Origin: Eledone cirrhosa
Taxonomy: Eukaryota
Length of the DNA stretch: 64,000 nucleotides
NCBI GenBank assembly: GCA_964016885.1
Contig: OZ024759.1
Coordinates: 29,078,001-29,142,000, forward strand
Direction: 5' to 3'
Shown: positions 1-64,000 of the stretch, piece after piece
Layout of the letters: each line of letters opens with the position of its first letter
How positions within the stretch are numbered: position 1 is the first letter of the stretch
Notes under the pieces: generated by a model
What the model was told of the DNA's origin: nothing
Seen by the model: the letters and a program-made list of their open reading frames with translations, nothing else
Databases searched by the model: none
Program-made: the position numbers and the translations under genes

Positions 1-134
1 ATATATATATATATTTATATATGTGTGTGTGTGTTCCATCATTGTAGTGAGGCAGATGAAGTCACCTGCTATTATTTGTTTGTTGCTGTTCTTTTTATAT
101 TTGTCTAGGTGAGTTTCTTTCTTTACCCACTGTT

Positions 135-204
<70 letters not shown>

Positions 205-299
205 GAATTCTCTACCATATTGTTGCCATATCGATAATAGAGATAAATCTAATTTACTTTGGTTCCAAAATCTCCCTGTGTATGTATCTAAATGTGCGC

Positions 300-364
<65 letters not shown>

Positions 365-487
365 GTAAAAAGAGTCAGGGCCCCAGCAGCTGAGCTCTGG
401 CCGTTTCGACAGCTAGATCCGAACTAACCAATTATCGAGTACTCTGGTGCCTCATGGTCCACCTGGTATCTTACCACGCCTTCTTTG

Positions 488-527
<40 letters not shown>

Positions 528-740
528 GTACATATATATTTATTAAAATAACAGATTAAAGTTTAAGCAAAGAATCGCTGCTTTCACCCTTAACGGGATC
601 TACTGAAACTCTTTGGATTTTGGTCTTCACATTTATTATTACTATATATAGATGCGTGTGTGTGTGTAAACAGAAACAACAAACCAAATGGCACTGTAGA
701 ATGAAGGAATGTATTATTTTCACGTTCGATGTAGTAAGAA

Positions 741-780
741 AGGAGTCTTAACGTTTCAGATACTTGTCCTTCATCGGATA
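741..780 (-). ncRNA. Degenerate minimal hammerhead motif, family A
   Basis: Minus strand reads tatCCGATGAaggacaagtatctGAAAcgTTAagactc; homologous, including flanks, to copies at about 40020 and 43780. Confidence 0.5.
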
Positions 781-1825
781 ATAGTATGAGAAATATAACA
801 TGAAATAGAAAGATGAGTGAGAAGAGGAACAAACAGAAAAAATACATACATATTCAATAAGGCCATTGATTGCCTTAACCCGTAAATGGAAGCACCCAGA
901 ATACACCAACCCCACAAACAGCATTCCAGATTTTTGAAACCAGCCCTGGTCTACAGCGGCCACCAAATGTTGAAGACAGACATTATCAAACTGCAGCTGA
1001 CATATTGTGTCGTTTCTGTATAATATATACTTGGTTTGCTATAATTAGTTAAAAGACCCCTAATCCTTTATCATTTACTATTGTATTTTCACAGTAAAGG
1101 CATTACCTCGCCTATGAGATTTTGAAATTATTTATTTTGAGAACAATACCTTAACATAAGTATGAGAGGCCCAGTTATGTTGGTTTGAACAGAAAAAGGT
1201 GAGATAATTCTGGCCAGTTTAAATGCTAATGGGTTAATGGGGTTAAAATGGAAAAAAATGAAATCTGTAGCCCATATCTAGGAAGGTTTAGCTAGATTCT
1301 TATTTCATAGGTTTCTTGAGTGTTTTCTTCTCGTTTAATTCTATAAGAATCAGTTCAGTTGGGTGAAGTGGGGGAACCTGTACCAGGTAGTGAGGGTTGC
1401 ACCAAATAAATCTTGGAAATAAATACAACCTAAAATGTTTTAGTTATGTAAATAGAAGTGTAGTAGTGTGGTGTGGTGCAGTATGTGGAATATGTGTTGC
1501 TCAGTTCAGGAATTACACCTGTGACCTTATGGTTGAACCCAACAGACTAACCACTCTATTAGCACGCTAGATATTTTTATGAATTACTTCCCTTGTCACT
1601 GCATTATATATTAAGGGGAAATTACTTTATTGATGCCTTATGTTGTCTAGAGCGTGTTAAAGGTTAAACACCCCCAAAACACCTCCTTGTAGCAGGCCAG
1701 TTAAACCCACATAACTGAACTGTAAATTTGCATTTTATCAAGGACTACATTATCCAATACTTCCCCTTTCCGCGTTTTTTTTCAATCCTGAAGATTTTTA
1801 AAGGCAAACTGTATGATTTGTATGT

Positions 1826-2105
1826 GGAGGTGCGTGACCTAGTGTTAAGGGTATGGATTTATGATCATAATGTCGTGGGTTCAATTCCTGGACTGGGTTG
1901 TGTGTTGTGTTCTTGAGTAACACACTTCATTTCATGTTGCTCCATTATACTCAGTGGAAAATGAGTACCAGTAGTAGCTGGGAATTTAACCATGTGATGG
2001 ACTGGTGTCCTGTACAGGGGGAGTATCGTACTCAGTCCCCTTAATGCCACGGAAACCCGGATAAACACTGGCTGATGAGCCTTCAGGTTCAAGATAGACT
2101 TTAAG
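1826..2105 (+). mobile_element. tRNA-derived SINE (diverged)
   Basis: A/B-box-like head (cctagtgttaagg...ggttcaattcctgg) followed by a ttcttgagtaacacacttcatttcatgttgctcc body shared with other SINE copies. Confidence 0.7.
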
Positions 2106-2206
2106 ACTTTAGTATGAATCTGTAGCTGGTGCTAGTGTCGGTGCTGTGAGTCGAGACTGGAGATAAATAAATAAATAATGGTTTCTAATTTAGGCATAAG
2201 GTTGAG

Positions 2207-2400
2207 TTACAGGACATAAATGCTACCAGCTGCCCAAATGGTGTCACTGCAAAGACATGGTTTTCCCCTCAAAATGAAAAGCAGACTGTATGATGCATGT
2301 ATACGAACAACAATGTTGCACAGCAGCGAGGCCTGGGAACTGTGTGCTGAGGACCTGCGAAGATTGGAAAGAAATGAAGCCTCCATGTTTCGTTGGATGA
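2207..2400 (+). mobile_element. RTE-clade LINE reverse transcriptase C-terminal fragment
   Basis: Translates FPLKMKSRLYDACIRTTMLHSSEAW...EDLRRLERNEASMFRWM; homologous fragment on the minus strand at about 33250-33360. Confidence 0.75.
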
Positions 2401-2730
2401 CTTTGCCTTTCATCCTTACGGGGTCGATAAAATAAAGTACCAGTAATGCACTGGGTAATTGCTGGCCTTGTGCCTAAAGTAGAAACAAGTATGATTTGTA
2501 GGTGATTTAGCTGCTTCTTTTAATAGGTGAACAACCTAGTAGGTCTATGCTCCCTCCCACATTTGGCTCATTTCATAGATTGTAGTGGAATCTTAGAATC
2601 TGGTATCTGGCAGTTATTGTAGCTTGTTGCAGAATGATGGCAGGAGTATGTAGCTACCTAAGAACATAATTTGTTCAGTTTTCTATTAAATATCTTCTTA
2701 CTAAAGTTTGTGTGTGTATGAATATATGCA

Positions 2731-2771
<41 letters not shown>

Positions 2772-2824
2772 GCATATATTCATACACCACCACCACCCCA
2801 CCAACATCACCGCAACTGAACAAG

Positions 2825-2866
<42 letters not shown>

Positions 2867-2961
2867 CGATCTTGTTCAGTTGTGGTGGTGGTGGTGGTGG
2901 TGGTAGTAGTGGTGAGTGTGACCAAGTTACTAGAGGACAATGACCTGAAGAAATGTTATGG

Positions 2962-3065
<104 letters not shown>

Positions 3066-3556
3066 TAGTAACTTGGTCACACTCACCACTACCACCACCC
3101 CACCAACATCACCACAACTGAACAAGATCGATTTCTTCCCGAGAGAGAGAGAATTGATATCAGTATTTGACTTTATTTATCAGCCACAAAAGGGTGAAAG
3201 GCAAAGTTGACTTCAGTGGAATTTGAACACAGGGGGCGCTGAAGCAAATGATGTGAAGCATTCTATCTGCCATTCTAAACACCTCTGCCAACTCACTGCT
3301 TATATATATATACTGGGAAAGCATACAGATGTATAAGACTACATATTATGCACACATGCACATTATGTATACATACACATGCACACAAACATGCATAATA
3401 TCTATATGTACACATAACACATACACACATGCAGTTATATACACAAACATTTATGCACACAAACATTCATGCAAACATACCTGCACACACACACAGCTTC
3501 ATTTTATGGAATGTATTCCCTGGGGGGGATGGACTTACATATACATATATAAATAC

Positions 3557-3587
<31 letters not shown>

Positions 3588-3639
3588 TATGAAATACTGT
3601 TGGCCTCACGCTCACTATAATTTCTATACTTTCATTTAT

Positions 3640-3771
<132 letters not shown>

Positions 3772-4118
3772 TTTAGTTATGTAAACTTCAGATGACAAGA
3801 ATAATTAATCCCAATATAGAGTCTTACAAGGAATTTGGTAGAGATTATGTATGTGTGGGTATGTTTCTGTGTGTGTATGTTTGTTAATTAGTTTTGTGTG
3901 TAAATGTGTTTATTAATTGGTATTGTGGTGTGAGTGAGTGTGTGTGTGTGAGAGCATGTGCCAGATACAAATCTCTCCTTCATACATCATACAAAGCAGC
4001 TGTACAAGAAAGCTCATTAAAAAAAAAAAAAATTAAACTTCACAAATTTATATACATACATATACATATATGTGTGTGTGTGTAAACGCATACATACATG
4101 CACACATATGTGTGTGTG

Positions 4119-4156
<38 letters not shown>

Positions 4157-4373
4157 TCACACTCGTTCAGCGCATCGGTAGGGGTTCTCCTACATGGATA
4201 TAAAGTAGTGGCCGTACTCGAAAACGAGTTGGCAGCCACAATATATATATATATATACATACACATCTTTTTTTATTCTACATGGGTTTCAATAATGAAA
4301 AGCAATCCATAAGTAACGTTAAGTAATCATAACAACACATTGGGATTCCCAGCATCCTGTAAGTGCATATCTC

Positions 4374-5215
4374 ATCATCATCACCGTTTTATGTCCGTTC
4401 TTCCATGCTAGCATGGGTTAGACAGGTTGTCCTATTGTGGGCCGTGTCTGGTCGGCTGACCATGCCTTGCTCATACAGAAACTGATTTTGGCTTGATTTC
4501 TACAGCTGGATCCCCTTCCTAACACCAACCTCATTTACAGTGAGTGCTGGGTGCCTTTTTACCGTGGCGCCTACACGACCACTTTACAGTGTGGGCTGGG
4601 TGCTTTTTTGCCGTGGGAGGGTGTGGGGGCATATTGTCTATATGCTTCAGCTTGTACCCATGGGAGGTCGGGTACTCTGTATTACTGCGTGACGCCAGAG
4701 GTCACGGTCGTGTGTCATCGCCTTTGAGAGGTGTAATTGGGTAAGGTCGGCTTTTATCACCTCATCCCAGGTCTTCTTGGGTCTCCCCACTCCGCGGTTT
4801 CCATTGACTTCTAGTGCTCTATAAATCTTTGTATGTGTATATCTTCACCCATACCCACTTATTCCTGGGAGAGTGGCGGTGGTGGTGGTGGCAGTCTTCA
4901 ATTGATCCGAATGGATTCCCAAACGAGACCAGCCAAACTCATGGATGTTGTCCAACCATCTTGCTCAGGATCTACTCCTCAGTCTCATGCTGGTTGGTTT
5001 TAGTCATAAAATATCCCTAACAATTCTTTCTTGAGACATTCTAACCACATGTCCCTAATATCTGACCTGTGGTCACAATTTGGAGAAGTAGTGGTTCTAC
5101 CTGGAGTGACTCTATGATATCTTAGTTATGCACTCTAGTGAATAAGGTTACCCCCAAAAACTCAACCCTTCTGAAGAATCACATTCGGCCGCTTGTAATT
5201 GCCATCAAGGCCTGT
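4374..5215 (-). mobile_element. Cluster: SINE family B 3' part plus two RTE LINE 3' fragments
   Basis: 4374-4615 matches the SINE B tail. 4640-4812 minus strand translates EVNGNRGVGRPKKTWDEVIKADL...DRDLWRHAV. 4895-5215 is homologous to the RTE fragment at 6290-6860. Confidence 0.7.
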
Positions 5216-5290
5216 ACAGTGCATCTTATATGTATTTATATATAACGTTAAAAAATGAAAGAATAAAGAAAACAAAGTGAGGTAATAATT

Positions 5291-5478
5291 AATTGTTTCT
5301 ACTTTAGGCACAAGGCCAGCAATTACCCAGTGCATTACTGGTACTTTATTTTATCGACCCCGTAAGGATGAAAGGCAAAGTCAACCTCGGCGGGATTTGA
5401 ACTCAGATCGTAAAGGGACGTAACTATGCTGGAAAGCATGGCGTCCGACCCTCTACCGATACTGCCAATCCACCACCC
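5291..5478 (-). mobile_element. tRNA-derived SINE family A (Meta-domain-like core gcctttcatccttacggggtcgataaaataaagtaccag)
   Basis: About 190 bp, near-identical to copies at 5813, 21609, 26587, 34305, 45251, 60358. Confidence 0.85.
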
Positions 5479-5587
5479 TGTGGGTAATAATTAATGGTTC
5501 TACAATTGTTTCAAAGAGCAAAGTATTGATGTGCAAACTAATAGTTTGCACACCACTGTGCTCTCAATTTCATATCTTGTAGAAAAC

Positions 5588-5662
<75 letters not shown>

Positions 5663-5812
5663 GGTGAGTAGGAATTATTTGAAAATGTCCTTTCCGCTCC
5701 AACTAATCATCGTGTTTCCCTCTGTTTTCCATGCTTGTATGAGTGTGAAGAGAAAGAACTCTCCAATACAGAATGAGCAGGTGTGTATGTGCATGGAGAG
5801 AGAAAGAACAAA

Positions 5813-6003
5813 TAATTGTTTCTACTTTTGGCACAAGGCCAGCAATTTTACCAGTGTATGACTGGTACTTTATTTTATCGACCCCATAAGGATGAAAGGC
5901 AAAGTTAACCTCGGCGGGATTTGAACTCAGACAATAAAGGGCCGTAACTCTTTGCTTGCAAAGCACGGCGTCCGACCCTCTGCCGATACTGCCAATCCAC
6001 CGC
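5813..6003 (-). mobile_element. SINE family A
   Basis: Same consensus as 5291-5478. Confidence 0.85.
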
Positions 6004-6224
6004 AGAGAAAGAACAAACAATAATGGCCCCTACACTTCTAGCCATCCCTCCCACAAACAATGAAAGGAAACTGTTGATAAAGCACTGTGGTGGAGGATGA
6101 TAGCCATGGCTGGGACATCTTTGATGATGAAAAAAGTCTTCTCAAATCATTCCTGACCTAGGGCTAAATACACCTTTTCTACACGCACATCATCATCACT
6201 ACTCCTATGTTTCTGTTAGATCCC

Positions 6225-6865
6225 CTACCAACACCACCATCACTGTGGAGGCAGAGTCCTCAAACACTCCTTCCAGTGGGTCCTGTCAGAAGCAACCGTT
6301 TCCAACTGATCTGGCTGGATCCCCAGGTGAGACCAGCCAAACTCATGAATGTTATCCAACCATCTTGCTCGGGGTCTACCCCTGGGTCTCTTGTCAGTTG
6401 GTTGGATTTTCACATAAATTCCGTCCAGCGATTCTTTCCTGAGACATTCTAACCACAGGCCCATAGTACTGGAGCTGCTATCTCTCAATTCAGAGAAGTA
6501 GTGGCTCTACCTGGAGCAACCCTCCAGCGATTCTTTCCTGGGACATTCTAACCACAGGCCCATAGTACTGGAGCTGCTATCTCTCAATTCAGAGAAGTAG
6601 TGGCTCTACCTGGAGCAACCCTCCAGCGATTCTTTCCTGGGACATTCTAACCACAGGCCCATAGTACTGGAGCTGCTATCTCTCAATTCAGAGAAGTAGT
6701 GGCTCTACCTGGAGCAACCCTCCAGCGATTCTTTCCTGGGACATTCTAACCACAGGCCCACAGTATCAGAGCTGTGATCTCTGAATTCGGTGAAGCAGCG
6801 ACTCTACCTGGAATGACTCTCTGATCTGCAAGCTACACACTCTATCATGTAACATTACTCCAAAG
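6225..6865 (-). mobile_element. RTE LINE 3' fragment containing a 99-bp internal tandem amplification (6424-6760)
   Basis: Minus-strand ORF KRPRGRPRARWLDNI...ASDRTHWK; repeat units start at 6424, 6523, 6622, 6721. Confidence 0.8.
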
Positions 6866-7179
6866 ACCTTTATAACAGTTGGATTATAAAGAGCCATAAA
6901 GACACACTATATTCTACTTATTCAATCCTCCCAAGCATTCCTGACCCAGGGCTAAACACTCCTTCCCTACACACATCATCATCATCATCACCATCATCAC
7001 TATATTTCTATCAGATCCTCACCACCACCACCATCACCACTGTTGTTATTACAGTTGTATTATAAAGAGCCATATAGACATTATATTCCCACTTACACAA
7101 TCCTCTTCATGCTCAATTAACATCTTATAACTTCTTATCTAGTCCTTCTTGGTCTATTTCCTCTTGGTGTTCTTATTGG

Positions 7180-7763
7180 TGGGGCTGGTGGTGGTGGTGA
7201 TGGCAGTAATAGTGGGGGTAGTGGTGCTGTTGGTGGTGATGGCAGCAGTAATAGTGGGGGTAGTGGTGTTGTTGGTGATGGCAGCAGTAATAGTGGGGGT
7301 AGTGGTGCTGTTGTTGGTGGTGGCAGCAGTAATAGTGGGGGTAGTGGTGCTGTTGTTGGTGGTGGCAGCAGTAATAGTGGGGGTAGTGGTGCTGTTGTTG
7401 GTGGGGGTAGTGGTGCTGTTGTTGGTGGTGGCAGCAATAATAGTGGGGGTAGTGGTGCTGTTGTTGGTGGGGGTAGTGGTGCTGTTGTTGGTGGTGGCAG
7501 CAATGATTATGATGGTGATAATGGTAGTGTTGTTATTGTTATTGGTGATGGCAGCAGTAATAGTAATGGTGGTGGGGGCAGTGATGCTGGTGGTGATGGT
7601 GTTATTAGTGGGGGGAGGGGTTATTGGTGATGGCAGTAGTGGTGCTATTGCTGGCGGTGGCGGCAGTGATGATGATGATGATAATGGTAGTGGTGGTAGT
7701 GATGATGTTAATAGTAGTTAGAGTCAGGGTTAGTAATGATGGTGATGATGTTCATGGTCATGG

Positions 7764-7799
<36 letters not shown>

Positions 7800-7800
7800 A
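7180..7800. repeat. GGT/GAT-rich low-complexity minisatellite (about 36-39-bp units)
   Basis: Repeated ggcagcagtaatagtgggggtagtggtgctgttgttggtggt; explains the spurious poly-V/P ORFs. Confidence 0.85.
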
Positions 7801-10800
7801 GCAGAGCAGAGAGAAGGGAAGAAATAGATGGATAAAGTGAAAGTTTTTCTTAATTAATTCCATCCTCAATATTGATAGGGTAATGGTAGCAGCAGCAGCA
7901 GCAGTAGTGGTGCTGCTGTATCTCTCACCCCCCCCCCCCTTCATCTATATATCTCCTATTCAATCTTATTCCCCCTCCAAGTCTCCAGACAGTCTAATAG
8001 ATTCCAGGTTTAACCCCCAACTCCCATTTTCTTGAGTTCCTCCTGCTGGTTTGTTAAGGAAAGAAGTCTGGATCTTTTCATCTTATCTATCTCTGGAACC
8101 ATACTCTACTCTACCCCCCCCCCCCCAAAAAAAATCCTCCCCCCCCATCCATTTCCAACACCACCCCTCACTCACAACACCATCAACCCCTACTACCACA
8201 ATAACAACCTCTTCTTCCTCCAACCATTTCCATCACTTCAAAGACAAAACAAAAAGGGGGCAGCAGGTATTAATGGAGACTTACTAGGACTTATATATAT
8301 TAAGGGCTTCTTTTAAAAAACAAATTGTGTGTGTATACATACATACATACATATATATATATATATACACATGCCCTAACCCTACACTATACACATATAT
8401 TAATGACCCTCGCTAGCTAAGTGCCTTAATCTGTATCTTGTATCTATTGTTATTAAGAATTGTCTGGAAATGGTTTGTAGTTTGTTATCTTTGTTGTTTT
8501 TTTATGTAGGGATGGGGTGGGGGTGGGGCAATGATCCCTACCCCACCCCCCTCTTCAATGTTCCACTGGCATCACCTTCAGCATTAACAGCAGCAACCAG
8601 ATCCCTGACTCAGCCTCTCACTAACTATTTATTGTTACACACTAACACACACACATACATACTTGTGGCTTAATGGTTAGAGCGTTGGATTGACAATCGT
8701 GAGGTTGTGAGTTCAATTCCCAAACCAGACAATGTGTTGTATCCTTGAGCATGACACTTTATTTCATGTTGCTCCAATTCACTCAACTAGAAATTAGTTG
8801 TGACATCACTGGTACCAAGCTGTATCAGCTTTTGCTTTTCCTTTGACATCATCACATATAGTGTGTATATATTGTATATATGACATGGAGAGGGGTGACT
8901 GCTATGCATCGCCGACAGTTAGTCTTTCACAAAATACCTTCCTCAGAAGGGAACTTTCTGTCATATGTTCCAGTACTTTACAAGGCGAGTACTGGACGTA
9001 TTTTATTATGGCACCAGCACTACAGAGGTTGTGCCCTTTGTAACACAACTAAGGAATCCTGTCAAAACCGTTTCTTTTGGCAAGTTTTGTATGTAGGGAT
9101 GCTCTTCCTAACACCAACCAACCACTTTTCAGAGTGGTATCCATGGGGGAAATTCATTTAAATGAATAGTGTCAAGAGGGGAATAGGGGTTCCCTATGAA
9201 AAGGTTTAGAACCACTGGTTTATGGGTGCGGTGGGATATGAACTTTGATCTCACATCCACATAGCATTTCCTGAATTTAGAGTGCTTAGGCACTTGGGAG
9301 CAAGGTCTTGCGGTGCCAGAGGAGAGTTTTTTCATAGTGACATCCATCATAGTTATCATCAGACAAAATATAATGATGATGATGATGGCAGTAGTGATGG
9401 TCTATATTAGAAGTAGAGAGCAAGTTCAAGAGATGGGTTGGGTAGGGTTTCTTATAAAAACCAGATTTTTCTAGCCTGTGCTTTTTTATTAAAAGAGGTG
9501 TCATCACTGCTATCCATCATTGTGGATGTCTAGAGGAATTGCCTGTGAGAAAGTAGAAACTCTGTTGGTAGTAAGGAATGACCTGAAGCTAAACAGAAAA
9601 CTCACACCATCAGCATCATCACCACCACCACCACCACCACCACCACTACCATCATCACAAACACCACCGCCATCATCACAAACACCACCACCATAATCAG
9701 TGTGTATAAACAGAGAACTGTTCTTATTTATGATAGACTGGAGAGCTCTTTGGCTTTGACACACATCATACCACATCACAGCACAACACATCACACCACA
9801 CTACAACACACACACACTACACCACATGACATTACACCACAACACACCATAAAACATTGAATTACAAGTGCAGTTCATCTTGTCTTATATTGTAAGTGGC
9901 TGAGTATTCCACAGACATGTGTACCCTTAATGTAATTCTCAGGGAGTTTAATTATGACTGCGTGACAAGACTTTGCCTTTGAAATATAGATACAATCCAT
10001 CCGACAGGCTTCTGAAATGTCTCCATCTGCCCAATGTCATTTACAAAGCACATCCTGAAGCTATGGTAAATAATGCCATACCCTTGGAATTGAACCCAAG
10101 ACCTTATGGTTGTAATGCTTCACTGGGAAAATTATACAGGGTGCAACAAAAGTAATCCTCTTTTTTTTATCTATTAATTTTATTGAACGAAAATAAATTA
10201 CAGTAGTTTAAGAATAATAAATAAAAAAGGGGGTATTACTGTTGCCCTATTCTGTATTACTAAATCACCCATCTAATGTTTTCATTGTTTTCAAAATTAT
10301 TTGAAAATTATAGACAATATTTTTCATTATAAATATGGTTATGAAAGGATTAAGCAGTATTTGTCAAGAGTTTCATAAATGTAAAGAGCCTTAAGAGAAA
10401 CTACAAACTTAAAGAGCCTGAAAAAAACTACAAACGTACAGAGCCTAAAGAGAAACTATAAACATAAAGGCCTGAAAGAAATTACAAATGTAAATGGCTC
10501 TGAGAGGCATTACAAACATACAAGGTCTTAAGAGAATCTACAAACACAAAGGGTCTGAAAGAAAGTATAAATAGGGTGACATCCATGTCATTATCACTGA
10601 TAGACAATCATATTACCTCTTAACAAAATATCAGTGCAGAACTAATGACCAAACTGGTGACAATCAGAAATGTTGATTTAAGTATGTTTTCTATGGTTTC
10701 TTTCTATGAAGAGTGTGTGTGTGTATGTGTCCCACAGGAGAAAAGGGAGACATTCTGTATTGTAGTACAAACACCAAAATCTCTAGGGGTGGGGAAAATA

Positions 10801-11019
10801 ATATAGATTCTGTACATATTAAAAACGTAGTTGTTGTTGTTGTGTATGTGTTGGTATAATGTCTATCTTCCTTACTAAATGTGTGTTGGTATAGTCTTTT
10901 ATCTTGTCATTAGTTTGTTGTATGAGAATGTGTTGTGTGTGTGTGTATCTTTTCTGATTATTCCCCCATGTTTATATCATACACACATGTGCATGTGTAT
11001 GTACTCTTCCTTCTTATCT

Positions 11020-11057
<38 letters not shown>

Positions 11058-11475
11058 CTTTATTGCCAGTCAATGCTGCATGTGACTCAGGGACAGAATG
11101 TGACATAGAAGGGGGTAACAAATTACCTACCACCACCACCAGAGTAGGGGAACTATAACATAAGAAGGTGGGTAAAGTACCCACCACCACTGACATCTAT
11201 AGGGTAAAGCCACAACAGTAGAGAAGGACCAAAGTTTGGTTTTAGTTGAAGAAGAGGTTTATTTCATTTTACATCCGCTTTTCCCTGCTTGCAAGGGTGG
11301 GACGGGTCCTCTTCAGCACAGCATCTTTTCATATTTCATGGTCCTTCGTCATCTCTTGTGAGCTTCAGTGATGTGATCTGAGGTCAGCTCTCACCAGCTC
11401 CGTCCATGTTTTCCGTGGTCTTCCTCTACTCTGTCTTCCTTCCACTGAGATTACCTATATATATATATATATATA

Positions 11476-11751
11476 TCATCATTTCATTTTACGTCCGCTT
11501 TTTCCCTGCTTGCAAGGGTGGGACGGGAACTGATTCTGGCTTGATTTCTACAGCTGGATGCCCTTCCTAACACCAACCTCATTTACAGTGAGTGCTGGGT
11601 ACTTTTTTACCTTGGCGCCTACACGACCACTTTACAGTGGAATGATATGGACCCCAGTCCTATCATCTTATTTCTACAGCTGAGTAAACTGGAGCAATGT
11701 GAAATAAAGTGACTTGCTCAAGGAAACAACACATCACCTGGTCTGAGAATT
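11476..11751 (-). mobile_element. SINE family B, head truncated
   Basis: Matches 19058-19345. Confidence 0.85.
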
Positions 11752-12253
11752 GATGTGTTGTTTCCTTGAGCAAGACATTTATATATATATATATATATAT
11801 ATGGTGGCTGCCAACTCGTTTTCGAGTACGGTCACTACTTTATATCCATGTAGGAGAACCCCTACCGATGCTCTGAACAAGTGTGACTTTTTAGTCCAGC
11901 CAGCGACTTGAAAACTCTGGTACAAACACTACACTTGTGACAATTATTGACACATAGTGCTAGGCCCATGGTACCATGTGATGACAAGTGCAGAGAGATC
12001 TCCAGATATAAAGCAATGCCTGTGCCGTGGAGCTTTTATAGTGAGCAAAGGCACTGCACAAAGCCAGTCCCACTCTCTTAACCAAGATGATATTTACCAA
12101 AAAGAAGAACAAGTCAACATCATTGGATACCATCAGGGTTGCAGGTGTTATATCAGAGTTTTCCTTCTAGAATTCTGCATTGACAAAGGCTAAGGGGTCT
12201 TCTCTCCCGGTGGTTTTGGATGGCCATTGACTCTTAAGAGCTCCTTTGCCCTT

Positions 12254-12325
<72 letters not shown>

Positions 12326-13339
12326 CACCCTTTATTTATCCTACTGCTGCTCCTACCACCACAATGGCTACTTCCTTCACCACTACTACCACCACCAACA
12401 CCATGACTACCTGGAATGTTACCACTACATCATGGCTTGTTGTTTGGGTTGTGTTCTTTGACATGTAAACTGTTGAGTATTTTTTGGTGGAGGGTGGTGA
12501 GGTGGTGATATAGTGGTTGTCAGTATTAGAGTTTTGGTGGTGGATGATGGTAATAGTAGTGATGCAGGGTTTGTTAGTGGTATGATGATGGTGGGGCGAT
12601 GCAGTGGTTGCTAGTGGTTTGACATGGGTACAGGGATGTCTTATTTCATAATTGTAATAGGGGTGTTGCTGGTGGCGCTAATGGTATGTAATGGCCTGTA
12701 ATACATGTTTGTGGTATATAGATATGTCTATGTGTGTGTATATATATATATATTGGTGTGTGTATATATATATATTGGTGTGTGTATATATATATATATG
12801 TTTGTGGTATATAGATATGTCTATGTGTGTGTGTGTGTATATATATATATTGGTGTGTGTATATATATGTTTGTGTGTGTATATATTGGCGTGTGAATAT
12901 ATGTGTGCATGACTGACTGTTGTTTTATTTCTCTGTCTCCCTTAACTTATTTTCCTGTTATCTTAGGGTAGGGGGTTCACTACCAATTTTCTGTTTATAC
13001 TAGCTTATATACCCCCCCCCCCGCCTAGTCTGTTCTCACATCACTATACACACAAATATATATGTACATACACATGCACATATATATGTATATATTTCAC
13101 ACACACACAAAGACACACACACACCAAGACACACACACACACACACACACACACCAAGACACACACACACACACCAAGACACACACACACACACACACCA
13201 AGACAGCCATTCTTCTCTCATGACATGCACTCTCACACACACATTGTTGTTGTTTGAATTATAATTATGTTGACTTAAAATTCTTTTAAAAGGTATTTCA
13301 TGGTTTGTCAAATACTCTCCCAGCTACTGACACCCTGGC

Positions 13340-13877
13340 ATCATCACCAGCTTCATCGTCATCGCCCCCTTTACCATCACCATTAACCCCTTCCTTCCAT
13401 TTCTCATTTCTCTCAGTGTCATCATCACCACCGTCGTCACCCTCATCATCACCACCGTCACCACCGTCACCCTCATCATCACCATCATCACCCTCATCAT
13501 CACCACTGTCACCCTCATCATCATCACCACCGTCGTCACCCTCATCATCACCACCACCGTCGTCATCCTTATCACCACCACCACCCTCATCATCACCACC
13601 GTCACCCGTCACCCTCATCATCACCACCGTCACCCGTCACCCTCATCATCACCACCGTCGTCACCCTCATCACCACCACCGCCACCCTCATCATCACCAC
13701 CGTCGTCACCTTCATCACCACCACCGCCACCCTCATCATCACCATCACCACCGCCACCCTCATCATCACCACCACCCTCATCATCACCACCATCACCCTC
13801 ATCATCACCACCGTCATCATCATCATCACCACCGTCACCCTCATCATCACCACCACCGCCACCCTCATCATCACCAC
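13340..13877. repeat. CAT/CAC/CGT trinucleotide-derived minisatellite
   Basis: Repeated caccctcatcatcaccaccgtc units. Confidence 0.9.
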
Positions 13878-15216
13878 TAAGTTCGTGTTCCGCCATTGCT
13901 GATACCCTACCACCCCCAACTGCTATAAGATCTGTAAAAGGTGTTAACTATTGAATCAGTTAAGCAATAGGAGGTTAGTGAGTAATGGTCAGGGGGTTTG
14001 CTAACTGATTATTTTTATGTGAACCTTGAGTAAATAATTGTTTCTGCTATAGGCACAAGGCCAGCAATTTGAAGGGGGCTGGGAACAGCAATTAAATCGA
14101 CCCCGTAAGGATGTAAGGCAAAGCTAACCTCAGCTACAAGGCATTGACACTAACAATTCTGCCAAATTGGCACCCTTTGGTACTGGGATTGATATGATTG
14201 ATTATATAATATTTTAAAAAAAAATGTTATGGGTTGAGCCCCAGGGGGCCATGGCCCATTGATTTAAAAACCACTAAAATAGTTTTAAAACAAAAATAAA
14301 TAGCTGCAATAAATATAAGGACAACAACATCAGTCATTCCATGTTATAATTATATAGGTCACCTGTAGATAATCCAGGGTAGGTGGTGAGGAATATAGGT
14401 AGGTAGGGGTGGTGGAATTAGTGTGGGTGGATCTTGTGTTTACCTTCCACCACCAACACTCTTTCACCACCGCCTCCTCCCTTATTGTAATGAGATGAGG
14501 GGGGCGAGGCTCTATGATATGGCAAGGAATGGGACAGCTTATTGTGGGGTGGTGGTGGTTAGCATAACAGTAGTGGCGGTGGTGGCAGTGGTTTGATGAC
14601 ACCATTTCTTGATGAGAAGGGGGTGGGGGTGCGTATAGAGGAAGAGAATGGTGGTGGTGGTGGTGGTGGTTATAATGGTATTTGTAGTGGTGATAGTGGT
14701 TATGGTGGGCGAGAGTAGTGTTTGTGTTGATGGTGGCAAAAGTTGTGTTTGGCTGATAAAAACATGAAAGAGCTAAATTTTGTTATTTTTAATCAATAGA
14801 GATCCAGAAGTGACTGTGGTTAGGTGGGGGAGGGCTGTGATGTTTTTAGGCCCCTAACCTCTTTATATGGTTATTGAAGTATTTAAACTACCAAAAAACC
14901 TGTTGATACCACAACCACCTACCACCCTCTCTTCCTATCTCTCTCCCTGGGACACACTCTTCTCTCTTTTTCTGGTACACCTTTCTATCTCCTCCGCAGT
15001 GATACCCTCCTCTCTCTCTCTAATACTGCCCCCTTTATGTCTCTCTGATCCACTCTCCTATTTCTCTCAATGATACCCCCCCCCCACCGACTATTTCTCT
15101 CTTCCCCTGCATCCTCCCTTTCTACCACTCTCTTCCTCTCCCTCTCTCACTCTATCTCTCTCTGTTCTCTTCCACCAAGTCTTATCACGCTGTAAATGAA
15201 AGGAGCAGAGACATAC

Positions 15217-15283
<67 letters not shown>

Positions 15284-15683
15284 GCAGTGTATGTGTATGT
15301 GAAATGATGTGTGATGATACAGTTAATGTGTACACAGTAATTAATAATAAGTGTAACAAGTGATAAGAGATATTTGATAAGGGAAAGCCTTTAATCATGC
15401 ATGTAGGTTTAGAGCCCCAACAGGGTTGGATTTTCAGGGGAGATGGGGTGGGGGTGACCCCCCCCCCCCATATATATATATATATATATAGACATATACT
15501 CTCACACACACACACACACACACACACGCACGCGCACACACACAGACATATACTCTCACACACATACACAGACAATTCATGGAAACCAGGTTGATTCCCA
15601 GCAGATAGCTGATGTTACAGGGATGTTTCTGTCTGTTTTGTTCTGATCTTCCAGTATGTTTATCTCATCAGTGCTCAGATTTT

Positions 15684-15748
<65 letters not shown>

Positions 15749-15841
15749 TCCTATGTTAAAATGACACACTAACAGCAGCATATCGGAATGAAATAACCAG
15801 AAATGCACCACAAAATTGAACATCCTATTTTCATATTAATT

Positions 15842-15890
<49 letters not shown>

Positions 15891-16645
15891 AATGATATAT
15901 ATATAAAGAGAGAGAGATAGAGTAAGAGAGAGCTGTAAAACTATGTCAGTGACCCAGTCTCTGCCCTGGAGATACCTTCCTCCATTTCACCCAGAAATCT
16001 TGGTGACCCAGAAGAGGTTCGCAAGCAATGACCCCTCTAATTTTTTACCCATCTAGTAGACAGAAAATTTGATGCTTTAAGCAAAAATATTTTAAAATCA
16101 AACATCACTTCATGGCAACTTCAAAGCTGTTAAAATACTATAAACATTTGAATTAAACCACATGAAACCACATCAGCAAGGCATTTTTGAAAACTAAAAC
16201 AAAACAAAACAAAACAGCACTATGACTGCATCTTATAAAAAAAAAAAGGAAGTCTTTAGTTCACTGTCCATTAATAAAGATACCATAAACATTTGAATTA
16301 ACAAACCTGTTTTTAGATATTTTCTACTAAATAATTACATTATGTTAAGAGTTAATAACGATGGAATATAAACTGACCCACTATTTTATGTCTGAGAAAT
16401 GGGCAGAAATTTACTTCTTTATTTACATAAAATTTGAAGTTGGTGAAATCGTCAAAATTTGACTCCATATATAAACCCACTCCAGTTCTACCATTGATTT
16501 TTTGGTCACACACATTCCTCAGCTTACATTGATGTATATACAGTATATATATATAAAAGCAACACCAGATTTCAGCCCAGAGCAAAACAACAGAAGTAAG
16601 CTTTATTTCATATTTGTTTTTCTGCTTTTTCTGTTCAAATTCTAT

Positions 16646-16704
16646 CTGTCTGATGAGGTCATAGCTGCTGCATAAAGGTTATCACCGAAATATATATATA
16701 ACAG
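16646..16704 (+). ncRNA. Type-I hammerhead ribozyme motif, intact core
   Basis: ctgt-CTGATGA-GGTcATAGC...GTTATcACC-GAAA-tatatat-ATA-acag; stems I, II and a minimal stem III can all pair. Confidence 0.65.
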
Positions 16705-17225
16705 CGATTATGAACAAACGAAGTTAATTAAAACCCATTGACTTGTACTTCTTGTTTACACACACACACACACAACCACAATCACAGTGAATGTCACTAT
16801 ATCATGAATAATTCTTTATATACATAATACAGAGAATAGACAGCTGCTGTCCAGTGAAAAATCTGTGGTTTTGTTTAATAATGGCTAATTAATCTATAAT
16901 ATAATATAATATAATCTTATTGTGTTATGTGAATGGTGAGGTCTCTGTTTTGTCATATTGTGAATGGTAATGCCTTGTGTGTCTTTTATTGTTGACCCCC
17001 CACCCCCACCCCACCTTCTCTCAGTGAATTGGGAGAAGTTAAAACATTGGATAGAATACTTTGTAATATTCATTCCAGCTCTCTGGGCTCTTAGATCAAC
17101 TTCGCCTTTCATCCCTTCGAAGTTAATGGTGAGCCAGTCCTTTACTGAAGTTGATTCTCTCTCTCTCTCTCTCTTTCTCTCCTTGAAGAAATGGTTGTGT
17201 TTGGAACTAGAGAGAGGATGAGGTT

Positions 17226-17426
17226 CAACCCTTTTTTAGCATTTACATTACTCTATATTTACTATTGTAAACATTTTAAAATCTCACATAATATTGAATC
17301 TATGAGATTTTGATATTGGTAACAATATCTTAACATCAGTATGAGCAGCCAGTTATAGTTGGTTTGAGCAGAAAGAGGTGAAGAAATTCTGGCCAAATAC
17401 GGCCGGTTTAAATGCTAAAGAGTTAA
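17226..17426. mobile_element. piggyBac-like MITE
   Basis: aaccc...tttagcattt...aaatgctaaagagttaa ends; same family at about 1050-1236, 23395-23599, 63117-63369. Confidence 0.65.
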
Positions 17427-17888
17427 AGCACCCAAGAAATACCATATGTCATTATGGCACACCTATGGCTCCACCAGGAGTCATGTGTCTATAAATACAT
17501 GTGTATGTGTGTATATAGACATATGGATATGTGTGTGTGTGTTTTACCGGCACATTCTTCTGCTATTCACTGTGGTGCTATTTCTTCATACTTACATACA
17601 ATACAATAAAAGACACTATTCAGTCTTAAGTATTTTAATTAGACATTCATTGTTAATTTTCTTATTAAATGCCCCCTGCCACAGCCCCCACCCCAAACAC
17701 CATCCTCCAACCTCCAACCCTCTTTTTCTCTAGGAATGTGCATGAAATTATGTCCCACACGCATATTTTTATATATAAGTATATATGTGTGTGTGTGTGT
17801 GTATATCATCATTTCATTTTATATATATATATGTGTGTGTGTGTTTGTGCGCATATATACATATATTGATATGTATATATTATACACA

Positions 17889-18229
17889 GGAGGCACATGG
17901 CTTAGTGGTTAGAGCATTGGCCTTGCAATCGAAAGGTTGTGAGTTCAATTCTCAGACCGGGTGATGTGTTGTTTCCTTGAGCAAGACACTTATTTCACAT
18001 TGCTCCAGTTTACTCAGCTGTAGAAATGAGATGATAGGGACTGGGGTCCCTATCATTCCACTGCAAAGTGGTCGTGGAGGTGCCACGGCAAAAAAGTACC
18101 CAGCACTCACTGTAAATGAGGTTGGTGTTAGGAAAGGCATCCACCTGTAGAAACCAAGCCAGAATCAGTTCCCGTCCCACCCTTGCAAGAAGGGAAAAGC
18201 GGACGTAAGATGAAATGATGATGATGATG
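17889..18229 (+). mobile_element. SINE family B, full length (tRNA head, central domain, RTE-type 3' tail ending (GAT)n)
   Basis: A box tggcttagtgg and B box gagttcaattc, body ccttgagcaagacac..., tail ggaaaagcggacgtaagatgaaatgatgatg shared with RTE 3' ends in this window. Confidence 0.88.
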
Positions 18230-18319
18230 ACATATATTCACACACATAAACACATTTACAGTACAAATGCATGACTTTATTCTCAACAATTTATGTGTGG
18301 TTGTATATGTATTTGTATG

Positions 18320-18354
<35 letters not shown>

Positions 18355-18426
18355 AGGTGAGAGAATGTATATTTATATGCATGTATAAATGCTGGTGGGA
18401 ATACGCACACAAAAAGGTGAGGGTTC

Positions 18427-18458
<32 letters not shown>

Positions 18459-18894
18459 ACTCACACAGGTGAGAGGGTGTACATATATTATGTGTGTATA
18501 TATATATATATTACAGCTAAACCAACCTCTTTTCCTATTATTAGTCATCTAAATTCTTTCCCTTTCTTCTGGACTTCAGTGAAAGGTTTACAGCTTTTTT
18601 CTTTGTAACTTGTGTTTGTGTATGCGCATGTGTGGGTATATATGCGTGAGTCTGTCTATGTGTGTGGTGGACTGGTGGAATTGTTAGAGCATTGGAAATG
18701 CCCTACAGTATATTTTTCTGTTTCTTTGTGTTCAGAGTTCAAATCTAGGTGTGGCCTGCTAACCTCCAGTTTTAGGGTTATTTCCATTATTCTCTAGCCT
18801 CCACTAACCTTGGTACTCTGAAAAATTTATAAACAAGAATGCACACACACACATACATAAATATTAATAAATGGAAACTAGATTTATAAAACCC

Positions 18895-18970
18895 ATATTT
18901 ATTTTATTATACATATTTCAAGGGCCACCAAAGCAAGTTATGGTGCGCTTTCATCAGATAAAATACAATA
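18895..18970 (-). ncRNA. Type-I hammerhead ribozyme motif, intact core
   Basis: Minus strand: tattgtattttat-CTGATGA-aagcgcacca...tggtggccctt-GAAA-tatgt-ATA-ataaaataaata; about 12-bp stem I with one bulge. Confidence 0.7.
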
Positions 18971-19057
18971 CAGATTAGTTTTATAAATAAATATTGATGT
19001 ACCCTGAAAAAAGACAACCTTAACGGTTGGAGTTTCTTGGATAGTGATATATATATA

Positions 19058-19399
19058 TCATCATCATTCATCATCATTTCATTTTACGTCCGCTTTTCCC
19101 TGCTTTCAAGGGTGGGACGGGAACTGATTCTGGCTTGATTTCTACAGCTGGATGCCCTTCCTAACACCAACCTCATTTACAGTGAGTGCTGGGTGCTTTT
19201 TTGCCGTGACACCTCCACGACCACTTTGCAGTGGAATGATAGGGACCCCAGTCCCTATCATCTCATTTCTACAGCTGAGTAAACTGGAGCAATGTGAAAT
19301 AAAGTCTCTTGCTCAAGGAAACAACACATCACCCGGTCTGAGAATTGAACTCACAACCTTTCGATTGCAAGGCCAATGCTCTAACCACTAAGCCATGTG
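19058..19399 (-). mobile_element. SINE family B, full length
   Basis: Reverse complement of 17889-18229 with few differences. Confidence 0.88.
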
Positions 19400-19631
19400 G
19401 TTATATATCATCATCATCATTTTACATCCGCTTTTCCTTGCTTATATATAAAAAAACAAAATGAGGTTTGACTTTGACAATTGAGGTTGTTATTGATTGG
19501 GCTCAGTTATATAAACGTTTCAGAGTTGGGTGGCTCAGGATCCATAGTTGTGCTAAACCCGACCCCACACCAAATCAGCTTGTCAGACTTGTTAATCAAG
19601 CAAAACCAGCATCTCATCTCACATATTATAT

Positions 19632-19662
<31 letters not shown>

Positions 19663-19957
19663 CCGTTTAATGTCTATCTTCCATGCTAGCATGGGTTAGA
19701 TGGGAATAGTCCCACTTGAGGCTAGATTGATCAGGTGGCCGTGTCTCGCTTGTATAGAAACTGTATCTGGCAGTTATATCATCATCATCTTCGTTTAACG
19801 TCCATTTTCCACGTTAGCACGGCTTATTTATATATATATGGGTTATATATATATTTACAGGGATACACATAAAATATAAAATATTAAAAACAACACATTC
19901 ACATTCACATGAATCCAGTTTTTCTAATTTTTATTTTCTAATCTATCTATTTGTACT

Positions 19958-19992
19958 CTCCTGATGAAGGACTAACATCCATACATTGAACT
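19958..19992 (+). ncRNA. Degenerate hammerhead motif, family B
   Basis: ctcCTGATGAaggactaacatccatacattgaa; the GAAA core is decayed; related copy on the minus strand at about 44075-44112. Confidence 0.35.
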
Positions 19993-20551
19993 TCTTTTCC
20001 CTTCCTCATCTAAAACACGGACCAAATAATGCTAATTGTTTTTGTATCTTTGTATATATGTGTGTATATGTGTGTGTATAAACATGCTTCTACAAATATT
20101 TCTGTTTTCTATTTTTTACAGGGATTCCCAGGTTGTTATGTCTGTCAACTTGTAAATGCAACAGAAGAAATTTATGGTGCAAATATGTAGGAATGTTATA
20201 ATAATCTTCACCTGCGGATAAAATAAATAAATACATATACATACACATATACACACACACTTGTGTGTGTATATATAGATATATATAGGTATATATGCAT
20301 GTGTATATACATGAATGTATACATACAATACATACCTAACATAACATTTACACCATCACCATCACCATCACCCTCAACATTATTGGATATTAAGAGGGGC
20401 TGAAAAGCTGCTGCTGTTGTTGTTGTTATCATCATTATTATTATTATCATTGTATATATAATGTTGCTGCAGACAATGTGAAGGGGAAGGTGGGTGAGGA
20501 GGAGGAGAGACTGTTAACATAAAGCTACTATTTGACTGACAGCATTTAGTC

Positions 20552-20633
20552 ATGCTATGTTGGAGAAGCCAACTAGCTTTTGTACTCTTACCAATACTCC
20601 TGTTGGCCACTTCAAAATCTGAACAAGAAGGAG
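20552..20633 (+). CDS. FGFR: FGFR-family receptor, coding exon 1 (signal peptide MLCWRSQLAFVLLPILLLATSKSEQEG)
   Basis: ATG at 20552, hydrophobic signal-peptide core, strong donor GAG|GTAAGT at 20634. The phase-1 end matches the phase-1 start of the IgI exon at 41712. Possible acceptor ttgctgcag at 20472 for a 5'UTR part. Linkage across the 21-kb intron is inferred. Confidence 0.72.
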
Positions 20634-20787
20634 GTAAGTACACACATATACATATAAATAAATATATATATCATCATCATCATCATCATCATCGATTAAT
20701 GCCCATCTTATATATATATATCTATATACACTTCAATGAAAATATAAAAAGGCCAGATTCCAATACCTTTCTTTGATGTTGCTTAAT

Positions 20788-20830
20788 TACATAATGCACA
20801 TTTCTGTGGCTGGCTTACGTCATCAGATGT
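20788..20830 (-). ncRNA. Hammerhead motif just downstream of FGFR exon 1 (antisense)
   Basis: Minus strand: acat-CTGATGA-cgtaagccagccaca-GAAA-tgtgc-ATT-atgt; stem I acat/atgt, weak stem II. Confidence 0.5.
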
Positions 20831-21256
20831 TATGAATTGATATGGAGGCAGTCCAGCTAGCGAATCCATCACCAGAGGTTCTCAAACTTTAGGGCCACTG
20901 CCCCCCTCACAACCACGTAATAACCTCAGCGCCCTCACAACCTTATTTTTAGAAAGACCTGCCTACATGCAAATTATAAATAATATATAATAAAATAAAT
21001 ATATATTTTTCATTTTACTATATTTTTATATAATATGTATCATTTGATATTTAATATACTATTATATCATCTCTACTGCCCCCTTAGGCTGCAGCAGCAC
21101 ACCCCTGGACCTTCTCAACGTGGGGGGTGGGGTTGTAGCACCTGCTTTGAGACTATAAGATAGCCAATGAGGGGAATTGTGTATGCACTTGTCTCTTCTG
21201 AGTTTTCTGTTACTTTCATATGTCCCATGCATAGATACATACATACATATACATAT

Positions 21257-21342
<86 letters not shown>

Positions 21343-21384
21343 ATGTGTATATATAATTATTACTATTTCTCTGAAGAGATACAA

Positions 21385-21798
21385 AAACAATGGTTTCAAG
21401 CCCAACATTTTGGCGGGAGAGGGGAAATTCAATCAACTCGACCTCAGTGTATTACTGGTACTTTATTTTATCGACCCCCGTAAGGATGAAAGGCAAAGTT
21501 AACCTCAGCGGCATTTGAACTCAGACTGTAAAGGTCCGTAACTCTATGCTGCAAAGCATGGTGTCCAACCCTCTACTGGTACTGCCAATCCACCAATAGG
21601 CCTAAAATAATTATTTCTACTTTTGGCACAAGGCCAGCAATTATTCCAGTACATTACTGGTACTTTATTTTATCGACCCCATAAGGATGAAAGGCAAAGT
21701 TAACCTCACCGGGATTTGAACTCAGACCATAAAGGGCCGTAACTCTTTGTTGCAAAGCATGGCGTCCAACCCTCTACCGATACTGCCAATCCACTGCC
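21385..21798 (-). mobile_element. Two tandem SINE family A copies
   Basis: 21385-21594 and 21609-21798 both match the family A consensus. Confidence 0.85.
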
Positions 21799-24700
21799 TG
21801 TTGTATTTAGTACTGGCCCTTGTTTGTGACAACTTGTCCAATCCTTGCTGATGGGAGTGGTTGTATTTACCTCTTAAAGATTTATAAACCGCCTATCCAA
21901 TCTTAAAATCATCTACTAAATTTACGATTACAACCATCCTCCCCCATTCCCACTACACTGTTACCTGTCCTACTCTGCCCCCACATACCTCCCCATCTTC
22001 ATTACACCTGTTGCTTTTTCCTACGTCCCACCCTGCCCCCACCATTAACTATATTTTTCTTATTTTTTATTTACTATAGTTTTTTTTTTAATACTTTTAC
22101 TATTTTTGTTTTTCAGTTTTATTTGTTGCTTTTGCCCATATAACATATGGTACTTTATTTCCTGGTACTTTATTTACCCCCCCCCCCCCGTACTTGGCTA
22201 GCATTTTATTTTATCGGCCCTCAGTGCATGACAGGTACTTTATTTTTAACCGGTGCTTTACTTTATCAACTCCAAAAAGATGAAAGGCAAAGTTGAGCTC
22301 GGCATAATTTAAATTCAGAACATAATGTCACTGCCCTAGCTTGGCCTCAGCCTGTCAACTGAAATGCGTATAGAGTAAAAGACAGCCATGACAAATACTA
22401 CCAGAAATTTATTTAACGTTATGAAGATTCTACTATTTCAAACAACTACAAAATACAGATCTGTCTTGGTCAGACTTCACTCCAGTATTACAAAATAGAT
22501 TCCTTATAAGGGCATGTTATCTCAAAGTCTTGTGACTTAAATCATTCACTACATTCTTACATATATACATTGTTTTCAACTTATTCTGCTTCACCATCCA
22601 CCATCATAAACAAATCATACATGTCACCACCCATCATTCTTAGAAATAGTACATACCATCATCCACCACCACCAGTACAGTACACCACACCATACCACTA
22701 CACCACACCATCACACCCACCACACCATCTCCCTCACCACTGCACCATCATTTATCAGCTGTTAGGTGTGTCAAATAAGGGAGACTTTGCAGGAAGTGAC
22801 ATGTAAAGTCTGTTTTTGGTTATCCACAAGATATGGTGTGGGAGGGGGTGGGGGTGATCATGGTGAATATGGCGACAGTGATGATGGTGATGGTTAGAGT
22901 ACTGGTGGTAGTGGTGGGGGTGATTAAGATGATGGTTATCACCATCTTTTCTTAGTGGTGGTGGTGCTGATGATGCAGCTAATCAAACCAGTCCTCCCCA
23001 CACAAACTGTCCTGCTTAACCCAAAGGGCTTATCATAAAACAAACATTAACACACACACACACACACACACACAGTTCTTGCCCTCTTCCTCAATCAAGG
23101 GTCCCATTTATATCCCCTCTCCCCATCCCTCTCAAAAAACTTTCATTTTGGTTTCACTACACTAACTCCTACCCCAAATTGCTGCTGATTTCCTCCATAA
23201 AATAAGAAGGGGTTTCTCCCACTGAAGGAAGGGGCCCTGTGGTGTTTATTAGCTGATGCAGCATGTGCTGCCAGCTATTTTCTGGAGCAATGCCACCAAC
23301 ATTATGTTATGTACCTTGGCCACAGCTAAAATATATCCCTTGGCTGGGTTATAGAGCCTCCAGCTCCCACCCCCTTTTCCCTTACTCTGGTATTTAATCC
23401 TTTAATATTTACATTACTCTATATTTACTATTATATTTTTGAGGTAAAAGCTTTATCTCACATAATATCGAATCTATGAGATTTTGATATTTATTTTGAG
23501 AACAATACCTTAACATCAGTATGAGTGGCTGGCTATGGCCAGTTTGAATAGAAAGAGGTGAGAAAATGGATATCACTGGTTTAAATGCTAAAGGGTTAAT
23601 TTCTCTCATGCTTTTCTTTTTAAATATGCAAAGTATATATAATCCAACTGACACTTGTGTAATAAAATTGTAGATCTACCATAACTACCCCTGTGGAATG
23701 AATATTACTCTATTACAGTGTTCCAGCCGACAGGCTGAGGCCTTGCTGGGGCACTACCATTATATCATCATCATCATTATCATCGTTTAACGTCTATCTT
23801 CCACGTTAGCATGGGTTTAGGTGGGAATTGTCCCACTTGGGGCAAGATTGGTTGTCTCGCTTGTATAGGACTGTCTGGCAGGTTTTCTACGGCTGGATGC
23901 CCTTCCTAACACCAACCACGTTTACAGTCTGGACTGGGAGGTTTTTACCATGTTACCTACACTGCCACATTACAGCGTGGACTGTGTGTGTTTTTTGTTT
24001 TTTTTTGTCGTGACACCTACACAACCTCATTTATTTAGGACTGGATGTTGTGGTACCAACATAACTTTACAGAGGAAGGGGCTGGGAGTTGGGGTAGTGG
24101 GATGGGGGTGTATATTTGATTAAGAGGTGCCTACTGACTAGGTTTCACATATACTGTATCCCCCCCCACCCACCCCGACGTCGAAGACACTACTTTTTTC
24201 CTAAATTAAGTCTTCAAAAATCTACCATGGGTCCTTGAGGCTGAAGGTTGTTTATTTTTTTTTTTCAAATTTTTGGTTGTCAAAATAAGGAGAGGACGAA
24301 GCGCAGAGAAATACAGTATATTAAGATTTATAATTTATTAAGTCTACCACCACCCATCCATCACTAGCATCAACATCATTACTCCCATTACCACCATCAC
24401 TATCTTGACTACCACTACCATCACCATCATTACATTACTACCATTATAACCACCATCATCATGGTCCAATAAGCAGAGTCTTAAGAAATACAGGAGACCT
24501 CTCTCACTCTCTCACACACAATATCTACCTAACCAGCTCCTTTAGATACACCCCAACCCCACTTCAATCGTACATAGAACTATATAAATACCTATACACA
24601 CTGTCTGTGGTTAAGGAGTGGGTGGGTGTCATGTAAAGAAATGTGTGGTGGTGGAGGTTGTGAGGGGGGATGCTTATGGTAGTGTAATGGCTATAGTGTT

Positions 24701-25469
24701 GTTGTTGTTGGTGGTGATGGTGTTTATGCCGTTTATGGTAGTATAGTGGTTATGGTGATGGTAGTTTTGTTAGTGTGTTCATGGTAGTAGTTATAAGTGT
24801 TGTGGTGTCGACTAAAGAAGGGTTAGGGTGTGGGGTAATGTACCTACCCCTTTTATCTACCCTACACCTGAAACCACAACTCCTGACTCATTCATTCAGT
24901 TGAAAAGAAAACTTTTAGAAGGAAATATACAGAAGGAAGAGAAGAAAGAAAAGAGTCCCCTTCCCTCCTCTTCACTCTAGATCTCAGGGGTGGTGGTGTG
25001 TTGAACACGTTGACAGTGGTGAGGTGGTTGTGGTGGTGATTGATAATATACTGGTGAAGGTAGTGGCGGTGGTGATTATGATAGTGACAGTGATGATAGT
25101 GGTTGTGATGGTGATTGTGGTGATAGTGGTAGAGGTGGTGGTTATGATGGTGATAATAGTAGTGGTGGTAGTGGTAGTGGTTATGGCGGAAGTCACTGGT
25201 TATAAACATGGATGATATCATCTACTGGTTATTGTTATCAAAATTAGTGTGTCTCAAATTCTTCTTGATTAGCTCAATGTCACTAGTTAGCTACTTAGTG
25301 TTATCATAAAAAGGCTCCCAGAAACGTGGTGTAGAGGACAAGTGATCACAATAAGCAGCGTCCACTGTTATACAGTTAGACAGGAAGGTGTATTGGTTGT
25401 TATCTCCCTTCATTCCCCTTCTTTTCTATCACTGTACCCTTCACCAATCACTGACCAGCTGAGTATCAG

Positions 25470-25900
25470 TTGATAGTGAGGGTGTAATGTTATGCAGGGC
25501 ACCACCATGGATTTGGAGGGACAGAATGAAAACATGCCAGCCAGTTCTGGTCAAGCAGTCTTGTTGCACAGGGTTGTGTCCTATTTTTCTGGTGTGGGGG
25601 AAGACCACAGATTGGAGGCCTGGCTCGCGTCGCAGAGGCCGCCTCACATTCTTGGATCACAGTAGATTCTGATGTGTTGAGGAGAACCATGTCTACAGAT
25701 TGGAGACCGAGTTTGTCCCTTAGGCCTGTCAGGTCCCAGAGGCTTCCCCACATTCTCCGATCGCAGTAGGTTTTGATGTGCTGTGGAAAACCATCCCCAC
25801 AGATCAGAGGCCAAGCTGGTTTCAGAAGGTTCTGATGTATTGTGGATAACATTGTTGGTGAGGACATGACAGGAAACACTGAGAGTGCCAACTGAGACCA
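25470..25900 (+). mobile_element. Decayed LINE RT C-terminal fragment
   Basis: Frameshifted RMK...LVW...RPGSRRRGRLTFLD motif typical of RTE-type RT C-termini, ending in a CAC-repeat tail. Confidence 0.5.
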
Positions 25901-26418
25901 CACCACCACCATGATCCCATCATTTCCTCTTCTTTCCCTCCTCCTCCCTCTCTCTCATTCCTTCACCTCTTACTACTCTCCCACCTCTTATTACTCACCA
26001 CCCCTCCCCCACCCCCTATCTCATTCCTCCACCTTTTACTACTCCCCACTCTCATTCCTTTATCGCTTACTCCTCCACCTTGCTCTCTCCTTACCTCACT
26101 CATCTTCCCCCTCTCCTACCCCTTTCCTCACCGTTGACCTGTTTAACTGAATGAAATAAATCAATTAGTAACGGTTATGAAAGGCAATAGCTGTTGTTTA
26201 ACCCTGGGTCAACCTTGATAAAGCAAACTACACAATCATCAAAGGCATTCCAGTCACAACCATTCTGTCACAGCTCACACCTATAAAGGTTTATATGGCC
26301 TCATATGAGGTTGTATATGATTGGAGGAGGAGGTTTCTCAGGTGTTATAATGATAGGGTCCCCGGTTCTATTACAGCTCCCTCATCTAAGTGTGATTTAT
26401 ATGTGTGTGTGTGTATAC

Positions 26419-26960
26419 AGCAGGGTTGGATTGACAGAACAGTAGCAGCATTTAGTTATGGCCCTTTATGTTCTGGGTTCAAATCAGGCTGAGTTCAACT
26501 TTGCCATTTATCCTGTCAAGCACTGGGATCAATAATATAATAGACTTTCCCCTTTCCCCCAAATTAGAAATCATTATTATATACAGGGCGGTGGATTGGC
26601 AGTATCGGTAGAGGGTCGGACACCATGCTTTGCAGCATAGAGTTACGGCCCTTTATGATCTGAGTTCAAATCCCGCCGAGGTTAACTTTACCTTTCATCC
26701 TTACGGGGTCGATAAAATAAAGTACCAGTAATACACTGGGATAATTGCTGGCCTTGTGGCAAAAGTAGAACAATTATTATATACAAGTGTCGGACATACG
26801 ACCCTTTACGTTCTGAGTTCAAATCCCACCAAGGTTAGCTTTGCCTTTCATCCTTACAGGGTCGATAAAATAAAGTGTCAGTAATGCACTGGGGTCAATT
26901 TAATAGACTTTCCCCTCCTCAAAAGGTTGTTGGCCTTGTGCCTCTATCACAAACCATTAT
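26419..26960 (+). mobile_element. Three tandem SINE family A copies (intact one at 26587-26776)
   Basis: Repeated gagttcaaatccc...ctttcatccttacggggtcgataaaataaagt motif. Confidence 0.82.
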
Positions 26961-28170
26961 TATATGTGTGTGTACATATATACATGTGTGTGTACATATA
27001 TACATGTGTGTAAGTGCATGTGAATGTGTGTAATAACACTAAAGAAATCATGCATGTTTTGTTTTGTTTCTCTGGTTGCACCGAAATTGTGAAGCCCAGT
27101 CTGTGTCAAAGGGTCTCTGGGGGGGTTTTAACTTCCAAAAATATTTATTTTAGAGCACGACTGATATTATATATATATTTTCATTATATGAAATATGTGT
27201 GCCCCTATCACTCACAGAAGATCCAGTGTCACATTGTCTAACTAGCATCCAGATCTCATGACATGGTGGACCTAAAGACCTCGGTTGTTGGCACCATCGA
27301 AGGAACCCGTCCCAAATCACACGCCCTCATCATCATCATCACCGTTTAATGTCTATTTCCCATGTTTGCATGGGTTAGATGGGTTGTCACGTTCAGAAGC
27401 CACACTAGTCAAGAGACCACGTCTTGCTCACCATACATTTCATTTTTGGTGTGGTTTCTATAGTCGGATAGCCCTTCCTAACACCAACCACTTTACAGCA
27501 TGTACTGGGAATATTTTATCATGACGCTGGCACTACCACCTCACAGGGTGGAGTGGGTATCCTATTTGATATATATCATCATCATTTAACATCAATTTTC
27601 TTTGCTCGCAACAGTTGATCAACACAGACCAAATCAGTACTTAATTGGAGCTACTGACCTTTCAGATGGGCCAGGGATCCTCTGCATCTCTCTTAAATTT
27701 CCCTATTTTACAGAGTGTAGTGGTTGTATGTTATTGTGGTACCAGCACTAGTCAGGTTGTCCTGTTCACTCTTTGTTTGGAAAGTTTTCTACAGCTGGAT
27801 GGCTTATGTATCACCAGCCATTTTTCAGAGTGTACTGGGTACATTTTATCATGGCACCAACACCATGTTGTCACACACACCATCTACACCATGTATATAT
27901 ATATGTGTGTGTGTGTATATACACATGTGTGTGTGTGTGTGTCATTGTTTCATTGGCTTTTCTTACTAGCAAAGGTTGGATATGTCTGTGTTTGTCATTT
28001 TATTTATATATATGTATATATATCAAAAGTATGGAAGTGTCCAAACCCCCAAATGCTTTTTGCATCTGTGGTGCTTTGTGACTTAGTAATTTAACCCCCC
28101 CCCCCCCCCACACACACACACACCTGTATGTATGTAAAAGGTGTTCAAGATTCAAAGACGAAGACCACAG

Positions 28171-28722
28171 ATCAGAGTTGTCCCGTATGTAAGTATGTGT
28201 GTATGTATCCCCTTTGTTAGCTCAGAGTTGTCCCGTATGTAAGTATGTGTGTATGTATCCCCTTTGTTAGCTCAGAGTTGTCCCGTATGTAAGTATGTGT
28301 GTATGTATCCCCTTTGTTAGCTCAGGGTTGTCCCGTATGTAAGTATGTGTGTATGTATCCCCTTTGTTAGCTCAGAGTTGTCCCGTATGTAAGTATGTGT
28401 GTATGTATCCCCTTTGTTAGCTCAGGGTTGTCCCGTATGTAAGTATGTGTGTATGTATCCCCTTTGTTAGCTCAGGGTTGTCCCGTATGTAAGTATGTGT
28501 GTATGTATCCCCTTTGTTAGCTCAGGGTTGTCCCGTATGTAAGTATGTGTGTATGTATCCCCTTTGTTAGCTCAGGGTTGTCCCGTATGTAAGTATGTGT
28601 GTATGTATCCCCTTTGTTAGCTCAGGGTTGTCCCGTATGTAAGTATGTGTGTATGTATCCCCTTTGTTAGCTCAGAGTTGTCCCGTATGTAAGTATGTGT
28701 GTATGTATCCCCTTTGTTAGCT
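28171..28722. repeat. Minisatellite, 50-bp unit x 11
   Basis: ctcag(a/g)gttgtcccgtatgtaagtatgtgtgtatgtatcccctttgttag, contiguous with no spacers. Confidence 0.95.
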
Positions 28723-31198
28723 AAGAAAACAAGACATTAGGCTATTTATCTAAGTATGTTTAAGGTACAGAGTCGGTTTAGATATATGGGGTTTGTCCCC
28801 TATGTAAGTATGGGTGTCCCTTTTGTTAGCTAATAACGGGCATTAGGTTATAAATCTGAGTATGTTAAGGTGCAGAATAGGTATAAATATAAGAGGATTG
28901 TCCCCTATGTAAGTTTGTGTGCCCTTTGTTAGTAAAGGAAATGGACATTAGATTATATATCTAAGTATGTATATGTAGTTTGTTTTTGGTGTCTTGAAGG
29001 TTTTAAAAGAATTCTAGTGCATCTGTCTTTTGACTTAACTTTCCCCTCTATAGTAAACAGTCTGTCTGTGTGTCTGTTCACCCCCCATCACTCACCATCA
29101 TCATCATTACCAACACCACCATCTATTCACCATTACCATCACCAACATTATCATTACCAGACCATCATCACCACCCGCCTCATCACTACCATTACCATTA
29201 CCACACCATCATCACCACCAACCTCATCACTACACTATCATCAACATTACCACACCACCATCACCATCTTCACCCCCACCACCCACCATATTTACAGATG
29301 GCTGTACAAGCAATCAACTAACTGCTGTTTCAACCAATTTGCAGGAACCCTTCTGTTGAATATATTTTAGTTTTCTGCAGGGATGGGGGACTAGCAATTT
29401 ATAAAGGGACATCACATGGAACCATAGAGGTGTTAGGGAAGGGGGAGAAGAGGGACATAAGGAACTGTGGTGGTGGTGGTGGTGGTGGTAGTAGTAACAG
29501 TAGCAGTAATAGCATTAGTGATGGTAGAGAATAGAGGTGGTGGTGGTGATGGTAGTAGTAGTAGTAGTAGTAGTAGTAGTTGCAGTAGTAGTAGTAGTTG
29601 CAGCAGCGACAGAGGTGATTATAAGTAGCAACACTTAACAGTGGAATGTAATTTGAGGGAGATGTGGCTACTGTTTCTAGCTAGTTGATGTCTCATATAG
29701 GAGAAGAGGGTGGGGGGGGGGGGGGTCATCATTTTACCAGACCCCTGTCCCCTACACTCCAGAACCAACCACTTTATGTGTGGAATAAGGATTGTTATGT
29801 AGCAGTAGAGGGTAGTTTGAGGGAGATTTAGCTATTATTTTTAGCAGTACAGGAAGGTTCCTCATTTTTTGCATCCATGTGAAGAATTGTGTGTTAGGTT
29901 AGGTCATTGTTGACATGACAACAGCACCAACCACATGTGAGGGTGTAAGGAATGGTACTTCACAGTTTAGTGTAATTTGAGTGTGGTTTAGCTGGTTTAT
30001 AGAACGCTTAGTTTTCCTCTGTGAGAGGCTTGAGTTGTAGCTATGACTACAACACCCACCACCAACCAAGGACTAAAGAATGGTACACATATTTCTTCTT
30101 ACTCAACATTCAACTATTGTAATTCGAGTGAGATTTGGCTATTATTTCTAACTTCTTGATCAAATGTATATGAAGGTTCCGTCATTTGCAAGTTTTCTTG
30201 TGTGAAGATTTGTAGGATGGTTTAGGCAGTTGTTTGTATTATGACACCAACCATGTGTGTGTGTGGGCATAAGAAATGGTACATATTTCTTCTTAGTCAA
30301 CATTCAGCTATGTAGATTGAGAGGGGCAAGGCTGCTTTAGTTGGGTGTACTTAAAAAAGATGGTCCTTAGTTTATGGTTTAACGACAACAAATGGCTGTA
30401 AGATTGCTAGATAGGAGAGGTTAATGGCTTCTCAGTCATGTAATAATTACTTTCGAGTCAGAAACTGTGTCTCTGGAACCTAGCCTTAAAACAGATTGAT
30501 GTCCTGTACCACATGAAACTACATTAGCAAGACATAGTTGAAAAGTACAAAACAGCACTATGACTGCATCTCATTTAAAAAATGAAGTCTTTAGTTTATT
30601 AGAAACTTCCATTACAAACTGTCCAGTAGTAAAGATACTATTATTCTGCAATTTTTCACAGTGATCTGTTTACTAGTAAATATACTATAAGCATTTCAAT
30701 TAACCACATTAGCAAATACATAAATAGCTCTATGACTGCATTGTATTAAATATTAAAGTCTTTATTTTAGTTTACTGCAAATTATTATAACAATCTGACC
30801 ACTAGTAAAGATACAATAAATCTTTGAATTAAACCACACAAAACTACTGTGAAAAATACAAAACAGCAGTATGACTGCATCACATTAAAATTTAAAGTCT
30901 ACTTTAATACTATAAACATTTGAATTAACAAACACATTTTGAAACATTTTCTGTTAAATCATTACAGGATGTTAAGATTTAAAAAGTCTTTCATAGAAAA
31001 GGTCAGACTGGAATATTGTATGTTTATTCATTTGTTACCATATCTCTAATGAAAAGATACTGCCTATTACAATTTTCAAAGAATTTGGAGGGATTTAGTA
31101 ATATAAACTAATTTTCTCATTATCAAGCTGGTGTTTGGGATATAACTTAGAGGTTCTTACATAAAATTATGATTGAACAATCTGAAATAAATTATATA

Positions 31199-31280
31199 TA
31201 CAGGGTGTCCCAAAAAATGTGCACACATATTTACTAGAATGCTGTCAAAGTGTATATACATTTTTGGGGGACACCCTATA
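31199..31280. mobile_element. Tc1/mariner-type MITE
   Basis: TA-cagggtgtcccaaaaaatgt...acatttttgggggacaccct-ATA; sibling at 50765-50844, related one at 10135-10257. Confidence 0.75.
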
Positions 31281-32011
31281 TTTTAACATTTTTCATTTCC
31301 ATATCTCTAATGAAAAACACTGTCCGATTTTCAAATAAATTAGAATATTTTCACTTTAAAATATACATCATAGTATTTTAGAACCAAGGGCAGTTTTTAG
31401 GGAATTTGTTATCAATTTTTATCAAAAGTTTTTTTAACTTTTATCTATCTTACCACCCCACCCACTGTCTCCCTTAATTCACCCCACCAGCAACAATTCA
31501 CTCCACAGCCCACCCCACCCCAGCACCCAATCCAATGTTTATATAAGATTGCTATTTAAAATGTTTTCCATGGGTGTTGATTAGGGGTGAGGTGTTAATA
31601 ACAACAAACTTGATCCCTCAACTCCAGTCCCTGCAGGGTGGTTGGGTCCTTATCTGGAAATATCTGATTCCCCTCTGTTCCTTATCAGGACCTCTATGTG
31701 TGTGTGTGCACAAGCGTGTACCCTATATATATATATATATACACACACGTGTTGGTGTATGTACCCTGTATAGATATATATACACACACATGTTGTGTAT
31801 ATACCCAAGACATGGTAGTTGGTCCTTATAACAACATCTGATAGATCTTATAACATAAACTGTTAAATCAACAGTTTGTTCTATAAGATCTATTAGATAT
31901 ATGTCTGCCTGTGTGAGTGTGTGTGTCTGTGTGTGTACATACATACACTGGTAAATTAAAATATTTTAATGACTTGCCCCATCAATTCTCCCTCCTACAT
32001 CAGACCGGCTG

Positions 32012-32101
<90 letters not shown>

Positions 32102-32237
32102 GATAAATCTACCAATCAATGGTAGGGTCTAAACCGTATGAAGAACTCAATGTAATCCGTATGTAGATGTCGTGAAGCAAAGTTTAAAATACAAAATGTT
32201 CAACGATATAATTCACTGGATACAGAGTCAAAAATAG

Positions 32238-32528
32238 AAATATTAAAACAATGAAATTAAACAAAAAACGGTTAATTCATAGTAAAACTCATTAATTTAC
32301 GATCGTTTCTGGGGGGGGGGGGGGGCACCCTGTATGCCCATTCAATTGATCTATGTAAAATATATTACAAAATATCATAGTAAGAAAAAATACATACGTC
32401 TTCACTACCCGCTGTCTTCAGAAATAATGTTGGACATACGGGGAACTACCCCCCCAGAAACAATCGTAAAATAATGAGTTTTACTATGAATTAACCGTTT
32501 TTTGTTTAATTTCATTGTTTTAATATTT
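32238..32528. mobile_element. Fold-back element with about 80-bp inverted arms carrying a hammerhead with a long stem-II insert (Penelope-like relic)
   Basis: 32238-32320 is the reverse complement of about 32449-32528. Minus strand: ttattt-CTGAAGA (32421-32415)...GAAA-cgatc-GTA-aattaa; the + arm has the perfect stem-I partner aaataa. TA/TG tracts nearby. Confidence 0.55.
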
Positions 32529-32531
32529 ATT

Positions 32532-32591
<60 letters not shown>

Positions 32592-32921
32592 CGTGTGCCT
32601 GTCATTGTTTATGTGGAAGCTGCCAGAGGTGGTTAGTACTGCTTGCTCTCTCTCCCATTGATGTCCAAACTGTACATGTCTTCAAGTGTCCAGTCAAGTA
32701 TCCTAAATGTCCACGCCAGTACTGATATCTAGTTGAGTTTCAAGGCCAACAAGTTGTGTATCTATTGATTACATTTTCCCTAGTACTTAACTGGTATTTT
32801 ATTGACCCAAGGAGAATAAAATGCAAAGTTGACCGTGGCAGGGTTTGAAATCAAACGAATTCCTCAAAGCATTTTATCTGACGCTCTAATGATTCTGTCA
32901 ATCCAATGAACTCTGCTCATA

Positions 32922-33360
32922 TTCATCATCATCAAGGATTTTTAGTTCGTTTTTCCACGATTGCATGGGTTGGACAGGCCCTTTTCAGTACAGCATCTCT
33001 CCACATGCCACGTTCTTTCATCATCTCCACTGTGAGTCTAAGCTATTTGAGATCAGCTTTCACCACCTCTGTTCAGGCCTTCTTTGGTCTTCCTCTATTT
33101 TGGCTTCTTTCCACTGGGATTTCCTGACACTTCTTCAACCAGTGATCATCGTCCATGCGTAGCACGTGTCCATACCAACGCAGTCATCTCTCTTAAATGC
33201 CACTTTGGATTCCTCTTAAACCCAGTTTCTCCTTAGTTCAGCCAACATTGCACATCCAATGAAGCATGGTTGCTTCATTTCTCTCCAGCCTACACATGTC
33301 CTCTGCAGTCACTAATCATGCAGCATTGCACTTTGTACACAGGCATCATACAGTCATCCT
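32922..33360 (-). mobile_element. RTE LINE 3' end
   Basis: Minus strand LYDACVQSAMLH...EDMCRLERNEATMLHWMCN...RWYGHVLRMDD, ending in the shared caacccatgc...gatgatga tail; short 3' ends also at 11260-11455 and 33430-33620. Confidence 0.75.
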
Positions 33361-34304
33361 AATACTGACACTACAAAAGTAATATTGGATATATGGTCAG
33401 CCTTATTGAATACAGGCAGCACGTGTATCACCATTTTACATCCACTTTTCCCTGCTTGCAAGGGTGGGACGGGTCCTATTCAGCACAGCATCTCTCCATT
33501 CGTCACAGTCTTTCATCATCTCCTCTGTGAGCTTCAGTGATCTGAGGTCAGCTCTCACCACCTCCGCCCATGATTTTCATGGTCTTCGTCTACTGCGTCT
33601 TCCTTCCACTGGGATTTCTTGGTTTAAAATCAATCAAAAGATTCCAGACCTCATTTGCATACCAAGTGGGGTGGAACTTGCCAAATCGGACCTTGGAAAC
33701 AATGTTTCCATTGCTGATACTATCTGCTTGTTGTAAGAAGCAACTAAAAGGGGTTAGTGTCAGGAACAGGAGGGTATCTATGTGGAAAACATTACCTCAA
33801 AATGTTCGATCCAACCCATGCTAACAATGGTGATGACGATGACAGCTCTGGTTTGCGTAACTTCCTTCCCATGTCTGTTGAATTATTCCTTTGTCACCCT
33901 ACCATTATTTATTCACAACAACCAAATGTATGTAACATTCTACATCACCCCCCCCCCCCCCCACCCGGAGATATTTGTAGCATTTGTCACTGGAGATAGA
34001 GGAGAAAGAGAGGGTCTATTTGTTACTGGAGAGAGAGAGAGAGGGGGGGGCGTCTATTTGTTACTGGAGATAGAGGAGAGAGAAAGAGAGAGGGTCCATT
34101 TGTTACTGTAGATAGAAGGGAGGGAGGGAGAGAGAGAGAGATCATTTATCACTGGAGATAAGGAAGTGAGAGGGAGAATGAGAGTCCATTCATAAACATT
34201 CTTTGTTTGGTCAACAATGTTTCTGCGATTGGATTGGCTACCAAATAAAACCAATCTCCATTTCTATGTCCTCTCAGTGTGTGTGTGTCTGTCTGTGTGT
34301 GATT

Positions 34305-34482
34305 GATTGGCAGTATCAGTAGAGTCAGACGCCATGCTTTCCAGCATAGTTACGTCCCTTTACGGTCTGAGTTCAAATCCCGCCGAGGTTAACTTTGCCT
34401 TTCATCCTTACGGGGTCGATAAAATAAAGTACCAGTAATGCACTGGATAATTGCTGGCCTTGTGCCAAAAGTAGAAACAATT
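34305..34482 (+). mobile_element. SINE family A
   Basis: Matches the family A consensus. Confidence 0.85.
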
Positions 34483-34489
34483 ATTTCAT

Positions 34490-34940
34490 CCATTGCCTTA
34501 TACATGAGTGTGTATGTCTTAGTGTTTGTGTGTGTGTGTAGTTGATTATTTGGTTCCTTGCCTTACACATGAGTATGTTTAATGGTTCTGTGTGTGTGTG
34601 TGTGTAGTTGATTATTTGGTTCCTTGCCTTACACATGAGTATGTTTAATGGTTCTCTCTGTGTGTGTGTGTGTGTAGTTGATTATTTGGTTCCTTGCCTT
34701 ACACATGAGTATGTTTAATGGTTCTCTTAGTGTGTGTGTGTGTGTGTGTGTGTAGTTAATTATTTGGTTCCTTGCCTTACACATGAGTATGTTTAATGGT
34801 TCTCTTAGTATGAGTGTGTGTGTGTGTGTGTAGTTGATTATTTGATTCATTGCCTTACACATGAGTATGTTTAATGGTTCTCTTAGTATGAGTGTGTGTG
34901 TGTGTGTGTGTAGTTGATTATTTGATTCATTGCCTTATAT
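34490..34940. repeat. Minisatellite with about 66-78-bp units containing variable (TG)n
   Basis: Repeated gtagttgattatttggttccttgccttacacatgagtatgtttaatggttctc. Confidence 0.9.
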
Positions 34941-36285
34941 ACATGACTGTGTGTGTTTAATTATTCTCTTAGTGTATATATGTGTCTGTGTGTATTTAAT
35001 TATTCTCTTAGTGTGAGTATGTGTGTTTGCCTTATACATGTGTTATATGTAATAACTTGATCTATCGCCTTATACATGTGTGTATGTTTAATGATTTGCT
35101 TAGTGTGTGTGTGTGTGCAAGATTCTGTGAACTGTCCTATTCATGTGTGTTTGTGTAGCTGCTATACATGTGTGTGAATGTATATTTTTTTATACATGGT
35201 TTTGTAGTTGTATGTTGGTTTTTTTTTCTTTTCTTCTGTGTGTGTGTGTGTGTGTATATATATGTGTGAATATATGTGTGTGTGTATGAGTGTGTATATG
35301 TGTGTGTTTAATGTATTGTGTCACATTCAACAACTGGTGTTTTAATAGAAAATCTACACTTAAATAGTTTGTGGTTTTATTTGTGTGTGTAGTGTGTGTG
35401 TGTGTAGCACCCCCCTCCCCCGTTTGTATGGTAAAAAATACTTTGTAAACAAATAAACAAATAAAATAAACTAACGTTAAGTCATGTAATAATAATTTCT
35501 TCTCAAGTTACTGAGGTGAGAGGGAGAGATGGGTGGTGGATAGAGAGAGGGGAGGGAGACATATAGTGGTGGAGAGAGTGATGTAGTGTTAGATAGAAAG
35601 GGGGCAGAGAGAGAGATATAGTGGTTGAGAGAGAAGGGGAGGGAGAGAGTGATGTAGTGTTAGATAGGGGGCAGAGAGAGAGATATAGTGGTTGATAGAA
35701 GAGGGGAGGGCGAGAGTGATGTAGTGTTAGATAGAGAGGGGGCAGAGAGAGAGATATAATGGTTGATAGAAGAGGGGAGGGCGAGAGTGATGTAGTGTTA
35801 GATAGAGAGGGGGCAGAGAGAGAGATATAGTGGTTGAGAGAGAAGGGGAGAGGGAAATATAGTGATAGAGGAGGGGAGGGAGCGATATAGTGGTGAAAAG
35901 AGAGGGGGGATATAGTGATAGAGAGGAGGAAGATGTGGTGTTAGGGGGGAGGAGAGAGAAAGAGATATGGTGATAGAGAGGGGGGGGGGGCAAAGAGACG
36001 TAGTAGTAATAGTAGTAGATAGATGGCCTGATTGGGGTAGATAGATCGATAGAGAGAGAGGGGTGATGGTTGGTGGAGAAGAGGGGGGAAATTGAGGTAG
36101 ATAGAAAGAAGGATGAGAGGGTGGTAGTATAGAGATAGGAAGTGGGTGGGAGTTAGAGGGAAAGATAGACACTTTAAAAGGTGGTGATATGTGGGGACAG
36201 AAAATGTGGGTTTCTTCTGAAAGTTTTTGCTAAGTTTGTGTGTGTGTGTCCTCCCTCCCTCTCAATCTCCTGTCTATCTATATCT

Positions 36286-36930
36286 CCCACCACCAACCCC
36301 CTCTATCCCACCAACCCACTCTACCCCACCAACCCTCTCTACCCCACCAACCCTCTCTACCCCACCAACCCTCTCTACCCCACCAACCCTCTCTACCCCA
36401 CCAACCCACTCTACCCCACCACCCTCTCTACCCCATCAACCCTCTCTACCCCACCAACCCTCTCTACCCCACCAACCCTCTCTACCCCACCAACCCACTC
36501 TACCCCACCACCCTCTCTACCCCATCAACCCTCTCTACCCCACCAACCCTCTCTACCCCACCAACCCTCTCTACCCCACCACCCTCTCTACCCCACCACC
36601 CTCTCTACCCCATCAACCCACTCTACCCCACCAACCCTCTCTACCCCACCAACCCTCTCTACCCCACCACCCTCTCTACCCCACCAACCCTCTCTACCCC
36701 ACCAACCCTCTCTACCCCACCAACCCTCTCTACCCCACCAACCCACTCTACCCCACCACCCTCTCTACCCCATCAACCCTCTCTACCCCACCAACCCTCT
36801 CTACCCCACCAACCCTCTCTACCCCACCACCCTCTCTACCCCACCACCCTCTCTACCCCATCAACCCACTCTACCCCACCAACCCTCTCTACCCCACCAA
36901 CCCTCTCTACCCCACCACCCTCTCTACCCC
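36286..36930. repeat. C-rich minisatellite, 15/18-bp units (ccaccaaccctctctacc)
   Basis: Directly visible; open in all three frames, so the long ORFs here are artefacts. Confidence 0.95.
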
Positions 36931-37087
36931 AGATATTGCTGAACCAGACTAAGATGTGAAACAAGTGGTTTTCATTAGCTTCCAACCAACCAACCAGCCA
37001 GCCAACCTCTCTTAGCTGGAAGGCTTACATTACACATACATGGCTCTCAGCTTACACACACATACACACAGCTTTCAGCTTACCCTA

Positions 37088-37132
<45 letters not shown>

Positions 37133-37402
37133 CCATGCATATATACATACATACCCATGCATACATGCACACTACTACTTGGCTCTCAACTTACCCTAAG
37201 CTACCCTAGCCATGTTCACACAAAAACAAAAATGCACACATATACATATACACATGGCCTTCAATTTACGTACTACCCTGCGAAGACGTAGACATGCACA
37301 TGTACATACATGCATACAGATGCACACAAAAATATTCATTATTCACGTTTACACACACACCCACTCACACACCATGGCGCTTATATCACTGGCTACCTTA
37401 GC

Positions 37403-37435
<33 letters not shown>

Positions 37436-37440
37436 ATATT

Positions 37441-37483
<43 letters not shown>

Positions 37484-38028
37484 GCAGATATACATGCTTA
37501 CATAAATATACAACTCTCGTTTAAATACATACATATATAATATATATACACACACAAACCCACTTACACATCATGGCTCTTATTTCACTGGTTACCTTAG
37601 CCATACATACATACATAGATACATACATACATATATACACACCCATGCAAATACAAACATGCAGACATACATACATACATACATATATACACATGCAAAT
37701 ACAAACATGCAGACATACATACGTATATACACACACATGCAAATACAAACATGCAGACATACATACATACATAAATATACAACTCACGTTTACAAACATA
37801 CACACTCACATCCTCTACTCACATGATATCCAGAATTGAGTGTGAGTGTTCACTCGCTGGAGTTATTCATTCTGCCCATCTCTGTTCCAAGTTCCAAAGT
37901 TCAACCACATGGACCCTTGTACTTGCTTCTTTAAAAACCCAGTATTTATTTCATCAAACCCCTTTTGTCGAAACACTAAGTTACAGGGCTTTAAATAAAT
38001 TAAATGTATAAACGAGACAAACACACAT

Positions 38029-38323
38029 ATCATCATCATCATCATCATCATTTTACATCTGCTTTTCCCTGCTTGCAAGGGTGGGACGGGAACTGATTCT
38101 GGCTTGATTTCTACAGCTGGATGCCCTTCCTAACACCAACCTCATTTACAGTGAGTGCTGGGTGCTTTTTTGCCGTGGCACCTCCACGACCACTTTGCAG
38201 TGGAATGATAGGGACCCCAGTCCCTATCATCTCATTTCTACAGCTGAGTAAACTGGAGCAATGTGAAATAAAGTGTCTTGCTCAAGGAAACAACACATCA
38301 CCCGGTCTGAGAATTGAACTCAC
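38029..38323 (-). mobile_element. SINE family B, head truncated
   Basis: Matches 19058-19355. Confidence 0.85.
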
Positions 38324-38604
38324 ACAGATATATATGACAGGCTTCTCCAATTCCCCATTACTAAAGTTTACTTGTAAGGTATTGGTCAACCCGAAAGCGT
38401 GTGTGTGTGTGTGTCATTATCATCACCATCATTTTAATGTCTAGTTTTCCACGCTTGCATGTGCGTGTGTCTGTGTATATATATATATATATATATATTT
38501 ACACACAAACACACACACACACGCATGCATGGTAAACTACCAAATGCCACATAATATTTCCCAAAAGTAGTTGTGCTGGTAGTTTACCATGCATGTGTGT
38601 GTAA

Positions 38605-38686
<82 letters not shown>

Positions 38687-38761
38687 TAGCGTGGAAGAGT
38701 GGACGTAAAATGATGATGATATATATATTATATATATACAAATGTATAGATATTATTTTCA

Positions 38762-38839
<78 letters not shown>

Positions 38840-38858
38840 AAAGTATAGATATTATTTT

Positions 38859-38932
<74 letters not shown>

Positions 38933-38951
38933 AATGTATAGATATTATTTT

Positions 38952-38997
<46 letters not shown>

Positions 38998-39869
38998 AAA
39001 CGCCACATAATATTTCCAAAAAGTTATCAGGGCAGCCAGTAAGGCGCCAGTGAGGTCACTATGATTTATGAAAACCCCAAATCCACAGGTTCAAGTTGAC
39101 CTTTATGATGAACAGGACCAGATGTGAACAGTTGGGAGCTTTTAAACATCCACCAGCAGATGTTGTTGATATATATATATATATATATATATTTGGTGTG
39201 CATTTATGTATATGTGGCTTAGTGGTTAAGGTACTTGGTTCACAATCATAAGTTTGTGCTTTCGATCGATTCATGGTGGTTAAGGTGCTGGGCTCAGAAA
39301 TCAGAGATCATTTAAATCATAAGATTTAGTTTAATTGATTCCTGGATAGGGTGGCTCATTGTGTCCTTGAGCAAGACACTTTATTTCACATTGTTCCAGT
39401 TCACTCAGCTGGCAAATATGTGTTAAAGCTGCAATTCAAGGGGAGCAGCCATATTTTACACTGTGTCATTCTGAATCTTCCTGAGAACTATATGAAGTGT
39501 ACAACAATATATGTATCTTTGTGTGTGCGTGTATTATAAAATACAAACATATATCTTTATTCATAATATTTCTAAACAGTTATCAGTTATCAGGCCAACT
39601 TGTGAGAGGCCAGTAGGGGTCACTTTGAAACCTTTGATTTATGGAAGCTGAAACTCTAAAACCTATGGGTTCAACTTCGACCTTTATGATGTAACAGTAG
39701 CAATGAAAGGATGTTTTGATCTAAGATATGATCCAGGGTCAGATATGAACAGCTGTGAGGTTTCATACACCTGAAAGGGAGTTACAGTTGTGAAGGCCAC
39801 CAGAAGTTGTTGATGTAACACCCACACACAGATGTGTGTGTGTGTGTGTGTGTATATATATAGGAAAAA

Positions 39870-39935
<66 letters not shown>

Positions 39936-40020
39936 GCAAAAAGGAAACGGAAACAAAAAACAAAGCAAATAACACAGTGTAATGAAGAAATATATTAGTT
40001 TAACGCTTAATATAGTAGGA

Positions 40021-40060
40021 AAAGAGTCTTTACGTTTGGACACTAGTCCTTCATAAGAAG
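40021..40060 (-). ncRNA. Degenerate minimal hammerhead motif, family A
   Basis: Minus strand: cttCTTATGAaggactagtgtccAAAcGTAaagactc; two core lesions; shares about 60 bp of flank with the 43780 copy. Confidence 0.45.
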
Positions 40061-41711
40061 ATAGGGTGAGAAATAAAAGATCACATAGAAAGATACAGTG
40101 AAAGAATGGGGAAGAATTTTTGTATTATTCAACCACCCATTTGTGTGTATGTATATATATATGTATATATATAGTACATGAGCCTGCATTGCCCATTGGG
40201 CGGGTAGATGTTTTTGTTTATTTGACCCATATTTCTTTTCTTCTTTTTCTTCGCGCATATATTTGGGGGGAATTTACTAAAATATCTTTCTCATTATTAA
40301 GCTGGAGTTTGGAACATAACCTAGCAAAGGTTCCTACATAAAATCACGAAGGAAAGTTTTCAGATAAATATAACCTCTTTAAAATTAACTTGTTTTGTAC
40401 TGTAAAACGAGTTTGGTTTCAAAAGAGTTGAACCTTCACAAAAGTTATACTACATAAAACTTTGATGGAAGATTTCCAGATAAATATAAACACTTTAATA
40501 AAATATACCGTTTTGTACTGTAAAATGAGTGGTGCTTCAGTCGGTTTAGTATCAAAAGGGTTGAAACTTAATGACAGTTCTTACATAAAACTTTGAAGGA
40601 AGATTTTCAGATGAATTAAAATAAACAATTTTATATCATGGAACCTGTGAGAGTTTTGGAAGTTTCTGTAATGAAAGGGGTTAAGCTGATAGGGTGTGTG
40701 ATTTGAGGGAAATTTGGCTGTTGTTTTTATGGCAGGTCAAACAACTGTGTAAAGCATTCAGTCTCCAGTCTCTCTCTCTCATAGGCTGGCTCATTGGATG
40801 TTGACTTAATACTGTTGGTATAAACTATATTGAAGAGATCTGTGTTGATATATACCTCCACACACACACACACATGTGCATGTATATATATATAAACATA
40901 TATCTATCTGTATATATATATATATACACATATATATATTACAGTTACATATACATACAAGTTTCTCTGGTGGTTTAATGTACACACACAGACAGGCACA
41001 CCCCAGTTTTATGAGGATGTTTATTTTTGCTGCGTTTTAAATATTGTTTTGTTTTTGTTTTTAAATTGTAGTGCTAATTGAATTGGATTAATTTTTAATG
41101 TCCTATGTACAAATATAAACATGCGAAGGATATATATAACTATTTATATATATATATATATATACACACACATACATCCTGCCCCACTCTGTAAAGTAGT
41201 AGTGCAAGTGCCACGATAAAATATACCCCGCCTCACTCTGTAAAGTGGTACTGCAGGTGCCACAATAAAATGCACCCATGTCCACTCTGTAAAGCAACAA
41301 TAAAATATACCCACCTCCTCCAATCTGTAACGCTGGTGCCACGATAAAATGTACCCATGCCCACTCTGTAAAGTGCTTGTGCAGGTTCCATGATAAAATG
41401 CATCCCACCCCTCCATTCTCTAGTGGTAGTGCTGGTGCCACGATAAAATGCACCCAGTACCATTTCTGGCTGGTTTTGTTTCACAGAACGATAGCAATTT
41501 TGGCCTGGTTGGTATCTTCTTCTTCTTCTTCTTCTTCTTGATCATCACCCACTTATTCCTGAGAGGGTCATGAGGGCACTCCTCAAACACTCCTTCCGGC
41601 AGGTCCTGTCAAAAGCAACCATCTCCAATTGATCTGGCTGGTATCAAAACTTTTTAAAAAATTCATAATGTTCGATCGATTTCTTTAATACTTTATCTAA
41701 TCTCTTTTCAG

Positions 41712-41856
41712 CGCCAGAGTTTCAGCGGAAACCAAATCCAACTGAGGTGGAATATGTTGGGCAACGAATTCGTCTTCAGTGTCGTGTTAAGGGCAAACCA
41801 AGACCAATGCTGTCGTGGTACCGTAATGGACAACGGGTTAATGTTAGTCAGCCCAG
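41712..41856 (+). CDS. FGFR: FGFR-family exon 2, IgI N-half (APEFQRKPNPTEVEYVGQRIRLQCRVKGKPRPMLSWYRNGQRVNVSQP)
   Basis: tctcttttcag acceptor, CAG|GTAAAG donor, I-set Ig motif LxC...GxPxPxxxWYxNG; phase 1 to phase 2. Not in the ORF track. Confidence 0.92.
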
Positions 41857-42810
41857 GTAAAGTTCAGCTTTATGTGTTTGTGTACCTTTTTGACATGTTA
41901 ACCAACCATCTTTATTAAACCCTCCCATTCCCTCTACCACCCTTATGTTAACCCACAATTGCCCCACCTTTGTTAACGCACCACATAATAACCCCATGTT
42001 CTTTCTGCCAGGAGTTTCTAATCAGTTGAGAGTATCAGTCAAAGGAAACATTGTTTCCTTGGTCCGATTTGTCGAGTTCCACTTCACTCAGTAAGCAAAT
42101 GAGGTTTAGGATCTTGTTGATCTGTTCTCTGCTTTTTAACCCACTACACTACCCCCACTACATTACTCCACCTTTATTTACCCACCATGTAGCCTTGAAA
42201 GCATACAACTTATTACCGTGTATTAAAGAGTGCATATATGTGTGTGTGTGTGTGTATCCAGGAAGCAACAAAATAAAAATTCCTTTTTTTTTTAAATATA
42301 TTTTTATCTCTTTCACCTGCACCTTAGTCTCCGCCCCTCTGCTGCTGTTGATGATGATGATAGTAATGATGATATCATCCTAGCATATACAGGAAGCAAA
42401 ATAAATAAATATATATATATTTATATTAATTTCTTTCTGTCTTTTATTTCATGTTTCTTACACCTCTACATGTTCTCCCTTCTCTTTTCTACTATTGCCC
42501 TTGGCAATGATGATAGTAACTAATTAGATAGAGAATGGCTCTTTCTCGCTGACACTCCAAGCTTGTCGCCAACCATTGTTGCCAGCTTACATGTTCGTTA
42601 CTTGAGACACCATTTGTGAACCGAGACATTTTATGTTTGGAAAATTTGTCCGTAATGAAATGAAAGTCGTTTCTGAACCGAGGTCCTCCACTGTATTAAT
42701 TTCTTTCTTTCTGTCTTTTATTTCATGTTTCTTTCACCTCTACATCCTCTCCTTCCTCCTCCTCTTCACCACTGCTCTTGATGATGATGATGATGATGAT
42801 GATGTTTCAG

Positions 42811-42935
42811 GTTGAATATATTACGCTATGCTCTAGTCATTGAGGACAGTAGAAAGACCGACAGTGGTAACTATGCCTGTTACGCCCACAACCAGCACGG
42901 AAAGATCTGGGGCAATTTCACCTTGATTGTCAGAG
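42811..42935 (+). CDS. FGFR: FGFR-family exon 3, IgI C-half (RLNILRYALVIEDSRKTDSGNYACYAHNQHGKIWGNFTLIVR)
   Basis: gtttcag acceptor, GAG|GTAAGT donor, DSGxYxC motif; phase 2 to phase 1, in frame with exon 2. Confidence 0.93.
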
Positions 42936-43258
42936 GTAAGTTGAGATACCACCTTAACAAACTCCACCACCCTGTTTCCCCCACCACTAGCACCCACCCT
43001 CTCCACGAGGGTGGTTGGAAGGGGGTGTTGAAAGTTTTCTGTGTCTGTTTCTTCAATTATATATTGTGATGTTCTCTAAACAACCATACTTCTCTCTCTC
43101 ACTATGTGTGTGTATATGTGAATGTATGTGTCTGTATACTATGTGTGTGTATATGTGAATGTATGTGTCTGTATACTATGTGTGTGTATATGTGAATGTA
43201 TGTGTCTGTATACATATGTATATATATTTGAGTCTGTATGTATGTACATGTGTATGTG

Positions 43259-43296
<38 letters not shown>

Positions 43297-43780
43297 AATG
43301 TGTATCTGTATATATTTTAAAGATGCCATGTTTTTATAGTTCAGTTCCCCATCATTACAGCTCATGTTTTTTACTATTGTAAATGTTGTTGCTGTTATTG
43401 TTGTAGTTGATTGTGTATTTATATATATAGCCTTCTGCTTTTCTTCCCCTCTGACTCTCTCTGTACATACACATATGTATATTTATACAATAATCTCTCC
43501 TACATGTTTATATACATATCTACACTGTGTATAATGAGTGTGTGTATCCGGTTTAGAATAGATACACCACATCCCTGCGCGTCATAAGAAGCAACAAAAG
43601 GGGTTGGGGAATTATTGACTCAAAAAATCCTGTTCAACCCATGCCAACATGAAAAAGGGACGTAATGATATTGATATGTATGTATCTATGTATATATGTG
43701 AAAATTAAATGATTAAACAACACAGGGAAATGATAAAGTACAATGAAGAAATATATTTGTTTAACACTTGATATAGGAAG

Positions 43781-43823
43781 AAAAGAGTCTTAATGTTTCA
43801 GACATCAGTCCTTCATCAGAGAA
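43781..43823 (-). ncRNA. Minimal hammerhead motif, family A, intact core
   Basis: Minus strand: tct-CTGATGA-aggactgatgtct-GAAA-ca-TTA-aga. Confidence 0.6.
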
Positions 43824-44338
43824 ATACAAGAAGGTATAGAAAGAGTGAAGAGCAGGAGAATTGGGAATAAAATGTTATTCCCTTCAGTGTATGTCAAAAG
43901 ATACGACAACTTCTCTGCACTAATAGAACGTATGACCATACGTAAGCAAGATGCAGACCCCTCGAGGCCTGTCTGGGATATAATAGTTCAAGATAAACAA
44001 GACAAACACAGATATAATAACACACAGAGATATAATAACAGAGTTGTGTTAGTTTCATGCTTGTAGAAAAAGTAATGTTTCAACGTATTGGAAGTTAGTC
44101 CTCCATCAGAGAAGAGCAGAGTCTTCGGAAGGAAATTATATATGAGATATGTGTTTGGTAAATATTATTGTTATTTATGCTTAATAGATTCTGAAGAAGT
44201 CAATATAGCAGAAATATATTTTCGTTGTTTCCATGTTTCAAGAGAGTTGTACATCCAATTATTCAAAAATGTTATGAGACAATTCACATAATCTGTGTCT
44301 ATACATAGGCATTGATATATATATATATATATATATAT

Positions 44339-44567
44339 ATTAAGAGAGTAAAACAAAGAAGCCTTCAATACATCAAAAGTCTTTATTAGCCGACAATGTT
44401 TCGTCCTATTAAGGACTCATCAGGGCAATTAAAACAACAAGAAGTAATATCGGCAGATACAAGCCTTCTTGTTTTAATTGCCCTGATGAGTCCTTAATAG
44501 GACGAAACATTGTTGGCTAATAAAGACTTTTGATGTATTGAAGGCTTCTTTGTTTTACTCTCTTAAT
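44339..44567. mobile_element. Inverted repeat with about 99-bp arms, each carrying a canonical hammerhead ribozyme (Penelope-like pLTR or retrozyme relic)
   Basis: Arms 44339-44437 and 44469-44567 differ at one base. + strand: gcc-CTGATGA(44483)-GTCCT taat AGGAC-GAAA-catt-GTT-ggc. The - strand copy has a GTC triplet at 44394-44392. Abuts (TA)n. Confidence 0.85.
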
Positions 44568-44664
44568 TTTTCGGCTCTGTTTAACTACATTGAGCTATAC
44601 CTTTTACTGTCATTTCTATAATACGAAGAGGGTGTTTAACTCCAACACGCTCCAGTATTTTAAC

Positions 44665-44699
<35 letters not shown>

Positions 44700-44857
44700 T
44701 GTGCGTGTGTACCTCCAAATCATTGGAGGAATAAGAAAAATTAAAAAGCAGGATGGAGCATCTTAGAAGACCATTAGTATGGTGCAAAATATAAAAATCT
44801 GAAAAGACGTGGCAATTATATGCTATCATATATAACTCTGTACTTTCTTTTGAACCT

Positions 44858-44892
<35 letters not shown>

Positions 44893-44973
44893 ATAATAAT
44901 AAATTTGAAGACTAAAATCCAAAGAGGGCTCGATAAGGATAAATATATATCAAATATATAAGAACCGTAGAGA

Positions 44974-45051
<78 letters not shown>

Positions 45052-45079
45052 AATGGCATGCTGCGTTGTTGCGAATGTG

Positions 45080-45203
45080 ATACATATGAATTAAAAAATA
45101 GAGCTAGAAGCCAGGACTATCCATCATCAGTGATCTTCTGGCCAGAAGATCACTGATGATGGATAGTCCTGGCTTCTAGCTCTATTTTTTAATTCATATG
45201 TAT
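45080..45203. repeat. Perfect 124-bp palindrome with no spacer
   Basis: Centre ttctgg|ccagaa at 45141/45142; base-by-base complementarity over 62 bp. Confidence 0.92.
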
Positions 45204-45250
45204 ATATATCATCATCATCATTTTACGTCCGCTTTTCCCTGCTTGAAAGG

Positions 45251-45424
45251 AATTGTTTCTATTTTTGGCACAAGGCCAGCAATTACCAAGTACATTACTG
45301 GTACTTTATTTTATCGACCATGTAAGGATGAAAGGCAAAGTTAACCTCGGTGAGATTTGAACTCAGATTGTAAAGGGACGTAACTATGCTGGAAAGCATG
45401 TCCGACCCTCTACCGATACTGCCA
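45251..45424 (-). mobile_element. SINE family A
   Basis: Matches the family A consensus. Confidence 0.8.
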
Positions 45425-45613
45425 TATATAATGTATGTGTATGTGTGTGTGTATATATTGACGGAAGGGTTTTTAGGTACATCCATACAAGAATAAATGA
45501 GACATTAACTGAATGTGCATTCAATACACATTAGCAAAGTATAGGTTTTATTTGAGATAGAATAATAGATAGATGGACTTATTTTAATTTTCCAAAATTT
45601 TTGTTGTTTTCAG

Positions 45614-45667
45614 ATAAAGAAAACATGACAACAAGTATGTCAGACGCAGAATATATAAAGAAGAGAG
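45614..45667 (+). CDS. FGFR: FGFR-family exon 4, 54-nt IgI-IgII linker (DKENMTTSMSDAEYIKKR)
   Basis: ttttgttgttttcag acceptor, GAG|GTAACC donor, open frame, symmetric phase 1-1, at the position of the vertebrate acid-box exon. Confidence 0.7.
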
Positions 45668-46355
45668 GTAACCTTTCAATTTTAATTGTTGTTCTTGTTG
45701 TTACTGATGTTTTTACTGTTGTTGTTGTTGTTGTTGCTCTTGTTAATTATTGTTGTTGTCTTTACACTGCTTGAGCTCGTAAAATCTAGTGTATATATGT
45801 GTGTAAATATATGTGTGTATGTATATATATGTATATAAGATGGCAAAATTCCTTGATTCAGCATCTTGGTAATGGTCTGAAACGAAGGAGAGAAGTGGTG
45901 GAGGGGAAAGAGATGTCTGTAATGTATATGTAGTGTGTGTTGTTGTATATATAGTGTGTGTGTGTGTGTAGGCAATGAGATAATTGTAGCTTCAGCTGTT
46001 AAGGAATTCTTTCCTGTTTTCCTTTTGTTAAATTCTCTCTCTCTCTTTCTTTCTTTCATTCTATCCTATCTCTCTTCTCTCTACCCTATCCCTCTCTCTC
46101 TCTATCTATATCCCCCTTTCTCTCTCTATCCTATCTCTTTCCCTGCCCACCTTATCTTCTCTCTGTCTCTCCCTCATCTTCACTATTTTATAGCTATAAC
46201 TTATGTCAATAGAATTAAAGATATACTTTACCAACATCTGTTGGTTGTTGTTATTGTTATATTGATACACATATACATATATATACACACACATACATTT
46301 ATATTTATGTATATATATACGCATATATATATACATACACACACATACATTTATA

Positions 46356-46407
<52 letters not shown>

Positions 46408-46424
46408 TATATACAGACATTAAG

Positions 46425-47830
46425 GAAGAGTTTTAAGATAAACTGTTTTTAGCAACAGTTGGATCTGTTGTGATATATGGCTGCAAGGTATGGGTACACT
46501 GAAGCTGGAATAACAGTTTGGGGGTGCAGTGTACTGATTCCTATGTATTACAGATGGATGAACCACACCACATCACACCACTAATACTGAACTTTATGAC
46601 GATCTGTCAAAGTTAACCAGAAAGACAGCTCAGTGAAGATTACAACTGGCAAGTCACTCAATATGTAAAGACATCCCAAGGATTACCTAAGAGAGATTGC
46701 TACTGACAGGTTCCTATAGTCTCAGATCTGGTGCTATGGTAGCCAATGTATGGACAGATTAACTGGGGCAGATTGCTACTGACAGGTTCCTGTGTGCAAG
46801 ACATCCTGAAGAAATAGTCTCAGATCTGGTGCTATGGTAGCCAATGTATGGACAGATTAACTGGGAGAGATTGCTACTGACAGGTTCCTGTGTGCAAGAC
46901 ATCCTGAAGAAATAGTCTCAGATCTGGTGCTATGGTAACCAATGTATGGACAGATTAACTGGGGCAGATTGCTACTGACAGGTTCCTGTGTAAGACATCC
47001 TGAAGAAATAGTCTCAGATCTGGTGCTATGGTAGCCAATGTATGGACAGATTAACTGGGAGAGATTGCTACTGACAGGTTCCTGTGTAAGACATCCTGAA
47101 GAAATAGTCTCAGATCTGGTGCTATGGTAACCAATGTATGGACAGATTAACTGGGAGAGATTGCTACTGACAGGTTCCTGTGTAAGACATCCTGAAGAAA
47201 TAGTCTCAGATCTGGTGCTATGGTAGCCAATGTATGGACAGATTAACTGGGAGAGATTGCTACTGACAGGTTCCTGTGTAAGACATCCTGAAGAAATAGT
47301 CTCAGATCTGGTGCTATGGTAGCCAATGTATGGACAGATTAACTGGGAGAGATTGCTACTGACAGGTTCCTGTGTAAGACATCCTGAAGAAATAGTTTCA
47401 GATCTGGTGCTATGGTAGCCAATGTATGGACAGATTAACTGGGAGAGATTGCTACTGACAGGTTCCTGTGTAAGACATCCTGAAGAAATAGTTTCAGATC
47501 TGGTGCTATGGTAGCCAATGTATGGACAGATTAACTGGGAGAGATTGCTACTGACAGGTTCCTGTGTAAGACATCCTGAAGAAATAGTCTCAGATCTGGT
47601 GCTATGGTAGCCAATGTATGGACAGATTAACTGGGGCAGATTGCTACTGACAGGTTCCTGTGTGCAAGACATCCTGAAGAAATAGCCTGAAAGCTGGTGG
47701 TGCTATGGCAGCCAAAACTTAGACTTCAAAACAACGACCAGATTGAAGATGTATTGGAAATAAGAAGAGGGACAGTGAAGTGAGACATCTGGCATAAATA
47801 TGTTTCCTTGGTTTCATGAGAAGATCAGCT
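46425..47830 (+). mobile_element. Decayed LINE RT C-terminal fragment with an internal 96-bp tandem array (46692-47686, about 10 units)
   Basis: The unit reads RLLLTGSCVRHPEEIVSDLVLW*PMYGQ on +, resembling the RT C-terminal RRL.LAGHC.RHPEE....LVLW.P motif; identical phase at 47041 and 47521 (5 x 96). Confidence 0.75.
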
Positions 47831-48062
47831 GACATGAAATGAGATACACACACACATCATTTCTGCTATCCTTAGCAGTGAATCATGAACGGAATTACAC
47901 CCTCACACCCCTTTATATATCATCATCATCATCATCGTTTAACTACTATTATGCTTTTTGAAGCAATGTTTTACAGCTAGATGCCTTTTCTGACTCCAAC
48001 TCTTTTAATCACATTTAGCAACATACATGGATATATAGTACGGCTATTCCAAAAACCCAGTG

Positions 48063-48095
<33 letters not shown>

Positions 48096-48275
48096 GGTAC
48101 TTGTATGTATATATATATATATATATAGGTGTGTGTGAGTACATAGGCATACATGCATGTGTACGTATGTGTATCCCATCCCAAAGTGATTGATATCACA
48201 ACCATTTCAAGCAAGAGGTGTACATAAGTAGGTACATGTGGTGTGTGTGTGTGTGTATGTATATATGTACATGTT

Positions 48276-48314
<39 letters not shown>

Positions 48315-48530
48315 ATATATGTAGGTACATGTTTGTGTAAGTGTGTCAGTGTATTTGTGTGTACGCATAGGTATGTTTCAGTATGAGTGTGTGGAATGAC
48401 CCTCTTTTTCTTCCAAAAGATTCAGCCCAGATGTTCTTAACATCCGACTTCCTGTTTACCCCCAGACACATCTAGATTTCTTTCTCTCTCTCTCCCTCTT
48501 CTCAGTATCTTAATATGGCCACCACAACTC

Positions 48531-48578
<48 letters not shown>

Positions 48579-48676
48579 GTGTATGTCTTGCTTGCTTTCT
48601 TGCTTACTTCTACACACTTCCTGTATAAACATTTCACCCCCACCCCTCTACTTCCTTATATATATATATATGTGTG

Positions 48677-48708
<32 letters not shown>

Positions 48709-48873
48709 TACTCTCTCTCAGCCATCTCAAGCAAACCATTCAGTATAAATATTTTCTGAATGGCCGGTAATAGTGTGTCCTGCTTCCCTTCAGCTCATAA
48801 TGGTGCTTCCAAATACATCCTTTATATATATGTGTATGTATGTATGTGTGTATGTGTGTGTGTGTTATTATAT

Positions 48874-49361
48874 ATACTAGCAGAAAAACCATCGTACGTG
48901 TGGTTTTCTGCTAGCATGTGTAGTGAGTATATTGATATTATACCCAAATATATATGCATGTAGATATGATACATCAAATAAAATCGTAATTGTCAATCAC
49001 ACAGAAATTGAACAAAGCCTATGTTACACTGTCTTCTGTAATCAGTAATGCATGATATATTTAAAAAAAGACGGCATTATATATAAACTGCATTAGGAGA
49101 AAATTAGCGACAGAAATATATGCGATTATAAGTGTTGTAATATAACAGTCGCTAACCGGAAGTGTTGACATTTGATGATTTTAAAGAAGTGAATTTTAAA
49201 GATTAAGCTATAAAATATATTTAATCAACAGCCACAAAATTTAGCACATAATTTATGTAATATTCCTTCATTATTTATTCAAAGTAACTTATTTTACAAA
49301 CGGGGTAAAAAAATATATTCTGGATGCAATCCCGCAGACCTTCCTTTATTATAGTTAAGAT
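48874..49361. mobile_element. Possible Helentron/HINE-like non-autonomous element
   Basis: Starts atactagcagaaaaacc...ggttttctgctag (subterminal hairpin) and ends ctttattatagttaagat. Confidence 0.4.
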
Positions 49362-49721
49362 TATTTTGTAGGCAGTGGATAAATACCAGAGTTGATACAA
49401 CCAACTTTCCCCTACTCCAAATTGCTGGCCTTGTGCCATTAGAAATTATTATTATTATTGTTGTTTGGCCCTCATCAGCTTAAGGAGGACAACTGGGAGC
49501 AGGCACTTGCCCCAACAGTCAGAATGACTGTGACTTTTTATGGGCTTTTTTCCACAAGTGAAGCTTGGAGATCTTCCCTTTCCACCTATTGGGACTTTCA
49601 TTTTGTCTAATTTTTTAATAACATTTTTACACCCCAAAACCTCACATTGTATCGTCTTGGTTTTTCTTAATGTGATCCCTGTTTGGCTAATAAAGAAACC
49701 CTTATTATTATTTCTATGTAG

Positions 49722-49879
49722 GTCCACCTCGATGGGCATCCAAAAAAATACCTACGAGACTTGTGGCACGGCCTCCAAGTTCCTGGGTCCAGTTGAAATG
49801 CCCTGCCATCGGTAACCCTAAACCCAACATAACCTGGTATAAATCAGGGAAACTCTTCAAAGAGGGCCAAATGAAACAG
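49722..49879 (+). CDS. FGFR: FGFR-family exon 5, IgII N-half (GPPRWASKKIPTRLVARPPSSWVQLKCPAIGNPKPNITWYKSGKLFKEGQMKQ)
   Basis: tttctatgtag acceptor, CAG|GTAAGA donor; matches the FGFR D2 pattern P.W......L.A.P....V...CPA.GNP.P...W.K.GK.F; phase 1 to 0. Confidence 0.94.
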
Positions 49880-50079
49880 GTAAGATTCAAACTGAATTAA
49901 TTATTGATTATACAAGGTGGGTAGAAAGAAATTCCCTATTTAAAATTGTTAATAACTTTAAACCATATGGAGATTTTGTTGACAGGATCTAGCTAGAAAT
50001 CCTCCCCATTGCCTCTGCCTTTTAGACTTATATTTAAACACTTTCTTGACTTTGGAAATATAACATTGGTAGCAGTGAG

Positions 50080-50600
50080 AGGTCAATAGTATAAACCACG
50101 ACTCATTCAGAGTGACTTGTGTGTTAAAATACAAACAGTATGGAGGACGTTTTTGTTCCACCTCAACCAGATCCATCAGGAACTCCTTTGTGCTGCCTTT
50201 GATATTGCCTTTAGGGCTTTTGGTCCTCGTCTTCCCAGAGACTGAAAGCTGTTTCATGAGATTGTAGGCAGATTTGCCCACAAAGCCTCTAGTTCCACTC
50301 TCTATGGTAAGAACTTTGACTCGGAAGTCGGCTTCCCTCAGGCTGTTGGCCAAACTGGCGTATTTTTCAGTCTTTAACATGTATGCCTTTTCTAATCTAC
50401 TTTCAAATGGCACGGTTAGTTAATCAAAATCAGCTGTTTGGATTAACTGGAATGGTGTTCGATATCCGACCTCAAACCACTCTTTCTGATGATTTTTCGT
50501 TGTTTTGCTGACCCTGGGATGTCTGCTGTACACACCTAGTCGTCCGCACCAATCACCAATCACCAATCAAAAGACTCGATTCCCATGCCCCGTGTGGCAT
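50080..50600 (-). mobile_element. RLE-type (R2 group, HERO-like) non-LTR retrotransposon 3' fragment in FGFR intron 5
   Basis: Minus strand GLRSDI...LTVPFESRLEKAYMLKTEKYASL...VKVLTIESGTRGFVGKS, matching the restriction-like endonuclease pattern RPD..ELTVP.E...A...K..KY..L...EVG.RGF. Confidence 0.78.
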
Positions 50601-51092
50601 AGCTATTCCTGGCTATGATTTGCTGCCTCCTGGAAGATAGACTGTTGTTGGAGATTCTCATACTGTGGGGAGGGGGTGTCCATACTTATCACATGTACGA
50701 TTTCCTTAAGCACTGTATGTATGTATATATTTATATACATTTTCTTTATACACACACTATATGTACAGGGTGTCTCCAAAAGATATATACACACTTTGTT
50801 TAGAATACTGTTGAAGTGTTTATACATTTTTGGGGATACCCAGTATATGTATATACTGTTTTTTCTTCACCTTCTTCCTTTGTCTTGTGTCTGTTGTTAT
50901 GTTGCAGAGTTTAAAACCTAGATCTTAAAAAACATTCATCGCAAGACTTTATATATATATAAATGTGTGTATATGTGTTTATATATATATATATATATAT
51001 GATGATGATGATGATGATGTGTGTGTGTTTATTATACATACACACATTTTCTATGGCTTTATATATACCTCTATTGTGTTTGTTTTGTTCAG

Positions 51093-51210
51093 GCAAGAAA
51101 ATGGACGTTAACAATCAAGGACGTTGTTGCAGAAGATGCTGGGAATTATACGTGTATAGTGAGCAATGTAGAAGGTTCAATAAACTGGACCTATGAACTC
51201 AAGATTGTCC
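51093..51210 (+). CDS. FGFR: FGFR-family exon 6, IgII C-half (ARKWTLTIKDVVAEDAGNYTCIVSNVEGSINWTYELKIV)
   Basis: ttttgttcag acceptor, GTTAGT donor at 51211; resembles FGFR [36 protein letters not shown]; phase 0 to 1. Confidence 0.95.
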
Positions 51211-51584
51211 GTTAGTATCTTATTTATATATATGTGTGTGTATATATATTTACGTTTATGTATTTGTCTTGCAAGATTCTTGATGTGAAATCTTGTGTTG
51301 AACTTAGTATTATTATATTTTGGGATGGTCATGTTACCAGTATTGCCAATGTAAAGAAACACACGCATCATAGGATTTCATTTTATTACTAGTTATTTGT
51401 TAGTTTGTCAAGTTCTTTCATCACACTATTCTGTAACCTCCCCAATGATTATCTGTTCTCTTTTGTGCCCCTTTCCTCTGGTCTTCATCTATCTTTTCTT
51501 CTGTGGTGCATTTGTCCTGATTCGTGTCTGCACTTTTCTCTCTGTGTGTGTGTGTATTTTTGTGTTTGTCTTGTCTATGTGTAT

Positions 51585-51615
<31 letters not shown>

Positions 51616-52365
51616 CTGGGGGAGGGAGGCTGTATCTTTCCCTATTCGTGAGTGAGTGTTTGTTTTCTTTTGTTTTTTTATTTATTCTGTCTTCAGATAG
51701 GGTATGGGCTGCTACTTATCCTGCTGAGTTTTATGATGATGGTAAGTTTATCTTTTATCCTGTGTGTGGCCTCTGTAATTTGTCTGAGTGTTGCGTCAGT
51801 TCTATGTGTGGATAAAATCATTATTTCTATATTATGTATTGAGCCCCCGTGTTACAGTTTGGCATGTTGGTATAACACTGATGGGCTTCTCTCCTCCTTA
51901 AGTTTCTCGCCTGTGTTTCTTTATTCTCTCTCTCCTATGTATGTCATTGTCTTGTTTCTGCACCATCCCTCTGTACATCCTATAGACTACATTTCTAGTT
52001 TTGCAGTTTAGCTGTGGGCTTACCTTACAGACTATACTGTTTCTATCCATATGAGGGGTTTTCCTTAAGGGGTATGTCCTACTGATCTAGGCTGATACAG
52101 TTTGGCACCAATGACGTCGCAACTCATTTCTACAGCTGTGTAAACCAGAGCAACGTGAAATAAAGTGTCTTGCTCAAGGTGACAACGCATCGCCAGTCTG
52201 GGAATCAAACTCACAATTACAAGCCCACACTTTAACCACTAAGCCATGTTCCATCACCTACTATTTTCTTGTGTAGTAAATTAGTCTGTTGATCAAGAAT
52301 GGGGTTTGTTTTATGTTTAATTACTTTTAATTATATAATTTTCTCTATTTCTTTTGCTATTATAG

Positions 52366-52553
52366 AGCGGGTGCCGCACGCGCCATTTATTGCAGGGCCA
52401 GAGAACACGACTGTAACGTATGGTGAAACAGCCAAATTTGGGTGTAAAGTGATGATAAGTGATCTGCATCCTCACCTTCAGTGGCTCCGGCACTATGAAG
52501 TAAATGGGACCTACCAAACAGAAAATGGAGACCCCTACGTCCGTGTCATTAAG
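52366..52553 (+). CDS. FGFR: FGFR-family exon 7, IgII-III linker plus IgIIIa (QRVPHAPFIAGPENTTVTYGETAKFGCKVMISDLHPHLQWLRHYEVNGTYQTENGDPYVRVIK)
   Basis: cttttgctattatag acceptor, AAG|GTACGC donor. Close match to the FGFR IIIa exon ERSPHRP...[21 protein letters not shown]...PYVQILK, with the same phase-0 boundary. No kinase exons are in the window, so FGFR versus an FGFRL1-like gene is not formally settled. Confidence 0.95.
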
Positions 52554-53115
52554 GTACGCTCTTCTTGTCCGCCACACACCATTTTTCAAATAACCCTTTT
52601 TTTCTTTCTTTTCCATCCCTTCTTAAAACCTAACCTATTTTTCTCTCTTTTTCCATCCTGGTAAGTTCCTTCTTTTGCTCATGAAGGCACAGAGGCCTAC
52701 CTAGTGGTTAAGGTGTTGGACTCACGATCATCGGATCATGGGTTCAATTCCTGGACCAGGCAACATTGTTATGTTCTTGAGCAAAACCCTTTCTTTCACA
52801 TTTCTTTTCATGATAGGATAGGGGCTCCTATCAATAAATCACCTGAGAAACCTCCTATGAGATAAAACCTGGCATAGGTATCAGCTGAGAATTAATTTTT
52901 CTTTTTTTTTTTTTTTTTTTCTTTTTTTCACTTGAACTAGCATCTAACCGATACAAAAATCAAGTATAAAATATATCAATATTTTTCTTCTCTCATCTAT
53001 CTCTCTTTCTCTATCTCCGTCCATCTCACCATTACTGGTAAGTTACTCTCTTTCACTGGACCCAGCACCGACCAATTTTAAACATCCGATGCCAGCGAAA
53101 GTGAAAGTGGAAAAA

Positions 53116-53338
53116 TACTGTATACCCTTGAATATAAGCCGAGGAGTATGTGACCAAAAGAATTATGGTAAAATGGGGAGGTTGACTTATGTACGCCATC
53201 TAAACAATGTGCTAACTAGCTGCCTCGGTTTACAAACAGGGTTTGGGTTTTCATCTATTTCTCAGACGTAAAATAGGTTGGGGTGGAGAGGGGGTGCTTA
53301 TATTCAGATCGGCTTATATTCGAGTATATATATGGTAT
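53116..53338. mobile_element. pogo/Tigger-type MITE
   Basis: tactgtatacccttgaatataagccga...tcggcttatattcgagtatatatggta terminal inverted repeats; related element at 24152-24319. Confidence 0.65.
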
Positions 53339-53614
53339 ATTGCTGCTTCTTACTTTTTTTCTTTCTGTATATAATTATTCTTTTTATTACCTATGTCTTC
53401 CAGAGATCCAGGGATCCAATTGTGGGAGTAGTTTCCAATATTACTGTACCCCCACAGAGGATATTTTGTTTAATATTGTCTCTTTTCTTTCTTTCTTTTT
53501 CATTTCTCTGTCTATATTTGTATATTATGTATAATTCACACCTTTCTCTTACATTTATATCTGTCTGTCTATATGTATGCATATATATATATATATAGAA
53601 ATCCGTAGAGCAAA

Positions 53615-53737
53615 TATTTATTATTAGTACAGGTTAAAAGTTTAAGCAATAAATTCCTTCTTTCACCCTGATGATCCCGCTTAAGGTGAAAGCAGAAATT
53701 TATTGCTTAAACTTTTAATCTGTACTAATAATAAATA
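53615..53737. mobile_element. Fold-back element with about 50-bp arms and a hammerhead-like core at the loop
   Basis: tatttattattagtacaggttaaaagtttaagcaataaatt...CTGATGA(53668)tcccgcttaaggtGAAAgcag...aatttattgcttaaacttttaatctgtactaataataaata; a homologous arm lies at 551-600. Confidence 0.65.
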
Positions 53738-53807
53738 CGTGTGCCTGTATATATATATATATATATGAAAGAAGGAATTTATATATATATATTTATATTT
53801 ATATATA

Positions 53808-53850
<43 letters not shown>

Positions 53851-53919
53851 GAAGGAATTTATATATATATATATATTTATATATTTATATATATATATAT
53901 ATATATGAAAGAAGGAATT

Positions 53920-54060
<141 letters not shown>

Positions 54061-55380
54061 TTGAAAGGAATGGGGGTGAGTAAACTCCTCATGGATATAA
54101 AACAAAAGTTTGTTTTTTTTAAAATTGGTATTCAAAATGATTGTAATTATTATTGTTATTATTATGTTGTGTATTATTGTAAATAAATTGTTTTATCAGA
54201 TGCAATATTTGATCTTGAGATAATGGTTGTACTATTACTACTACTACTACAGTATTTGGTAGGCTCTCGCTGTCTCTAAGATACATATCATTATGCCTAA
54301 CATTATTTAAATTGCTAAATTTTTAATGACATCCTCATCACCATCCATTTGCCCTGCTAGCAAGGGTTTGATAGGTCTACATAAACCAAGTCAGTACTGA
54401 AGCGGGGCTACTAATCTCCCAGACAGGCCAGCAACCTGTCATGTCGCTTATGTAAGGTCTCACGTTATACTGAGGATCCTCCCAACCCTTTGACAAGCTT
54501 TCTGTGGTTGGATGCCCTTCCTATCACCAACCACTGCCTGTGATTTTTAAATCACTTTGAAAATAAGCTTGAATTTAGAACAATCTAAGCTGGCATCTGT
54601 GATATAACTTAATAAAGGCTCTCACTTAATATTATGATGGAAGATTTTTACATAAATATAAACACTTCAAATACCTGATCTACCAGAGCTCAGCTACCTC
54701 AGTGCCAAGTTCAATATCTTGATAGTGGACCTGGTAATGGTGATGAGAAATGTGTCCCACGTGTATGATCCCACAGGATTAAACAGGCACATACAGCATT
54801 TCATTCACCATATGAATTAGTTTTATAGTGTTAAATCAAGGCTGTTTTCAGGCAGTTTGATATCAAAGGGTTTTTTTTTTAAATGTCTATCACTCCAGAA
54901 CCACAAAGACATGTAAAGCTACATTCACATGCCATAAGCCTGTTTGTTATCTTAAGGATTTTTAATTGATTTTTTTTTTTTTTTTCCATTTCTTAATTAA
55001 GTATTCAAATTAATTAATAAATCACTGATTAGATAGGGTGGAATGGAATCTGTTAATTTATATAAAAGATCAATTATAAGTAAATAAATTAGATACCGTT
55101 TTTTTTAATTGGACTATAATGAAAGACACACACACACACACACCATTACCACACAACCCGAGAGAGCAGTACTCAGCAAGGGTTCTCACCAAGATAATTT
55201 AACACTATCTGTAATATCTACAATTGTTAAAAACTCCCTCTAATGCCCCCTTTCCCTCTTTCTTATATTCTCCTCCCCTTTTGTCTTCAGTAGTACCATT
55301 ATCTCAAAATCTGGGAATATTGGATCAGTAGAATTTAAAACTAACTCTAATTTATCTCCATGTTGTATTTCACTTTATCA

Positions 55381-55977
55381 CAACACTACAATGACACTAG
55401 AACAACACTACAATACTACAATGGCACTACAGTAGTAACACTGATGCCACATTGACACTGCAACATTACAAGAACAATACTACGACTGCACTACAACAAC
55501 ACTGCAACGATGCTACAATAAACTACAACACTACAATGACACTAGAACAACACTACAATACTACAATGACACTACAGTAGTAACACTGATGCCACATTGA
55601 CACTGCAACATTACAAGAACAATACTACGACTGCACTACAACAACACTGCAACGATGCTACAATAAACTACAACACTACAATGACACTAGAACAACACTA
55701 CAATACTACAATGACACTACAGTAGTAACACTGATGCCACATTGACACTGCAACATTACAAGAACAATACTACGACTGCACTACAACAACACTGCAACGA
55801 TGCTACAATAAACTACAACACTACAATGACACTAGAACAACACTACAATACTACAATGACACTACAGTAGTAACACTGATGCCACATTGACACTGCAACA
55901 TTACAAGAACAATACTACGACTGCACTACAACAACACTGCAACGATGCTACAATAAACTACAACACTACAATGACAC
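55381..55977. repeat. Satellite, 145-bp unit x about 4.1, built from about 11-bp caacactacaa submers
   Basis: Units start at 55381, 55526, 55671, 55816, 55961. Confidence 0.92.
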
Positions 55978-56198
55978 AGCGACAATACTGCGACTGCACT
56001 ACAACAACACTACAATGACACTACAACCGCAGTAAAACAACACTTATCATATTTAATCACTTTCAATTTTTTTTATTTCCTTTCTTTCTATTTTGTTTCC
56101 ATTATCATTATCATTATTATTATTATTACACATTAAATATTATTTCTTAAAAGTGCATGACACGTTTTCTTTGTTTATATATATATTATAGACATGTA

Positions 56199-56227
<29 letters not shown>

Positions 56228-56234
<7 letters not shown>

Positions 56235-56456
56235 CGTTATAGACATATGTGTCTATATATATATACGTTATAGACATATGTGTGTATATTTATATATATA
56301 CGTTATAGACATATGTGTGTATATTTATATATATACGTTATAGACATATGTGTGTATATTTATATATATACATTATAGACATATGTGTGTATATTTATAT
56401 ATATACATTATAGACATATGTGTGTATATTTATATATATACATTATAGACATATGT
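56228..56456. repeat. 35-bp minisatellite
   Basis: Repeated cgttatagacatatgtgtgtatatttatatatata. Confidence 0.9.
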
Positions 56457-58119
56457 ATATATATATTTAATTCCTTTCTGCCTGTGCTGTAAGACAATTG
56501 TTGTCCAAGCAAGCAATTATCAGAAGTGTTTGGTGGGGTGGTAGTGAAGATGTTTAGTGCACACAGCATGTAACAATGTAGGGCTTATATAAATAAAGGG
56601 TAATTATTAAAGTTTAGTGAGTACAGCACCAGGGATTGTAGGGTGTATTGGGGATGTTTGCGAGGTAATTCCTTTAGTTTTGGGGACTCTATAACATACA
56701 TAATAAATATATATATATATATGTGTGTGTGTGTGTTTCCCGGGTTCAATCGGGGGTAACCACAGTAAGTAAGGTACTCAAGAAGCCATTTCTATATTAA
56801 ATATTATATATATATATAATCCATATGTAGATAACAGCTGAGAGAAAAGAGAGTACTCAATACCAAAGGGGGAAGGGTCGGTCACAATATTCCTCAGCTT
56901 ATATTCAAGTATATTCAGTAATGAGAAAGTTAGTTTATTTTACTAAATCTCTCCGAATTTTTGATTATTTACAAAATGATTTGAAAACCATCGACAATGG
57001 CTTTCATAAAAACAATATGGTTAAAAAAGTGTCATAATTAAGGGGGAGATTGTAGGCTGTTGTTTGATTTAGGCCCCTTTTCCTCTTAATTAAGCAGATC
57101 TATGGTGATGGATGTTGTTCCAGCTGTGACCATCCTATTTTTTCATACATTTGGGGCTTGTAGGTTGAGGCTTTCATAGTGAGATAGTGATAATTTGATT
57201 TATTAGTAGAAACTGAGTTAAACTGGAAGACTAATAAGTGGACACTATTTTGATAATAAATGGGGAATTAAATATATATATATATATATATATACATTTA
57301 TTATTAGTTTTTTGTTTCATTTTTAACTATTTATTTTGAGTTTTCATGAGTTCAAAACAGAAAAACAATTCATTTTGTTCTTTTTTTGTTGTAATTTTTA
57401 CAGAATTATAAGGTATAGTATTTTTATTTTTATTTAGTTTTGGTCTGTTTCTATTTAATTTTTACAAAAAAAATTTCAACATTTGGAGAAAAATAAATAA
57501 AATAAAGACATGCCAAAAACCAAACAAAAAAAATACCAACTGACTCTTATCTATCTATCTATCTCTATCTTTCTCATTTCAAGTGCATTAATGTTAAGTG
57601 TGTTTGTATTTTTTTTTTATATATATAATTTTTTTTTTCTGCATTGTGATTTAATGCTCTCTCCTCCACCATCCGACCACTACCCCCTCACTGGTACCCA
57701 ATATGTTTCTTGTTAGGGTGCCACAAAAACTACTCACAGAGAGACCCCCCAATGTTACATTACACACACACACACACACATACCTGCACATTGTATATCC
57801 ATGCACATACATACACTCACCTTTGTTGTTGTTGTTTCACGACCATGTGTTCTTCTACACCCCACCCACCCCCCACCTGCCGCCACCACCATCACCACCG
57901 CCCCCATCACCACTATCATCATTGCTTATCTCTATTCTCTTTACTTTGTTTACACAACAAATCTAGGGTACCTTATGTGTATATACATACATATGTGTTT
58001 GTGTGTGTGTATATATATATACTTGCATATATATGTAGCTATATTTTCTGCTGTTTCTTCTTGCACAAAACTATTCTCATTAACCCTTTCATAAAAAGCA
58101 TTCAACATACACCATATGT

Positions 58120-58566
58120 ATCATCATCATCATCATCATCATCACTGTTTTACGTCCATTCTTCCACGCTAGCATGGGTTAGACGGGTTGTCCTGTTGTG
58201 GGCAGTGTCTGGTCTGCTGACCTTGTCTTGCTCATACAGTAACTGATTCTGGCTTGATTTCTACAGCTGGATGCCCTTCCTAACACCAACCTCATTTACA
58301 GTGAGTGCTGGGTGCTTTTTTGCCGTGGCGCCTACATGTCTACTTTACAGTGTGGGCTGGGTGCTTTTTTGCTGTGGCACTTCCACGACCACTTTGCAGT
58401 GGCATGATAGGGACCCAAGTCCCTATCATCTCATTTCTACAGCTGAGTAAACTGGAGCAATGTGAAATAAAGTGTCTTGCTCAAGGAAACAACACATCAC
58501 CCGGTCTGAGAATTGAACTCCCAACCTTTCGATTGCAAGCCCAATGCTCTAACCACTAAGCTATGT
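58120..58566 (-). mobile_element. SINE family B variant (extra internal repeat unit, alternative tail)
   Basis: Head at 58566 reading leftwards; duplicated tttacagtg..gctgggtgcttttttgc unit. Confidence 0.87.
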
Positions 58567-58683
58567 ATATATATCCGTGTGTAGTTAATGGACAAAAGAA
58601 AAGAGAACTCAATACCGAAGTAATAGTACAAGTATGCTGGGTGAAACTGCAGAAACTCACTACTTAGTCATAATAAATGAATA

Positions 58684-58718
<35 letters not shown>

Positions 58719-58930
58719 TTCTACATACATATATACACACAAGTACATACATATATAGTGTACGGTAATTTGGTTATGAATATCCACAGTTGGGAAAGCA
58801 ATGCGTCCATGACACATTTTGTGGTATACGAAGAACCCAACCATTATACAGCAGTGTCGAAATAGGTTTAGGATCTATCTAATGACAAACCAGTAGAAAA
58901 AAAAAAGGAATATAGTTTATATATATATAT

Positions 58931-59274
58931 GGAGGCACATGGCTTAGTGGTTAGAGCATTGGCCTTGCAATCGAAAGGTTGTGAGTTCAATTCTCAGACC
59001 GGGTGATGTGTTGTTTCCTTGAGCAAGACACTTTATTTCACATTGCTCCAGTTTACTCAGCTGTAGAAATGAGATGATAGGGACTGGGGTCCATATCATT
59101 CCACTGCAAAGTGGTCGTGGAGGTGCCACGGCAAAAAAGCACCCAGCACTCACTGTAAATGAGGTTGGTGTTAGGAAGGGCATCCAGCTGTAGAAACCAA
59201 GCCAAAATCAGTTCCCGTCCCACCCTTGCAAGCAGGGAAAAAGCGGACGTAAAATGAAATGATGATGATGATGA
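58931..59274 (+). mobile_element. SINE family B, full length
   Basis: Near-identical to 17889-18229. Confidence 0.9.
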
Positions 59275-59966
59275 TATATATATGTTGTGTGTGTGCTTAT
59301 TTCTCATGAATCTCTTTCACACTCTCATTTACCTCCTCCTCCCCATGGTCTTGTCACTTCTATGTCATCAGTTTAAGTTCATCTTATTTCAACAAAGAAT
59401 ACAAAATACTCACACAAAGCCTTCTGTTTGTAGAATCATAGCATTGAAATAAATGGCTCTAACTTTGATCTTTTGTTTAAAACCCAAAAAATTCTTTGGA
59501 TCACTTAAAACAATATTCAAGTGGTAGGGTTGATTTAATCAACTTCACCATCCCCAAAACATGTTCTGGTCTTCTTTTACTTATATTATTAAGTTAGAAA
59601 TATATATATATATACACACACATACATATAAAAAAAGGGTTATGGAATTATTTTCTAAAACAGAATAGAAACACTAAATGTCAGGTCTGTAGGAGATGTG
59701 ATTCAATTATGCCCCTGCTCCAAGTTATGCCATACAAATCATTGTAGGCATTCTACATATAATATATAAATGTGTGTATACACAAGCACACACATATATA
59801 TAAGTATGTATGTATAATTCAAATCTATTGCAATAAATTAAATAACATGATTATCCAATTCCTTTTTGGCATCTGCAGGCTGTAATATAAGCAAACATTC
59901 CATGTTCAGAAATTGCTAAATTTAGTCATGTATGTGCATATATATAGATATGTATATATATAGATA

Positions 59967-60026
<60 letters not shown>

Positions 60027-60357
60027 TATAGATATATAGATATATACGGTTCTAATTGTACCAACTGACATGTCCCAGATTCTAAAATAATGCTGTTCCT
60101 TCTTTAAAGTTAATTATTAATTAACAGTTAGCTAAATGTAAGTAAATTTAGTATTACTAGCTTATTAGTTTTCCAATAATATTGTTAAATCCGCAGATTG
60201 TTCTGCTGTTTCTTCACTAAGAGTTAATTATTAATCGCTAGATGTTAGGCTTTGTGGTATTTAGTCGTGTACATTCACATTTTAGGTTCAAATCCTGTAG
60301 AAGTTGACTTTGCTTTTTATCATTCCATGGTCAATAAAATTATGTACCAACTAAATA

Positions 60358-60531
60358 TGTTTCTACTTTTGGCACAAGGCCAGCAATTACCCCAGTGCAT
60401 TATTGGTGCTTTATTTTATCGGCTCCGTAAGGATGAAAGGCAAAGCTAACCTCAGCGAGATAGGAACTCAGAACGTAAAGGGCCATACCTCCATGCTGCA
60501 AAGCATGCCACCTGACGCTCTAACGATACTG
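60358..60531 (-). mobile_element. SINE family A
   Basis: Matches the family A consensus. Confidence 0.75.
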
Positions 60532-61829
60532 TCTTAGTAATGAAGCAATAATTTTAGTAAATCCCTCAAAATTTTTCATCAATCCTTTTGATACCAACAC
60601 AACCTTGGCCCTGGTTCTGTGGAATAAATCCTCCCATTTTAAAGGGTTACCTTTAAAGTTATATCTTAGTCATGAAATAATTAATAATTCTTAAAAAATC
60701 CCCCCAAATTCTTCAACAATTGGCTATGGTTTTATGAAAGAATACCACTTATAACATGACATACCAGTTAAATATTGGTGCTTGAGAGAATAGTCTGTAC
60801 TTCTAACTCTCCACAGTTTGAAGTCTTGTGTTAGAAATTCATTTTAATTTTTTTTAAACCAATCTACTTTAAGCTTCTTCAGGTTCGATGAAATAAAACC
60901 ACCCATTTTAAAGGGTCACTATTTATATCAAAGTCTTATATTGAAAACGTTTTGTTGATCCTTCTTATACAAACCTTTCTAAAACCACTCTGGGTTCTAT
61001 CAAATAAAAACACCCTATTTTAAAATTAAAACTTTCCAACATAATTTAATATAGGTTAAGTTACAAATGCCAACTAAATATTAAAATTGCTATTGCTAAC
61101 TTATTAATTCAATAATCATGGATTTGGTTGTTAAAATTAATATAATATATTGATTTTATTTCAAACTAAATATTGTTAACTTATATCTGCATAACTCCAA
61201 TAATTGTTGATTTGTTCATTAAAGTTGATACATGAATTAGTTTTAAACTAAATATTGTGTTTTAAAAATTATATTGATAACTTATTTATCCAATAATTAT
61301 TAATCTGTTTATTAAAGTTAATACATAGATTAGTTTTAAACTGAATATTATTATTTTTATGATATTGATAATTTATTTATCCAATAATTATTGATCTATT
61401 CGTGGATTAGTTTTAAACGAAATATTAAATAATAATAAAAATTATATTGCTAACTTATTTATCCAATAATTATTGATTTATAATCAATCAGTGTGTAAAT
61501 CAATGCTACACTTTCTCCTACGTGTGTGTTTGTTTGTGTTTTCAAATTCTTCTTTGTCCAGTTCATTCTTGCTGCGTTGTTCTTGTTGTTCTTGGTGTTC
61601 TGGGATGTGCCATCATCACTCATATAATACAACACTACTACTATTACTACTACTATTAGTAGTACTTATTGGTACTACTATTGTTACTGGTATTCATGTC
61701 ATCCCCTTAACCCTACCTACCACCCCTCATACTGGATTGTTTTGTTTTTTTGTTTTCAGTCTACTGTTTTCTTCTAAAAAATGTCTAAACACACACACAC
61801 TCATATACATACACATACATATATATATA

Positions 61830-62750
61830 TATAAACACACACACATATATGTAAACACAAATATATACATATATACACATTTAGACATGTATATGTGTGT
61901 ATACATACATGTTTGTATTATATATGAATACACACATACATATATAGTATATAAACACAAATGTATACATATATACACATTTAGACATGTATATGTGTGT
62001 ATACATACCTGTTTGTATTATATATGAATACACACATACATATATAGTATATAAACACAAATATATACATACGTACACATTTAGACATGTATATGTGTGT
62101 ATACATACATGTTTGTATTATATATGAATACACACATACATATATAGTATATAAACACAAATATATACATACGTATACATTTAGACATGTATATGTGTGT
62201 ATACATACATGTTTGTATTATATATGAATACACACATACATATATAGTATATAAACACAAATATATACATACGTATACATTTAGACATGCATATGTGTGT
62301 ATACATACATGTTTGTATTATATATGAATACACACATACATATATAGTATATAAACACAAATATATACATACGTACACATTTAGACATGTATATGTGTGT
62401 ATACATACATGTTTGTATTATATATAAATATATACACACATACATATATAGTATATAAACACAAATATATACATACGTACACATTTAGACATGTATATGT
62501 GTGTATACATACCTGTTTGTATTATATATAAATATATACACACATACATATATAGTATATAAACACAAATATATACATACGTACACATTTAGACATGTAT
62601 ATGTGTGTATACATACTTGTTTGTATTATATATGAATACATACATACATATATAGTATATAAACACAAATATATACATACGTACACATTTAGACATGTAT
62701 ATGTGTGTATACATACATGTTTGTAGTATATATAAATATATACACACGCA
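61830..62750. repeat. Satellite, 100/104-bp unit x about 9, TA/CA-derived
   Basis: ttagacatg recurs at 61881, 61981, 62081, 62181, 62281, 62381 and beyond. Confidence 0.93.
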
Positions 62751-63116
62751 TACATGAATCCCTGTCCTATATGGTCTGTATTCTTGTTCTGGTGAAAACT
62801 GGCATAAGCAATGAAAGATAGTCAAAGAACTGTCCAATCCAGAAAGTTCTAACAATCATTTATAAAAGACACTTCAAAATTATATATGTATATATATCTA
62901 AACTGTGTGTGTCCCAAATGACCATAATAATAAAAATAAAAATGATAGTCAAGCACTGTAAATAATAGTTGGAGAATGGAAAAAGTTGACCAGAGTTGAA
63001 CCCTGTTTCTCAGACATGAGTTGAATGCATTAACCACTAGGCTAAAGAAACACTGGGCACCAATGCTGTCTTAGAAGAATTTAAGCCTATAGTTAGAAGT
63101 ATAAACAACAGTTGGC

Positions 63117-63369
63117 TTAACCCTTTAGCATTTACATTACTCTATATTTACTATTGTATTTTTGTGGTAAAGGTGTTATCTCACAACATTTACATTACTC
63201 TATATTTACTATTGTATTTTTGTGGTAAAGGTTTTACCTCACATAATATCGAAGCTTCGAGATTTTGAGAACAATACATCAGTATAAGCAGTCGGTTATG
63301 GGTGGTTTGAACAGAAAGAAGTTAGAGAATGTTGGCCAGATATGGCCGGTTTAAATGCTAAATGGTTAA
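63117..63369. mobile_element. piggyBac-like MITE with TTAA ends
   Basis: TTAAccctttagcattt...aaatgctaaatggTTAA, with an internal tandem duplication of about 60 bp. Confidence 0.72.
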
Positions 63370-64000
63370 GAAGCATTGCTAGAATTGTGCAGATAATCAT
63401 GATAATAATTGTCAATCTTTATAAATGATAAAGAAAAATGTATAACACAATACTCCTACTTTACAGCAATTCCCCACCACACACACACATTCATTTATTT
63501 AATGTTTGACTCTCATTTTTACTGCTCTCTTGTTGTAAAATTATCAATTGGTGATATCATGATGTCAGCAAAATATAATAGGTATAATAATTTATGGTGG
63601 TGGACCTATTGAAGAACAAATTGTAGGATTTGTTTATTTAGAACTGTTCCAGTTAACCACAGAATTGTGTTGATATGGGCAACTTTTGAAATCCAAACAA
63701 AGCTAAGATATATATATAACATTTACATTGACCCTGTATTTATATATGGGTTAAATTGTGTCACCTAGTCTGAAAAAAACAACAACTCCCAAATATTGAA
63801 GAATTTTAAAACCATGTTATGAGATATATTTTTGGTCGACCCCTGACTGACATAGTTAAAATATTATAACTATGGCCACAACATAAACCAAGATGAGATG
63901 CAATTTTTTTCAAAGTTTGGCTACATCAAATAAGGAGAGGGGTGTCTCTTTAAAATCTGTCTGGGGTTTATGTATGGTACCTGGAAAAGAGAAACCAAGA

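Follow-up and report, generated by a model that had tools for sequence, protein, structure and literature searches.

A truncated, head-to-head Penelope-like insertion carrying twin hammerhead motifs, predicted to be inactive, in an FGFR intron of Eledone cirrhosa

The window analysed here is a stretch of 64,000 nucleotides from Eledone cirrhosa (contig OZ024759.1, positions 29,078,001 to 29,142,000), the plus strand of which carries exons of an FGFR gene. The insertion with which we are concerned lies within an intron of this gene, 42935-49721, whose splice phases are compatible. The four exons that flank the insertion site match Ig families, the best PDB matches of the next exon (IgIII) are the ectodomains of FGFR1/3/4/2, and a kinase exon further downstream, found in L046 about 31 kb past the exons upstream of 64000, has FGFR2 as its best match. 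An earlier note, made from the letters alone, had placed the feature in FGFR intron 3; it is indeed an intron of FGFR on the plus strand, while the number 3 holds only if a candidate signal-peptide exon, placed by inference, is coding exon 1. The exons concerned are:

20555-20635, + strand of the gene: candidate signal-peptide exon, possible coding exon 1, inferred from splice phases that fit
42811..42934, + strand: FGFR exon that precedes the host intron and encodes the second half of Ig domain I
49722..49878, + strand: FGFR exon that follows the host intron and encodes the first half of Ig domain II, with a splice phase that fits direct joining

Shortly before the first Ig exon there is a degenerate array of ∼49-nt units (41150-41456).

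The insert is 328 nt long (44339-44666), with (TA)n runs on both sides, and the sequence beyond its left flank differs from that beyond its right. Each arm of the hairpin at its core is a piece of the terminal repeat (pLTR) of a Penelope-like retrotransposon (PLE), the hammerhead being part of that repeat. The arms, 44339-44437 and 44469-44567, are 99 bp each and their sole mismatch, 44392 vs 44514, falls at hammerhead position 17, so that the earlier description of a 99-bp inverted repeat with a single difference at the cleavage-site base proves exact. The bounds given in that description hold for the arms (44339..44567) but not for the end of the insert, since the tail at 44568..44666 had been overlooked. 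The arms are unequal in that only one bears this tail, and pLTR sequence that is not duplicated lies between them. The features of the insert, in order, are:

44315..44338, no strand: (TA)n target microsatellite, left, from the sequence
44339..44465, - strand: inverted 5'-truncated pLTR copy, 127 nt, stopping at the 'short end' of the family (44339), from an identity search
44389..44426, - strand: type I hammerhead motif with GUC triplet, C17 = 44392, antisense to the FGFR transcript
44438..44468, no strand: 31-nt loop, of which 44438-44465 is a plain continuation of the left pLTR copy
44466..44666, + strand: direct 5'-truncated pLTR copy reaching the 'long end' of the family, 98-98.5% identical to L043 and L044
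44480..44517, + strand: type I hammerhead motif with GUU triplet, U17 = 44514, on the FGFR sense strand
44568..44666, + strand: one-sided tail of ∼100 nt, between the short and long ends
44667..44694, no strand: (TA)n target microsatellite, right, from the sequence

The predicted fold of the hairpin has an energy of -172.8 kcal/mol (z = -30.7, with 0 of 200 shuffles equally stable), and on the plus transcript the 99-bp duplex pairs throughout, the mismatch becoming a G-U pair. At the inversion junction, ∼44465-44468, there is either 1-nt microhomology with a 3-nt deletion or a gain of three bases. The left 127 nt (44339-44465) recur with 100% identity at at least 39 other places in the genome (39 of 42 rows, with 40 of 1,661 candidates scored). 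The proposal of a young inverted-pLTR insertion is supported by the pLTR origin of the arms, their high identity to other copies and their family-typical ends, youth being the likely reading of the identity.

The neighborhood contains further repeats. Some 500 nt away in the same intron a perfect loopless palindrome with 62-bp arms (45080-45203) lies by (TA)n runs; its repeat is of high copy number (1,176 candidates, 40 scored), occurs as close inverted pairs elsewhere and has no match to the hammerhead pattern inside. A tandem array of about ten units of 96-98 nt occupies 46681-47700 of this intron, and other inverted pairs of dispersed repeats, with perfect stretches of 70-100 bp, are found at 2398-5383, 17894-19399 and 58258-59196, making long duplexes common in the FGFR region.

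Both arms carry the motif that had been read as gcc-CUGAUGA-GUCCU-uaau-AGGAC-GAAA-cauu-GU(C/U)-ggc, with GUC on the minus and GUU on the plus strand; the core, CUGANGA...GAAA, and an NUH cleavage triplet are therefore present in each. In the plus-strand motif the proximal part of stem I has 3 bp, stem II has 5 bp and a 4-nt loop, and stem III has 2 bp and a 3-nt loop, the last lying within a near-palindromic 7-nt segment such as can pair one molecule with another. Stems I, II and III are able to form around the core, with a predicted pair probability for stem III of at most 0.002. Of the term 'canonical', used previously for these hammerheads, the type I layout stands, but the motif is of the metazoan dimer type with its 2-bp stem III. 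Distal stem I varies without compensation in 29 aligned rows, 26 of which were chosen for an exact core. An Rfam scan of the whole 64,000-nt window gave nothing at the gathering score; at the E-value level the minus arm matches RF00163 (type I) with 31.7 bits (E 1.1e-5, cut-off 34) and the plus arm RF00008 with 36.8 bits (cut-off 48.5). Matches to miRNA families at the same level were set aside because any long hairpin yields them.

The parent of the arms is a unit of 4,742 nt with the order pLTR-ORF-pLTR (L043, L044), whose ORF of ∼895 aa combines a reverse transcriptase with GIY-YIG, the YRDD and YIG motifs both being present. The frame is open for at least 890 aa without a stop in 28 of 95 scored protein matches, and 244 of 8,000 scored sequences are homologues at E <= 1e-20, among which PF00078 (P0096) and PF01541 (P0069) are found. 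In five copies or pieces of the ORF itself Pfam placed GIY-YIG below the cut-off in two and not at all in three, and detected no reverse transcriptase domain, nor was one found by PDB search with two full ORFs. The motifs of the Hydra clade are all present by alignment, including RWR/RWK (RWR in L044, either form in homologues), DKT instead of DKG, a CxCx5C linker, and CxxC and CxH, which surround the conserved E and N; there is no CCHH. The hammerhead lies in the pLTR in the sense of the ORF, ∼260 nt upstream of the first in-frame ATG. Judging by these motifs, which place the clade, the parent element is best taken as a young, high-copy family of Hydra-clade PLEs, with a unit that exceeds the clade's tendency toward lengths <3 kb.

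The same ORF shows, at L044:4944-7628 (-), two low-complexity N/S-rich stretches that are missing from homologues of ∼700 aa; they lie after the reverse transcriptase region and before the nuclease linker. At the tandem junctions of L032:6225-8501 and L043:725-3613 the frame is open from within the pLTR tail, 67 codons ahead of the first ATG, on into the ORF.

At related loci the family sequence either adjoins (TA)n at the same base as 44339, the short end, or runs ∼100 nt further, the long end. Among 64 copies of the hammerhead, from loci partly chosen by identity to the window, (TA)n ends at one of these two fixed offsets in 55 (26 short, 29 long), with 7 at other offsets and 2 with none. 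Two other classes of element were considered and rejected, a non-LTR retrozyme since the two copies are head to head and are not head-to-tail tandem units, and a MITE or fold-back DNA transposon since the ends are unequal by ∼100 nt and the parent encodes a reverse transcriptase.

A count of genomic copies had been proposed in the earlier note and was run: the genome contains 2,307 exact copies of the 35-nt ribozyme core (1,249 GUU and 1,058 GUC), with 0 occurrences of reversed-pattern controls. In order to examine the layout we used the first 205 Mb of C1, where the GUU and GUC lists are both complete (154 copies), and considered pairs within 8 kb. As many as 52 of these copies form 26 head-to-head pairs, with position 17 concordant in 24 and discordant in 2. 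One arm has a short end and the other a long end in 25 of the 26; the remaining pair combines a short end with an arm that has no (TA)n within 300 nt. The mean number of changes that set two arms apart is 1.6 when both belong to one pair vs 6.8 when they come from different pairs, and for 32 of the 52 arms the nearest or tied-nearest arm is its own partner. Twin cores separated by a gap of 40-70 nt were found at ten loci, the window locus included, and every junction is different. Different junctions together with short/long pairs at many loci argue for independent insertions and against assembly fold-back, and because the short-plus-long rule is so nearly general in inverted pairs the hairpin layout is the family's routine insertion product.

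The single base by which the arms differ had been given some weight, which the data do not support. U17 is common both in the family, with the copies counted above, and in the clade, where the cleavage site is U in 10 of 25 families, A in 11 and C in 4 in the Hydra-clade hammerhead table of Craig 2021 (PMC8557442). Across the genome GUU is a propagating lineage and not a product of decay; CpG decay as its source was rejected, as the mirror CpG change is found in only 10 copies vs the 1,249 with GUU, and GUA or GUG in 4. GUU copies are mostly on haplotypes other than that of the window arm (10 of 12 loci). Since GUU on the exact 64-nt haplotype of this arm has just two genomic occurrences, here and at one more place, the U at 44514 is likely a private CpG transition. 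In all three discordant pairs (window, L082 and L084) the U is on the long-end arm, three pairs being too few to interpret. Separate RNA templates for the two arms are not supported, as the discordant pair L084 shares every other variant and differs at position 17 only.

Whether the plus-strand motif would cleave was addressed by folding with ViennaRNA, which ignores tertiary contacts and proteins. For the isolated arm the predicted probability of the active secondary structure is ∼1e-4. In the full hairpin a forced active fold is predicted at -110.0 kcal/mol vs -179.6 kcal/mol, a cost of ∼70 kcal/mol, with a stem II pair probability of 3e-15. With the arms in head-to-head order, transcription of either strand reaches the antisense arm before the sense arm, and stepwise folding predicts that the duplex has already formed as the core emerges. 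These calculations bear out the suggestion that an antisense-first hairpin should out-compete the ribozyme fold. Cleavage by the sense ribozyme is predicted to depend on a dimer partner, and none is available in cis because each FGFR transcript has one sense ribozyme. Among experiments on related motifs, Cervera and de la Pena 2014 (PMC4209133) report that one minimal PLE motif by itself did not cleave and that dimers had low activity only, and according to Frangieh 2024 (PMC11167929) an anole PLE hammerhead cleaves only with its protein added, is dispensable for insertion in vitro, and lacks RNA-seq ends that match it. Palindromic repeats are reported to be hyper-edited in other animals and hyper-editing in octopus to be very high; by analogy, editing of the hairpin duplex by ADAR is plausible, as is its use as a Dicer substrate. 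Core adenosines are essential in the established chemistry of the hammerhead, and ADAR editing would be expected to hit these as well.

We conclude, with a probability of roughly 90%, that the 328 nt at this locus are a heavily 5'-truncated, head-to-head insert left by a young Hydra-clade PLE in (TA)n repeats within the FGFR intron, that this insert is likely a neutral passenger, and that its ribozyme is predicted to be inactive. The pLTR origin, the two fixed ends, the (TA)n target and the common source of the arms are all seen directly in the copies. For the steps that produced the insertion we draw on Frangieh 2024 (PMC11167929), where the tail is bounded by two start sites for reverse transcription, and cutting and extension occur on both strands of the target. 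On this model the GIY-YIG nuclease would make a nick in each strand of the (TA)n target, and one cDNA would be primed on each of these opposite strands, from two fixed sites in the RNA that lie ∼100 nt apart. Both cDNAs would halt just upstream of the hammerhead and then be joined head to head; one of the GUC triplets likely became GUU through a later C-to-T change at a CpG. When FGFR is transcribed the antisense arm would come first, the duplex is predicted to zip as the sense arm emerges, and the intron would be spliced out of the pre-mRNA with no cleavage; the duplex is likely edited by ADAR in the same way as other long duplexes in introns. Head-to-head repeats have also been proposed to arise by self-priming on an antisense template (Arkhipova 2013, PMC3846280), and the present data do not separate this route from priming at two sites.

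An intact catalytic core on the FGFR sense strand, with a GUU that satisfies the NUH rule, invites the view, put forward in the earlier note, that the hairpin is a conditional switch which ADAR editing, a helicase or a protein of the element opens to let the hammerhead cut FGFR pre-mRNA. The protein-assisted anole hammerhead (PMC11167929) and the very high level of editing reported in octopus might be taken in its favor, and yet we regard it as very improbable. The ribozyme is predicted to be buried by the ∼70 kcal/mol noted above, with stem II practically never paired, and no opening trigger was found. An arm set free is predicted to misfold still, the motif is of the dimer type, for which the monomer was inactive in the account of Cervera 2014 (PMC4209133), and editing would be expected to strike essential core adenosines along with the duplex. 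Moreover the layout is routine, recurring at many loci, and nothing shows conservation of the copy in the window. Effects that need no catalysis, in which the duplex or an AAUAAA alters FGFR splicing, 3' processing or small-RNA output as a mildly deleterious or regulatory by-product, are also improbable, if less far-fetched. The duplex is wholly paired on the plus transcript, an AAUAAA is found at 44519, 5 nt past the cleavage site, and palindromic repeats elsewhere are reported to be edited heavily; however, the nearest exons lie 1.4 kb upstream and 5 kb downstream of the hairpin, the AAUAAA sits inside the duplex, and a second perfect palindrome in the same intron indicates that such structures are common here.

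Scarcely credible is an artefact of assembly in which reads folded back, a prospect that the earlier note had itself raised. Among 32 contig pieces from four sequencing runs over 43700-44960 none bridged the inversion junction or showed an empty site, as expected where repeat copies swamp the arms and break contigs, so that the region could in principle harbor such an error. Against this, the arms are unequal, with a tail on one, one base different and unduplicated pLTR sequence between them, the two outer flanks are unlike each other, and the rule of one short and one long end in 25 of 26 other pairs is not what a read fold-back would produce.

Much of what is seen here has precedents. An inverted copy with a one-sided tail, a hammerhead in the pLTR, pairs on opposite strands and an octopus family of the Hydra clade are all already published, as far as the descriptions cited below extend. 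Complex insertions of endonuclease-bearing PLEs (Arkhipova 2013, PMC3846280; Craig 2021, PMC8557442) are described as likewise having a head-to-head inverted 5'-truncated pLTR copy, a tail at one end, a microsatellite target and, in longer copies, tandem junctions. The described tail is 30-40 bp vs ∼100 nt in the present family, and the copy in the window, unlike those insertions, is cut down to pLTR ends alone. Type I hammerheads in pLTRs, with a weak palindromic helix III and thousands of copies, are reported in PMC4209133, which includes dual motifs on opposite strands 100-700 bp apart; here the core-to-core gap is only 59 nt and the copy lies within a named host gene.

Within the Hydra clade, as presented in PMC8557442, a C-terminal GIY-YIG, an RWK-type motif, DKT, the CxCx5C linker, the absence of CCHH and a (TA)n target are features shared with the present family, as are a hammerhead stem III that is a near-palindrome around a one-base centre and A, U or C at position 17. 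The clade includes Penelope-13_HM, in which a copy is inverted and both strands carry hammerheads, and Hydra-1_Obim of Octopus bimaculoides, whose hammerhead and protein sequence differ by eye from those found here. Differences from the clade as described are the unit of 4.7 kb with an ORF of ∼895 aa, vs families of <3 kb, and the presence of pLTR tandems. The family appears to be undescribed, being set apart from Hydra-1_Obim by eye; we found no paper describing it in searches of the literature, and supplements of bioRxiv 10.64898/2026.07.22.740005 may list relatives. The Anolis Poseidon element PAc (PMC11167929) likewise has an AT-rich target and two fixed 3' ends that bound a tail, and the reported dispensability of its hammerhead for insertion in vitro fits the spread of both GUC and GUU lineages in the present family; however, PAc belongs to a different clade and its hammerhead overlaps the start of the ORF, whereas here it lies well upstream. 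Conserved intronic ribozymes of amniotes and mammals (PMC6765202) are also self-cleaving motifs inside introns of host genes. Unlike those, the motif in the window derives from a repeat that is young and of high copy number, is kept buried by its own antisense copy and shows no sign of conservation.

The locus is typical retroelement scrap and cautions against reading twin hammerheads in introns as switches; a switch, were it real, would be the first ribozyme gate on the pre-mRNA of a receptor kinase, for which we found no support. Some value lies in the family: it is young and of high copy number, many of its ORFs are open, its tail is unusually long and its cleavage triplet exists in two lineages, and it is suited to tests of how PLEs make inverted copies and of whether the hammerhead matters in vivo. 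A more speculative and rather doubtful idea is that head-to-head insertion silences the element's own hammerhead, the antisense arm acting as a muzzle whichever strand is transcribed, and in this way helps copies to persist in host introns; were this so, solo copies should be depleted on the sense strand of introns and inverted pairs should not. Under this bolder reading the short/long rule and the 100-nt tail would also be direct evidence in the genome that each target strand is primed from the same source at an RNA site of its own. At L069:1577-1900 three copies of the hammerhead lie head to tail with spacings of 139 and 138 nt and adjoin an inverted copy, an array that looks like a nascent non-LTR retrozyme made from the pLTR of this PLE family.
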